Assembly (NCBI GenBank): GCA_951406725.2
Contig: OX597816.1
Location: forward strand, 4,340,001-4,404,000
DNA from: Octopus vulgaris
Lineage: Eukaryota
Direction: 5' to 3'
Length of the DNA stretch: 64,000 bases
The notes under the pieces are model-generated. The model did not search any database, was not told where the DNA came from, and was given only the letters and a program-made list of their open reading frames with translations. Positions 1 through 64,000 of this stretch are shown here, in pieces (position 1 is the stretch's first letter; each line of letters starts with the position of its first letter). The position numbers and the translations under genes are program-made.

Positions 1-177
1 TATTTCGTCTGCCGGTACGTTCTGAGTTCAAATTCCGCCGAAGTCGACTTTGCCTTTCATCCTTTCGGGGTCGATAAATTAAGTACCAGTTAGGCACTGG
101 GGTCGATGTAATCGACTTAATCTCTTTGTCTGTCCTTGTTTGTCCCCTCTATGTTTAGCCCCTTGTGGGCAATAAAG

Positions 178-181
<4 letters not shown>
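1..181 (+). mobile_element. SINE family A (tRNA-like head, Nin/Deu-like central domain); 5' end cut by the window edge
   Basis: B-box-like GAGTTCAAATTCC, central GCCTTTCATCCTTTCGGGGTCGATAAATTAAGTACC and tail ...GCCCCTTGTGGG..AAAGAAATA; the same sequence recurs more than 15 times in the window. Confidence 0.9.
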
Positions 182-234
<53 letters not shown>

Positions 235-357
235 TAAATGAAAGAATGGAGTCGAACGAAGATGTTAAAATTCCTTTACTCTCGACATATTTTCCATGCT
301 GACGATAAACATAGGATAATTCATTCACCTATTTATATATATATATATATATACACA

Positions 358-491
<134 letters not shown>

Positions 492-559
492 GTATACCGT
501 TCTTAGAGGAACCAACTATGATGTCATTCTCCAAATGATCTGAAATGGATTTCTGGTCG

Positions 560-885
560 ATTGAAGTATTTTATCGTATTTTGCATTTAGTTGTGAGCTT
601 TAGTTATCACTAAGTTATCACTAAGTGTTAAGTTCCTCTGTATTTAACCTGGCGTTTTAAGTATTAATTTAATGTGTCTGGAATATTCCTTCATAATCTT
701 TCCAGTCATTTACATGCTTTACACGCTGTGTCTACTTCACCGATTTCTCAGCATATTCCCATGTGTGCGCGTTCATTTTGATTCTCTTTATCTGGAATTC
801 TATATCGAGCATTCTTTATCTTCGTCCAATGTTCTTAATTATTTCTCTTCTCTTTAAGATTGCATTGTCGCATTTTTCAAATCCG
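560..885 (-). pseudogene. Highly degenerate R4/Dong-like non-LTR retrotransposon RT fragment
   Basis: Minus strand reads KCDNAILKRREII and MTGKIMKEYSRHIKLILKT, resembling R4-clade RT motifs (KC..LKRGK; KEY.RR.K.ILKT.LN); abuts (TAA)n. Confidence 0.45.
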
Positions 886-888
886 GAA

Positions 889-1065
<177 letters not shown>

Positions 1066-1320
1066 ATAGACGGAATCAAAAATTCAGTGATGGGGGAAAT
1101 GATCAGAAGAGAATGTTATCGCAGGGTAAGGGCAATATTCAAGAAAAAGCTGAATGCAAGAAACACGATCTAAGCGATCAATACATTAGTCTTGCCGGTC
1201 GTGACTTACAGTTTCAATATCATTAACTGGTCAATTACTGAAATATGTAATCTTGACAGATAAATACGAACATTGTTGACAATGCATAGAATGCACCACC
1301 CTAAGGCAGATATAGAAAAA
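1066..1320 (+). pseudogene. R4/Dong-like non-LTR retrotransposon fragment (RT thumb region)
   Basis: Translates ECYRRVRAIFKKKLNARNTI*AINTLVLPVVTYSFNIINW...LDR*IRTLLTMHRMHHPKADIE, typical of R4/Dong/Rex6 ORFs; in-frame stops. Confidence 0.75.
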
Positions 1321-1321
1321 C

Positions 1322-1615
1322 AGCTGTTCTTCACTCCTACTCCAGAGCGTCGGCTGCGGGGTCACTCCGAAAAGCTCTATCTGCGACGATTTCATCTCAA
1401 TCGAAGGAGAAGGGCTTTCTCCGTCCGGGTTGCGGATCCGTGGAATAAGCTGCCGGACGAGATAGTGAAGATGCCGTCGACCGCTCGATTCAAAGTCTCT
1501 CTTGACCACAAGTGGCCTGAACTTTTTACATGAACACCCTCCCTGTACATAACTCCATGCCCCTCTACATGGCCTTGCTTTTGATTTTGAGCCAAAAAAT
1601 TAACTTAACTTAACT
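1322..1615 (+). mobile_element. 3' end of CR1-clade LINE, same family as 17254-19847
   Basis: Closely similar to 19543-19847 (LFFTP.PERRLRGHSEKLYL...KWPELFT*, 3'UTR); ends in (TAACT)n. Confidence 0.92.
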
Positions 1616-1639
1616 TAGAAACAGGTTTGTACCGAAAAT

Positions 1640-2098
1640 GATACTGGTGCATTGCAGAGGTTTTGAGACTTTTTCAGTAGAGACATTTACTAATTTTGAA
1701 GAAGATCTAAACACTCATCTCCTTCCGAGAAGGATCCCCTGACTCCAATGCGCTTGTTGTAGCGCTCCAACCACTTCGTGAAGGCCACATGGACGTTCTC
1801 CAAACTGAAGGCGTCCAGGACTCTTGTCACAACCTCCTTCATCTTCAAATTGGCTGCCCCTGAAGTTCTCCTTCGGCGTAGGGGACAACCAAAAGGCACA
1901 ACGAGCAAGGTCCAGACTTTAGGGAGGGCGAGGGACTGTTTTGATGGCCATCCCTGCCGAGTAATTGGTTATCAGAATGGAAATAAGGAAGGTACTGGTG
2001 AAGGTTCTCTGGCTTTTTGTAACGAAGTCTCTTCCAGGAACTCCTTCAAAACCTCCACAAAGTACTCATTGTCGACCCTCTGGCCAGAGGGAACCCAG
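1640..2098 (-). mobile_element. mariner transposase remnant (C-terminal half)
   Basis: Minus strand WVPSGQRVDNEYFVEVLKEF... and MKEVVTRVLDAFS...FTKWLERYNKRIGVRGSFSEGD, matching the mariner C-terminus (W..R..KC...G.YFEGD); frameshifted. Confidence 0.75.
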
Positions 2099-2318
2099 AG
2101 TTAATGCTAATTCATACACTGAGATGTTGAAGATAACAAAATCTAAAGTAAATACATATTTCTTCGACTGTATTCTTCTGAAGATAGGCCTTTGCTCCCA
2201 AAATACTTTCTACAATTTTAGAAGCTTTCATTATTTCTCGTTTCATTCATTTTCTAATTTTGTACTGCAATGCTTCAAGCCAACTACAACGCGTGTTTTT
2301 CCTTACATACGTACATAT

Positions 2319-2870
<552 letters not shown>

Positions 2871-3326
2871 ATTGTGCATATGTGTGTATAATGTATGGAG
2901 ATATGCGCTAACCTAATATTTATTCTTTTTTTACATTTTACAGCTGTTGACATTTGTCTGTTCCCGATATATATCTTTGCCGTCACAGAGTCACAGATCG
3001 ATATCAATGGCGATCTGAATTGTCATTTATCATTGATGAACGAGTATAGCACACTTGGCTGTAATACCTGACTGAGCTATCGCCGTCACAGCAAATGTTC
3101 TCCGTTACTAATCCACTTGAGTATATCAATCTATCTCACGAAGCTGAAGTGTCAATGGAGACTGTAGCGGATTACAGTTCACCGCTCTTGACAGCTCCAG
3201 TTGCGAGGCTCTCTAATAGATGGCTCTTCGGTTACATTGAAGTCGCGCGCATAAATTGTCTCCTCAGTTGACGTAGACGAAAGTGAAAGTAGTTCCGCTA
3301 ACCTAACGTATTCCACATGTTGGCAG

Positions 3327-3492
3327 AGGCGCGACCGTGGAGGTAAAATAGCTACTTTCCAACCATGTGGTCATGGGTTCAACCCACTACGCGGTATCTT
3401 GGGTAAGTGTCTTCTGCTATAGTCTCAAGCCGACCAAAGCCTTGTGAGTGGATTTGGTAGATGGCAACTGAAAGAAGCCTGTCGTATATATG

Positions 3493-3587
<95 letters not shown>

Positions 3588-4155
3588 CGATCACGAACCC
3601 ACAAGAGTAAACAAGAGAGACAGAGAGAGGCAGCAAAAAAGGAAAATGCCTCTTGCATTTGAAATACTATGGAAATATTCTTTTAAAATACTTTTCATTT
3701 AATTTTTCCAAAATTTAATTGTTTTCTATACTTAGAGTTGAAAAAGTCTCAATGACCGAAACCGGTACTGAAACGTGTTTTTATAAAATTATTTTAGCAT
3801 TTTCTACCTTGACTTTTATTCGATATGTATATATCAACTCGTATGTTCCTTTTCAACCTTCTAAATATATATGTGTGTGTGTGTGACTGAATATGTCTAT
3901 GTATGTGTGTATGTATTATGTATGAATGCATGTATGTATATCTATATCTGTGTGTTCTTTGTATATTCCCTCAACGCTGCCTTACAATTAATGTTGGCTT
4001 GTTTATGTCCCTGCAACTTAGCGGTTCGACGAAAAAGAACGCTAAAATAAGTACCAGGCTTACAAAATATAAATACTGGGGTCGACTTGTTCGACATATC
4101 CCTTCAAAATTAGTGCCCCATCTTGGCTACAGTTCAATGACCGAAACATATAAAT
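3327..4155 (+). mobile_element. SINE family B (tRNA head, CORE-like CCTTGGGCAAG motif, internal TA/TG tract); diverged and interrupted at about 3590-3865
   Basis: Head 3327-3490 and tail about 3960-4155 match the intact copies at 11757 and 16682. Confidence 0.75.
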
Positions 4156-4214
4156 ATTAATAATCATTTCTACTCTAGACACGAGACCCGAAATTTTGTT
4201 TTGTGGGAGCCTAG

Positions 4215-4360
4215 TTGATTAGATCGACCCCAGTACGCAACTGCTATTTAATTTATCGACCCCGAAAGGATGAAAAGCAAAGTCGACCTCGGCGGTATTT
4301 GAACTCAGAACGTAACGGCAGACGTAATACGGCAACGCCTTTCGCCAGCTCGCCGCCTTA
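4215..4360 (-). mobile_element. SINE family A, partial
   Basis: Reverse complement of the family A head and central domain. Confidence 0.85.
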
Positions 4361-4499
4361 TCTAAATAATGATAATAATAAAAGAAGATACGATGAAATA
4401 AGTGATATTCACGGTTAGATTGAGCATAACATAGAATGTTCAACACCGGTAGCCTTTAATTATTAAGCACACGGTTTGAGAAACTTGGCTTTGATGACA

Positions 4500-5680
4500 A
4501 CAGTATGGAAAATTTTGTTTTATCGTAGCCATTTATTCATATAAAATTCTACCTTCAAGATCCATTTTTGTTACCTCAAATATTCTGCCTCGTTCAAAAT
4601 TATTGCGAAAGAAAGAAAGAGAACAAACAGAAAACGTCATAACATTCCAACGACATTTGGTTTTGGGATGGACGAATTCCTTCAAAATCTACCAAAGAAA
4701 CCACCGTTGCTCCTACATGTTTAGGCAAACAACAGTTCCCACTCGAGAGGGCCATGCTGTCCCAAATCAGGGCTTACAACACTATTGAGCTATCAAGTTC
4801 GCCATTACCAGGGCCAATAAGATACCTAACAATGCTTCTAGTTAAAAGGGTGTCAAAGAAGGAAACACTAACCGTCCGGATCTTTTTATTGTATCTCTCA
4901 AAATAGTCATTAGGGTCCCATTGATTGGAAAGGTGACATCAACAGCGACAGTGAGCTACTAACACACTTCTGACATCTCCAATTCGAGGGTTGGCGGACG
5001 ATATTTTCCTCATTACAAACTTCAGATCAGCTCCAGAGCATGGAGACAAAGCTGGAATGCCACAGTTGAGCAGTAGGCTTGAAAATAAGCTCTATAATAA
5101 CAAAATACATACAATGTAAAAACTTGAGTGATGAAACGGAGGAGGTGAAGGTCTCTACTTGGGATAGACACGTTCAATATATACCTCAACATGAAAGCTG
5201 AACGTAGCGGCAGACGAGATACCGCTAAGCATTTCGCCCGGCGTGCTAACGTTTCTGCCAGCTCACCGCCTTTTCAATACTACCACTGATCTACCGCCTC
5301 TCTTTAGACGCAAGCGAGACGTGGGTTACTAGAATGAAGGAATAAGGACGACTGATTACCACGCCGTGGGCCATGGAAAGATTCGTGCGAGGAATACAAC
5401 TATAGAATCATATGGAAGACGAGGTATTTTGAGAACGGAGCGTGGTGAAAAGTATGGTCGCAGAATAACAAAAGGACATGTTCCGCTGAACCGAGTTTGT
5501 TGCAAAGTCCTCGCACAAGCGGACTCGTGAAACTGTCGAGTGATATTTTAGGGATCGGAAGTTACCTCTCGGAAGACTGGTAAAGATATGGGAAGGTGAT
5601 AGTGAAAACATCAGGGCCCAATGGAAGAACATGTGATCAGCGATTTGTAATGACATCTGATAGACTTGGAGACAGAGCAA
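4500..5680 (+). pseudogene. Degenerate RTE-clade LINE RT and C-terminus, with a SINE A head fragment inserted at about 5197-5272
   Basis: KGVKEGNTNRPDLFIVSL (RGVRQGD..SP.LF), ADDIFL, LQSM...VGLKIS...TKYI and ASETW...LITTPWAMER...RDRKLPLGRLVKIWEGD; many stops and frameshifts. Confidence 0.7.
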
Positions 5681-6105
5681 TAAAGATATTTCAGGAAAAA
5701 TCTAATAAATAATGGCAGCCATTGAATTCTTCATCATCACCGAAATACAAGACATGGTTAAAATCATTCGTTGTATCCAACCAGAAGACATAAAATGAGA
5801 TGCGCGATGTTCGTCGTTTTATCGTCTGCGTTAATAATTTTATAAGACAAATGTTGCGCAGCCGAACCCAAATTCAATTATTATTTCATCCTAATTCGAT
5901 ATCGTATTTCAGATGATTTACACCGCATTTCACTAGTTTTATGTCGTCACTAATCAAATGTAATGTCCAAAGCATATCGTCTCACTTTTCGTAATATATT
6001 GGATGTGTTTCCTCCGCACAAATAATCCTTATGATGGCTGTTTCAGTTGAGATGGGGGAAGCGTGCATGTCTGGGCGGGGTCTGCATCACCATTAAAAAA
6101 GAAAA

Positions 6106-6290
6106 TGGCGGCGAGCTGGAAGAATCCTTAGCATGAAGGACAAAATGCTTCCGGCTTTTTACGCTCTGAGTTCGAATCTCACCGCGGCCTACTCTGCCCT
6201 TTCATCCCTTCGGAGTCGATAAAATAAAGGACAAGCCGAATACAGGGATCGATATAATCGATTTGCCCCTTCCCTCAAAATTGTTATAAT
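6106..6290 (+). mobile_element. Diverged SINE family A-related copy
   Basis: GGCGGCGAGCTGG head and TTTCATCCCTTCGGAGTCGATAAAAT central domain. Confidence 0.7.
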
Positions 6291-6709
6291 TGAACCTTGC
6301 AACGGATTGTCGCCCCTTTCAGAGAAATCTTTTACTCTCGGTCACTTGTGCGCCTTATGAGTCTTAGAACTCAAGAAACAAATGGAGTTCCATTAATAAA
6401 ACTGGAGCGTATAGGAATTAAGTGATAGCATGTGGTCAACTTAATGTGACAGTCCCATGAAAGGGAATAATGCTACTGTTATTTAGCCCTAGGAAACACC
6501 ATTTCCTGTTGGACTTGACACATTTCCTGTGTCCTTATGTTTTCAAAGTGGAGACAAGCACCTCCACTGGTATCTGAATATTTCACTTTTGTGTAGTGGG
6601 GGTGAAGCGAGAGAGAGCCTGATATTTGTCTCTTTGCATAATACTGTTATAAATGACAAAAGCAATAAAGAATCGCCGCCACACCCTCATCGTCTCTCTA
6701 AGGAATGTA

Positions 6710-6970
6710 CGAGGTGTTCAAAAAGACTCTCTGCAGTAACTGTTTTATTGCAAAATAGATATTTATAAGATGGTATAAGACTACAAAAGAATATATTAGA
6801 CTTTACAAGACTTTAAAAACCTTTATAAGTGGCGTTGAAAGTGTCATCCTTCACTTTCAATACCTAAGTTCACTCTTCTACTCATGTTTTGATTTACATT
6901 TTGGAGTTTCTGACTCTTGGAGAATCAGGATGAAGCAAATTGACTGCGGAGAGACTTTTTGAACACCCTG
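6710..6970. mobile_element. Tc1/mariner-type MITE, about 260 bp
   Basis: Terminal inverted repeats CGAGGTGTTCAAAAAGACTCTCTGCAGT / ACTGCGGAGAGACTTTTTGAACACCCTG, with TA on both sides. Confidence 0.8.
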
Positions 6971-7069
6971 TACTTCAAGAGAAAAATAAGACGATCTTTT
7001 CAGTACCTTATTTTCGGACGAAAATATCTTCTGCCTCTTAATTCAACGATTCCGTATCAAGTGTGAAAA

Positions 7070-7390
7070 CGCGTGAGTTAGTGGTTACGATATTCGGCTC
7101 ACTATCCTAAGGTCGTGAGTTCAATTTTCAGCGGCTCGTTGTGTCCTTGAGCAAGTCACTTTATTTGTACGTTGCTCCAGTCCACTCAGTTGGCAAAAAT
7201 GAGTTGTACCTGTAATTCAAAGGACTACCTTTGTCACATTTTGTGTCACGCTGAATCTCGCTGAGAACTACGTCAAAGGTACACAGGTCTGTGGAGTGCT
7301 CAGCCACTTTCACGTTAATTTCATGAACAGGCTGTTCCGTTGATCGAACCCATTGGAACGCCGCTTGTCGTGGTAACCGACGGAGAACCA
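7070..7390 (+). mobile_element. SINE family C-related copy
   Basis: tRNA-like head (TAGTGGTTA...GAGTTCAAT); body TGTGTCACGCTGAAT...GTGGAGTGCTCAGCCAC...GTAACCGACGGAG shared with 23137-23521. Confidence 0.8.
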
Positions 7391-7492
7391 TACTATGTAG
7401 GGAAAAGGATTAATGAACTAAAAGAGCTTCACCTGGGGTTGTAGTCACAGGTGACTGTACTGTTGGCTTTCCACTTCAAATGGCGAAAATAT

Positions 7493-7910
7493 ATATTTCT
7501 CTACTGTCCACAAGGGGCTAAACACCGAGGGGACAAACAAGGACAGACAAACGGATTAAGTCGATTACATCGACCCCAGTGCATAAATGGTACTAAATTT
7601 ATCGACCCCAAAAGGATGAAAGGCAAAGTCGACCTCGGCGGAATTTGAACTCAGAACATAACGGCAGACGAAATACCTATTTTTTTACTACCCACAAGGG
7701 ACTAAACACAGAGGGGACAAACAAGGACAGACAGACGGATTAAGTCGATTATATCGACCCCAGTGTGTAACTGGTACTAAATTTATCGACCCCAAAAGGA
7801 TGAAAGGCAAAGTCGACCTCGGCGGAATTTGAACTCACAACGTAGCGGCAGACGAAATACGTTTACGCATTTCGCCCGGCGTGCTAACGATTCTGCCAGC
7901 TCGCCGCCTT
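7493..7910 (-). mobile_element. SINE family A, one head plus two tandem bodies
   Basis: Two consecutive bodies joined at GACGAAATACCTATTT; single head at about 7860-7910. Confidence 0.9.
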
Positions 7911-8539
7911 TTATGTGTAAATATAAACATCGCTGCGAAAAAAAACCGATGAACCGGTTCTTTCGAGAGAATTCGCTCTTGGTATTTTGCTCCGCCCTAA
8001 TTTGACGGATACCACCTGGTCAAATTGTTGATCATAGATACAGCAAACCTGCGATCGTCTTGTTGAATACCTGAAATCACCGATACCATATCCATCAAAT
8101 GCAGTAAATAATATAAATGAACAAATAATATAAAATGAACAAATAATATAAAACAATTAAATAAACGAAATTCATAAGCCAGAAGTGTGTTGTTTCAACA
8201 ACGGTTTTCGTTGGATCACAGTCACATCTGTATCGAAGAACGGGATAACTGATTATCGATTATTGATTAGACATGCAAATAACTCTGCCTTTGGATAATT
8301 AACTCAATGTATGGAACCCCACACATGGGACCCTAAATGTTTTCAGACAACAAAACCTATTAAATTACATAATGGCAATTACATAAATATAATTAGCTCT
8401 TTCCAGCTGAATACTCTTCGTTGGTCACTCTCAATACCTGGTGGTTGTGGACAGACAACTACATACAAAATAGGAGTTACTAGTCCGGAAGTAATTCTAT
8501 TACGCCCGACTGTGTCTAGTTAAATAAGTTCATGGCACA

Positions 8540-8737
8540 TTATCATCATCATCATCATCATTCATCATCATATTATTATAATTATAATAATAATAATTAT
8601 TATTATTCATTATTATTATTATTATTATTATTATTAGCGTGCTTTCACTTCACTACCGAGCGCAGCTCTGTGTGCCTTGGGTATGTGCTGTGATTTGTTG
8701 TGATGCTCTGATGGTTATTGTATGGAAAGTGTTCTGC

Positions 8738-8800
<63 letters not shown>

Positions 8801-8881
8801 CATTATTATTATTATTAACACTACTATTACTACTACAACTACATGTGGGACAATAAATATTATTATTGTTGTTATTATTAT

Positions 8882-8919
<38 letters not shown>

Positions 8920-9158
8920 TTACTAACACTACTTGTGGGACAATAAATATTATTATTATTGTTATTATTATTATTATTATTTCGTTCTTTTGGGGTCGAT
9001 GAAATATGTACTAGTTGAGTACTAGGAGTGGGGGGGCGATGTAATCGACTTACCCACTACCCCAAAATTCCAGGCCTTGTGCCAATTGCTGGAAAGATTC
9101 TTCTTCTTCTTCTTCTTCTTCTTCTTCTTCTTTGTCTTCTTCTTCTTCTTCTTCTTCT

Positions 9159-9215
<57 letters not shown>
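8540..9215. repeat. Trinucleotide microsatellite cluster (ATC, ATT, ACT, TTC) with a local duplication (AC.TGTGGGACAATAAAT twice)
   Basis: Directly visible. Confidence 0.9.
8637..8737 (-). mobile_element. Probable extreme 3' end of an R4/Dong-like element embedded in (TAA)n
   Basis: 100-bp non-repetitive island between (ATT)n arrays; minus strand starts RTLSIQ* (like R4-type ORF ends ..ILRRTL..*), followed by a short 3'UTR and (TAA)n. Confidence 0.5.
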
Positions 9216-9216
<1 letters not shown>

Positions 9217-9964
9217 TCACAGTTTCCAACCTTCCCTGTTATGGCAACCGATCACAAAACTGAAAAAGCTGATGACGACAAATTCCCCCGTTTGCGTCAA
9301 GGTGCCAATTGTTCTGATGCAATTTGTTTAGAACCAACATTATAAAAATCGATATCTATTGATTACGAGTACATACGAACGGACGGTGGGAAAACGGTGA
9401 AACTCCATGCGTAATATTTAGATCTGGGGAAACATGAAAATGAAAAGAAGACAAAAAGCAGGAATGTAAGTTGCAAGCGTTAAGTGGTTGCATATTTTAC
9501 AAACAAAATGAACGTCAATTGTAGCTGAGTAATTAGGATGTCGCCTTGACAACGGAAAAGGTCAATAGTCTCGATCAGTCATTCGTAGCTCGCTGTGTCC
9601 CAACAAAGACACGTACTTCTGGATATCCCAGTTTAGATATTTGTGAACAGATGCTGTGGCTAGATTGATTGCAGTGTTGCAGCATGTAGCATGCACATCG
9701 AGCGAAGTGCATTTCGATCGAAAAACCTCTCGTATGCAATATTCTCGATCCACTTGCGTTTTGTATTTATCGATCACGGAGAACCTTTCCCAACTTGTTT
9801 TATCCCACGTCCCCCAAAAAGATAATATTCGAGAAAAATAATAAAACGCATCCCATATATATAAGTACACATACACAAACACGCAAACACACACACACGT
9901 ACACAAACACGCACATACAAACACACTCACTCACACACAGAGACACACAAACGTACATACATAT

Positions 9965-10177
9965 ATATTTCTTTACTACCCACAAGGGGGCTAAACACAG
10001 AGGGGACAAACAAGGACAGACAAAGGGATTAAGTCGATTACATCGACCCAGTGTGTAACTGGTACTTAATTTATCGACCCCGAAAGGATGAAAGGCAAAC
10101 TCGACCTCGGTGGAATTTGAACTCGGAACGTAGCGACAGACGAAATACGGCTATGCATTTCGCCCAGCGTGCTAACG
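9965..10177 (-). mobile_element. SINE family A
   Basis: Reverse complement of the family A body. Confidence 0.9.
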
Positions 10178-10373
10178 TACATACATATATATGTTTGTTT
10201 TCATTGAAACTGACGCAGAGAGTTAGTCACGTGATTCAAGTTTCACGCCACTGCGTTCTTCAGGTTTCAATAACACGTAATAACCTTTACATGTAGCGAG
10301 CACCCTTTGCTCTTTCACACAACGTAATGCAACGTACCTATGTACGCACGCACACACGCACATATGTCTCACC

Positions 10374-10918
10374 CAGTTTGACATACTCGATTTTTACCCG
10401 TCTATATCAAAAGGGTTACTAGTGAAGGCACTTTCCTTTGCTAGGCGTTTCAGACGTTAGCGACAAAGACTTAGATGTCATAATGCTGTTCAATAATGGT
10501 TCGACCTTGGTCAAGCAACCCGACCCTGTAGGCTCCTTTGACGTAGCGATGGAGACCTACGACAGCGCAGATGTATGCGATCTCATCGGGTTGTATATCC
10601 TTGATGTCCTTAAGAAGTTCCCCTCTCTCTCTCTTTGATCTCTACAGAGATGACGCCCTAGCCATCTCCAGAGAAGCCAATGGGCACACTCTGGACGGGC
10701 TTAGGAAAGATCTAATTAGCACCCTCGGCTCCATGGGACTGAAAATTACTATCGAGACCAATCTCACCACCGTGGACTTCTTAGACGTCACGCTCGACTT
10801 GGTCTCTGGTCCATACAGGCCCTACCCCAAGCCAAACAAGAGGCTAACGTACATCAACACAGCCTCCTGTCATCCACTTATTGTGTTCAAAAACCTGCTG
10901 AAGGTTGTCAGCAAGAGG
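10374..10918 (+). pseudogene. Penelope-like element reverse transcriptase fragment (probably Naiad clade)
   Basis: FDILDFYPSI, FDVAMETYDSADVCDLIGLYIL, LYRDDALA, VDFLDVTLDL..PYRPYPKP..YINTASCHP; frameshifted. Confidence 0.85.
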
Positions 10919-11062
10919 ACCCAGAAATATCGTTTGGTTTCCCCACCACCAGCACCAACACCAACACTTTCCCCTTAACGTAAAAACGTGTTTAGGTAGT
11001 AAATAAACATTTCATAGATTCACATATGTTTATGTATACATATATGTGTGCGTTTATATATA

Positions 11063-11103
<41 letters not shown>

Positions 11104-11242
11104 TGCAGCGTGGAAGGTGTTTGTAAGCCATTTAAGAAACACACAAAAGCCGTTTCAATGGCTTACAAACACCTTCCACGCTGCATTGTTTTCGTTCCAG
11201 CACACGATCTCAGATCAAATCACTTGCTATGCAAGTACATCT

Positions 11243-11288
<46 letters not shown>

Positions 11289-11756
11289 TACATACACACG
11301 CACGCATACCTGTTTATGTACATCTATGCATGTGCAAACATATGCGTGTGAGAGTGCAGGAATGTGTGTGTGTGTGTGTGTGAAATTAACAAATTTAATT
11401 TACGATAAAGCTTTAATTTCATTTTCTTTAAAATGCTGGTCGATTCAGAATCCCCAAGAGTTCGCCTACAGTTACCTGCCTCTGACTGCCACCCACTGCC
11501 ACTCCGTTTGTTCTTTTACTCTTCTTTCCCTTGCGTCTTCGGAGGAAAGTCTTGAAATGTTGTCGGTCTAATTTAGCATCTCCCACTGCCACTCACTGCC
11601 ACTCCTTCTCTTGTTTTACATTCCTTTGCCTACAGCCTGATCGACAGGAAGAGACATTTGTATGTGTTTTATTGCATTAGAAGATCATTGACCGCACGTT
11701 TTGCGTGAAATATTTTGTGAGGCGCATTTGATAATAAGTTTATTAAAGAATTTTAT

Positions 11757-12180
11757 GGCGCAGGGGTGGCTGTGTGGTAAGTAGCTTGCTTAAAAACCAC
11801 ATGGTTCCGGGTTCAGTCCCACTGCATGGCATCTTGGGCAAGTGTCTTCTGCTATAGCCTCGGGCCGACCAATGCCTTGTGAGTGGATTTGGTAGACGGA
11901 AACTGAAAGAAGCCCTGTCGTATATATGTATATATATACATATATATGTGTGTGTGTGTATGTGTTTGTGTGTCTGTGTTTGTCCCCCTAGCAATGCTTG
12001 ACAACCGATGCTGGTGTGTTTGCGTCCCCGTCACATAGCGGTTCGGCAAGGTGACCGATAGAATAAGTACTGGGCTTACAAAAGAATAAGTCCCGGGGTC
12101 GATTTGCTCGACTAAAGGCGGTGCTCCAGCTTGGCGGCAGTCAAATTCCTGAAACAAGTAAAAGAGTAAAAGAGAGAGTA
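11757..12180 (+). mobile_element. SINE family B, full length
   Basis: Head GGCGCAGG.GTGGCTGTGTGGTAAG...GGGTTCAGTCCC, CTTGGGCAAGTG, internal TA/TG tract, tail GTAAAAGA repeats. Confidence 0.92.
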
Positions 12181-12386
12181 ATTAATTCGATTCCGTGGGT
12201 TTCTGATTTCAAAATGGAGTAGCACTGAATTTGCCATCCATTACTTTTGGATCGTTAAAACTTACAAAATCTAGATTCTTACAACAAATATTTTGGGTTA
12301 TTTTTCCAATTTCGCTGCTCGTATTTATGTTTCTAATTTCTAATTTCGGTGACCAGTGAATAGATTTCACTGTAAATACATATATT

Positions 12387-12516
12387 TGCGAAGCCTTGGC
12401 AGGTATCTCAACAAGCAGGACTGACTACCCCGGACTGATGACGAGCAAAGACTCGGAAACATGCATGTCTCTAGGTGCTGGCCCTAGCTCTTGGGGATGC
12501 TTGCCTCCCCTTCGCA
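12387..12516 (+). ncRNA. Type I hammerhead ribozyme motif inside a long hairpin
   Basis: CTGATGA (12435-12441), stem II CGAG/CTCG, GAAA, palindromic stem III ACATGCATGT, GTC cleavage triplet (12467-12469), extended stem I. Confidence 0.75.
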
Positions 12517-12685
12517 GTACGTTCTGAGTTCAAATTCCGCCGAGATTGACTTTGCCTTTCATCCTTTCCGGGGTCGATAAATTAAGGACCAGTTACGCAC
12601 TGGGGTCGATGTAATCGACTTAATCCGTTTGTCTGTCCTTGTTTGTCCCCTCTGTGTTTAGCCCCTTGTGGGTAGTAAAGAAATA
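12517..12685 (+). mobile_element. SINE family A, 5'-truncated
   Basis: Matches the family A body. Confidence 0.9.
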
Positions 12686-13094
12686 GATATAAGGACACAG
12701 GAAATGTGTCAAAGCCGACAGGAAGCGTCGATGCTGTCACGTTATGTTGACAGTATACAACCATTCTATTTATGTTTCATTCTAAAAAAAAGGCACAAAA
12801 TCATATATTTATAAAATGATAATATAAAAATATGAGACTTTCAACATTTTCCACGTTGAAGTAAAACAGGTTGCTTTAAAGTTTTGATTCTTTTTATCCC
12901 CTTTTATCAGCTGCGTTCGACAGATTTCTTCTCACGTCCAGTGAAAGTTTTATTGACAAATTTTACATCTGAAGAAATTATTTTCTTCTGTCAACAAAAA
13001 TATATTGACGTAAAAGCCGGATATTTTTTAGGTCATTTTATAATATTATAACAGAGTTTAGATGATCGAATCGTAAAATACTTGGTAACACCAA

Positions 13095-13499
13095 GCAGGT
13101 ATGTGGATGTGTGGTCAAGAAGCTTCTTTGCAATCACGAGCTTTCGGGTTCAGTCCGACTGTACGGCACCTTGGGTAAGTGTCTTATATTATTACTCCAG
13201 GTCGACCAATGACTTATATGTGAACTTGGTAGATTGAAATTGTATATATATATATGTGTGTGTATGCATGCAGGTATGTATATATATATGTGTGTGTGTG
13301 TATGTATGAATAAATATATATAAGTATGTATATATATATATATTATATATATATATATATTATATAGAAATTGGGATACTTGATAATTATAACCCTGTAT
13401 ACCGTTTGGTGTGGTTGATAATGAAATAAATAAACATGATATCAGTATATGTTCGGGCCTTATTAGACAGATTTATAACAATGCATATATATGTATATA

Positions 13500-13535
<36 letters not shown>

Positions 13536-13953
13536 ATATATATACATATATGTGTGTATACATATACATATGTATATATATGTATGTATGTATATATATA
13601 TATATATATACATATATATATAAATATATATATACATATATGTGTATATACACACACACACACACACACGCGCGTATATATATATATATATATATACTTC
13701 TAATATAGGATAAAAGTTTCTTCCAAAAAATTCCATCAAAGTTGCCAGCATATTAGAATACCTTTAAAGGTGAAAATTTTAAACAATTATAAACAAAGGC
13801 AAAAGAATAGAAAAAATTTCTATGCCAACATGCTGAGAATAGACTTTAAATCCTGTATTCATAGTGAATGTATATTGTAATGTGGTGATTTGTGATTTAA
13901 AGTCTACTCTGAGCATATTGACATAGGAAACTTTTTTCTTTTGCCCTTGTTTA

Positions 13954-14005
<52 letters not shown>

Positions 14006-14180
14006 GTCTGTCTTTGTGTTTGTATTTGCCCACCACAACTATTTAATAACCGGTATTGGTTTGTTTGCATTTCCGTAAACTAGCGGTTCAGTTAGAGAGA
14101 CCGATAGAATCAGTATCAAGCTTAAAATCAATACTCCAGTCCAGCATGGTCGCAGTCCAATGAATGAAACAAGTAAATGA
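13095..14180 (+). mobile_element. Diverged SINE family B split by TA-rich inserts
   Basis: Head at about 13095-13245, tail at about 14000-14180. Confidence 0.65.
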
Positions 14181-14303
14181 GAAAAGATAACTAACCCACG
14201 TAAAGACGGTTCGTTTTCAAACACCAGAACTGGGTTATCTCCCTTGATAAACCTCTCTAGCTATGGAGTCCAGTCTTTTATTTAATAAACTTTTATTTAA
14301 TAA

Positions 14304-14718
14304 AGGCGGCGAGCTGGCAGACTCGTCAGCACGCCGGGCGAAATGCGTAGCCGCATTTCGGCTGCCGTTACGTTCTGAGTTCAAATTCCGACGAGGTCGA
14401 CTTTACCTTTCATCCTTTCGGGGTCGATTAAATAAGTACCAGTTACGCACTGGGGTCGATATAATCGACTTAATCCGTTTGTCTGTACTTGTTTGTCCTC
14501 TCTGTGTTTAGCCCCTTGTGGGTAGTAAAGAAATAGGTATTTCGTCTGCCGTTACTTTCTAGTTCAAATTCCGCCGAGGTCGACTTTGCCTTTCATCCTT
14601 TCGGGGTCAATTAAATAAGTAGCAGTTACGCACTGAGGTCGATATAATCGATTTAATCCGTTTGTCTGCCCTTGTTTGTCCCCTCTATGTTTAGCCCCTT
14701 GAGGGCAGTAAAGAAATA
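14304..14718 (+). mobile_element. SINE family A, one head plus two tandem bodies
   Basis: GGCGGCGAGCTGGCAGA head; body repeated with junction AAAGAAATAGGTATTTCGTCTGCCG. Confidence 0.92.
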
Positions 14719-14735
14719 TAAAGAAATATATTTAA

Positions 14736-15131
14736 CTAACAGTATCGCCCGGCGTTGCTCGGGTTTGTAAGGGAAATAACTATATAAGCATTTTTAGAGA
14801 TGTAAAGTATAATAGCCATCTCAATATGGCTAACCACAAAGGGGGGGGGTGTTACTGTAGCTTTTTACGTTCTGAGATTTAATAATAAATTTTTAGAGTT
14901 ACTTCACTTATATATGCCAAAAATGCATTAAAAATGGGAAAAATTGATGGTAAACTTCTTTTTAAATCGTAGACACATCGTAGACGCGCGCTAATACCCA
15001 GAAGGGCTCGATATGAATCACGACTATAAGATACCCCGTTTTGGTTACACTGCACCGCAAAATGTGGGAGTAGTTAGGAATCTAAATCGTAGGAGACAGA
15101 CAGCACACAGCCTCTCTTTTATATATAAAGA
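14736..15131 (-). mobile_element. Non-autonomous Helitron, copy 1 of 3
   Basis: Minus strand starts TCTTTATATATAAAAG and ends with hairpin CCCGAGCAACGCCGGG followed by TTAG (CTAG in the other copies); inserted between A and T; homologous to 60561 and 63512. Confidence 0.8.
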
Positions 15132-15645
15132 TAATCTGCAAGAACCGTTAGCGTTCTGGAACTGACTAAGAATTCTCGCAGAATTGAGCTTAACATTTGT
15201 TAAACTTTGTTTGCACGAGAGGTCACCCGAGTTCCCCATTAATCAAAGGAGCTCGGTTAGCGTCATAGCCGCCGCCGCCACCGTCGTCGTCGTAGTCGTC
15301 GTTGTTGTTTTGGCTGCGTAGTGGACCATATATATTGTCTTTGCTTGAGTAGGCCCATGGGGGGAAAAAAACGAAAAGAGATCAGAATATAAAAGATGTT
15401 TCATCGACAGTTGAACCATGATCATAGAACGGTGTCGTCATGAAAGAGAAGAGTGCGTTTGTTGGAGCAGGTTGCTCTGTTGCTGCTGCTGCTGCTACTG
15501 CTGCTGCTGCTACTGCTGCTGCTACATTACATGAGATTACAAACTGAAGATGGTTCAACGTCGCATGTAAGAGGAACATCAGAATTAACAGAAGGAAAGA
15601 GGAAAGCATGTTTTTTTCTCTTATTGCACTTTACAAATTTCTGTT

Positions 15646-16400
15646 CACCACCACCACCACCACCACCACCACCACCACCACAACTACCACCACCACCACA
15701 ACCACAACTACCACCACCACCACAACCACCACCACCGCCTCAACCACCACCACCACCACTTCAACCACCACCACCAATATAAACATTCTCACTACCATCA
15801 AAAACACCACAACCACCACCAAGAACAACAATAGCAACAACAAAATCATCATCCTCATTATCATCATCATCATCATCATCATCACTCCACCACCACCACA
15901 ACCACCCGTCACCACCGCCATCATCATCATCATCATCATAACGACCATCACTCCACCACTACCACCACCACAACCACCCGTCACCATCGCCATCGTCATC
16001 ATCATCGTCATCACTCCACCACCACCACAACCACCCGTCACCACCGCCATCATCATCATCATCATCATAACGACCATCACTCCACCACCGCCACCACCAC
16101 AACCACCCATCACCAGCGCCATCATTATCATCATCATCATCATCACTCCACCACCACTACCACCACCACAACCACCCGTCACCATCGCCATCGTCATCAT
16201 CATAACGACCATCACTCCCCCACCACCACAACCACCCGTCACCATCGCCATCGTCATCATCATAACGACCATCACTCCCCCACCACCACAACCACCCGTC
16301 ACCATCGCCATCGTCATCATCATAACGACCATCACTCCTCCACCACCACAACCACCACCCGCCACCACCGCCATCGTCATCCTCATCCTTGTCATCATTG
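15646..16400. repeat. (ACC)n/(ATC)n-derived minisatellite with a unit of about 60 bp
   Basis: Unit ACCATCACTCCCCCACCACCACAACCACCCGTCACCATCGCCATCGTCATCATCATAACG, with exact 60-bp periodicity at 16150-16350. Confidence 0.9.
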
Positions 16401-16681
16401 CAATCATTTTCTTTCCTTCTTTTTCTTCCTCACCATCCCCACCGTCATCTCTTACATCGCCGACATTATCAGCATCTCCATCACTTTTGGTAGAAAAACC
16501 ATTAAATCTGTCACCTTTTTTTTTTTTTTTTAATTCCGAAATCTTTTTGATAAATTCTTCCAGATGATAATAAAATTTTGAATCATTTTCACCATAAATT
16601 TTCTCCTTTGTTGCATTTTTTTTTCTAGTTCTGTGCGAAAGTTTGAAAATTGTCGAGAAAAAAAAAATCATTGCTGCCAAA

Positions 16682-17100
16682 GGCGCAGGAGTGGCTGTGT
16701 GGTAAGTAGCTCGCTAACCAACCACATGGTTCCGGGTTCAGTCCCACTGCGTGGCACCTTGGGCAAGTGTCTTCTGCTATAGCCCCGGGCCGACCAAAGC
16801 CTTCAGAGTGGATTTGGTAGACGGAAACTGAAAGAAGCCTGTCGTATATATGTATATATATATATATATATGTATGTGTGTATGTGTGTGTTTGTGTGTC
16901 TGTGTTTGTCCCCCTAGCATTGCTTGACAACCGATGCTGGTGTGTTTACGTCCCCGTCACCTAGCGGTTCGGCAAAAGAGACCGATAGAATAAGTACTAG
17001 GCTTACAAAAGAATAAGTCCCGGGGTCGATTTGCTCGATTAAAGGCGGTGCTCCAGCATGGCCGCAGTCAAACGACTGAAACAAGTAAAAGAGAAAAGAG
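16682..17100 (+). mobile_element. SINE family B, full length
   Basis: Near-identical to the 11757 and 46937 copies. Confidence 0.93.
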
Positions 17101-17253
17101 TATTATATTTTATCGTTCTACAATTATAATATTTAGTCAATGTTTATGTAACAAAACATTGGCGTCTTAAATAACTGATCGTATTTAGTTTGTACTAAAC
17201 AAAATTTGATGCCGTCTATAGTTTGTACTACAACAAAATTCGATGCCGTCTAT

Positions 17254-19847
17254 TGCAAGCTGAGCCTATCTGAGTTTTGCCTGCCGTGTTGGCTGTCTAC
17301 AGGCCGCCTCTTGCCGACCCCCAGGACGATGCTCATTTACTCGAAGCGATAAGATTCGTTTCAGCTTCGCATGACTGTTTGGTACTAGGAGACTTCAAAG
17401 CTCCCACGATCGATTGGCCCGCATCAATTTGTACAACATCTTCCCGGTTCGGCCAGGCCCTTCTTGACGTGGCTGAAGATTGTTTTCTATCGCAACATGT
17501 TGAATATCCGACAAGGCATCGGTCTGGGCAGCAGCCATCTATGCTAGATCTGGTATTCTCCCGCTATCCAAGATCAGTGTCAGACGTATATGTGTGCGCC
17601 CCTCTTGCCAAGAGTGATCATGCGGTCCTGAAGTTCGTCATGCACACAACTTTTTCTGCTCCCACGACTACTTCGCTGCCACGTAGAGTCTTCTCTGCAA
17701 TTAATCTTGAAATTCTAACCGAGGCTTCCGCGCTTCTGGACTGGCGATCCCTGATGACGTTGTCCTCAGTTGACGAACTATGGTCATCCCTCAAAGCATA
17801 TGTAATCTGTTTGACTGACCAGGCAGTTCCCGTTGGGCTTCCCAAGAGGAAGAAATACAAGCCCTGGGTGACGAAGAGGGTTAAACGAGAACGTCGACTC
17901 AGAGATATTGCTTGGGCTGAATTCAAAAATCTGGATTCGACTGCAGCTTTTGAGGTGTACAAAACACAACGAGACCGAGCCGTGAAAATCGAAAAGAAAG
18001 AACGCTTCAGTTATGAATACAAAATCGCGGCAAATGCCAGTAGCAATCCAAAAACCTTCTTTGCCCATGTCCAGCGGAATTCCCGCTTGAACAACCAGAT
18101 TGCAACGTTGGTAGACTCAACAGGCGTATCGATTGAGGACCCTTATCAACAGAGTCAATTATTTGCCGAGGCTTTTTCAACTATTTTCAAACAAGATGAT
18201 GGTCGTGAACCCCCTCCATTTGATAGATCGGTACCTCCAATGCTTCGATTGGTCATCACGCGGGACGAAGTCAAACGTGTTATTCAAGGCCTCGATGTCA
18301 ACAAGGGTCACGGCCCTGACGGCATACACCCACGGGTTATCAAAGCGTTGGCTCCGGTCATCTGCGAGCCCTTAACGCGACTATTCAATATGTCATTGGC
18401 GACGGGTGTTATACCTGCAGACTGGAGAACAGCGATAATCTGCCCAATTTTCAAAAAAGGGAGCCGCGAAGACCCGCTTAACTACTTACCGGTTTCCCTT
18501 ACATCAATAATCAACAAGATGTTCGAAACTATCCTTAAGAAAAGTATGATGCTCCACCTCCTAAACACAGCCTCTATCTCTGATTCCCAACACGGCTTCG
18601 TGCCGAAGAGATCATGCTTGACCAACTTACTAGTAATGGAAGAATTGGTGACGCGCATCCTCGATGATAGTGATGCTGTTGACATCGTTTTACTGGACTT
18701 TGCCAAAGCTTTTGACTCGGTAAACCACCGCCTATTACTTGTCAAGCTTCAAGCATATAGTTTCCATCCGGATATTGTACGATGGGTTGGTGCCTTCCTC
18801 TCAGATCGCTCCTTCCAAGTCCAAGTTAATGGTTCGCGGTCCGACGTCTCCAGTGCGAGCAGTGGCGTGCCTCAAGGTTCAGTGCTTGGACCCTTGTTGT
18901 TCTTAGTCTTCATAAATGACTTGCCCGACGACCTCACGCAACACACCCTTCTATTTGCCGACGATATCAAACTGGTCGCTCCTCGCGGTAATATAGAGGA
19001 TCTTCGTCGATGCCTCCACCAAATTTGGAAGTGGTCTAACGATTGGGACCTGTGTCTGAACGTGTCAAAGTGCTGTCATCTGCCTGTCGGCTCTACTCCT
19101 GCAACTCAACTTGATTTCGAGCCGGGTCGTCTGCTGCTGGAGAGGACCGATCAGGTAAAGGACCTAGGTATCTTGGTGGATTCCTCCTTTTCGCCTTCGG
19201 CCCAGTGCGTCCATGCTGCCAACAAAGCACGCGGAATTCTGTTCTTGATTCGACGGTCATTCGGAATGCTCACAGCAGCCATATTCCTACCACTCTATGT
19301 CACGCTGGTGAGACCCATATTGAAGTATGGGATTCAAGCCTCTTCTCCTTATCTCCTCAAAGACATACAGCATCTCGAAAGAGTCCAGAAGCTGGCTACC
19401 CGCATGGTTCATGGTCTCAAAAATTTGTCCTACGAAGAAAGGCTGAGGACGCTCGACCTTTATTCTCTTGAAAAACGCCGCCGCCGTAGTGATCTCATTC
19501 TCGCCCACAACATCATAAGCGGAAAGTGTAACCTCTCGAAAGAGCTGTTCTTCACTCCTGCTCCAGAGCGTCGGCTGCGGGGTCATTCCGAAAAGCTCTA
19601 CCTGCGACGATTTCATCTCAATCGAAGGAGAGGAGCTTTCTACGTCCGGGTTGCGGATCCGTGGAACAAGCTGCCAGACGAGATGGTAAAGATGCCGACG
19701 ACCGCTTTGTTCAAAGCCTCCCTGGACCTCAAGTGGCCTGAACTCTTTACATGAACACCACCCTGTACTTAACTCCATGTCCCCCTACATGGCCTTGCTA
19801 TTTGTTTTTGAGCCAAATTAACTAACTAACTAACTAACTAACTAACT
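17254..19847 (+). mobile_element. CR1-clade LINE, 5'-truncated and young
   Basis: APE+RT ORF, short 3'UTR, (TAAC)n tail; candidate target-site duplication TCTAT (17249-17253 and 19848-19852). Confidence 0.93.
17277..19754 (+). CDS. LINE ORF2 (partial AP endonuclease plus reverse transcriptase), 825 codons; the TTG start is an artefact of truncation
   Basis: VYRPP, LGDF.AP.IDW, LDLVF, SDH (APE); GPDGIHP, QHGF, DFAKAFDSVNH, GVPQGSVLGPLLF, LFADD, KDLGI (RT); RGH..KL...WNKLP (CR1-type C-terminus). Confidence 0.9.
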   Translation: MPAVLAVYRPPLADPQDDAHLLEAIRFVSASHDCLVLGDFKAPTIDWPASICTTSSRFGQALLDVAEDCFLSQHVEYPTRHRSGQQPSMLDLVFSRYPRSVSDVYVCAPLAKSDHAVLKFVMHTTFSAPTTTSLPRRVFSAINLEILTEASALLDWRSLMTLSSVDELWSSLKAYVICLTDQAVPVGLPKRKKYKPWVTKRVKRERRLRDIAWAEFKNLDSTAAFEVYKTQRDRAVKIEKKERFSYEYKIAANASSNPKTFFAHVQRNSRLNNQIATLVDSTGVSIEDPYQQSQLFAEAFSTIFKQDDGREPPPFDRSVPPMLRLVITRDEVKRVIQGLDVNKGHGPDGIHPRVIKALAPVICEPLTRLFNMSLATGVIPADWRTAIICPIFKKGSREDPLNYLPVSLTSIINKMFETILKKSMMLHLLNTASISDSQHGFVPKRSCLTNLLVMEELVTRILDDSDAVDIVLLDFAKAFDSVNHRLLLVKLQAYSFHPDIVRWVGAFLSDRSFQVQVNGSRSDVSSASSGVPQGSVLGPLLFLVFINDLPDDLTQHTLLFADDIKLVAPRGNIEDLRRCLHQIWKWSNDWDLCLNVSKCCHLPVGSTPATQLDFEPGRLLLERTDQVKDLGILVDSSFSPSAQCVHAANKARGILFLIRRSFGMLTAAIFLPLYVTLVRPILKYGIQASSPYLLKDIQHLERVQKLATRMVHGLKNLSYEERLRTLDLYSLEKRRRRSDLILAHNIISGKCNLSKELFFTPAPERRLRGHSEKLYLRRFHLNRRRGAFYVRVADPWNKLPDEMVKMPTTALFKASLDLKWPELFT

Positions 19848-19894
19848 TCTATAGACGCATTTATGTCTCCATTCAACATGGAGGAGATGTTGTG

Positions 19895-20400
19895 ACACCC
19901 TTCGGTCATGAATGACTTTGGGATTGAACTTAGGTTGTTACCCTCCGAGGCACAAGTCCGGGCAAGGTTGTTTATGGAAGACCAGCAGTCGCCCACGCAT
20001 ACCAGCCTCCTCTCTCCACGCCACCGATGTTATCCAAGGGAAAGGCAAAGAGGCCGATACAGCTTGGCACCTGTGACGTCGCGGCTCGTTTATCAACGTG
20101 CAAGTGGCTGAGCACTCCACAGACACGTGTACCCGTAACATAGTTCTCGGGGCGATTCAGCGTGACACAGAGTGTGACAAGGCTGGCCCTTTGAAATACA
20201 GGTACAACAGAAACAGGAAGAAAGAATGAGAAAGTTATGGTGAAAGAGTACAGCAGGGTTCACCACAACCCCCTGCCGGAGCCTCGTGGAGCTTTAGGTG
20301 TTTTTGCTCAATAAATACTCACAATGCCCGGTCTGGGAATTGGAAGCGTGATCCTACGACCGCGAGTCCGCTGCCCTAACCACCGGGTCATTGCGCCTCC
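19895..20400 (-). mobile_element. SINE family C head and body joined to a different 3' module
   Basis: 20095-20400 matches the 23137-23521 copy; 19895-20095 is unrelated to that copy's tail. Confidence 0.75.
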
Positions 20401-20413
20401 ATACATGGAGAAG

Positions 20414-20488
<75 letters not shown>

Positions 20489-20489
20489 G

Positions 20490-22440
<1,951 letters not shown>

Positions 22441-23136
22441 CACCTAGTGTATGTCTGATCTTTTTTTTTTATAAATATTGATGCAGGACATATCCCTACA
22501 CATCCTGGACCCATTGGGCCGTTGATTAATTTCCTTTTTTGTGAGGCATAGTAAACGGGTGCTAAATTCCCAGCACTAACAACTCTGTTAAAGTAGGTTT
22601 TAACCAACAAAAGCAAAACTAAAGTAACACTCATCATTCTGTCTTGCGTTCGTCTAAATATGATTTCCAATCTTATCTAATTAAAATGAATCAAATTAAT
22701 TAATTATAGAATAATTGTTGTGAAGCGCGTGGTCTTTACTATGGATACACTGCAACACATGTGACCAGACACGGAACCAGTCGATATACCGTAAATGGTT
22801 GTTGTTCTTGATTAAATATTTTTCAGCTCTGACACAGCAACTCACGGATCATAGACATTCCGGTCGTGACCAATGCATCATCTTTCTGGATGATAATCTA
22901 TGCAGGTTATTATTCAATGTAGATTTTGCTTTCGTTTTTAAAGATGACAGAGGGATGTTTGAGGGATAATTGCTTTTACAGCATCAAGTAACGCTCAGTT
23001 GACTGATCCCCTTTCAACTGTGATATCAGCTCATAGAAGTACAAACCAAACATCCATTCCAACGTCCTCAACCGTGGAGAACAACCTGCAAACATTGAGG
23101 ACACCCTCGTTCTCTTTTGACTCAATAATAATGGAT

Positions 23137-23521
23137 GGAAGCACTCCGTCGGTTACGACGACGAGGGTTCCGGTTGATCCGAATCAACGGAACAGCCTGC
23201 TCGTGAAATTAACGTGTGAGTAGCTGAGCACTCCACAGACACGTGTACCCTTAACGTAGTTCTCGGGGATATTCAGCGTGACACAGAGAGAGTGACAAGG
23301 CCGACCCTTTGAAATACAGGTACAACAGAAACTGGAAGTAAGAGTGAGTAAAGTTGTGGTGAAAGAGTACAGCAGGGATCACCACCATCCCCTGCCGGAG
23401 CCTCGTGGAGCTTTAGGTGTTTTCGCTCAATAAACACTCACAACGCCCGGTCTGGGAATCGAAACCGCGATCCTATGACCGCGAGTCCGCTGCCCTAACC
23501 ACTGGGCCATTGCGCCTCCAC
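23137..23521 (-). mobile_element. SINE family C, full length
   Basis: tRNA-like head GGAGGCGCAATGGCCCAGTGGTTAGGGCAGCGGACTCGCGGTC...GGTTTCGATTCC; set in an AATAATAAT target repeated on both sides. Confidence 0.9.
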
Positions 23522-23849
23522 CAATAATAATATAAACACAGCATTTAATATGCACGGTAACCCTGCAAACATACTCTTCACAAAGTACATCTATGGTTAA
23601 TGACCCTAGGGGAGAACAACCAAATCTAGGTTGCTATACACACATATAGAATTTGGAAGCCGTCTTTGTTAGATTGTCTCACCAAACCTTCTTCAGTTTT
23701 TTAGTGCTCCTGCTGTTTGTACTAGTGTAGTATTCACCCTTGATGCACCAATTTAAAGCAAAGTACACTAGGTCACTGAGAATTACGTGTCCGAACTACT
23801 GACAGATATAGGTCTACTCATTACCACAACCAGACTACTTGCTACATCC

Positions 23850-24475
<626 letters not shown>

Positions 24476-25019
24476 GAATGGTTTGTCAACGACAAATTGT
24501 GATGGTCATATTTGATATTTCTGATTTAAATATTTTATTATGTCGCAGACGATGAACGAAAGAAAAAAGCAGAAATAAAAACGATGAGAAATGAAAAAAG
24601 AGAAGGAAAAAAGAAACGACCACACTCTGGCATTATCTTTTATTATTATTTATTGATGAAGTAATTTGGTAATGATGGCAGTAGACAAGTGAGAAGTTAT
24701 CGATTCATTGCAGTTGACTCATAGAATTCCTGCTTTCCTCAAATGTATTATGTTTCTAACACCTGCTAAGTGAAGATAACCAGATTTCCTCTCTTGATCT
24801 GCTTTATTCCTCTTCGAACATTTGGAACCTTTTTTTGTTTTTTTGTTTTATTCATTTTATTCACAGAATCTCTGGATTATTTATGTTGGCAGAATTAAGT
24901 GTCTAGGGTTCAACTGCGTCAATGATATCAAACAGTACATGTGGTCTGTCACTTTGTCTATCATTTCGCGACATTTTTGCCAAAGATACCACACACCCAC
25001 ACACACACACACACAAGAC

Positions 25020-25288
25020 AGAGTGATTTCGATATTGCACTCGCGATCGCTAGTACGTGGGTTCGATTTCTGGGCCGAGCGGCGCGTTGTGTTCCTGAGC
25101 AAAACACTTCATTTCACATTGCTCCAGTCCACTCGGTTGTAAACGGGTCACAGAATCCGATCAGCGGGAATGTTGGTCTGCTTACCTAGGCAACAGGATG
25201 GCATAATTCAAAAGGTGAAACAATGTAAAGCGCATTGTGACCAGCGATGCAGCACAACATCCGATGATCTGGTCGATCACGTGATCAG

Positions 25289-25290
<2 letters not shown>
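25020..25290 (+). mobile_element. Diverged tRNA-headed SINE (another subfamily)
   Basis: GGGTTCGATTTC B-box, TGTGTTCCTGAGCAAAACACTT CORE-like motif, and TTGCTCCAGTCCACTC shared with the 7070 copy. Confidence 0.6.
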
Positions 25291-25359
<69 letters not shown>

Positions 25360-25530
25360 AGGCGTAAGCGTGGCTGTATGGAAAGAAGCTTGCTTCCCAA
25401 CCACATGCTTCCGGGTTCAGTCCCTCTGCGTGGTACCTTAGGCAAGTGTCTTCTACTATAACCCCGGGCCGAGCAAAGCCTTGTGACTCAATTTGGTAGA
25501 CGGAAACTGAAAGAAACCCGTTGTATATAT
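25360..25530 (+). mobile_element. SINE family B, head half
   Basis: Matches the family B 5' part. Confidence 0.85.
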
Positions 25531-25784
25531 ATACCTGACATGTATTCATTCCTTTTCAGCAGAATATTGGCGTAAACACTGCCATATTACATCACCGATT
25601 TAAGAGTAAGGTTTGCGAAGCATCCGTGAAAATTGTTATTTTTCCTCAGTTTCCCTCCGTCGCCTTCCTCTCCCTCTCCCTCTTTCTCTCTCTCTCTCTC
25701 TCTCCCAGAAACACACATGCACATACACACATACAAACATAAAGCAGTGCCTCTAACCACGCATGATTTGCCTGCTGACTCAAA

Positions 25785-26426
25785 CCAATGATCCAACGAC
25801 TATCGCGGGTGTCACGTTCCCAATCCCTCTCCGATAGGTGAAAATTCGCGAAGCAGAAACAGTTCCGTATATTTTTTTAAATTATTCTTATACTCTCTTT
25901 TACTCTTTTACTTGTTTCAGTCATTTGACTGCGGCCATGCTGGAGCACCGCCTTTAGTCGAGCAAATCGACCCCGGGACTTATTCTTTGTAAGCCCAGTA
26001 CTTATTCTATCGGTCTTTTTTGCCGAATCGCTAAGTGAGGGGGACGTAAACACACCAGCATCGGTTGTCAAGCAATGCTAGGGGGACAAACATAGACACA
26101 CAAACACATACACACACACTTATATATATATATATATACATATATACGACAGGCTTCTTTTCAGTTTCCGTCTACCAAATCCACTCACAAGGCATTGGTC
26201 GGCCCGGAGCTATAGCAGAAGACACTTGTCCAAGATGCCACGCAGTGGGACTGAACCCGGAACCGTGTGTTTGGTAAGCAAGCTACTTACCACATAGCCA
26301 CTACAAATATATAATTTGTATATATTTATTTTATTATAAATGCAAAGCACAACACCACGGAGGAATCGACGTAAGCATAAATAATAAACCGCGATAGGAG
26401 AACCGCGATATGGCGTGGGTTTACTA
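25785..26426. mobile_element. Probable pogo/Tigger-type MITE interrupted by a SINE B
   Basis: Left ..GATCCAACGACTATCGCGGGTG and right AACCGCGATATGGCGTGGGTTTACTA are degenerate inverted CAGT..CCCTCG..TATCGCGG-type ends. Confidence 0.5.
25895..26302 (-). mobile_element. SINE family B, near full length
   Basis: Reverse complement of family B. Confidence 0.92.
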
Positions 26427-27519
26427 TGCATCGTTTATACAGGGTTTCTGCGAGTTAAGATGGCCGTTACTTAGTTCACAACGATTTATACGAGGCTCAC
26501 CTTCATTTTCCACTTTGATAAACAGGTTAGTCAAGCCTTAAGTTTGTTTAACTCCAACAGCAGGGTTTAAATACTGCATGCTTCGAAATTACAGATAGAC
26601 TCACGAGTGATATCCTTCTTTAAACTGGTAAATTCTTCTTACTCTGCAGCATCTGTCTTCTATCACTATTGGATCCCTTCCACCAAATGTTTCACTGTTT
26701 GTTCGCTCTCCTATACATCCGACCATCTGTCCTTGCTTTCCTAAAAATCATAATTTCTTACATAGACACAAGGTAAGAATGTGGTTGCGGTGGTGGTGGT
26801 GGTGGTGGTGCTGGTGTACGTCCAATTATGTTGCTGCTATACTTCAAAAGTAGGAGTGCTTCACTGGTTCTTATATTATTGATTGACCATAAAATAGTCG
26901 ATCGATAAAATAAGAAACATATCAATTCGTGCAATTTGCCGATCTCATTTTTTTTTTATAGAACCCGGAAATATCAAAATCAAAAGTGAACTAATTAATA
27001 ATGATATATATTCCTATCAGAATCTCTAAAAGAATATAATTTTTTATGGCAAATTTTGAGGCTGATTCAATATCGGGGTGGACTTGGAGCTGATTATATC
27101 GATCTTAATACAGTCATAATAGGTCAGAAACATGATGTATTCGGATAGATAACGAATAAGCGACTGAGATATTAACTGTTATATAATTACTAATACAGGA
27201 GGCAGAAGGAAACTCTCTCGTACTTGATATGGCCATTGTCGTGGTGCTAGTAAGTTTAGGCGGGTGGCTATGGTGCCTGCATGTAGCTGAGATTTTACCG
27301 TATACATTTCAGTTGCTTATAGGGTTTGAACTGGTGCACCCTGCGTTTGTTTAAAACAATTACCAAGAATTGTGAATCTGAGAGAGGTGTTCTACATCCG
27401 GCGGTGTGGTGGCAGAATCGCGGTCAGATTGAGCCAAGAAGTTTTTCGTATTTCAAGCTTTAATTAATTAATTAATAGTTCAAATAAATTACATATGAAA
27501 AGCGTTTATTCATAAAAAA

Positions 27520-28420
27520 AAAACCTATCATATTATAATGCCAGTTGCCATCGTTGTTGCAGAAGCTCATTTCTATACTTATGTCATTTGGTTGGTTTAG
27601 AGGCAAAAATTCTCCCTGCATCCATTTTCAACCTCATCCATATTGCTGAACCCCCGTCTATACAGGAAATGAGCTATGGTTCGCAAAATGCGATGATCTG
27701 ATGGTACAAGGTCTGGACTGTAGGCTGGATGAAGCAGCACTCTCAGCCCTTCAAATTCCTCAAGTTCGAGCTTGGTCAGATTGACAGTATGTGCTACGGC
27801 ATCTTTGATTGACCAATGCCAGGTAGCAGGCTTTTAAAGGAACATACACAGCCGGCAGTTGTTGAAAGTAAAGTTTAGCCTTCACAGCATGACCATCTGG
27901 GACAAACTCAAAGTGCAACACTCCCTCAAAATTCCACCAAACAAGCAACAAGACCTTTTTTCCAAACCGCCCTTGTTTGAGAACCGGTTCCGTCCGGAAC
28001 AAGGCCAATGATTTCTCTCATTAGGATTACGATCCATTTTCCATCCCTAGTTACAATTCGACGCCCAAAATGGATATCTCGAGGATTTGCCATCAGTTGT
28101 CTGCATATGTTGACGCGTCGTTGAACCTGTTTATTTCCCTCGACAGCATCTGTTCACAAGGTCGAGCTTATAAAAGATTTGATTTGTAGAGCTTTGTGAA
28201 GGACCAAGTTCTGCCGACAATGTACGAGTGCTTGTGCTTGGCTGTTGTTCGACCATTTCAAGCAAGGCCTCGTCTTCCACAACAGAAGGTCTCTCTGACC
28301 TCGGTTTGTCTTCAAGACTGGTGTCCCTATCCTAGAAACGTATGAACCAGTTTTGTGCCAGGCGTTCGTTAGCAGTTCCAGGGCCTCCCACATCATTATT
28401 TCCATTTTTTGGCCGCTACT
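27520..28420 (-). mobile_element. mariner (DD34D) transposase remnant
   Basis: KKVLLLVWWNFEGVLHFEFVPDGHAV, HPAYSPDLVPSD, RIVTRDGKWI (TGDEKW-like); frameshifted. Confidence 0.8.
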
Positions 28421-28934
28421 CTTTCACTCTTCTCTTTTTATCCACGGGTAGCGTAAAATGGTTCTAATTTCAATATTTCACATAACTCATTATCAAAGCC
28501 GTAACAGAAAGAATGCACAATTAATGTTAATTTGTTACAAGGGAAAATTATGAATGAGCAATTCTGCAGCGATTGGACAACGATTGGGCAACAAGTTGTA
28601 CCAAAATATTAAAGATATGAAATGGAGATGCAAGTTGCCAAAAATCATCAACAAAAATCCGAAAACAAAAAAAAAAGACTTTATATTAGTTAGAGACAAC
28701 AAGTGGTATTTAGTTGGGATTCTTTATGTTCTGAGTTCTTCTGCATCGTTTCCTTTACATTTTAAAAAAATTTCCATCCTCCTCCTTCTTATTTCTTATT
28801 TTCTTTATCTCTTTCTTTAATGTATTTTTTCTCATTCATAATTCTCTCCTTCATTATACTCTTCATTCTCTCTTCCTCTTCCTTCGTTTTTGTTTCACCT
28901 TTTCTCTCTTTTTTATCTTCTTTAACCGCCATTC

Positions 28935-28936
<2 letters not shown>

Positions 28937-28965
<29 letters not shown>

Positions 28966-29065
28966 CTTCTTCTTCTTCTTCTTCTTCTTCTTCTTCTTCT
29001 TCTTCTTCTTCTTCTTCTTCTTCTTCTTCTTCTTCTTCTTCTTCTTCTTCTTCTTCTTCTTCTTC
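28937..29065. repeat. (CTT)n microsatellite
   Basis: Directly visible. Confidence 0.98.
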
Positions 29066-29619
29066 CTTCTCATTTCCCTTCCTCTCCGTTCTTTCTTCTT
29101 TGCTTTCGCTGTTCCGTTTTCATTTCCAACGATTTTATTCCAATCTTTGTCTATTAATCTTCGACATTCTTCCGTTTCTTTTGTTGTTATTTTTCTCTTC
29201 ATAAGAACCGAACTCCTAAAAATAGCCACCATTTCACGCTCTCTTCCTGCTATTCTTCAAATATTCCGAATTAAAATATCAAATGGCATTCTGTCATTAA
29301 TTTTCGTTTGATTGATCTTTCACCTGTTGGTCTCCGTGACGGGAAACGGTTTTTCTCGCAATAATAATTTCCAATATGTTTAAAAAATTGTTCAAGAACC
29401 TTCGGATGTTGATCATCTTGGACAAATTGCATTTCTATGAGAGAAACAAAACCGTTTTCTCGAGATACAACTTCCTATTTACACAGAATATGAAATACAT
29501 ATATTTTTTAATAATATATTATTATTATTATTAATATAAGGAAATTAATATCCAAACTCATCAAACTTACTGTATTAAAATATATATATATAAATAATTA
29601 AATATAAAAATATAAATAT

Positions 29620-30100
29620 ATATAGAATCAGAAATATGAATTTCCAAACTTTGTTGCAATGCGTTCGTGATGTGTCCCTGCCTGTTGTTGGTGTTCCACA
29701 ACTTGTGAATAATATTCCCACACTCCACGAATGGAAACATTGTCAGAAAACATTTAGTAACCAATCCATGCAACACTCCTGCCATTTTTTCTTTTACACT
29801 CAATCAGTAATTGAGGTTTTATTGATTCGCTTCATTTCTTTTCGATGTCAGTTTTTTTTTTTTATTTATTTCGAGGTCAACGTTTACCATTTATAGCAAT
29901 ACTGCTGTTTTGGGCACTTCTCTATTGTAGGTTTTTAGGTTAGAACTGTTTACTCTCTGGCACTTTTTGTTTCATCTGTTCTTATGTAGTAAAAGGAAAT
30001 CTTTCCCCTTCGCCGGACCATGTAGCTATTGTCTTTCCTTTTTTTGTTTTGTTTTTGCTCTTTTCCTATACTTTTGAAATCGCTTGCTTTTGTGGCTACC
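29620..30100 (-). mobile_element. Possible very old Tc1-like transposase remnant
   Basis: Weak motifs ATWSGEGERF (WSDE.KF-like) and CMDWLLN..GVWE (DWP.NSPD..IE.VW-like). Confidence 0.3.
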
Positions 30101-30920
30101 TTTTATATATATTTTAGCCAGAATTTAAGGAAAATACCATTTCATGGTACGTTTCACTTCTTCCTGTATATAACGATTGATCTACATTATCGATTTTTAT
30201 GTCTTACAATAGCTGTTCCAATGCTGTGTTAGCGAGTGTGGACCTTGTGCCGGTAGCGGTCCTTCCACAACCAATTACAAAACCAAATCCAATATATTCT
30301 CCTTCCTCTGCATAAGTTTCTGCCTTTTTACTTATTCAGTTCTTGGCAAATTATCTAAAGTTGGGAATATACAGTTTCTTGTAGGTAAAGAAGTATTGTT
30401 ACATTTGTACACGATTTAACGACAATCCTTTCTTAAACACTTTTCATTTGCTAGTTCTTTATAATAAGCTGTATTTGTGTCGTATTTGTCTCTTCTACAA
30501 CCTTCCGTTATTGATTTCCACGAGTCGAAAGTATTATTTTATTTATATTTTCTCTACACCTTTTGTCTCTTTCAGTTTATTGTTTGTTTGTACCGGATAT
30601 GTCTTCAGAAATTACTCATTCTGCTCTGTGACAAACGCAGTGGTTGCATCAATCATTTATTCTGGCGATATTGATGTTTCTATTGATTTCTAATTAGTTC
30701 ATAATTGAGAAATTTGCAATTTCAAAACTGCTGTTGTTGTTATTTTATCGCTACAGTCTGTCTGAGGAAAGATCCTCCATTTGTTCGTAAGATCTATTCT
30801 GCAATTTAATTCTTAAAATATTTTAACCTTTATATTATGATATTAAATTATCCGTGGATATTCTATAGTTTAATTAGAAACAACCGCATTTTAAGCGTTT
30901 TATTTATAATATATATATAT

Positions 30921-31152
30921 ATATTTCTTTACTGCCCACAAGGGGCTAAATACAGAGGGGAAAAACAAGGACAGACAAACGGATTAGGTCGATTACATCG
31001 ACCCCAGTGTGAAACTGGTACTTTATTTATCGACCCCGAAAGGATGAAAGGCAAAGTCGACCTCGGCGGAATTTGAACAGGACGCAATGGCAGACGAAAT
31101 ACGGCTACGCATTTCGGCCGGCGTGCTAACGGTTCTGCCAGCTCGTCGCCTT
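30921..31152 (-). mobile_element. SINE family A
   Basis: Full reverse-complement copy. Confidence 0.9.
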
Positions 31153-31204
31153 ATATATAAAATATATATATGCATATTTACAAATAATATATACACTACC
31201 CAAA

Positions 31205-31410
31205 GCAGAGAGCTGACAGAATCGTTAGCACGCCGGGCAAAATGCTGAGCGCTATTTCCTCCAATCTACTTGAACTGAGTTCAAAATCTGCCGAGGTCGA
31301 TTTTGCTTTCCATTCTTTAGGGGTCGATGAAATAAGTTCCAGCTGAACACTGAGGTCGATGTAATAGATTTGCTCCCGCCCCCGAAATTGCTGGCCTTGT
31401 GTCAAAATTT
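31205..31410 (+). mobile_element. Diverged SINE family A-related copy
   Basis: GAGCTGACAGAATCGTTAGCACGCCGGG head and GGGGTCGATGAAATAAG central domain. Confidence 0.75.
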
Positions 31411-31517
31411 AAAATTAAAATATTCATTATCTGATTTTATATACACAACATAACAGAATAAATTGAATGAACTGAACGATTGAAATCACTGAAATAGAAT
31501 ATTTTATCCATCGTCAG

Positions 31518-31787
31518 GGCGGCGAGCTGGCAGAATCGTTAACACGCCGGGCGAAATGCGTAGCCGTATTTCGTCTGCCGTTACGTTCTGAGTTCAAATT
31601 CCGCCGAGGTCGACTTTACCTTTCATCCTTTCGGGGTCGATTATATAAGTATCAGTTACGCACTGGGGTCGATATAATCAACTTAATCAGTTTATCTGTC
31701 CTTGTTTGTCCCCTCTGTGTGTAGCCCCTTGTGGGTTGTAAAGAAATTGGTATTTCGTCTGTCTTTATGTTCTGAGTTCAAATTCCA
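31518..31787 (+). mobile_element. SINE family A plus the start of a second body
   Basis: Full copy followed by GGTATTTCGTCTG...GAGTTCAAATTCC. Confidence 0.9.
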
Positions 31788-32824
31788 CAACAACGTCGAT
31801 GACGACGATGATGATGAAGATGATGATGATGTTACTGCTACTACTACTACTTCTGTTACCACTATTCATCATCGTCATCATTATCGTCGTCGTCATCGTC
31901 ATCGTCATCATCATCATTATCATCATCATGGACAGCAGCAGCAGCAGCGGTCCAAGAATTTGGACCTGGAGATCTCCATTTCCAGCGACTTTCGATGGCC
32001 ACCTCCCAGTGGTGTCGGGCGTAAACGAAGAGCCCTCGACTACAACAAGACGACCAAAGTTTTTGTTTCCAAGGTCTGGGGTCTCCCGCCCCTAAGCCCT
32101 AGACCATCACCTAATCACCCTTACCCGTCTTGTTGCTTAACAACAACAACAACAACCTACAACAGCAGCAGCAGCTGCTTGTGCAACGTTTCCCCATTGC
32201 TTGCAGAAATCACGAAATAAATTCCTTTTACAGAGGAATAGCCGAGGAAGAGACAGCGTAAAATATTATTTGCGGCTGGCCATTCCCAGGGACACCTTCT
32301 CCATGAAGAACATACAGTTAAGTATGTTGGAACTCACATATTTTTGCAGCTGATTTTTTTAATTGTAATTACTCAAGGATGGGCTTTGAATGTAAAACAA
32401 AATATTGTTCTCTGTTGGCCGTTCATCATTCAGTTAACGACCATTTCCACTAACATTTCCCCCCAACGTTCTCCGGTGAAGTCAAATAATTTCCAAAGCT
32501 TTAATTTTTAGCCGCCATGCTTGGCCGGTTTCAACTCACGTGGCAGCTAATGGTAATTGTTATGCTCTCCCAATTTTCATTGTTACACAACATTGATTTC
32601 GCAATCAAACAGGTTTCGGTTCTTTTAAAGTTTTTTTTATCTCAACACCCACCATCGCCAACAACAACAACAACAACAACAACAACAAGACTTATAACAG
32701 CTATACTAAAATAACAAGAATAATCAACGATGGCGTTGCCATAAATAACCAAAGTATGACAGAGTGCTAATGATAGCAAAAATTAATAGCGATAACAACA
32801 ACAACAACAATTTAAACAACAATG

Positions 32825-32856
<32 letters not shown>

Positions 32857-32879
32857 AATAATAATAATAATAATGATAA

Positions 32880-33436
32880 ATGCCCTGATGCAGTACCAGG
32901 CAGTGGCTCTCGTGGCTTCTGATCTTCACTGATCGGAAGTGTTATCATGTACATTGTTTTGTCTTGGTATAAAAGATGGGCTACAGCAAATATTCTGCTC
33001 AATACCACAGATTTACTTGTCAGTTGTTTGACCTTAGCCAGTTGACCATGTCCCTTAGTGGTTAACGATATGTGCATCTCTGATCACAAGCAGAAGTAGT
33101 GGGGGAGCATCATAGCCATGTGTTGAGAGGGATTCTTTGGGGTTTGGATAATTCACCTCTGGAAACTTGGGTGTTTCGTTCAACATCCTTAAACAACCCT
33201 TATTCAGGGACCTTTTGAGTGGGGTGGGTTACTCGACCAGAAGAAAATTCTAACTGGGCCCTACCTGCAAGGTCATGTGCTGTTTATCTTGATATAAGAT
33301 CACCATGTCACGCACATATGGTTGTGATGCATGTGCCTGGTGTACCCTTATCAGACGGGTAGTCATGATGGGTATGTTGGGCTTCGTATATTTTACCCCA
33401 GTGTCACTTTGATGGCATACTCTGCTCTCTCACTCA
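32880..33436 (+). mobile_element. Candidate non-autonomous retroposon of about 555 bp inserted in (TAA)n
   Basis: Sharp-edged non-coding block, more GC-rich than its flanks, bounded by (AAT)n on both sides; single copy here, so repeat status is inferred. Confidence 0.5.
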
Positions 33437-33454
33437 ATAATAATAATATAGATA

Positions 33455-33700
33455 TGACAGGTTAGCATGGGAGGTCGCTGAAAAAGGTAGTAGTAGTAGC
33501 AATAATTGTGAGAACCCTGGGAACTGTGAGTAAAAATCTTGAGAAGTGCATGGAACAAATAGGCGCTGCAATAAGGGTGGAGCACTTGCAGAAAACAGCA
33601 CTGCTTGGAATCGCTCGAATACTCTAGAAGGTGCTCGAAAAATCTTAAGCTGGGACAAGTATTTATGTAATATGTCTTGGTAACGACTTTGCATCTGTAC
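33455..33700 (+). pseudogene. R4/Dong-like element C-terminus (after the restriction-like endonuclease)
   Basis: IIVRTLGTVSKNLEKCMEQIG...EHLQKTALLGIARIL*KVLE matches the R4-clade end (LQK.ALLGTARILRKVL). Confidence 0.75.
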
Positions 33701-34744
33701 AACTGATTAATGTCGTTGAAAGTGTAATTCGGTAGAAAACGCCTGGATACACATAGAACCGCTGATAAATGTAATTATTATGGAAATGGGTTTGAGTGAA
33801 GCTCCAGTGCCAACAGACATAAGAAAAGATTGGAGACAGTACAAGAACTCTTTGCTCATAAGAGCAATTAAATTTCTCTCGACCGCAACAGTTTTTAAAA
33901 GGAGAAACGAATAAAAGTTCGAAGTCCTGGATCAATCATTTTGCTCCAAAATAACGACGAAGGATGGTCCTACATACTTATGCAAATCGAACGCTATGTT
34001 CGATCATCTTCTTGCATGTTATCGATCAACTCTGTAAGAGCTGACAAGAGGTCATCAGCAACAATATTTAATTGGTTGGGAATACGTCTGAAATGTTTTG
34101 AAGTAAAATAGTGCAGGCAAGAAATGACAATTATTTTTCCTGTTGCTTATAAGACCAAAGAAACTACAGAAGAAGCCTATAGCAAATTTAACCGACGTCA
34201 TTATCTACACAGAACATAGTTTCTCTGTTATAAACCGAAAATAAGCGAATACGATTCTGTGAAATTTAAAGTGCACAGATTTAAGACGAGAAATAAATTC
34301 AGCTGAATTAACTACCAACCAGTATATTACTGGTTAACTTACAACACAGAGATGGATTGGAAGATGGAACACGATAACAAGGCCAAACATTTGGGACAGA
34401 GCGATTTTGTTTTTGGATTACATTCTCTTGGATAAATATTGGTTTCAAATTTTAGCACAAGTCCAGCAGTTTTGTGGGAGGGCATAGGTCGACCCCAGTG
34501 CACAACTGGTACTTATTTTATCGACCCTGGATGGCAAAGTGGGCCTCGGCGGAATATGAATTCAGAACGTAAGTGCTCGGTTTTACTTTGCCCCGCGTGC
34601 TTAATGATTCACTCAGCTTGCCACATTCACTATTGAATAAATATTAACGTGGCACCTTGGGCAAGTGTCTTCTACTATAGCCTCGGGCCGACCAAAGCCT
34701 TGTGAGTGGATTTGGTAGACGGAAACTGAAAGAAACCCGTCGTA

Positions 34745-34805
<61 letters not shown>

Positions 34806-34806
<1 letters not shown>

Positions 34807-35326
34807 GGTCCCGGGTTGATTCGGGGTTAACCACAGTAAGTAAGGTACTCAATACATAGCAGAGTAAAATTAATTTATTATATAGAAGGAGCTTCTACAG
34901 GACTAGTACTGTTTCATTCAAGAGAAATCTTCAGGAAGCTATTTAACAAGAATTGTATTAGCATTTATACATTTAGGCAGGTTTAAAGGAGTGGTGGTGG
35001 GGGACTTTTTTGGGGGTAGGCATAGCGCAAAATATCATACTTGGGGGAGTGGTCAAGGAGTCAGTGGTAAGTTAGATGAAAGAATAGATAAATAAAAAAA
35101 TAAAAAAATAAAATAATAAAATAAAATAAAAAAAAAAAAAAAAATAAAATAATAAAAAAAAAAAAAATAAAAAAATAAAAAAATAAAAAAATAAAAAATA
35201 TATATAAAAAATATATATATAAAAAAATATATATATAAAAAAAGGGGGGATAGAGTTATAGGTAAATAAGGAGATTCTCACTTATACCTATACACATATG
35301 TATACGTATCTACACACATATATATA

Positions 35327-35370
<44 letters not shown>

Positions 35371-36463
35371 TATATACACATATACATACATATCTACATA
35401 CACACATACATACACCCGCCCACATATACAAATTTATACACATGCACATGCATATACCTGTCTACACAGGCCCTCTCCTTAACAAATTTTCAGAACACTC
35501 CCCAAATTGCATGCATAAGAAGTACGCGAACTACAAGAACTATAGACCTACCCGGCAACCTGATTGATGACAACCCCCCCCTACACCCCCCCCAACCCCA
35601 CTGTTCCCCTAGCACCCCCGATTACCTTTTCTCCTAAGACCTTTCACATATTGTATGTGCACGCTTGTATATGTGTATCGTATGTATGTATATATGTATA
35701 GAAATGCATGGGTACAGTAGGAATATACGCATGTATTATGTGTGTGTGTGTGTATGTATGCATGTAAAAATATATATATGTATATATATTTGCATATATG
35801 TATATATATATATATATGTATGTGCTTGTATGTGTGTGTGTGTGTATATATGTATATGTGTTTGTATGTATATGTGTATATACGTATATGCATATGTATG
35901 TGTAAATGTATGTGTTTATGTATGTGTATGTATGTATAAAATATTATATAATTAGGGCTTAGTAAAATAAAATAAATTACTTTGCCACATACTAAACTTT
36001 CTAGAAATAGCAGCCAATAAAGTTTTTTAGCCTCTTCCACTACTTAGAGAATTTTTTTCCCTCTAACATTGTTTACTCAAAATAATAATGGTCCCTTTAC
36101 ATACTGAATACTTGGTGAAATTGATTAATAACTAATTAACTTTACCCTCCCTTGTTGATATATATATATATATGTATATGTGTACATGTAAGTATATATG
36201 TGTGTGTGTGTATGTGTGTATGTATGTATTTGTATATGTGTGTGTGTATATGTATGTGCGCGCGTGTGTGTGTATGTATGTGTATGTATATTTGTATATG
36301 TATATGCATGTATATATATGTGTGTGTATATGTGTATTATGTATGTATTTATATAGATATGTAATTTATATATATATGTATGTATATGCATCTGTCTGTG
36401 TGTGTGTATGTGTATATATGTGTATCATTATTGCGCATGTATACATGTATATGTGTATATGTA

Positions 36464-36533
<70 letters not shown>

Positions 36534-36623
36534 TGTGTATGTACATGTATATATGTATGTGTGTGTATATATATATATGTTTATATGTGAGTATGTAGAG
36601 ATATAAGTATATGCATGTGTATA

Positions 36624-36654
<31 letters not shown>

Positions 36655-36820
36655 GTATGGGTATGTGTATCAGTGTATATGTATATATGTATGTGTGTGT
36701 ATGTATATGTATGTATATGTGTATATATGTATGTGTATATGTGTATATATGTGTATATATATATATATATGTATGTATGTGTATGTGTATGTATATGTAT
36801 GTGTGTATGTATATGTATGT

Positions 36821-36875
<55 letters not shown>

Positions 36876-37362
36876 TGCGCGTGTGTGTATGTATGCATAT
36901 ATGTATGTATGCATGTATATGTGTATGTATATATGTGTGTAAGTGTGTGCATATATGTATATGTAAGTATGTGTGCGTGTATGAGTATGTATGTATGCTT
37001 GCACACGTGTATATATGTGTGTGTGTGTATATATATGGATGCGCGTGCGTGTGTGCACGTGTATGGGTACGCATGTATATGTGTATGTGCGTGTATGTGT
37101 ATGTATGCATATATGTATGTATGCATGTATATGTGTATGTATATATGTGTGTAAGTGTGTGCATATATGTATATGTAAGTATGTGTGCGTGTATGAGTAT
37201 GTATGTATGCTTGCACACGTGTATATATGTGTGTGTGTGTATATATATGGATGCACGTGCGTGTGTGCACGTGTATGGGTACGCATGTATATGTGTATGT
37301 GCGTGTATGCGTATACGTGTATGTATGTATGTGTGTGCGTATATTTGTATATGTATGTGTGA

Positions 37363-37397
<35 letters not shown>

Positions 37398-37599
37398 TGG
37401 GGGTGTGTGTATGCGTATAAATGCATGTAAGTATGGATGTATGGATGTATGTATGTATGTATACGTATGTATGTGTTTGTGTGTATATGTATGTATGTGT
37501 GTGTATGTGTGTATATATATATATATGTGTGTATATATGTTTGTGTATGTATATATATGTGTATGTATGTGTGTGTATATATATGTGTGTGTGTGTATG

Positions 37600-37653
<54 letters not shown>

Positions 37654-38042
37654 TATGTATCTGTATGTAGGAGCATATGTGTGTGTGTGTATGTATATGT
37701 GTATATGTATATATATGTATATTTATTGGTGTATATGTATAGACTAGCCTCCTAAAGTGTAGACACGAATCTGTAGGTACGAGTACGTATGTGTATATAC
37801 GTGAACGTATGTAGATGTTTGTATGTATGAATATAACGCGTGCGTACGTGTATGTGTATGAGTGTACGAATGGGTGAATGTACGTGCTAATGAGTGTGCG
37901 TGCGGGAATGAGTACTTGCCTTCTAGTAGACAGACAAATGGACATGCTGCCATAGCCAGGATCCTTAGCTCTAGCGATCAAAGATAACAAAAGTAATAAA
38001 TGAAGATAATAAAATTAAAATTAGGGAATGGGCCTGTATTGG

Positions 38043-38085
<43 letters not shown>

Positions 38086-38190
38086 GTGTATGTGTAGGTA
38101 TGTATAGGTACACATGTGTATGTGTGTGTGTATGTATATGTGTATATGTATGTATGTGCACACATGTATATATATGTATGCGTGTATATG

Positions 38191-38223
<33 letters not shown>

Positions 38224-38527
38224 GTACATATGTGTATGTGGGTGTATGTATATATAGGTGTAAATATGTGTATATAGGGAACTAGGTGTGTTGTGTGTGC
38301 ATGAGTGTATGTGCGTATGAATATATATTTTTCTGTGTATATATGTATGTGTGGTCGTGTGTGTATATATATACATGTGTGTATGCGTGCATGCATGGGA
38401 GTGAGTGTATGCATATATACGTGTGTGTATGTGTAGACAGGTATATGCATGTGCATGTGTATAAATTTGTATATGTGGGCGGGTGTATGTATGTGTGTAT
38501 GTAGATATGTATGTATATGTGTATATA

Positions 38528-38562
<35 letters not shown>

Positions 38563-39006
38563 GAGTATATATATGTGTGTAGATACGTATACATATGTGT
38601 ATAGGTATAAGTGAGAATCTCCTTATTTACCTATCACTCTATCCCCCCTTTTTTTATATATATATTTTTTTATATATATATTTTTTATATATATTTTTAT
38701 ATTATTTTTTATTTTTTTATTTTTTTATTTTATTTTTTATTTTTTTATTTTTTTATTTTTTTATTTTATTATTTTATTTTTTTATTTTTTTATATATCTA
38801 TTCTTTCATCTAACTTACCACTGACTCCTTGACCACTCCCCCAAGTATGATATTTTGCGCTATGCCTACCCCCAAAAAAGTCCCCCACCACCACTCCTTT
38901 AAACCTGCCTAAATGTATAAATGCTAATACAATTCTTGTTAAATAGCTTCCTGAAGATTTCTCTTGAATGAAACAGTACTAGTCCTGTAGAAGCTCCTTC
39001 TATATA

Positions 39007-39012
<6 letters not shown>
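34806..39012 (+). mobile_element. Penelope-like insertion with inverted pseudo-LTR (arms of about 590 bp), ORF tail, microsatellite-rich interior and hammerhead
   Basis: 34873-35468 is the near-identical reverse complement of 38430-39012; 35469-35567 encodes [16 protein letters not shown] (Naiad-like LNKRSE..C.H end). Confidence 0.75.
38945..38995 (+). ncRNA. Type I hammerhead ribozyme motif; mirror copy on the minus strand at about 34890-34940
   Basis: AGCTTC-CTGAAGA-tTTC tctt GAAt-GAA-ACAG tactagtc CTGT-A-GAAGCT: 6-bp stem I, 4-bp stem III, GUA triplet. Confidence 0.75.
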
Positions 39013-39046
<34 letters not shown>

Positions 39047-39962
39047 GTGTGTGTGTGTTTGTGTGTCTGTGTTTGTCCCTCTAGCATTGCTTGACAACCG
39101 ATGCTGGTGTGTTTATGTCCCCGCTGCTTGATTAAAGGCGGTGCTCCAACATGGCCGCCGTCAAATGACTGAAACAAGTAAAAGAGTAAAAGAGTAAATA
39201 CTGAAATTCCATCATGAAAGTTTCCTATTACTTCAAGCGTTTGTTAGAGGCAGAAATGGAAGCATTTATTAAATATAACTCAACCTGATCATACATATTC
39301 CGTGTTGTGTTGTAGTGTGTATATGAGTTATAAACTGAATTTGTTTCACTAAACGAGAAAGATGTAGGTTTTATTGAAATTGGCTGCGATATTCTAATGC
39401 TTTTGTTAAAAAAAGAGGTACCTCCCATCCAAAAAACACTACAGAATCCATACTTAGAAACCACCTTTATAAACTTGTATGAATTTACTTAATGTGTGTC
39501 CGTGCAAATAGAATACCTATGATAAAGGTAATTGCATTCTTTCACTATTTTTCGAGTTTGAACATCTGCCGTACAAATTAATACTTCCCAAAATATTATT
39601 TAGATTTTTGAAAATGTCATCTTATTTTATGGTCATGTGACTGTAGTTTTGTAACATTAAAAATAATTTTGTTTATTCCATAATTTCAGTAGTTTCCTTT
39701 ACCTTCAGTTATGTTCCCTAATTTCAATATTTCCTACGATTCTTCTGAAAGCAGATTCTTCATAAAGGTTCGTTAAATTCTTATGTTTGAAGTAACTGAG
39801 AAGCATGTGATGTCTACTTAATATGGAATTGAAGTAATAAACATATTTCCTTTTGTCAAGGAGTTGGTTCAAATTTTTAGGGTTAATGAAAATTTCCAAA
39901 AGAGATTAAATTAATTATTCTATTAACCTATCAAAGGTATGTTTAATAACCACACTATATCA

Positions 39963-41525
39963 TTAAGTTGTTCCGAAAATAATGGCCGATTTCACAAACA
40001 TAATTTTATTCTGGAAAAATTAACAATAGAAATGTTTTGATTATTCAAAGTATGAGCCGTGAACATCTATGCATCTCTGCCATCGATCAACGAGAATATT
40101 TATGCCTCGTTGATAAAAACTTATTGGCTTTGATGCTAAGAAATCTTTGAAAGCTTTTTCCACTTCTGGTTTGGACCTGAAAGTTTTATCATTTAAAAAC
40201 GTGTTTAATTGCTTTAAAAATGGTGATCAGTGGATGGAAGATCAGGAGAATAGCGAGGATGTGGTAAAATCTAGTATCCCAAGTGAGTGAGTTTCTGCAG
40301 TGTCATTCTTGCAACATGTGGCTTTGCATTATCGTGGAGCAGAATTGAGCCACGCCAATTCACCAATGCAGGTCTCATTTTTTGCAAGTGAGCATGCATT
40401 TCAGCAAGTTGATTGCTGAAATCTTTTGCTGTAATGCTCTGATTGGTTTGTATAATGCTGTAATGTTCTGATTGACTTCCAGAAAGCTGTAATGTACAGT
40501 ACGAAATGCAGACTACCAGACAGTCACCATAATATTTTGCTGATGCAACTTTGGCTTTTGGAAATGTTTGGGAATTCAAAACGATCAAACCATTGACCTG
40601 ATCGTTTACGGTTATCATAAAAGGATCTGTTTTTCGTCACAAATGATTATTCGGTCAAGAAAAAGATCATCGATGTTTCGCAGAAAAGAGCTTCGAGCAC
40701 ACTTCAAAACACCGAACTTTTTCATTTTCATTGAACTCATGCAGCACCCATTTATCAAGCTTTTTCACCTCACCAATCTTCTGCAGATTGCGCGAAACCG
40801 TTGCAATACCAACACCAAGTGCCTGAGACATTTCTCTGACACTGTGACGTGGGTTTTGTTTAACTATTGCTTTCAATTGTTCACTCTCAAGACTGCATGA
40901 CCATCCTTTATATTCTTCGTCTTCAAGGTTCTCATCACCACTGCTGAATTTCTGAAACTACCTTCGTACTGTGCGATCACTTGTGGACCCTTATCCCCAT
41001 GCTCTGTTGATATCAGCAGCAGTTTGGGAAGCATTGTGCCCAGGCTTGAACTCATGCAAGAAAAGGAAGCGATGGTCCTTTTTTGTCATGTCCGTAATTA
41101 AGTGCTCCTATACTTCAAGAATGTTTTCTGTCTGAAATAAGTGGAAAATTATTAAAGAGCATACATCACTTGAGACATGGCCGACCTCATGCACTTCTCA
41201 TGAGGAATTCCGGAAGATGCTTCGTGAGACCACTGCTGGGATGCTTCCTGAAAAGAATCCGTTGGAAAACCGATTATAGCAACAACTGCATTTAAGAATA
41301 TCTGAAGAAGGAATTGTATTCCGAAATATTATCAGACAATGGATGACTAAATTACAACAGGTATATAGCCCCTTGTATTATGGGGCATTGTTGTACAATT
41401 CAAAACTTTTTATTCTTTTCACTTAAAAAGTATGTCGAAATTCACTTAAAATATAATTAAAATACTATAAAATTGCGTTTCAAAATACAACACTTAAAGC
41501 GGCCATTATTTTCGGAACAACCAAA
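39963..41525 (-). mobile_element. Full-length but decayed mariner (Hsmar1/cecropia-like, DD34D)
   Basis: TIRs TTAAGTTGTTCCGAAAATAATGGCCGATTT / AAAGCGGCCATTATTTTCGGAACAACCAAA; KKLDKWVLHE, ICDEK, LLHDNAKPH, YSPDL, RWQRCID..GSYFE*; frameshifts and a stop. Confidence 0.9.
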
Positions 41526-41749
41526 TATATTGATTAATGCCCGGTCACTTGTCAGTCTTGTACCATTACATGAATGTCATTATGTTTGTCACAATTCTGC
41601 TTTCTCTATGATAAGTTTTATTCTTCCTAGTCTCAGTAACTTACAAGGCGAAGTAGATAATCCCTGATGAATCTTGACCGCGGAAACTAGTCGGTTCGAT
41701 CTTCACATCAATCTACCAAGAGGAACAACAGATCTAGTTTCGGTAAAAC

Positions 41750-42750
41750 ATGAAACATGTTCAATAAACACGTTCTTTCGAAATGCACAACGAAGCTGAG
41801 TAGCAAAAACAACTTCGTTTGACGAATAAAAGTATCTAAAAACATGAGATAAGGCTTGTGATACAAACTTCTAATGACAGAAAGAAACCATCACGTTCGC
41901 TTTTACTGAAGAAAGTCACTAGAAGTAACAGACCAACAATATCCAAACGCCATTGGAAATTTCTTGAAGGAATCCAGAAATTTTAGCTTGGATTTTACCC
42001 AAATGTTCCACTTATGAAAGAAAACCATATCTGGTAGAAATAAATATGTTTACTGAAAAGAACTGTAATTTCGTCAAAAACTGTTTTCTAATGAATCAAA
42101 ATATTATCTCTTCGCAGACAACCTACAATTTGCGGCTGAAAAAATCTACACAAAAGTTTTTAAAAATTGCCAGCAATAATCAATAAAAATAGTGAATATG
42201 GTTACATAACAACGCGGATATTTCACCAGACGAAGGAATTTCACAATTGCTCTTCTACACGAAATAAATATTGAATAGAATACTGAAGAAATATCATTCT
42301 ATAGATTTTACACAGACCTTCACGACATGGGAATTCTCTCAATCTTATACTGGGAATATGATAACGCAACGACTGATTGTGGCAAATTAGACAAATTTGA
42401 TTCTGAAATTAGAAAATAATATTTTTATTGTTCTCAACAATCTCCAAGCTGACCCTAAAGAAAATTTATAACCGATTTATTGAGTGGAAGCAGAGTTAGA
42501 AGACGTTTTTTCCGACACTTTAGAATAATGATACAAAATTATAGCTACTTTACTGAAACCGCTCGCAGACTGTGAGATTAAAATTATTTATTAAAAACTT
42601 GAAGCTAATCATGCCAAAAGCACCGATTATTAATTTTTGCAATGTATAAGAATATGTGATTACTGTTTTTGTCTTTTCTTTCCATGTCTGAAAGCAATAA
42701 ATGATTCGCTTTGCATTGCAATGAACAATTTTTTATAAATGCTTAGAATT
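41750..42750 (+). pseudogene. Possible ancient APE-type LINE remnant
   Basis: Weak similarity near 42590-42690 to the I..L...KA.G.D...LK.C region that precedes RT; heavily degraded. Confidence 0.25.
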
Positions 42751-42959
42751 TTGCAGTTGTTGTGTAATTTTAATGTTAAGGATATACAGATTGGTTAATG
42801 TGTGTGTCAGGGTATGTAATCACCTTCCATTGTGGGAAAACAAACGATACACCTGATTGCTACCACCTTTCCCGGTATGTATATATATATATATATTGAT
42901 ACATTGATAGAAAGAGAGTGAGAGAAAGAGAGAGAGAGAGACAGATACGCATGCATATG

Positions 42960-43002
<43 letters not shown>

Positions 43003-43003
43003 G

Positions 43004-43229
43004 TTATTTAAAGCAGCAGAAAATTCTACAAAACCTGTTACTCTGAGTTTCACGTTGCCGTTCATCTGACAGTTTTTTCTAGCAAAAACTGTCAGATGAA
43101 CGGCAACGTGAAACTCAGAGTAACAGGTTTTGTAGAATTTTCTGCTACTTTAAATAAAGCACATTACTCTACCACTGGTATTTGAGTACTCTTTTTTTCC
43201 ACCTTGTTTCACATTTATGTGTTTACTCC

Positions 43230-43231
<2 letters not shown>
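43004..43231 (+). mobile_element. Miniature fold-back insert (74-bp arms) with a hammerhead-like motif, in (TA)n
   Basis: 43004-43077 vs 43084-43157 inverted with 1 mismatch; CTGT-CAGATGA-ACG gcaa CGT-GAAACTCAGAGTA-ACAG. Confidence 0.75.
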
Positions 43232-43266
<35 letters not shown>

Positions 43267-43274
43267 TTGCATAC

Positions 43275-44113
43275 ATGGGCATAGGGCATCAACAACGGTA
43301 CAAATAACATGAAATACGTAAAGAACGAGAAAAAATGGAAAACAGGACAAGGGACAAGTAAATACTGAGAAAGGACCCTATCTAGTCCTCATTTTGAGCA
43401 TTCAACGAAAATATGAGTCTTCAAAGACAGTTCCTCCCATAAATTCTAAATTAAAATTTAGGATTTATGGAGGGTCAAAATTGGGAACAAAAACAGGACA
43501 GTGGAGACATTCAAGGAAATAGAGCGAAAACAAACATGGAGGGTCGTTAGAGCAGAATGAGGGGAAAATAGTGAAAGGAGAAAAGATAGAAGAGCGAGAG
43601 AAAAAGGAACAAAGATAGAAGAGAGAAAGAAAATAAAACAAGTTCATTCTTTTGAACGTTCGTGCAGGAAAAGAAAGATGGACGATAGTCACGTGTGAGC
43701 AACGAGAGAGAGGGTGATGAAAAGAGATAGAGGGGAGACAGACAGGCATAAACGGTAAAGGAAGGAAGGGGAAATAGAATTAGAGAAGGATGCAGGGAGA
43801 AAACAGTATAGAGTAGAGAGTCGCATCAAAAAGGAGATGATAAACTTACTTGGAAATGGATGCGTCGCGTTCATTTAAATAATAAATAGTAAATAATATA
43901 TAATATATAATATATAATATATACATATACATATATATATAGGCAAACATACATATATGGGTACGGGACATCACCGACGGTGCAACTAACATTAAATAAA
44001 TAAACAACGAGAAAAATTTGAAAATAGGACAAGTAAACACAGAGAAAGGATCCTTTATCAGTTGTCCACTTTCCTCTTTCACCATTTTCTATCTATCTCT
44101 CTTTCTCCCCTCT

Positions 44114-44144
<31 letters not shown>

Positions 44145-44480
44145 ATTGCTCACACGTGACCATCGTGCATCTTTCTTTTCGTCGAGTGACCATCTTTCTT
44201 TTCCTGCACAGATGTTCAAAAAGGGCGGACGTGTTTTTTTCTCTTTCTTCGATCTTTTCCCTTTTCAAAAAAATATTTCTCACAGCTTTCACTATTTTCC
44301 TCTCGTTCTGGTCTAACTGTCCTCCATGTTTGTTTCCGTTCGGTCCCCTTGAATGTGTCCGCTGTCACGTTTTTTTTCCCAACTTTGACAATACGAGGCT
44401 TTCAAGACTCATATTGTCGGTGAATGCTCGAAATGAGGAGTAGATAGACAGCCGACAACTGATGAAGGAACCCTAGTAAT
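43275..44480. repeat. Two diverged copies of one interspersed repeat, with their main blocks in opposite orientation
   Basis: About 43381-43720 is the imperfect reverse complement of about 44140-44447; 43285-43380 resembles 43965-44055 directly. Confidence 0.7.
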
Positions 44481-44540
44481 CCGTTACAGTACTTACCTAG
44501 CGTACCTAAGATCGCCTGTGAACTAAACCCCCATACTTTG

Positions 44541-44710
44541 TATGTGGTTGTATGGTAAGAAGCTTGCTTCCCAACCACATTGTTCAGGGTTCAGTCCTAC
44601 TCCATGGCACCTTGGGGGCTATGGAGTGTTTCTAGTATAGCGTCGGGCCGACCAAAGCCTTTAAGTGGATTTGGTAGACAGAAACTGAAAGAAGCTCGTC
44701 GTATATATGA

Positions 44711-44742
<32 letters not shown>

Positions 44743-44763
44743 ATGTGTGTGTGTGTGTGTGTG

Positions 44764-44794
<31 letters not shown>

Positions 44795-44985
44795 TGAGTG
44801 TATGTATGTGTATGTCCGTGTTTGTCGCCCCACCATCGTTTGACAAACGTAACTTAGCGTTTCGGCATAACAAACCGATAGAATAAGTAGTAGGTTTACA
44901 AAGAATAAGTTCTGGGGTTCATTTGTTCGACTAGAGGAGGTGCTCCAGCATGGCCGCAGTCGAATGACTGAAACAAATAAAAGAA
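44541..44985 (+). mobile_element. SINE family B, diverged
   Basis: Head, TG tract and tail all recognisable. Confidence 0.85.
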
Positions 44986-44994
44986 TACCTATAC

Positions 44995-45056
<62 letters not shown>

Positions 45057-45919
45057 CCATATATATATATATGTGTGTGTGTGTGTATATGTATCTATTT
45101 TATTAATTTGCCTGTACGGCTGCTACTCGCTTACCATCAGTGATGGTATTTTGATAATACTGTCTCTCATATATATATATATATATTGGGGGGTGTATGC
45201 ATGTATGTATGTATGTATGTATGTATGTATGTATGTATGTATGTATGTATGTATGTATGTATGTATGTATGTATGTACGTATGTATGTATGTATTCACAC
45301 TTCATGTATGCGGGTATGTGAAAGGATATGTATGTGTGTGAGTGAGGCTCACCTACAGATTTTTCTTTCTTAAACGGTTTATAAAAGTACATAAAAGCCG
45401 GACAATCCTAAATTACCTTTTTATAGTGACTGATTACAGTGTAGGATGGAGCCAAACGCTTTGTTACTACAGGAATGGGGCACTTTAGATCCCACTCGAG
45501 TAGATAGTTGACAAGCATAGAAAATGGTCATTCTTTATCCCTTCATCACACTATTATCTCTAAACGCTTAATTTCAATTTACTGACGTTGAAATTCAAGA
45601 TGCTGACAACACACTCATCATGAAGATAGAATTGTATTCTGTAGTCAACTGGAGAGGGTTTTTTTCGTTTTTGGTACCTTGTTTTCGTTTTCGTATTTTA
45701 TATATTGATCATACTTTTGTTTTGTCTCATTTTTTATGGGGTGAGTTTTGTCTGTAAATTGCTGGAAAGAGCAAACCGTTTTCTTTTTTTTTTTTTCTTT
45801 TCTTGCTTTTTGTATTAATTCTTATACTGAGTGAAATAAGAATTTGATTAAACGAAGGACTTATTCCAAATATGTTTACAAACACATATATCATCATCGT
45901 TGTTATTACTATTATTATT

Positions 45920-45965
<46 letters not shown>

Positions 45966-46891
45966 CTACTACTACCACCATATTTTGACTTTTTATTTAC
46001 GAAAGTTGAGTCAACTGGAGACTATTATGTTTTAAGTAAATTTGAATATTAAAAAGCCTAGCTCTGAGAGAATGTAAATATAGTCCTCCTCTGCTTTTGA
46101 CGTGCAGAAAAAGAGGGCACGTCTCTTGACAAAGGATTCACCATTTATTCATCACACCCCGAGGAAGGTGTACTTGGCTTCCTTCCCAAGTCAATGGAAC
46201 AGAATATTCAGGTGAGTATAAGACATTTGTAAATTAGATTCCAACGGTAGTGGTTAGCTTATTGCACATATCTGTGTTTTCATTGAAATGGTTGTAAGCA
46301 TTTTAACATCTGATGCTCAAAGCGAGAATTTTTCCTTCTCAGCAAACTGCAGTGAAAATGCCTCTTTACAGCTCAGATACGTCTCAAACATATTTAAACT
46401 TATCAAAGAGTTCTTTATTTCAAAACACTGTTTTGTACGCCTAAAATATGATTTTTATTCGAGTCTTGCGGCGAAGCACGTAGTCAATAATTACTTTCTG
46501 CTGATTGTTTATTAGGAAACCACAAGTCTCAAAGTCATTTCAGCTTCGCTTGCTGTCCCGTACTGGGGATAGTCAGAGAGTATGATATGCATTCGTTTGT
46601 CCAATACAGGCGCTCTGAAAAGATTGTCTGTATTTTAACACCTGGTTCCTACAGTCAGAATTTTCTCCACGTCAAATCGCAGTGAAATTGGCCGTTCTAA
46701 AGATCGAATATGTCCGTCCCAAACGCATTTCAATTTATCTAAGTATATACAAACACACGTACACACATACACACTCACATACACTCGCGCGCACGCACAC
46801 ACATGCATACAGACGTACACTCGTGCACACAACATACATGCACAAACATGCATGCACACATACATAACACATGGATACACACAAAAACATA

Positions 46892-46936
<45 letters not shown>

Positions 46937-46939
<3 letters not shown>

Positions 46940-47103
46940 GAGTGGCTGTGTGGTAAGTAGCTTGTTTACCAACCACATGGTTCCGAGTTCAGTCCCACTG
47001 CGTGGCATCTTGGGCAAGTGTCTTCTGCTATAGCCCCGGGCCGACCAATGCCTTGTGAGTGGATTTGGTAGACGGAAACTGAAAGAAGCCTGTCGTATAT
47101 GTG

Positions 47104-47136
<33 letters not shown>

Positions 47137-47347
47137 TTGTGTGTCTGTGTTTGTCCCCCTAGCATTGCTTGACAACCGATGCTGGTGTGTTTATGTCCCC
47201 GTTACTTAGCGGTTCGGCAAAAGAGACCGATAGAATAAGTACTGGGCTTACAAAAGAATAAGTCTCGGGGTCGAGTTGCTCGATTAAAGGCGGTGCTCCA
47301 GCATGGCCGCAGTCAAATGACTGAAACTAATAAGAGAGTAAGAGAGT
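46937..47347 (+). mobile_element. SINE family B, near full length
   Basis: Near-identical to the 16682 copy. Confidence 0.92.
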
Positions 47348-47582
47348 ATATTCATGCATACACATATACATACATACACACATGCATACTTAAACACATG
47401 CATATATACATATGTACATATATACATACATACTTACATACATAAAGCAAAACATACAAATCTGCATATATACATACAAACATACGTACAAGCAAAAATA
47501 CTCTGAAAGAGCCTTAGATCTAGATTAGAAACCGGTTCTTTCTCTATTGGCAAGAAATCTTGAAATAAAACTGAACAATGAG

Positions 47583-48400
47583 ACATACATACATACATAC
47601 ATACATACATACATACATACATACATACATACATACATACATACACACATACATACATACATACATACATACATACATACATACATACATACATACATAC
47701 ATACATACATACATACATACATACACACATACATACATACATACATACATACATACATACATACATACATACATACATACATACATACACATGCATACAT
47801 ACATACATACATACATACATACATACATACATACATACATACATACATACATACATACATACATACATACATACATACATACATACATACATACATACAT
47901 ACATACATACAAATACATACATACATACATACATACATACATACATACATACATACATACATACATACATACATACATACATACATACATACATACATAC
48001 ATACATACATACATACATACATACATACATACATACATACATACATACATACATACATACATACATACATACATACATACATACATACGACATACATACA
48101 TACATACATACATACATACATACATACATACATACATACATACATACATACATACATACATACATACATACATACATACATACATACATACATACATACA
48201 TACATACATACATACATACATACATACATACATACATGCATACATACATACATACATACATACATACATACATACATACATACATACATACATACATACA
48301 TACATACATACATACATACACATACATACATACATACATACATACATACATACATACATACATACATACATACATACATACATACATACACACACACACA
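47583..48400. repeat. (TACA)n microsatellite of about 810 bp
   Basis: Directly visible, with few interruptions. Confidence 0.98.
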
Positions 48401-48479
48401 CGTACGCATATACAACAATAAATCTTGTCCTTGTTCACATGTACGAAATATTATCCACAATGGTGTACCTGTTGTCTAT

Positions 48480-48900
48480 CTTAAGAATCTTTGGCAGAAA
48501 AAAACAGGTTACGAAAATCTTATTTAATTGAAACTTCGCGAAGCATTAGTGTATCCATTTTCCATGCAGGAATATGCAAATGGAGTCTTTCATTTGTAAT
48601 TTCTCTAAGATGATGGCTACGTCTGAAAGGGTTTTTAGATTAGTGTCTTTGGAACTGAAAAGAAGCTGGACTGACAAAGACCTTAGTATTCACAGGTGTT
48701 AATAGTTTTTAGAGAAAAGAATCAAATGCACTACACGGAAAAAACAATGACCAGAAGAAATTGCAGACGACACTACAACCTCCATACTAGAGTTGGCCAC
48801 GATAATAGTTGTGGCTTGATATTACAAACAGCTCGTGTTGAGTATTCTAAGTGCCAAACGGATTTGAGGCCCAGATTTATAAACGAGACCTAATGACACA
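48480..48900 (+). pseudogene. Possible degenerate RTE LINE C-terminal remnant
   Basis: Weak KLREALVYP.., SWTDK and VGHD..LILQ pattern. Confidence 0.3.
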
Positions 48901-48947
48901 ATGTGCGACATTAAGAACGGCAACTATGGTTTAGTAAATTTGATGAA

Positions 48948-49184
48948 TACCTATTTCTTTACTACCCACAAGGGGCTAAACACAGAGGGGACAAACAAGG
49001 ACAGACAAACGGATTAAGTCGATTGCATCGACCCCAGTGCGTAACTGGTACTTAATTTATCGACCCCGAAAGGATGAAAGGCAAAGTCGACCTCGGTGGA
49101 ATTTGAACTCAGGACGTAGCGGCAGACAAAACACCGCTAAGCATTTCGCCCGACATGCTAACGGTTCTGCCAGCTCACTGCCTT
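48948..49184 (-). mobile_element. SINE family A
   Basis: Full reverse-complement copy. Confidence 0.92.
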
Positions 49185-49737
49185 CATTTTCAATATATCT
49201 TTTATCTTTTACTTGTATCGTCCACTGGACTGCGGCCATGCTGGGGTACTGGCGTGAAGCACATATGGAACACCTAATAAGTTTGCCAGACATCATCTCG
49301 CATAGGCCGTGCTAATTTTCTTTATAATCTTCCAATTTTCGTATATGTAATATCAGAAAATACATTCCAATTCCCCCCTTTCTCTCTCTCTCTCTCTCTC
49401 TCTCTTGTGAGTGTGTGTGTGTATGTCTGTGTGCGTGCATCGTGCGTGTGTGTGCGAAAGTATTTATGTGTATGTCTGCATACCATTCCCAAACAGTATA
49501 TTTCATTTATTATCCGTGAAACTTAAGAATTTCAGTATAAATAAAACGCCATTGTTTCGTGCCAAATTGTATCTTACAGTAATTAATCATCGAATCATTA
49601 TTTTTTAATTGACAACAAAACCGTTCTTCAGTAAATTAACTTTATTCTAATCGGAAACAAATGTTATACGATACAGCCAATAGGATATAACAAGCTATTA
49701 ATACTGTTCGTTGATGATTATATTTATCCATATTATT

Positions 49738-49850
<113 letters not shown>

Positions 49851-50192
49851 AAAACTCCTTTGTGTATTAATATACGTTATGATTTGATTCAGTGATATAA
49901 AATTCAGATATTTTCTCAATTAAATATTAAGCCACAACTTTTTGCCATATAGAATAGAAAATTAAGATTACCTTTAATTAATGTTCGGTAACAAGTGCAG
50001 AAACGTTGTGGGATACAGGTGGCAGCTCCTCCCTTATCGTTAATTTAAAGAAAATATTTAAAATATTTAAAATGTACATATAAATATGATACACTAAGAC
50101 TTGAAATAATTAATCGATCCATCTGTGTACCACACTTAATGCATATACACCCCTGAAAGATATGATGCCGTGTTTTTATCTAAGAGAAAATC

Positions 50193-50260
<68 letters not shown>

Positions 50261-50639
50261 AATGCATGTTTCAAAAAAAGATGGGTAAATGTAGCAAGGA
50301 TGGCACGTATGAATGACGAAGCCCCCTTGAGCATAATCCTATGAACCCGGAAAAATTTTAAACAGACGGTTACCTACTTGCAAACAAAATGTGGTAAGAT
50401 GTAACATTATTGACCGAGGTTACCGTGGTTTTTTTCCGTAGGCTTTTCTTTCCACGGATAAACCTTCTCTGCTTCCCCTTTACACTTTACATCATGACAT
50501 TTCTGTGATACACGATCCCTATTGATTGTTTTTTTCTTTTTCTTTTTTTGCTTTCCCCTTTTTTTCTCCCCCAAAAGAAAAGCTCTACTTTGTAATCTGT
50601 CCCGTCTGTGTGCAGCCCTGTGTGGCTAATAAAGAAACA
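50261..50639 (+). mobile_element. Second copy (3' end) of the Tx1-like LINE, directly after (TATC)n
   Basis: Homologous to the reverse complement of 20856-21400 (CFKKRWVNVARMARMNDEAPLSIIL*, 3'UTR, AATAAAGAAAC). Confidence 0.88.
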
Positions 50640-50644
50640 TCTCT

Positions 50645-50715
<71 letters not shown>

Positions 50716-50726
<11 letters not shown>

Positions 50727-51238
50727 AAAAATGAAGTTCGAAAATGCTGCTGTATTATACAATTTTTAATTTTTATATATACATTATAACATGTTTCAGT
50801 TCCTGAAATGAACCTTATCAAAAAAAGTTATATATAAAAAAAGACAGCTCATGCCGTCAAACACAAGAAATTCATTTATAATACACAACGGAGTCAGACA
50901 TCTTAGAGTTCATGTATAGTTGATATATAGTTCATGTATAGTTGATATATAGTTTGAAGTATATGTTCAAAGTGTTCGATGCAGTGGCCCACGGTGGCGA
51001 TACGTATTCAATACAAAAAACAGATCAGAGTGGTGGAAAGCGGTCAATATAGAAGATTGATGTTTCCGAAAGAGCGAGGAATTCATTTTTACCTTAAGCA
51101 ATTGTGATGACCCATGGTGGATGTTCTTTTTTTGATAAGGTTCATTTCAGGAACTGAAACATGTTATAATGTATATATAAAAATTAAAAATTGTATAATA
51201 CAGCAGCATTTTCGAACTTCATTTTTTACAAATATATA
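50716..51238. mobile_element. Fold-back insert with arms of about 110 bp and a degenerate hammerhead motif, in (TA)n
   Basis: 50716-50827 vs 51126-51238 inverted and nearly identical; TTGATAA-GGTTC..GAACT-GAAACATGTT. Confidence 0.7.
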
Positions 51239-51269
51239 CCTACTCGTATACGAGCTAATCCTATTATGA

Positions 51270-51310
<41 letters not shown>

Positions 51311-51315
51311 AAATA

Positions 51316-52015
51316 TGTACAATTACTCAATAGTCAAGATAAAACTCTGAGTTTCAGATGCCGAAGTGGAAATCCACAACACCATCTCTTCGGTTATCTG
51401 GCCATCTGAAAAAACGCTATAAAAAAATACCTATTTCTTTATTACCCACAAGGGGCTGAACATAGAGGGGACAAACATGGACAGACATAGGTATTAAGTC
51501 GATTATATCGACCCCAGTGCTTAACTGGTACTTAATTTATCGACCCCGAAAGGATGAAAGGCAAAGTCGACCTCGGCGGAATTTGAACTCACAACGTAAC
51601 GGCAGACGAAATACCGCTAAGCATTTCGCCCGACGTGCTAACGATTCTGCTAGCTCGCCGCCTAAAAAAATACCGTTATATAAAGGGAAATTACTGTGTT
51701 ATAATTCTGCTACTTATATAAAATAAGATTAAAATTTCATAGTAAAACACGGCTAGTCATTTTAATCTTATTTTATATAAGTAGCAGAATTATAACACAG
51801 TAATTTCCCTTTATATAACGGTATTTTTTCATAGCGTTTTTTCAGATGGCCAGATAACCGAAGAGATGGTGTTGTGGATTTCCACTTCGGCATCTGAAAC
51901 TAAGAGTTTTATCTTGACTATTGAGTAATTGTACACATTATTTTATAGATAAATTTCCTCTACTTTACATAATATTGAGGTCTCTTTCTTTCTTTTGTTA
52001 TCTTACCGTTTTTTA

Positions 52016-52020
<5 letters not shown>
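51316..52020. mobile_element. Fold-back insert with arms of about 175 bp and a hammerhead-like motif; left arm interrupted by a SINE A
   Basis: 51316-51431 plus 51675-51735 is the inverse of 51759-51935; AGATAA-CCGAAGA-GATG...CATCt-GAAACT(C/A)AGAGTT-TTATCT. Confidence 0.75.
51432..51662 (-). mobile_element. SINE family A with target-site duplication
   Basis: Flanked by TAAAAAAATACC at about 51420-51431 and 51663-51674. Confidence 0.92.
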
Positions 52021-52056
<36 letters not shown>

Positions 52057-52329
52057 CATTCATAGTTTGACCTCTACTTGTACCTATAATTGCTCGTTCT
52101 TAGAGATCTTAAAGGACATTTGAGCCCTAAAAGGCATTTGAAGACAAATACTGCTACAATGTCTCATTTCTGCATTAAATCAATTTTCCACTTGTTTATT
52201 CTGAATGTTCGAATGTCGCTTCAATCTTCCACGTGACTTGCAGGCTTTTTGATAGACTTTGCATTGAAACTGGTCGCCTGGAATAAAATTCTAATGGTTC
52301 GTGCATACCTTACCCCTGTGGGCATGATG

Positions 52330-52800
52330 GTGCGATCTCATACCATTGTGAGGTATGCATATTTTTATGCATAAAGAACACTTAAAGAAGGAAGGACAAA
52401 CTTCCACAATGCTTTTGATAACAATCTCACGTTTACACAATTTTGCTTTCATTTTAAGCTAAACTCTGTCAACTTCAAAATCTTGTACACCGCTCGAAAT
52501 CGTTGCTCTCCACGCTTGTCTATCTGCCGCAAGTGATTCAACGCGTAACTTAAGGCACATCAGATTTGATTTTAAAGCGTCTTTATATCTTTTCTTCGGC
52601 TTTCTATTTTGTTCTCTTTCCCAGAATTTATTTAAGAATGCACTCATCATCCATACAAATGAGGTGTCCTGTCCTTCGTGGGTGATTCTTCCAAATAATC
52701 AATCTTTAGTCAATTAGACCTAAAATACTGATTTTGTGGCCTAATGAGTTTATTTTCTAAATGTATCGAGAGTGCGATAATTAGATCTCAAAAGCATTGT
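52330..52800 (-). pseudogene. RTE/BovB-like LINE C-terminal remnant
   Basis: KPKKRYKDALKSNL...ESLAADRQAWRATISSGVQDFE..R followed by a CxxC. Confidence 0.7.
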
Positions 52801-52849
52801 TACAACTAATCTGTTAAAAATCGACTTTTCTAGATGTTTCCCAAGATTG

Positions 52850-53645
52850 AAACTCCCGCACTAATAAACGAGAAGCTCTCCTATATACACAAGAAGTCCT
52901 GTCACCCCCACTCCATAGTGTTCAAAAACGTAATTGCTAACATCAGTAACTGGATATTTAATTTTTCCTCTTCAAAACAATATCTGATAAGGCAGCCCCC
53001 TATTACAAAAACGCCCTATCTAACAGCGGCTTCAATGATAAGATATATTAAACCTTTCAATCAAAGTTATGAATTTTATAAAATAGACCAAAAATAAACG
53101 AAGGAAAATAATATGTTTCGTCCCATCGCTTCTCCCTAAATGTTAAAACTAAAGTAAGAAATTCTTGTCTCTTTTTATTAAACATTTCGCAGTAAACCAT
53201 AATTACAGGAAGATCATTAATAAGCGCTTGGTTGCTATATCATGCAGCTGTTGCCCAGTGGGAAAAAATTATCCCTCATAAGCGTCACCAAGAGCCCACA
53301 CTCATTTGTAATTGTCGAGACCATGAGACTTGCCCACTTGACTAGGCGTGCATGATAAATTCTGCCATCTATGAAGGAGAAGTCACAGCAACGCTTCAAG
53401 AGGACCTAGTTGAAAAGAAGAATTACATCGGGTTATACGAAGGCAATTTCAAAAGACGATATGCAAACCACCAGTCTTCTTTCAGGAATATCGACAAAAA
53501 TAAGCCACTATGTTGGTTAGCCAGGTATAAGGTTTGAAGGCCAACGGCACAACACATACAATCAAGTGGAGAATCGTTGATAAATCCATACTAAATGTAA
53601 ATGGATCAAAGAAATGCAACCTATTCGTAACTGGAAGATGTTATA
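52850..53645 (+). pseudogene. Penelope-like (Naiad-type) thumb plus GIY-YIG endonuclease remnant
   Basis: YIHKKSCHP, KAAPYYKNALSNSGF, CNCRDHETCPL, IYEGEV...YIGLYEGNFKRRYANHQSSFR, IKWRIVDK...KKCNL; frameshifts. Confidence 0.85.
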
Positions 53646-53646
53646 T

Positions 53647-54300
53647 CTAGTTCGGCAGGGATTATACCCGGTTAACGCTTTCAACATACTCCTACATACT
53701 GGGCCGTCTGAAGTCGCAGTCAAACTTTTGGGTGTACATCGACCCGTTGAGTGATGTTTGTTTATTTCTGTCCCTTTAATGCCACCCTCTATAGAAAATT
53801 GATGAGCGTGTCCAATCTCAGCAAAATCCGAAGGAAAGTGTTATGGTTATGTCATAAAATAGAATCCATGCGATCATTTACATGAAAATATAGAAGTTAC
53901 GGCCAAAATTAAAATCCCTAGGGGTATTTGCACACAACAGGCCTATTGATTTTATAAAACCACTACTCAGGCGCAATTATTGATTTTTTGTCAACGCCAT
54001 ATACTGACATCTACTCACTGCCATAAGCCTCGCTAACTCATCGATTTTCATCAAAATCGGACGAAAAATGCAAAAGCTGCAGGAAAAATAACATCGTTAG
54101 GGGAATTTCCATTCATAAGCCCGATTGAGCTTACGAAAATCGATGCCATCTGAGCATTATCGAGCTTTCGAAAAATCCCGGCTTTATGTGAACTTCGGGG
54201 CATGTGAGCTATCAATGTGCCAAAAATCATTGAAATCGGTAGGACCGTGTGGAAGGAGATAGAGTAACCCCAAACACAGACAGACAGAAACCAATACACA
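53647..54300 (-). mobile_element. Possible second non-autonomous Helitron-type element
   Basis: Minus strand ends CCGGGTATAATCCCTG...CTAG; ACAGACAG tract near the other end, as in the 14736 family. Confidence 0.4.
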
Positions 54301-55074
54301 TTCATGTGTATATATGTGTGCGTGTGTGTGTGTGTGTATCTATATATGTATATATGTATGTATATATGTATGTGTTTATCTGTGTGTATCCTTACTACTC
54401 TTTAACAAACGGTGTTGGTGTGTTTTCGTCCCCGTAAATTAGCAGCTGCGCAAAAGATACCGAGAGAACGAGCATCAGGCTTCAAAAAAGTTACTGGTGT
54501 CGATTCATTCGACTAAAACTTCTTGGAAGGGGTGCTCCAGCATGGCCGCGTTCTAATGACTGAAACAAATTGAAGATAAAAAAAATAGCAGATATCGATT
54601 TACCTTACTTTGGGGGTCACATTTCGAAACCCACCTCTCTCAAGATTGTGCTTAATATGTCTCGAAAACAATCCATTAGATACCATGAATGAAACGAGGT
54701 AATTAGAATTGATTAAAAAAAAACAAAGCCCCTCGTATTCAATAATTAGCATCGTGGCTTACATAGAAAATAATTCAATTCGTTAAGTGAACAAATCTCA
54801 CTTCTTCCTGTCACTGAACATCCAGCACCCAGCATCTAGTTCACACTTCCATCGTCTTTTGTTTTTCACTCTCTCTCCACACAAACACGGAGGAGAATAA
54901 ATGCACTTTCCATCCCCGTACACTTCTCTCCCTCATCGCTTCCTTTCGCGTTTCTCTTTCCTCATCATCACCATCATCAGCGTCACCGCTGTCATTACTG
55001 TAATTACTCATACATACAAATCTGTTGTATTCCTACTCGCTTTTGTGTATCGGCCTACTTAATTTGCGTGTCTA

Positions 55075-55925
55075 TGTATATACAGACACATACACATGCA
55101 CACACACACACACATATATATATGTATACACACACACGCACATACACACACATATATATGCGTGTATGTATGTATGTATGTATGTATATATATATATAAA
55201 TATGTATATAAGTTTATTTATATATGTATACACATACATACACACATACACACACATATATATATATATATAGCTTACAGAAACATACTTATATCCAATG
55301 CGTATCCATAAATGAAGATATAAATACATACATACATACATACTTACATGAATACATACATACACATATACATGCATACATGCATACATGCATGCATACA
55401 TATACACATACACACACACGTACAAACATACATGCATACATACTCCCATACATACATACATACATGCACACACATACATGCACACACATACATGCATCCA
55501 TACATACATACATACATACACACGTACATACATGCATGTATACATACATACATACATACATGCACATACATACATGCATCCATACATACATACACACGTA
55601 CATACATGCATGTATACATACATACATACATACATACATGCATACATGTATACATACATGCATACATACATATATACATACATACGTACATACATATATT
55701 CATACATGCATGCATACATACATGCATACATATATTCATACATGCATACGTACATACATATATACATACATGCATAAGTGCACAAGTGATTTATATGCCT
55801 GAAAGACACAGATAAATCTCTCTGTGAGGATATACACATACAGACATATACATGCATGTATAAACAGACAGACACACACACACAGACACACAGATACAAT
55901 CACACACATATATGTGTGTGTATAA
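55075..55925. repeat. Degenerate (CA/TA/CATA/CATG)n low-complexity tract
   Basis: Directly visible. Confidence 0.93.
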
Positions 55926-56288
55926 GCATAGGAGTGGTGGTGTGGCAAGAAGTTTGCTTCCCAACTAAATGGTTTCTGGTTCAGTACCACAACGTGGCAA
56001 CTGCTATAGCCTCGGGCCAACAAAAGCTTAATGAGTAGATTTGGTAAATGGAAACTGAAAGAAGCCCTTCGTGTATGTGTATGTGTGAGTGAGGGAGTTT
56101 GGCTGTGTGCGTGTTTTGTCTGTTTCTCCCCACCACCGCTTGAAAACCGGTGTTGGCATGTTTACGTCCCGTAAATTAGCGGGTAGCAAATGAGACGAAC
56201 AGCGACGATTCATTGAGCTAAAAGTTCTTCAAGACACTGCTCCAGCATGGCTGCAGTTTAATGACTGAAACAAATAAATAATAAAAGA
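55926..56288 (+). mobile_element. SINE family B, diverged
   Basis: Head and tail (GCTCCAGCATGG...ATGACTGAAACAA) recognisable. Confidence 0.8.
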
Positions 56289-56539
56289 CAAAATCCTTTA
56301 ATTGAAAGTGTCAGCCTTGTTTTTGTGGCCCTGATTTTTTCTCGTGGTTACCTTATGGATGCACAAACGTCTGCAGTATACTCAACCACTTAATCTCTTA
56401 GTCAATGGTTGGGTTTTTCAGGTGACCAAACAACTGATAAAGTCGTCGTCGAAACCGACGGAGATTCCAATATATGAGTGTGACTTTTAGTACTGTGTGC
56501 ATATGTGTGTGTGTATTTTGCTTGTGAGTGGTCATGCTG

Positions 56540-56591
<52 letters not shown>

Positions 56592-57121
56592 TGTAAATGT
56601 GTGTATCTCTCCTTGTGAATCGATACGTGTGTGCATGTGTGTATGTGTCCGCATGTGAATGTGTGCGCGTCGGGATTCTGTATGTGTAATATATTTGCGT
56701 AAGGTTGTGTTTTTGTTTTGGTTCTTTTGTTTCGTATTTCGACATGATTCATCAATTTCAACTGGAAAAAAAAAGGGTTGAAAAAATTTTTTTTTTTTCT
56801 CTAAGTACTAAACACACTCCCAGACGCACGTACGCAAGCAAGCACACACTCACATGCATCCTGGCATGCACACACACATACGCATACACGCTCGCATTTT
56901 ATTTGCCCCAAACCCTACAGGGATATTTAAGGAGTTCATTTGTTAAAATTCTCGGACAGATCGATATTGAAATGATTCAGACGCACCGAATAAACCGATT
57001 TGCTTCGGACGATGCAAGAATAAATTCGAATTCACACTCACTCACTTTATCTCTCTCTCTCCCTATCTCCCTCTTTCACACCCCACACACACATACACAG
57101 ACACACATGCACGCACACAGA

Positions 57122-57283
57122 GGCGCAGGCTGGGATGTATGGTAAAATGTTTGCTTACCAACCTCATGGTTCCAGGTTCAGTCCCACTCCGTGGCACCTT
57201 GGGCTAGTGTCTTCTACTATAGCCTCGGGCCGACCACAGCCTTGTGAATGGATTTGGTAGACAGAAACTGAAAGAAGCCCGTC
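57122..57283 (+). mobile_element. SINE family B, head half
   Basis: GGCGCAGG...CCTTGGGCTAGTG...AAAGAAGCCCGTC. Confidence 0.85.
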
Positions 57284-57504
57284 AGCTTTCTTACAACGTG
57301 GTTTAATGCTCTTAGCTCAGACTTTTTTGCGGACAACCAGATCGAACCATCTCAAGTGTAACTGTCCGAAATGGTCGTCACTTCTGGTACTTGACTGATG
57401 AAAGAAAGCCAAGAATGATCTGTCTTTTTTGCCCGTCCTTCTAATTGTTGTTTCTTTTGTCCGCCTTTGTGTTGTCTATCTGTCCGAACATTTTAATGCC
57501 CTCG

Positions 57505-58176
<672 letters not shown>

Positions 58177-58522
58177 TTGCATAAAATGACTCTTAGAAAC
58201 AGACAATATTGCCTTTTTACTGAAAAGTATTTTGAGGATAGGAATAAACATATCGTTTCGTCCTTTTATTCAATAACGGCTTCTATGCAAGGTCTGAATC
58301 GCCTACGTGCTAGGATCAAGTGGTCTGTGTTCATACTGGACATTACTCTGATTATTAAGGAGGCTTTTAGGGATTCTCTGGTATGATGAGGGTGCTCATT
58401 AACCTCCTTTCTCAACTATGCTCCATACATAGTAGTCCAATGGATTGAGATCTGGGGAGCTAGGAAGCCAGATGTTGGGGGTTATGTGGTCATGACCCCC
58501 AACATTTGACTTCATGATTGAA

Positions 58523-58753
58523 GGCGGCGAGCTGGCAGAAACGTTAGCACGCCGGGCGAAATGTGTAGCCGTATTTCGTCTGCCGTTACGTTCTGAGTTC
58601 AAATTCCGCCGAGGTCGACTTTGCCTTTCATCCTCTCGGGGTCGATAAATTAAGTACCAGTTACGCACTGGGATCGATATAATCGACTTAATCCCTTTGT
58701 CTGTCCTTGTTTGTCCCCTCTGTGTGTAGCCCCTTGTGGGTAGTAAAGAAATA
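58523..58753 (+). mobile_element. SINE family A with a 15-bp target-site duplication
   Basis: GTTATGTGGTCATGA at 58481-58495 and 58755-58769. Confidence 0.93.
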
Positions 58754-59513
58754 TGTTATGTGGTCATGAAAATTTTCCGATATCCATTCCTGCGTGGTTG
58801 TAGCTTTGTGTGACGGTGCCGAGCCTTGTTGAAACACATAAGGTCTTCCGTTGCGTACGTTATCAATCCATGGCTTAACCACTGTCTTCAGAACATCTAT
58901 GTAGGCAGCAGAGTTTACTCGAAGACCTTGTGGAAAGAAGTGAGGACGCATCACATCTCCTTTATTGCTGACAACCCCGCAAAACCATGTCAATTGCAGG
59001 GAATTTTTATGCATTACTCTTGGAACTTCCGAAGGGTCTGTACATAGCCATCAGCCATTTCTTCTGTTTATTTTTCCGATCTTGATCAAAGATTTTTTCA
59101 TCTAAGAAGACCAAAATCTTTCTCTGCAGGTTTTTCAGTTTGTTCAGGAGTCTTTTAGATCTGATTAAGCGATTTTCCTTCACTGCTTCTGACATGAAAT
59201 TACCTTTTCTCATGGCGTAAGATTTGTAGCTGATGTTTTTCTGGACAACATTTCGGATTGTTCCTTCTGACTCATGGTGATCTTTTGCAATCAACCTCAA
59301 GGACCTTCTGGGATTGTCATCAATGGTCTGATTTACTTGTTGAATAAATTCTGGTGTTCCAATAGAATCAGTGCGTCTACAATGCTTCTTACGTTTTGAT
59401 ACTGCCGATACATTTCCATCTTTAGCCTCTAACTCCTTGCGAATTTTGCAGCCGAAGGATCCAGCGACTTTCAGAAATCGCGCTATTTCTAAATTGCTAT
59501 GTTCAGCCTTTAT

Positions 59514-59736
59514 ATATTTCTTTACTACCCACGAGGGGCTAAACACAGAGGGAACAAACAAGGACAGACAAAAGGATTAAATCGATTACATCGACCCCAG
59601 TGCGTAACTGGTACTTAATTTATCGACTCCGGAAAGGATGAAAGGTAAAGTTGACCTCGGAGGAATTTGAACTCAGAACGTAACGGCAGACGAAATACGG
59701 CAAAGCATTTCACCCGGCGTGCTAACGTTTCTAGCA
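59514..59736 (-). mobile_element. SINE family A
   Basis: Reverse-complement copy interrupting the N-terminal transposase frame. Confidence 0.9.
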
Positions 59737-60024
59737 ATGATGACTGGATGCCTCTTCATTTCTTGTCTAATCATAGGGTCTGTCATTGGTAATTCTGAAA
59801 TATAGAAAATATTAAGTGGATAAATATGCTGCTATAGTGAAATTAACGTATGTCCTCAAATACCTTACGCACCCTGTATATATCGATCGGTCTATCAGTC
59901 GGTCTATCTAGCTGTTGCCTCATTTATCTGTCTGCCTATCCATCTTTATACCTACCTACTTTTATAGACCCTTTCAAAAATTCTTTAAAAATTGAACCTT
60001 TAAAGCTATTACAACATTTATACC

Positions 60025-60431
60025 TCTTTTACTCTTTTACTTGTTTCGGTCATTTGACTGTGGCCATGCTGGAGCACCGCCTTTAGTCGAGCAAATCAAC
60101 TCCAGGACTTATTCTTTGTAAGCCTAGTACTTATTCTATCGGTCTCTTTTGCCGAACCGCTAAGTTACGGGGACACAAACACACCAGCATTGGTTGTCAA
60201 GCGATGTTGGGGGGAGGGGACAAACATAGAGACACAAACATATACACATACATATATATACATACATATATACGACGGGCTTCTTTCGGTTTCCGTCCAC
60301 CAAATCCACTCACACGGCTTTGATCGGCCCGAGGCTATAGCAAAAGACACTTGCCCAAGGTGCCACGCAATGGGACTGAACCCGGAACCATGTGGTTCAT
60401 AAGCAAGCTACTTCCCACACAGCCACTCCTA
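60025..60431 (-). mobile_element. SINE family B, near full length
   Basis: Reverse complement of family B. Confidence 0.92.
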
Positions 60432-60560
60432 CGAACTTTTAAACATTTCATCTCCGAGATCTTTTTGAAAAGTCCCATATCCCCCAACCAATTACAGAAA
60501 ATTAAACCTCCTTCTACTCTGCTACCTTTATCGTATTCTCTACTATTTCATTATATTTTA

Positions 60561-60952
60561 CTAGCAGTATCGCCCGGCGTTGCTCGGGTTTGTAAGGGAA
60601 ATAACTATAAAGCATTTTTAGAGAGTTATAGCCAAAAAATAGCAAAAATGCATTAAAAATGGAAAAAAAATTATGGTAAATTGTTTTTGAAATCGTTGAC
60701 TCATCGTAGACATTTTTAGAGAGTTACTTCCCTTATATTAAAAAAATATGCATTAAAATGGAAAAAAATGATGGTAAATTATTTTTTAAATCGTAGACTC
60801 ATCGTAGACGCGCGCTAATACCCAGAAGGGCTCTATATCAATCACGACTATAAGATACCCGGTTTTCGTTAAACTGCACCGCAAAATGTGGGAGTAGTTA
60901 GGAATCTAAATCGGACTAGACAGACACACAACTTGACTTTTATATATAAATA
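60561..60952 (-). mobile_element. Non-autonomous Helitron, copy 2
   Basis: CTAG terminus with CCCGGCGTTGCTCGGG hairpin; internal duplication of about 100 bp. Confidence 0.82.
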
Positions 60953-61195
60953 TTTCATTCATTTCCTCCACTTTAAAGTATCTTGTTTTATTTTATTCTA
61001 TTCTATTTAATCCTATTTCTTCTCATCTTACAAACGGTGTTTCCCTGTTATCTGACTAACATCTATTCTTTGTTCCCTTGCATAATTATTGTATTTTTCA
61101 CTGTTTCTGTAAGGAATTCCATTTATTAAAATCAATCGTATACAGTCACCTGTACCGACAAAAGCAATCTTCTGGTAGGCAGCACAAACATATGC

Positions 61196-61277
61196 TAGAT
61201 CGGTAGCCATGATAGATCGGTAGCCATGATAGATCGGTAGCCATGATAGATCGGTAGCCATGATAGATCGGTAGCCA
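61196..61277. repeat. 17-bp tandem repeat (TAGATCGGTAGCCATGA), about 4.8 copies
   Basis: Perfect copies directly visible. Confidence 0.95.
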
Positions 61278-61287
61278 CTACACACAT

Positions 61288-61845
61288 TTTTTTCTTTGTT
61301 TCTCTTCTTGTTTCTCTCCTTGTTTTTTTCTCTTCTTTCTTTCTCTTCTTTTTTTCTCTTCTTGTTTTTTCTCTTCTTTTTTCTCTTCTTTTTTTCTCTC
61401 CTTTCTTCTCTTCTTTTATCTCTTCTTTTTTTCACTCCTTGTTTTTTCTCTTCCTTTTTCTCTTCTTTTTTCTCTTCTTTTTTCTCTTCTTTTTTTCTCT
61501 CCTTTCTTCTCTTCTTTTATCTCTTCTTTTTTTCTCTTCTTTTTTCTTCTTGTTTCTCTCCTTGTTTCTTCTCTTCTTTTTTCTCTTCTTGTTTCTCTTC
61601 TTTTTTCTCTTCTTTTTTCTCTTCTTTTTTTCTCTTCTCTTTTCTCTTTTTTTTCCTCTTCTTGTTTCTCTCCTTTTTTCTCTTCTTTTTTTCTCTCTTC
61701 TTTTTTTCTCTTCTTTTTTCTCTTCTTTTTTCTCTTCTTTTTTCTCTTCTTTTTCCTCTCCTTTTTTCTCTTCTTTTTCTTCTTTTTTCTCTTCTTTTTT
61801 TCTCTTCTTTTTTTTCTCTTCTTCTTTCTCTCCTTGTTTTTTTTC
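61288..61845. repeat. Polypyrimidine (TTTTTCTCTTC-like) low-complexity tract
   Basis: Directly visible. Confidence 0.95.
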
Positions 61846-62372
61846 TGTGTCCCTTTCTGTAGAAGAGCGTAGGCTCGAAACGTAAAAGACTTTTTTCTAT
61901 TCCTGAGCGTTATACTAATACATCAGTTTGTTTTGTACACTACCTCTCTACGTCTTTTGTTCTTATTTTTCGTAAACTCTGCCTATATGCTAAATATAGT
62001 TTAGTATGAAACAACCAAAATGTAGATTCTGTTGGCAATCGGCACCACAAGAAATCTGTTACCAATCGCGTTTTATTGATATTAGCTTTAACTTAACAGC
62101 AAAAAAAAAGTCAATCTTTATAAGCGAAACTAAACAGTTTCTTTCTTTCTTTTTTTTTTTGTTTTGAAGTTGTTGAAGTGATTTATGTTTTATGATATAA
62201 ATCATTCGGAATACCTAAGCATATTTAATCTTGGTGGAAAATTGATTTTTCTTTGTATATAATTAACGTATATTGCAATTTATCAAAGTATCGCTGCACT
62301 AAAAGACACGTGTTTCAGTTACACTGTGTGAGGTTCAAATTAATAGCAATAGTAATTAATCTGATTTAGAGT

Positions 62373-62517
62373 AGGTGTGTGGCTTAGTGGTTAGCACGTT
62401 CAGCTCATAACCGTAATGTTGTAAGTTCAATCCGTGAACCAGGCAGTGCACTATTTTCTTGAGCAAAACGTTTCATTTCGCGTTGCTCTCAGTCTATTCA
62501 ACAGAAAATAAATACCT
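62373..62517 (+). mobile_element. Diverged tRNA-headed SINE
   Basis: GTGGCTTAGTGGTTAG A-box, AGTTCAATCC B-box, CTTGAGCAAAAC. Confidence 0.65.
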
Positions 62518-62750
62518 ATTTCTTTACTACCCACAAGGGGCTAAACACAGAGGGGACAAACAAGGACAGACAAACGGATCAAGTCGATTATATCGACCCC
62601 AGTGCGTAACTTGTTCATTTTTATTTTTTCGACCCCGAAAGGATGACAGGCAAAGTCAACCTCGGCGGAATTTGAACTCAGAACGTAACGGCAGACGAAA
62701 TACGGCTACGCATTTGGCCCGGCGTGCTAACGATTCTGCCAGCTCGCCAC
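62518..62750 (-). mobile_element. SINE family A with a 22-bp target-site duplication
   Basis: ATTCAACAGAAAATAAATACCT at 62496-62517 and 62755-62776. Confidence 0.93.
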
Positions 62751-62793
62751 TCTAATTCAACAGAAAATAAATACCTGCCGAATGTTAGTGCAA

Positions 62794-63127
<334 letters not shown>

Positions 63128-63511
63128 TCCAGCTGTCACATCCTGAATGTGTCTTTGGATGAAAGCGTTGAGAAAATGAGAAGGTGACTCTGTCGTCTCA
63201 AGACCACCTGGGTACTTGAAACCATTAATAAAACCATGTCCCATGTTGCCTATTATCCATACTCGTTTTCGGGTAATGGCTGTCTCTTTAACATTCTCTA
63301 ATCACTAATCTTCTGCTCTCCATTCAATTAAGTTTTATACTAAACCGATTTTCACAGCAATAAAGTGTATGTTTGCTTTAATGAAAAGGTTTATCTAAAA
63401 TTGATTATATATAATTAAATTTAATCGTCTTAAGAAACCATTGAAAGCTTGAGCCAAGTTGGTTCAGGTCAATAAACTATATCTCTACTTCGATTACTTT
63501 CATCGTCGTAA

Positions 63512-63873
63512 TCTTTATATATAAAAGTGAGGTTGTGTGCTGTCTGTCTCCTACGATTTAGATTCCTAACTACTCCCACATTTTGCGGTGCAAAATCGAG
63601 CTCTTCTGGGTATTAGCGTGCGTCTACGATGAGTCTACGATTTAAAAAAAAATTTACCATCAATTTTTTCCATTTTAATGCATTTTGCCATATATAAGGG
63701 AAGTAACTCTCTAAAAATTTATTATTAAATCTCAGAACGTAAAAAGCTACAGTAACACACCCCCCTCCTTTGTGGTTAGCCATATTGAGATGGCTATTAT
63801 ACTTTACATCTCTAAAAATGCTTATATAGTTATTTCCCTTAGAAACCCGAGCAACGCCGGGCGATACTGCTAG
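63512..63873 (+). mobile_element. Non-autonomous Helitron, copy 3
   Basis: A|TCTTT...CCCGAGCAACGCCGGG-cgatactg-CTAG|T: 5'-TC, subterminal hairpin, 3'-CTAG, AT target, no duplication. Confidence 0.87.
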
Positions 63874-64000
63874 TCTTATATAAAACACTTCCAAAATAAT
63901 TCTTCCATTTCACATGTTTCGCTGTTTCTCAACACATTTCCTCTCCACACATCCTTTATCCACAACCATCCTTTTATCTCCGTTTGCATCATCCCGAGAA

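Follow-up and report, generated by a model that had tools for sequence, protein, structure and literature searches.

How several kilobases of TA- and TG-rich simple sequence came to lie between two inverted arms is the question raised by this locus in the genome of Octopus vulgaris. The window, i.e. the whole stretch of DNA that was analysed, comprises 64,000 nucleotides of contig OX597816.1; a crude ORF scan recognised no host gene in it, and the features of the locus are collected in Table 1. We consider it very probable that the locus is a young, 5'-truncated and partly inverted insertion of an EN+ Penelope-like element (PLE), likely of the Hydra clade, with a 3.4-kb microsatellite-mosaic 3' UTR that its sister copies have in common, in the same order. 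An RNA of ~5.5 kb would have been reverse-transcribed at a (TA)n tract nicked by the endonuclease, that is, by target priming, and a second priming event or a template switch may have produced the inversion. The cargo likely arose and lengthened through slippage and local duplication across successive source copies, and is probably tolerated rather than required.

Table 1. Features of the insertion and its flanks, in positions counted from the first nucleotide of the window
Feature	Position	Strand	Basis or remark
Host dispersed repeat, left part; its TA tract is split by the insertion	34721..34742	+	
Left-hand half of the target, (TA)30	34743..34803	not assigned	
Tail of ~70 nt (67 nt here), at one end only	34806..34872	-	in full-length copies, lies between the pseudo-LTR and the 5' UTR
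Left arm, an inverted duplicate of the final 590 nt of the element	34873..35468	-	local alignment
Type I hammerhead motif, left arm	34890..34940	-	regex
Final 32 codons of the RT-endonuclease ORF, with its stop codon; 5' truncation point	35469..35567	+	
3' UTR, ~3.4 kb of TG/TA microsatellite mosaic with unique islands	35568..38944	+	
Unique island I2	35938..36156	+	
212-nt tandem duplication within the cargo	36875..37382	+	
Unique island I3	37738..38046	+	
Element 3' end (right arm), the 'short' end without tail	38430..39012	+	
Type I hammerhead motif, right arm	38945..38995	+	cleavage predicted at 38989, after GUA
Right-hand half of the (TA)n target, then remainder of the host repeat	39013..39046	not assigned	

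The element family and its microsatellite cargo

Candidate matches numbered 495 for the island at the end of the ORF, 1157 for I3, 1243 for the hammerhead end and 69 for the 5' end, and 40 of each were scored; all 40 scored full-length I3 matches (of 1157 candidates) were 100% identical. Recent copies of the family number several hundred, the locus among them. The depth ratio in run X6 (36,218/31.7, about 1,100) is not a copy number, and a rough estimate from the candidate counts (495 x 3.2 kb with partial copies added, in a 2.8-Gb genome of 227 contigs) puts the family at roughly 0.1% of the genome, or 2-3 Mb. For comparison between copies we fetched the top-scoring loci, 38 via the ORF-end island (of 495) and 39 via the 5' end (of 69); because these are the best-scoring among the candidates, the sample is biased towards young copies. 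Full-length copies read, in order, pseudo-LTR with hammerhead, tail and 5' UTR, a 713-aa ORF with RT and endonuclease, microsatellite 3' UTR and hammerhead, with a tandem period of 5,193 nt in L085 and units of 5.2-5.7 kb in others.

A sequence-only reading of the locus had described a repeat-rich stretch following a short frame and had proposed that its simple repeats were already present in the copied template, with collinearity of the unique islands at other loci as the check; all of this is borne out. The distance from the stop codon to the hammerhead is 3384 nt, of which 68% consists of TRF arrays (period <=12), compared with 17.5% in the rest of the window. The cargo holds 14 pure (TA)>=6 tracts, and on the sense strand TG occurs 530 times and CA 82 times. 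Across 52 measured copies the UTR has a median length of 3192 nt (2038-3625), with TG far above CA in every one. Islands I1-I2-I3 follow in order in 38/38 fetched loci, and all five islands are present in 36/38, one of the two remaining loci leaving the fetched stretch and the other stopping early. The islands are mostly 94-100% identical, and their spacing in sister loci resembles that in the window.

The spacers between the islands are themselves related. In S2, the largest, ordered unique 14-mer landmarks scored 0.46-0.85 wherever exact anchors were present (51 of 77 loci; 26 lacked them), against about 0.04 in Markov-shuffled controls (mean 0.038, maximum 0.075) and 0.015 in non-homologous comparisons with other spacers. 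The corresponding values were 0.23-1.0 for S1 (32 loci) and 0.56-0.98 for S3 (38 loci), most of S3 being removed by a deletion shared by 11 of 49 copies; S4, an A/T tract, is poorly conserved (0.05-0.53). Because the spacers are homologous between copies, the 3.4-kb 3' region is copied cargo, and the mosaic is inherited, with changes by subfamily. In the older copies L097, L098 and L100, whose ORFs are 89-94% identical, the UTR measures 2.0-2.5 kb and is 59-83% repeats (24 of 39 loci were measurable), and in younger copies it reaches 2.8-3.6 kb, with exceptions to this age trend. Differences in spacer length may partly be assembly error. Another Hydra-like family in the same genome has, in 13 copies, a UTR of 1.0-1.16 kb of which repeats make up 7-14%, and a second has a unit of ~2.59 kb. 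The row for L123 gives 2,412 nt, where the pattern probably skipped a nearer variant hammerhead of its family.

These comparisons bear on how the cargo was acquired. It is possible, if on the whole unlikely, that repeat-rich host DNA was captured once by an ancestral copy instead of growing by slippage. The surroundings, to the extent of 17.5% of the window, are rich in TA/TG mosaics of the same kind, the two other sampled Hydra-like families lack such cargo, and Penelope elements are able to move host sequence in trans according to an excerpt of PMC8557442. A single capture fits less well with the TG-over-CA skew, which is uniform in 52/52 UTRs measured, with a cargo whose length and content vary by subfamily as described above, and with the short TG/TA patches visible by eye in the UTR of Family 2.

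Growth by slippage in a tolerated cargo, the origin that we favour, also has to be weighed against selection, whereby UG/UA-rich RNA would aid replication, e.g. through pairing with (TA)n, binding of host proteins or template switching. The cargo has been retained across subfamilies whose ORFs are up to ~11% apart, its strand skew is constant, and the family is young and numerous, all of which would be expected if the cargo were useful. However, other active-looking Hydra-like families, with open frames of 717 and 727 codons, have short UTRs, and subfamilies that lack 400 nt of S3 still spread, so that we regard selection as distinctly improbable.

The reading frame and its C-run

The frame that begins at the inversion point ends at the stop codon at 35565-35567 and is the CxH end of an endonuclease that lies C-terminally in the protein. 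A start codon is present in 35 copies; two of these, L075 and L093, have an intact natural 713-aa ORF and differ from each other at 38 synonymous and 24 non-synonymous codons. An ATG in L061 was rejected as the ORF start; that copy has a 7-nt insertion of its own, and the true start lies upstream.

In eleven full-length copies the frame breaks off at 501 aa, where a C-run lies between the RT and the endonuclease, and this run is short and out of frame in 41/52 assembly matches, a few of which are counted twice because two loci overlap. In all likelihood this break is an assembly error caused by under-calling of the homopolymer. Were it real, it would point to programmed -1 frameshifting or to a defective source copy moved in trans, a reading that is favoured by the presence of the short run in subfamilies both young and older, by the mostly uniform calling of A6 and C4 runs elsewhere, and by a DNA run, X9, in which the longer form makes up 2,939 of 10,095 summed depth (29%). 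We nevertheless judge a real break to be quite improbable, since the contigs of all 4 runs carry one extra C (69/69 depth in X7), and 7 positions are kept in 3/3 copies whose run contains a different base, two of these copies having the entire 713-aa frame. A second C-run is also short in 7/39 matches; shortness at several C-runs is expected of homopolymer under-calling.

Arms, junction and outer ends

The two arms were proposed from the outset to be near-identical inverses, and in a local alignment 573 of 580 aligned bases are identical in inverse orientation, with 7 mismatches and 19 gap columns, the gaps being confined to TA and A/T tracts. A transcript reading through the locus would be predicted to form a stem of ~590 bp; the sequence-only reading had proposed that such double-stranded RNA might be edited by ADAR. 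Both outer ends of the insertion adjoin (TA)n, and outside these lie the two parts of a dispersed host repeat, which we take to be SINE-like. Since the left and right motifs of this repeat are found as an uninterrupted pair 26 times in the window and the fetched loci, at a spacing of 26-185 nt, the insertion must have split a TA tract within one such repeat.

Comparison with the fetched loci confirms the reading of the locus as an inverted and 5'-truncated insertion of Penelope type. Upstream, 31/38 loci carry an inverted 3' copy, with a length that differs from locus to locus; the tail is present at exactly one end in 25/25 loci of which both ends were read (14 right, 11 left); and (TA)n was reached at 56/56 parsed ends, 6 further ends being unparsed. 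Partial tandems with pseudo-LTRs, inverted 5'-truncated copies and a tail at one end, the structural marks of PLEs, are thus all seen in the family. Inversion, one-sided tail and (TA)n targeting are already published Penelope traits. At the 5' truncation point, the junction shows at most 1 nt of microhomology.

That the inverted arm or the spacers are artefacts of assembly is very hard to maintain. The region is dense in repeats and the assembly shows evident homopolymer errors, which would favour such an artefact, and the only junction contig that we have is short. It is a 56-nt contig of run X6 (35441-35496, depth 31.7) that crosses the inversion junction without a difference but reaches 28 nt per side, below the 31 nt per side required of a bridging contig; the assembled sample may itself be the source of X6. 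The matches listed for the other 3 runs, a listing that stops short of 127 further rows, included no junction contig. Against an artefact speak the exact match of this contig, the 7 sites at which the arms differ, the tail on only one arm, the inversions of sister loci, which have breakpoints of their own, and the flanks, which when rejoined give a known empty site.

Clade assignment, hammerheads and self-targeting

The 713-aa protein has 1080 homologues at E<=1e-20, and most of the 120 listed are ~40% identical over ~700 aa. A Pfam scan of P0001, P0002 and P0003, the last being the 713-aa protein itself, gave no RT or GIY-YIG match, and among 5 homologues scanned GIY-YIG was recognised in P0040 only; the single ORF with PLE-type RT and GIY-YIG that defines EN+ Penelope-like elements is recognised by way of ~40%-identical homologues, one of them with a Pfam GIY-YIG. 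RT comes first and the endonuclease is C-terminal. The protein contains RIRWRS, with a conservative K to R change in the RWK motif, and SDKTKN, together with the CxCx5C linker as CNCHDKTTC, the CxxC/CxH pair around the conserved E and N as CDLC..E..LN..CMH, and a YIG core; CCHH is absent by eye. RWK, DKT, CxCx5C and CxxC/CxH form the motif set of the Hydra clade according to Craig et al. (PMC8557442, in excerpt), and on these motifs the element is likely an EN+ PLE of that clade. The hammerhead near the 3' end and the insertion into (TA)n, seen at all parsed ends and from empty sites, are likewise Hydra traits, and the unit of 5.2-5.7 kb departs from the wording 'generally short (<3 kb)', which is descriptive in that paper and not diagnostic. 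An early reading as Neptune was dropped on motif comparison; of the Neptune/Nematis marks, the CX2-5CxxC linker, CCHH and DKG are all absent.

The sequence-only reading had likened the short frame to the C-terminal zinc-binding end of a Naiad, a comparison that did not survive the identification of that frame as the CxH end of a C-terminal endonuclease with Hydra motifs. Naiads also target (TA)n, form inverted structures and are found in cephalopods, octopuses included, but they have an N-terminal endonuclease, DKA and no canonical hammerhead (PMC8557442, in excerpt), so the domain order, the DKT motif and the hammerhead found here speak against this assignment, which the domain order already refutes.

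As proposed, each arm contains a type I hammerhead motif. The regex found 2 matches in the entire window, one per arm and with the same 51-nt motif, which comprises a 6-bp stem I, CUGAAGA, a 3-bp stem II, GAAA, a 4-bp stem III with a palindromic loop, and a GUA site. The conserved core, three stems and NUH site of type I hammerheads are thus present; the G10.1-C11.1 pair is not, U.U flanking stem II in its place as in many published Hydra motifs. The form CUGANGAU...UGAA core with ACAG..CUGU in stem III follows the pattern of the published Hydra table. Among 150 hammerhead matches in 77 loci, internal variants found in at least two copies sit at N7, loop II and loop III, and no compensatory changes were found. 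The motifs fold no more stably than shuffled sequences (z -0.2 and 0.26), and among 150 of 175 Rfam matches listed there was no hammerhead, just chance miRNA-type matches on microsatellites. Metazoan PLE hammerheads cleave poorly as monomers (PMC4209133, in excerpt), and for the motif here self-cleavage is a prediction.

Relatives of the element are described in excerpts of the papers cited below. EN+ PLEs of the Hydra clade (Hydra-1_Obim, Hydra-1_Ajap and Penelope-1_NV; PMC8557442) likewise have a single ORF with RT before endonuclease and the same RWK-type, DKT, CxCx5C, CxxC and CxH motifs, and Hydra elements share (TA)n insertion, the hammerhead core pattern, inverted 5'-truncated copies and a tail at one end. 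In contrast, the 27 Hydra families listed there measure 1,080-3,045 nt, compared with ~5.2-5.7 kb for the unit here, and the tail here has ~70 nt, compared with 30-40 nt in that clade; in the present family ~3.2 kb, two-thirds of it microsatellite, separate stop and hammerhead. Hydra-1_Obim appears by eye to be a different family, with another hammerhead and another N-terminus. Arrays are spread as internal cargo by Gmr9/GmOgre, with minisatellites between ORF and LTR (PMC3305785), tandem repeats are carried by Angela retrotransposons and (GTCY)n MITEs (PMC6947457), and MuTAnT targets TA microsatellites (PMC4486113), whereas here kilobases of di- and tetranucleotide mosaic are carried in a PLE, include its own target and receive nested insertions. 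Animal non-LTR retrozymes (10.64898/2026.07.22.740005) have a type I hammerhead and a link to Penelope pseudo-LTRs in common with this family, but they are non-coding tandem units and the family is coding. Transposable elements with tandem repeats (PMC3305785, PMC6947457) and Hydra elements in octopus are thus already known, and the microsatellite cargo in a Hydra-like element is new; the literature searched yielded no Penelope-like element described as having a microsatellite 3' UTR of kilobase length, and the family may be present in curated repeat libraries for octopus (PMC13282606, in excerpt).

The family provides a clear and dated example of compound microsatellites that probably formed within a retrotransposon and are inserted as finished arrays, and its hundreds of near-identical copies amount to replicate experiments on slippage. 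Repeat masking probably treats tails of this kind as simple sequence, so that they drop out of transposable element consensus sequences, and microsatellite markers drawn from them would be multi-locus. Young and with intact frames, the family is also a candidate from which to build the in vitro system still missing for Penelope elements (PMC8557442, in excerpt).

Of two further proposals of the sequence-only reading, that the element spreads ready-made simple repeats holds insofar as the cargo is copied with the element, and is overstated if the family is meant as a main source; at only ~0.1% of the genome, it is a minor source of microsatellites today. The other, that the cargo contains the element's own target type, holds as well, and two nested insertions of the same family show this target in use. 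The density of (TA)>=6 is 4.14/kb in the cargo compared with 0.95/kb in the rest of the window. With (TA)n thus ~4 times as dense in the cargo as around it, every further copy would provide the family, and the same enzyme, with additional target sites. A bolder and rather doubtful extension would be a self-seeding retrotransposon that breeds arrays in its tail, spreads sites at which it and related Penelope families can land, and builds nested chains, the tails of decayed waves having contributed appreciably to the genome's compound TA/TG mosaics and the strand-biased UG-rich RNA possibly functioning in replication. With 2 nested insertions among 77 loci, the number is too small to estimate a rate. 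In L082, BLAST maps place a same-family piece with a head-to-head hammerhead/tail structure inside the TA tract of S1; a regex for nested hammerheads, which found none in 52 UTRs, missed this piece because its palindrome is cut inside the motif. In L079/L128, the maps show a whole inverted-plus-truncated copy inside the TA tract of S2, with the host spacer continuing past its tail.

Coding frames and contig depth of the studied family

In the full-length copies of the studied Penelope-like family (loci L069-L107), C-runs of the ORF are systematically one base short, and automated annotation would therefore score most family copies as dead. At the hammerhead and tail of locus L061 (L061:1780-1945), the summed contig depth was about 10-90 times that of the 3' part of the ORF in three runs guessed to be RNA and the ratio was about 1-fold in the DNA run X9, a measure that is unsuited to ranking and to which related families may contribute.

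Further Hydra-like elements in the genome

The genome containing the window (G000) holds two further young Hydra-like families, one at loci L108-L116, L121, L122 and L126 and the other at L117-L120, L123-L125 and L127. Open frames of 727 and 717 codons are numerous across the two, and both carry hammerheads of their own; one of the families has a long stem II and, at L118, a variant start of the core. At loci L128 and L079, where an inverted, truncated copy of the studied family is nested in the cargo, the reverse strand of L128 (G000:C7:109374600-109384599) from about 1 to 5600, together with the end of L079, contains a Hydra-like element different from the studied family, AT-rich, with a 472-codon frame bearing an RWR motif and an apparent unit of ~5.6 kb. 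This element appears to lie within the cargo of the nested copy, resulting in an apparent three-level nest.

Host repeat and other mobile-element remains

The insertion is hosted by a very common dispersed repeat, which has a short TA/TG tract built into it. Judged by eye, the reverse transcriptase (RT) fragment is similar to the published text of Hydra-1_Obim. By its motifs, compared by eye, the 826-codon frame resembles a LINE endonuclease/RT, and the motifs of the minus-strand frames resemble those of a Tc1/mariner transposase.

Repeats and mobile-element remains in the window
Feature	Position	Strand	Basis
Very common dispersed repeat	16823, 34721, 47074, 60294		
Hydra-like RT fragment, distinct from studied element	10547-10975	+	By-eye likeness to Hydra-1_Obim text
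826-codon open frame	17274-19751	+	ORF scan
Open frames	58691-59576	-	ORF scan
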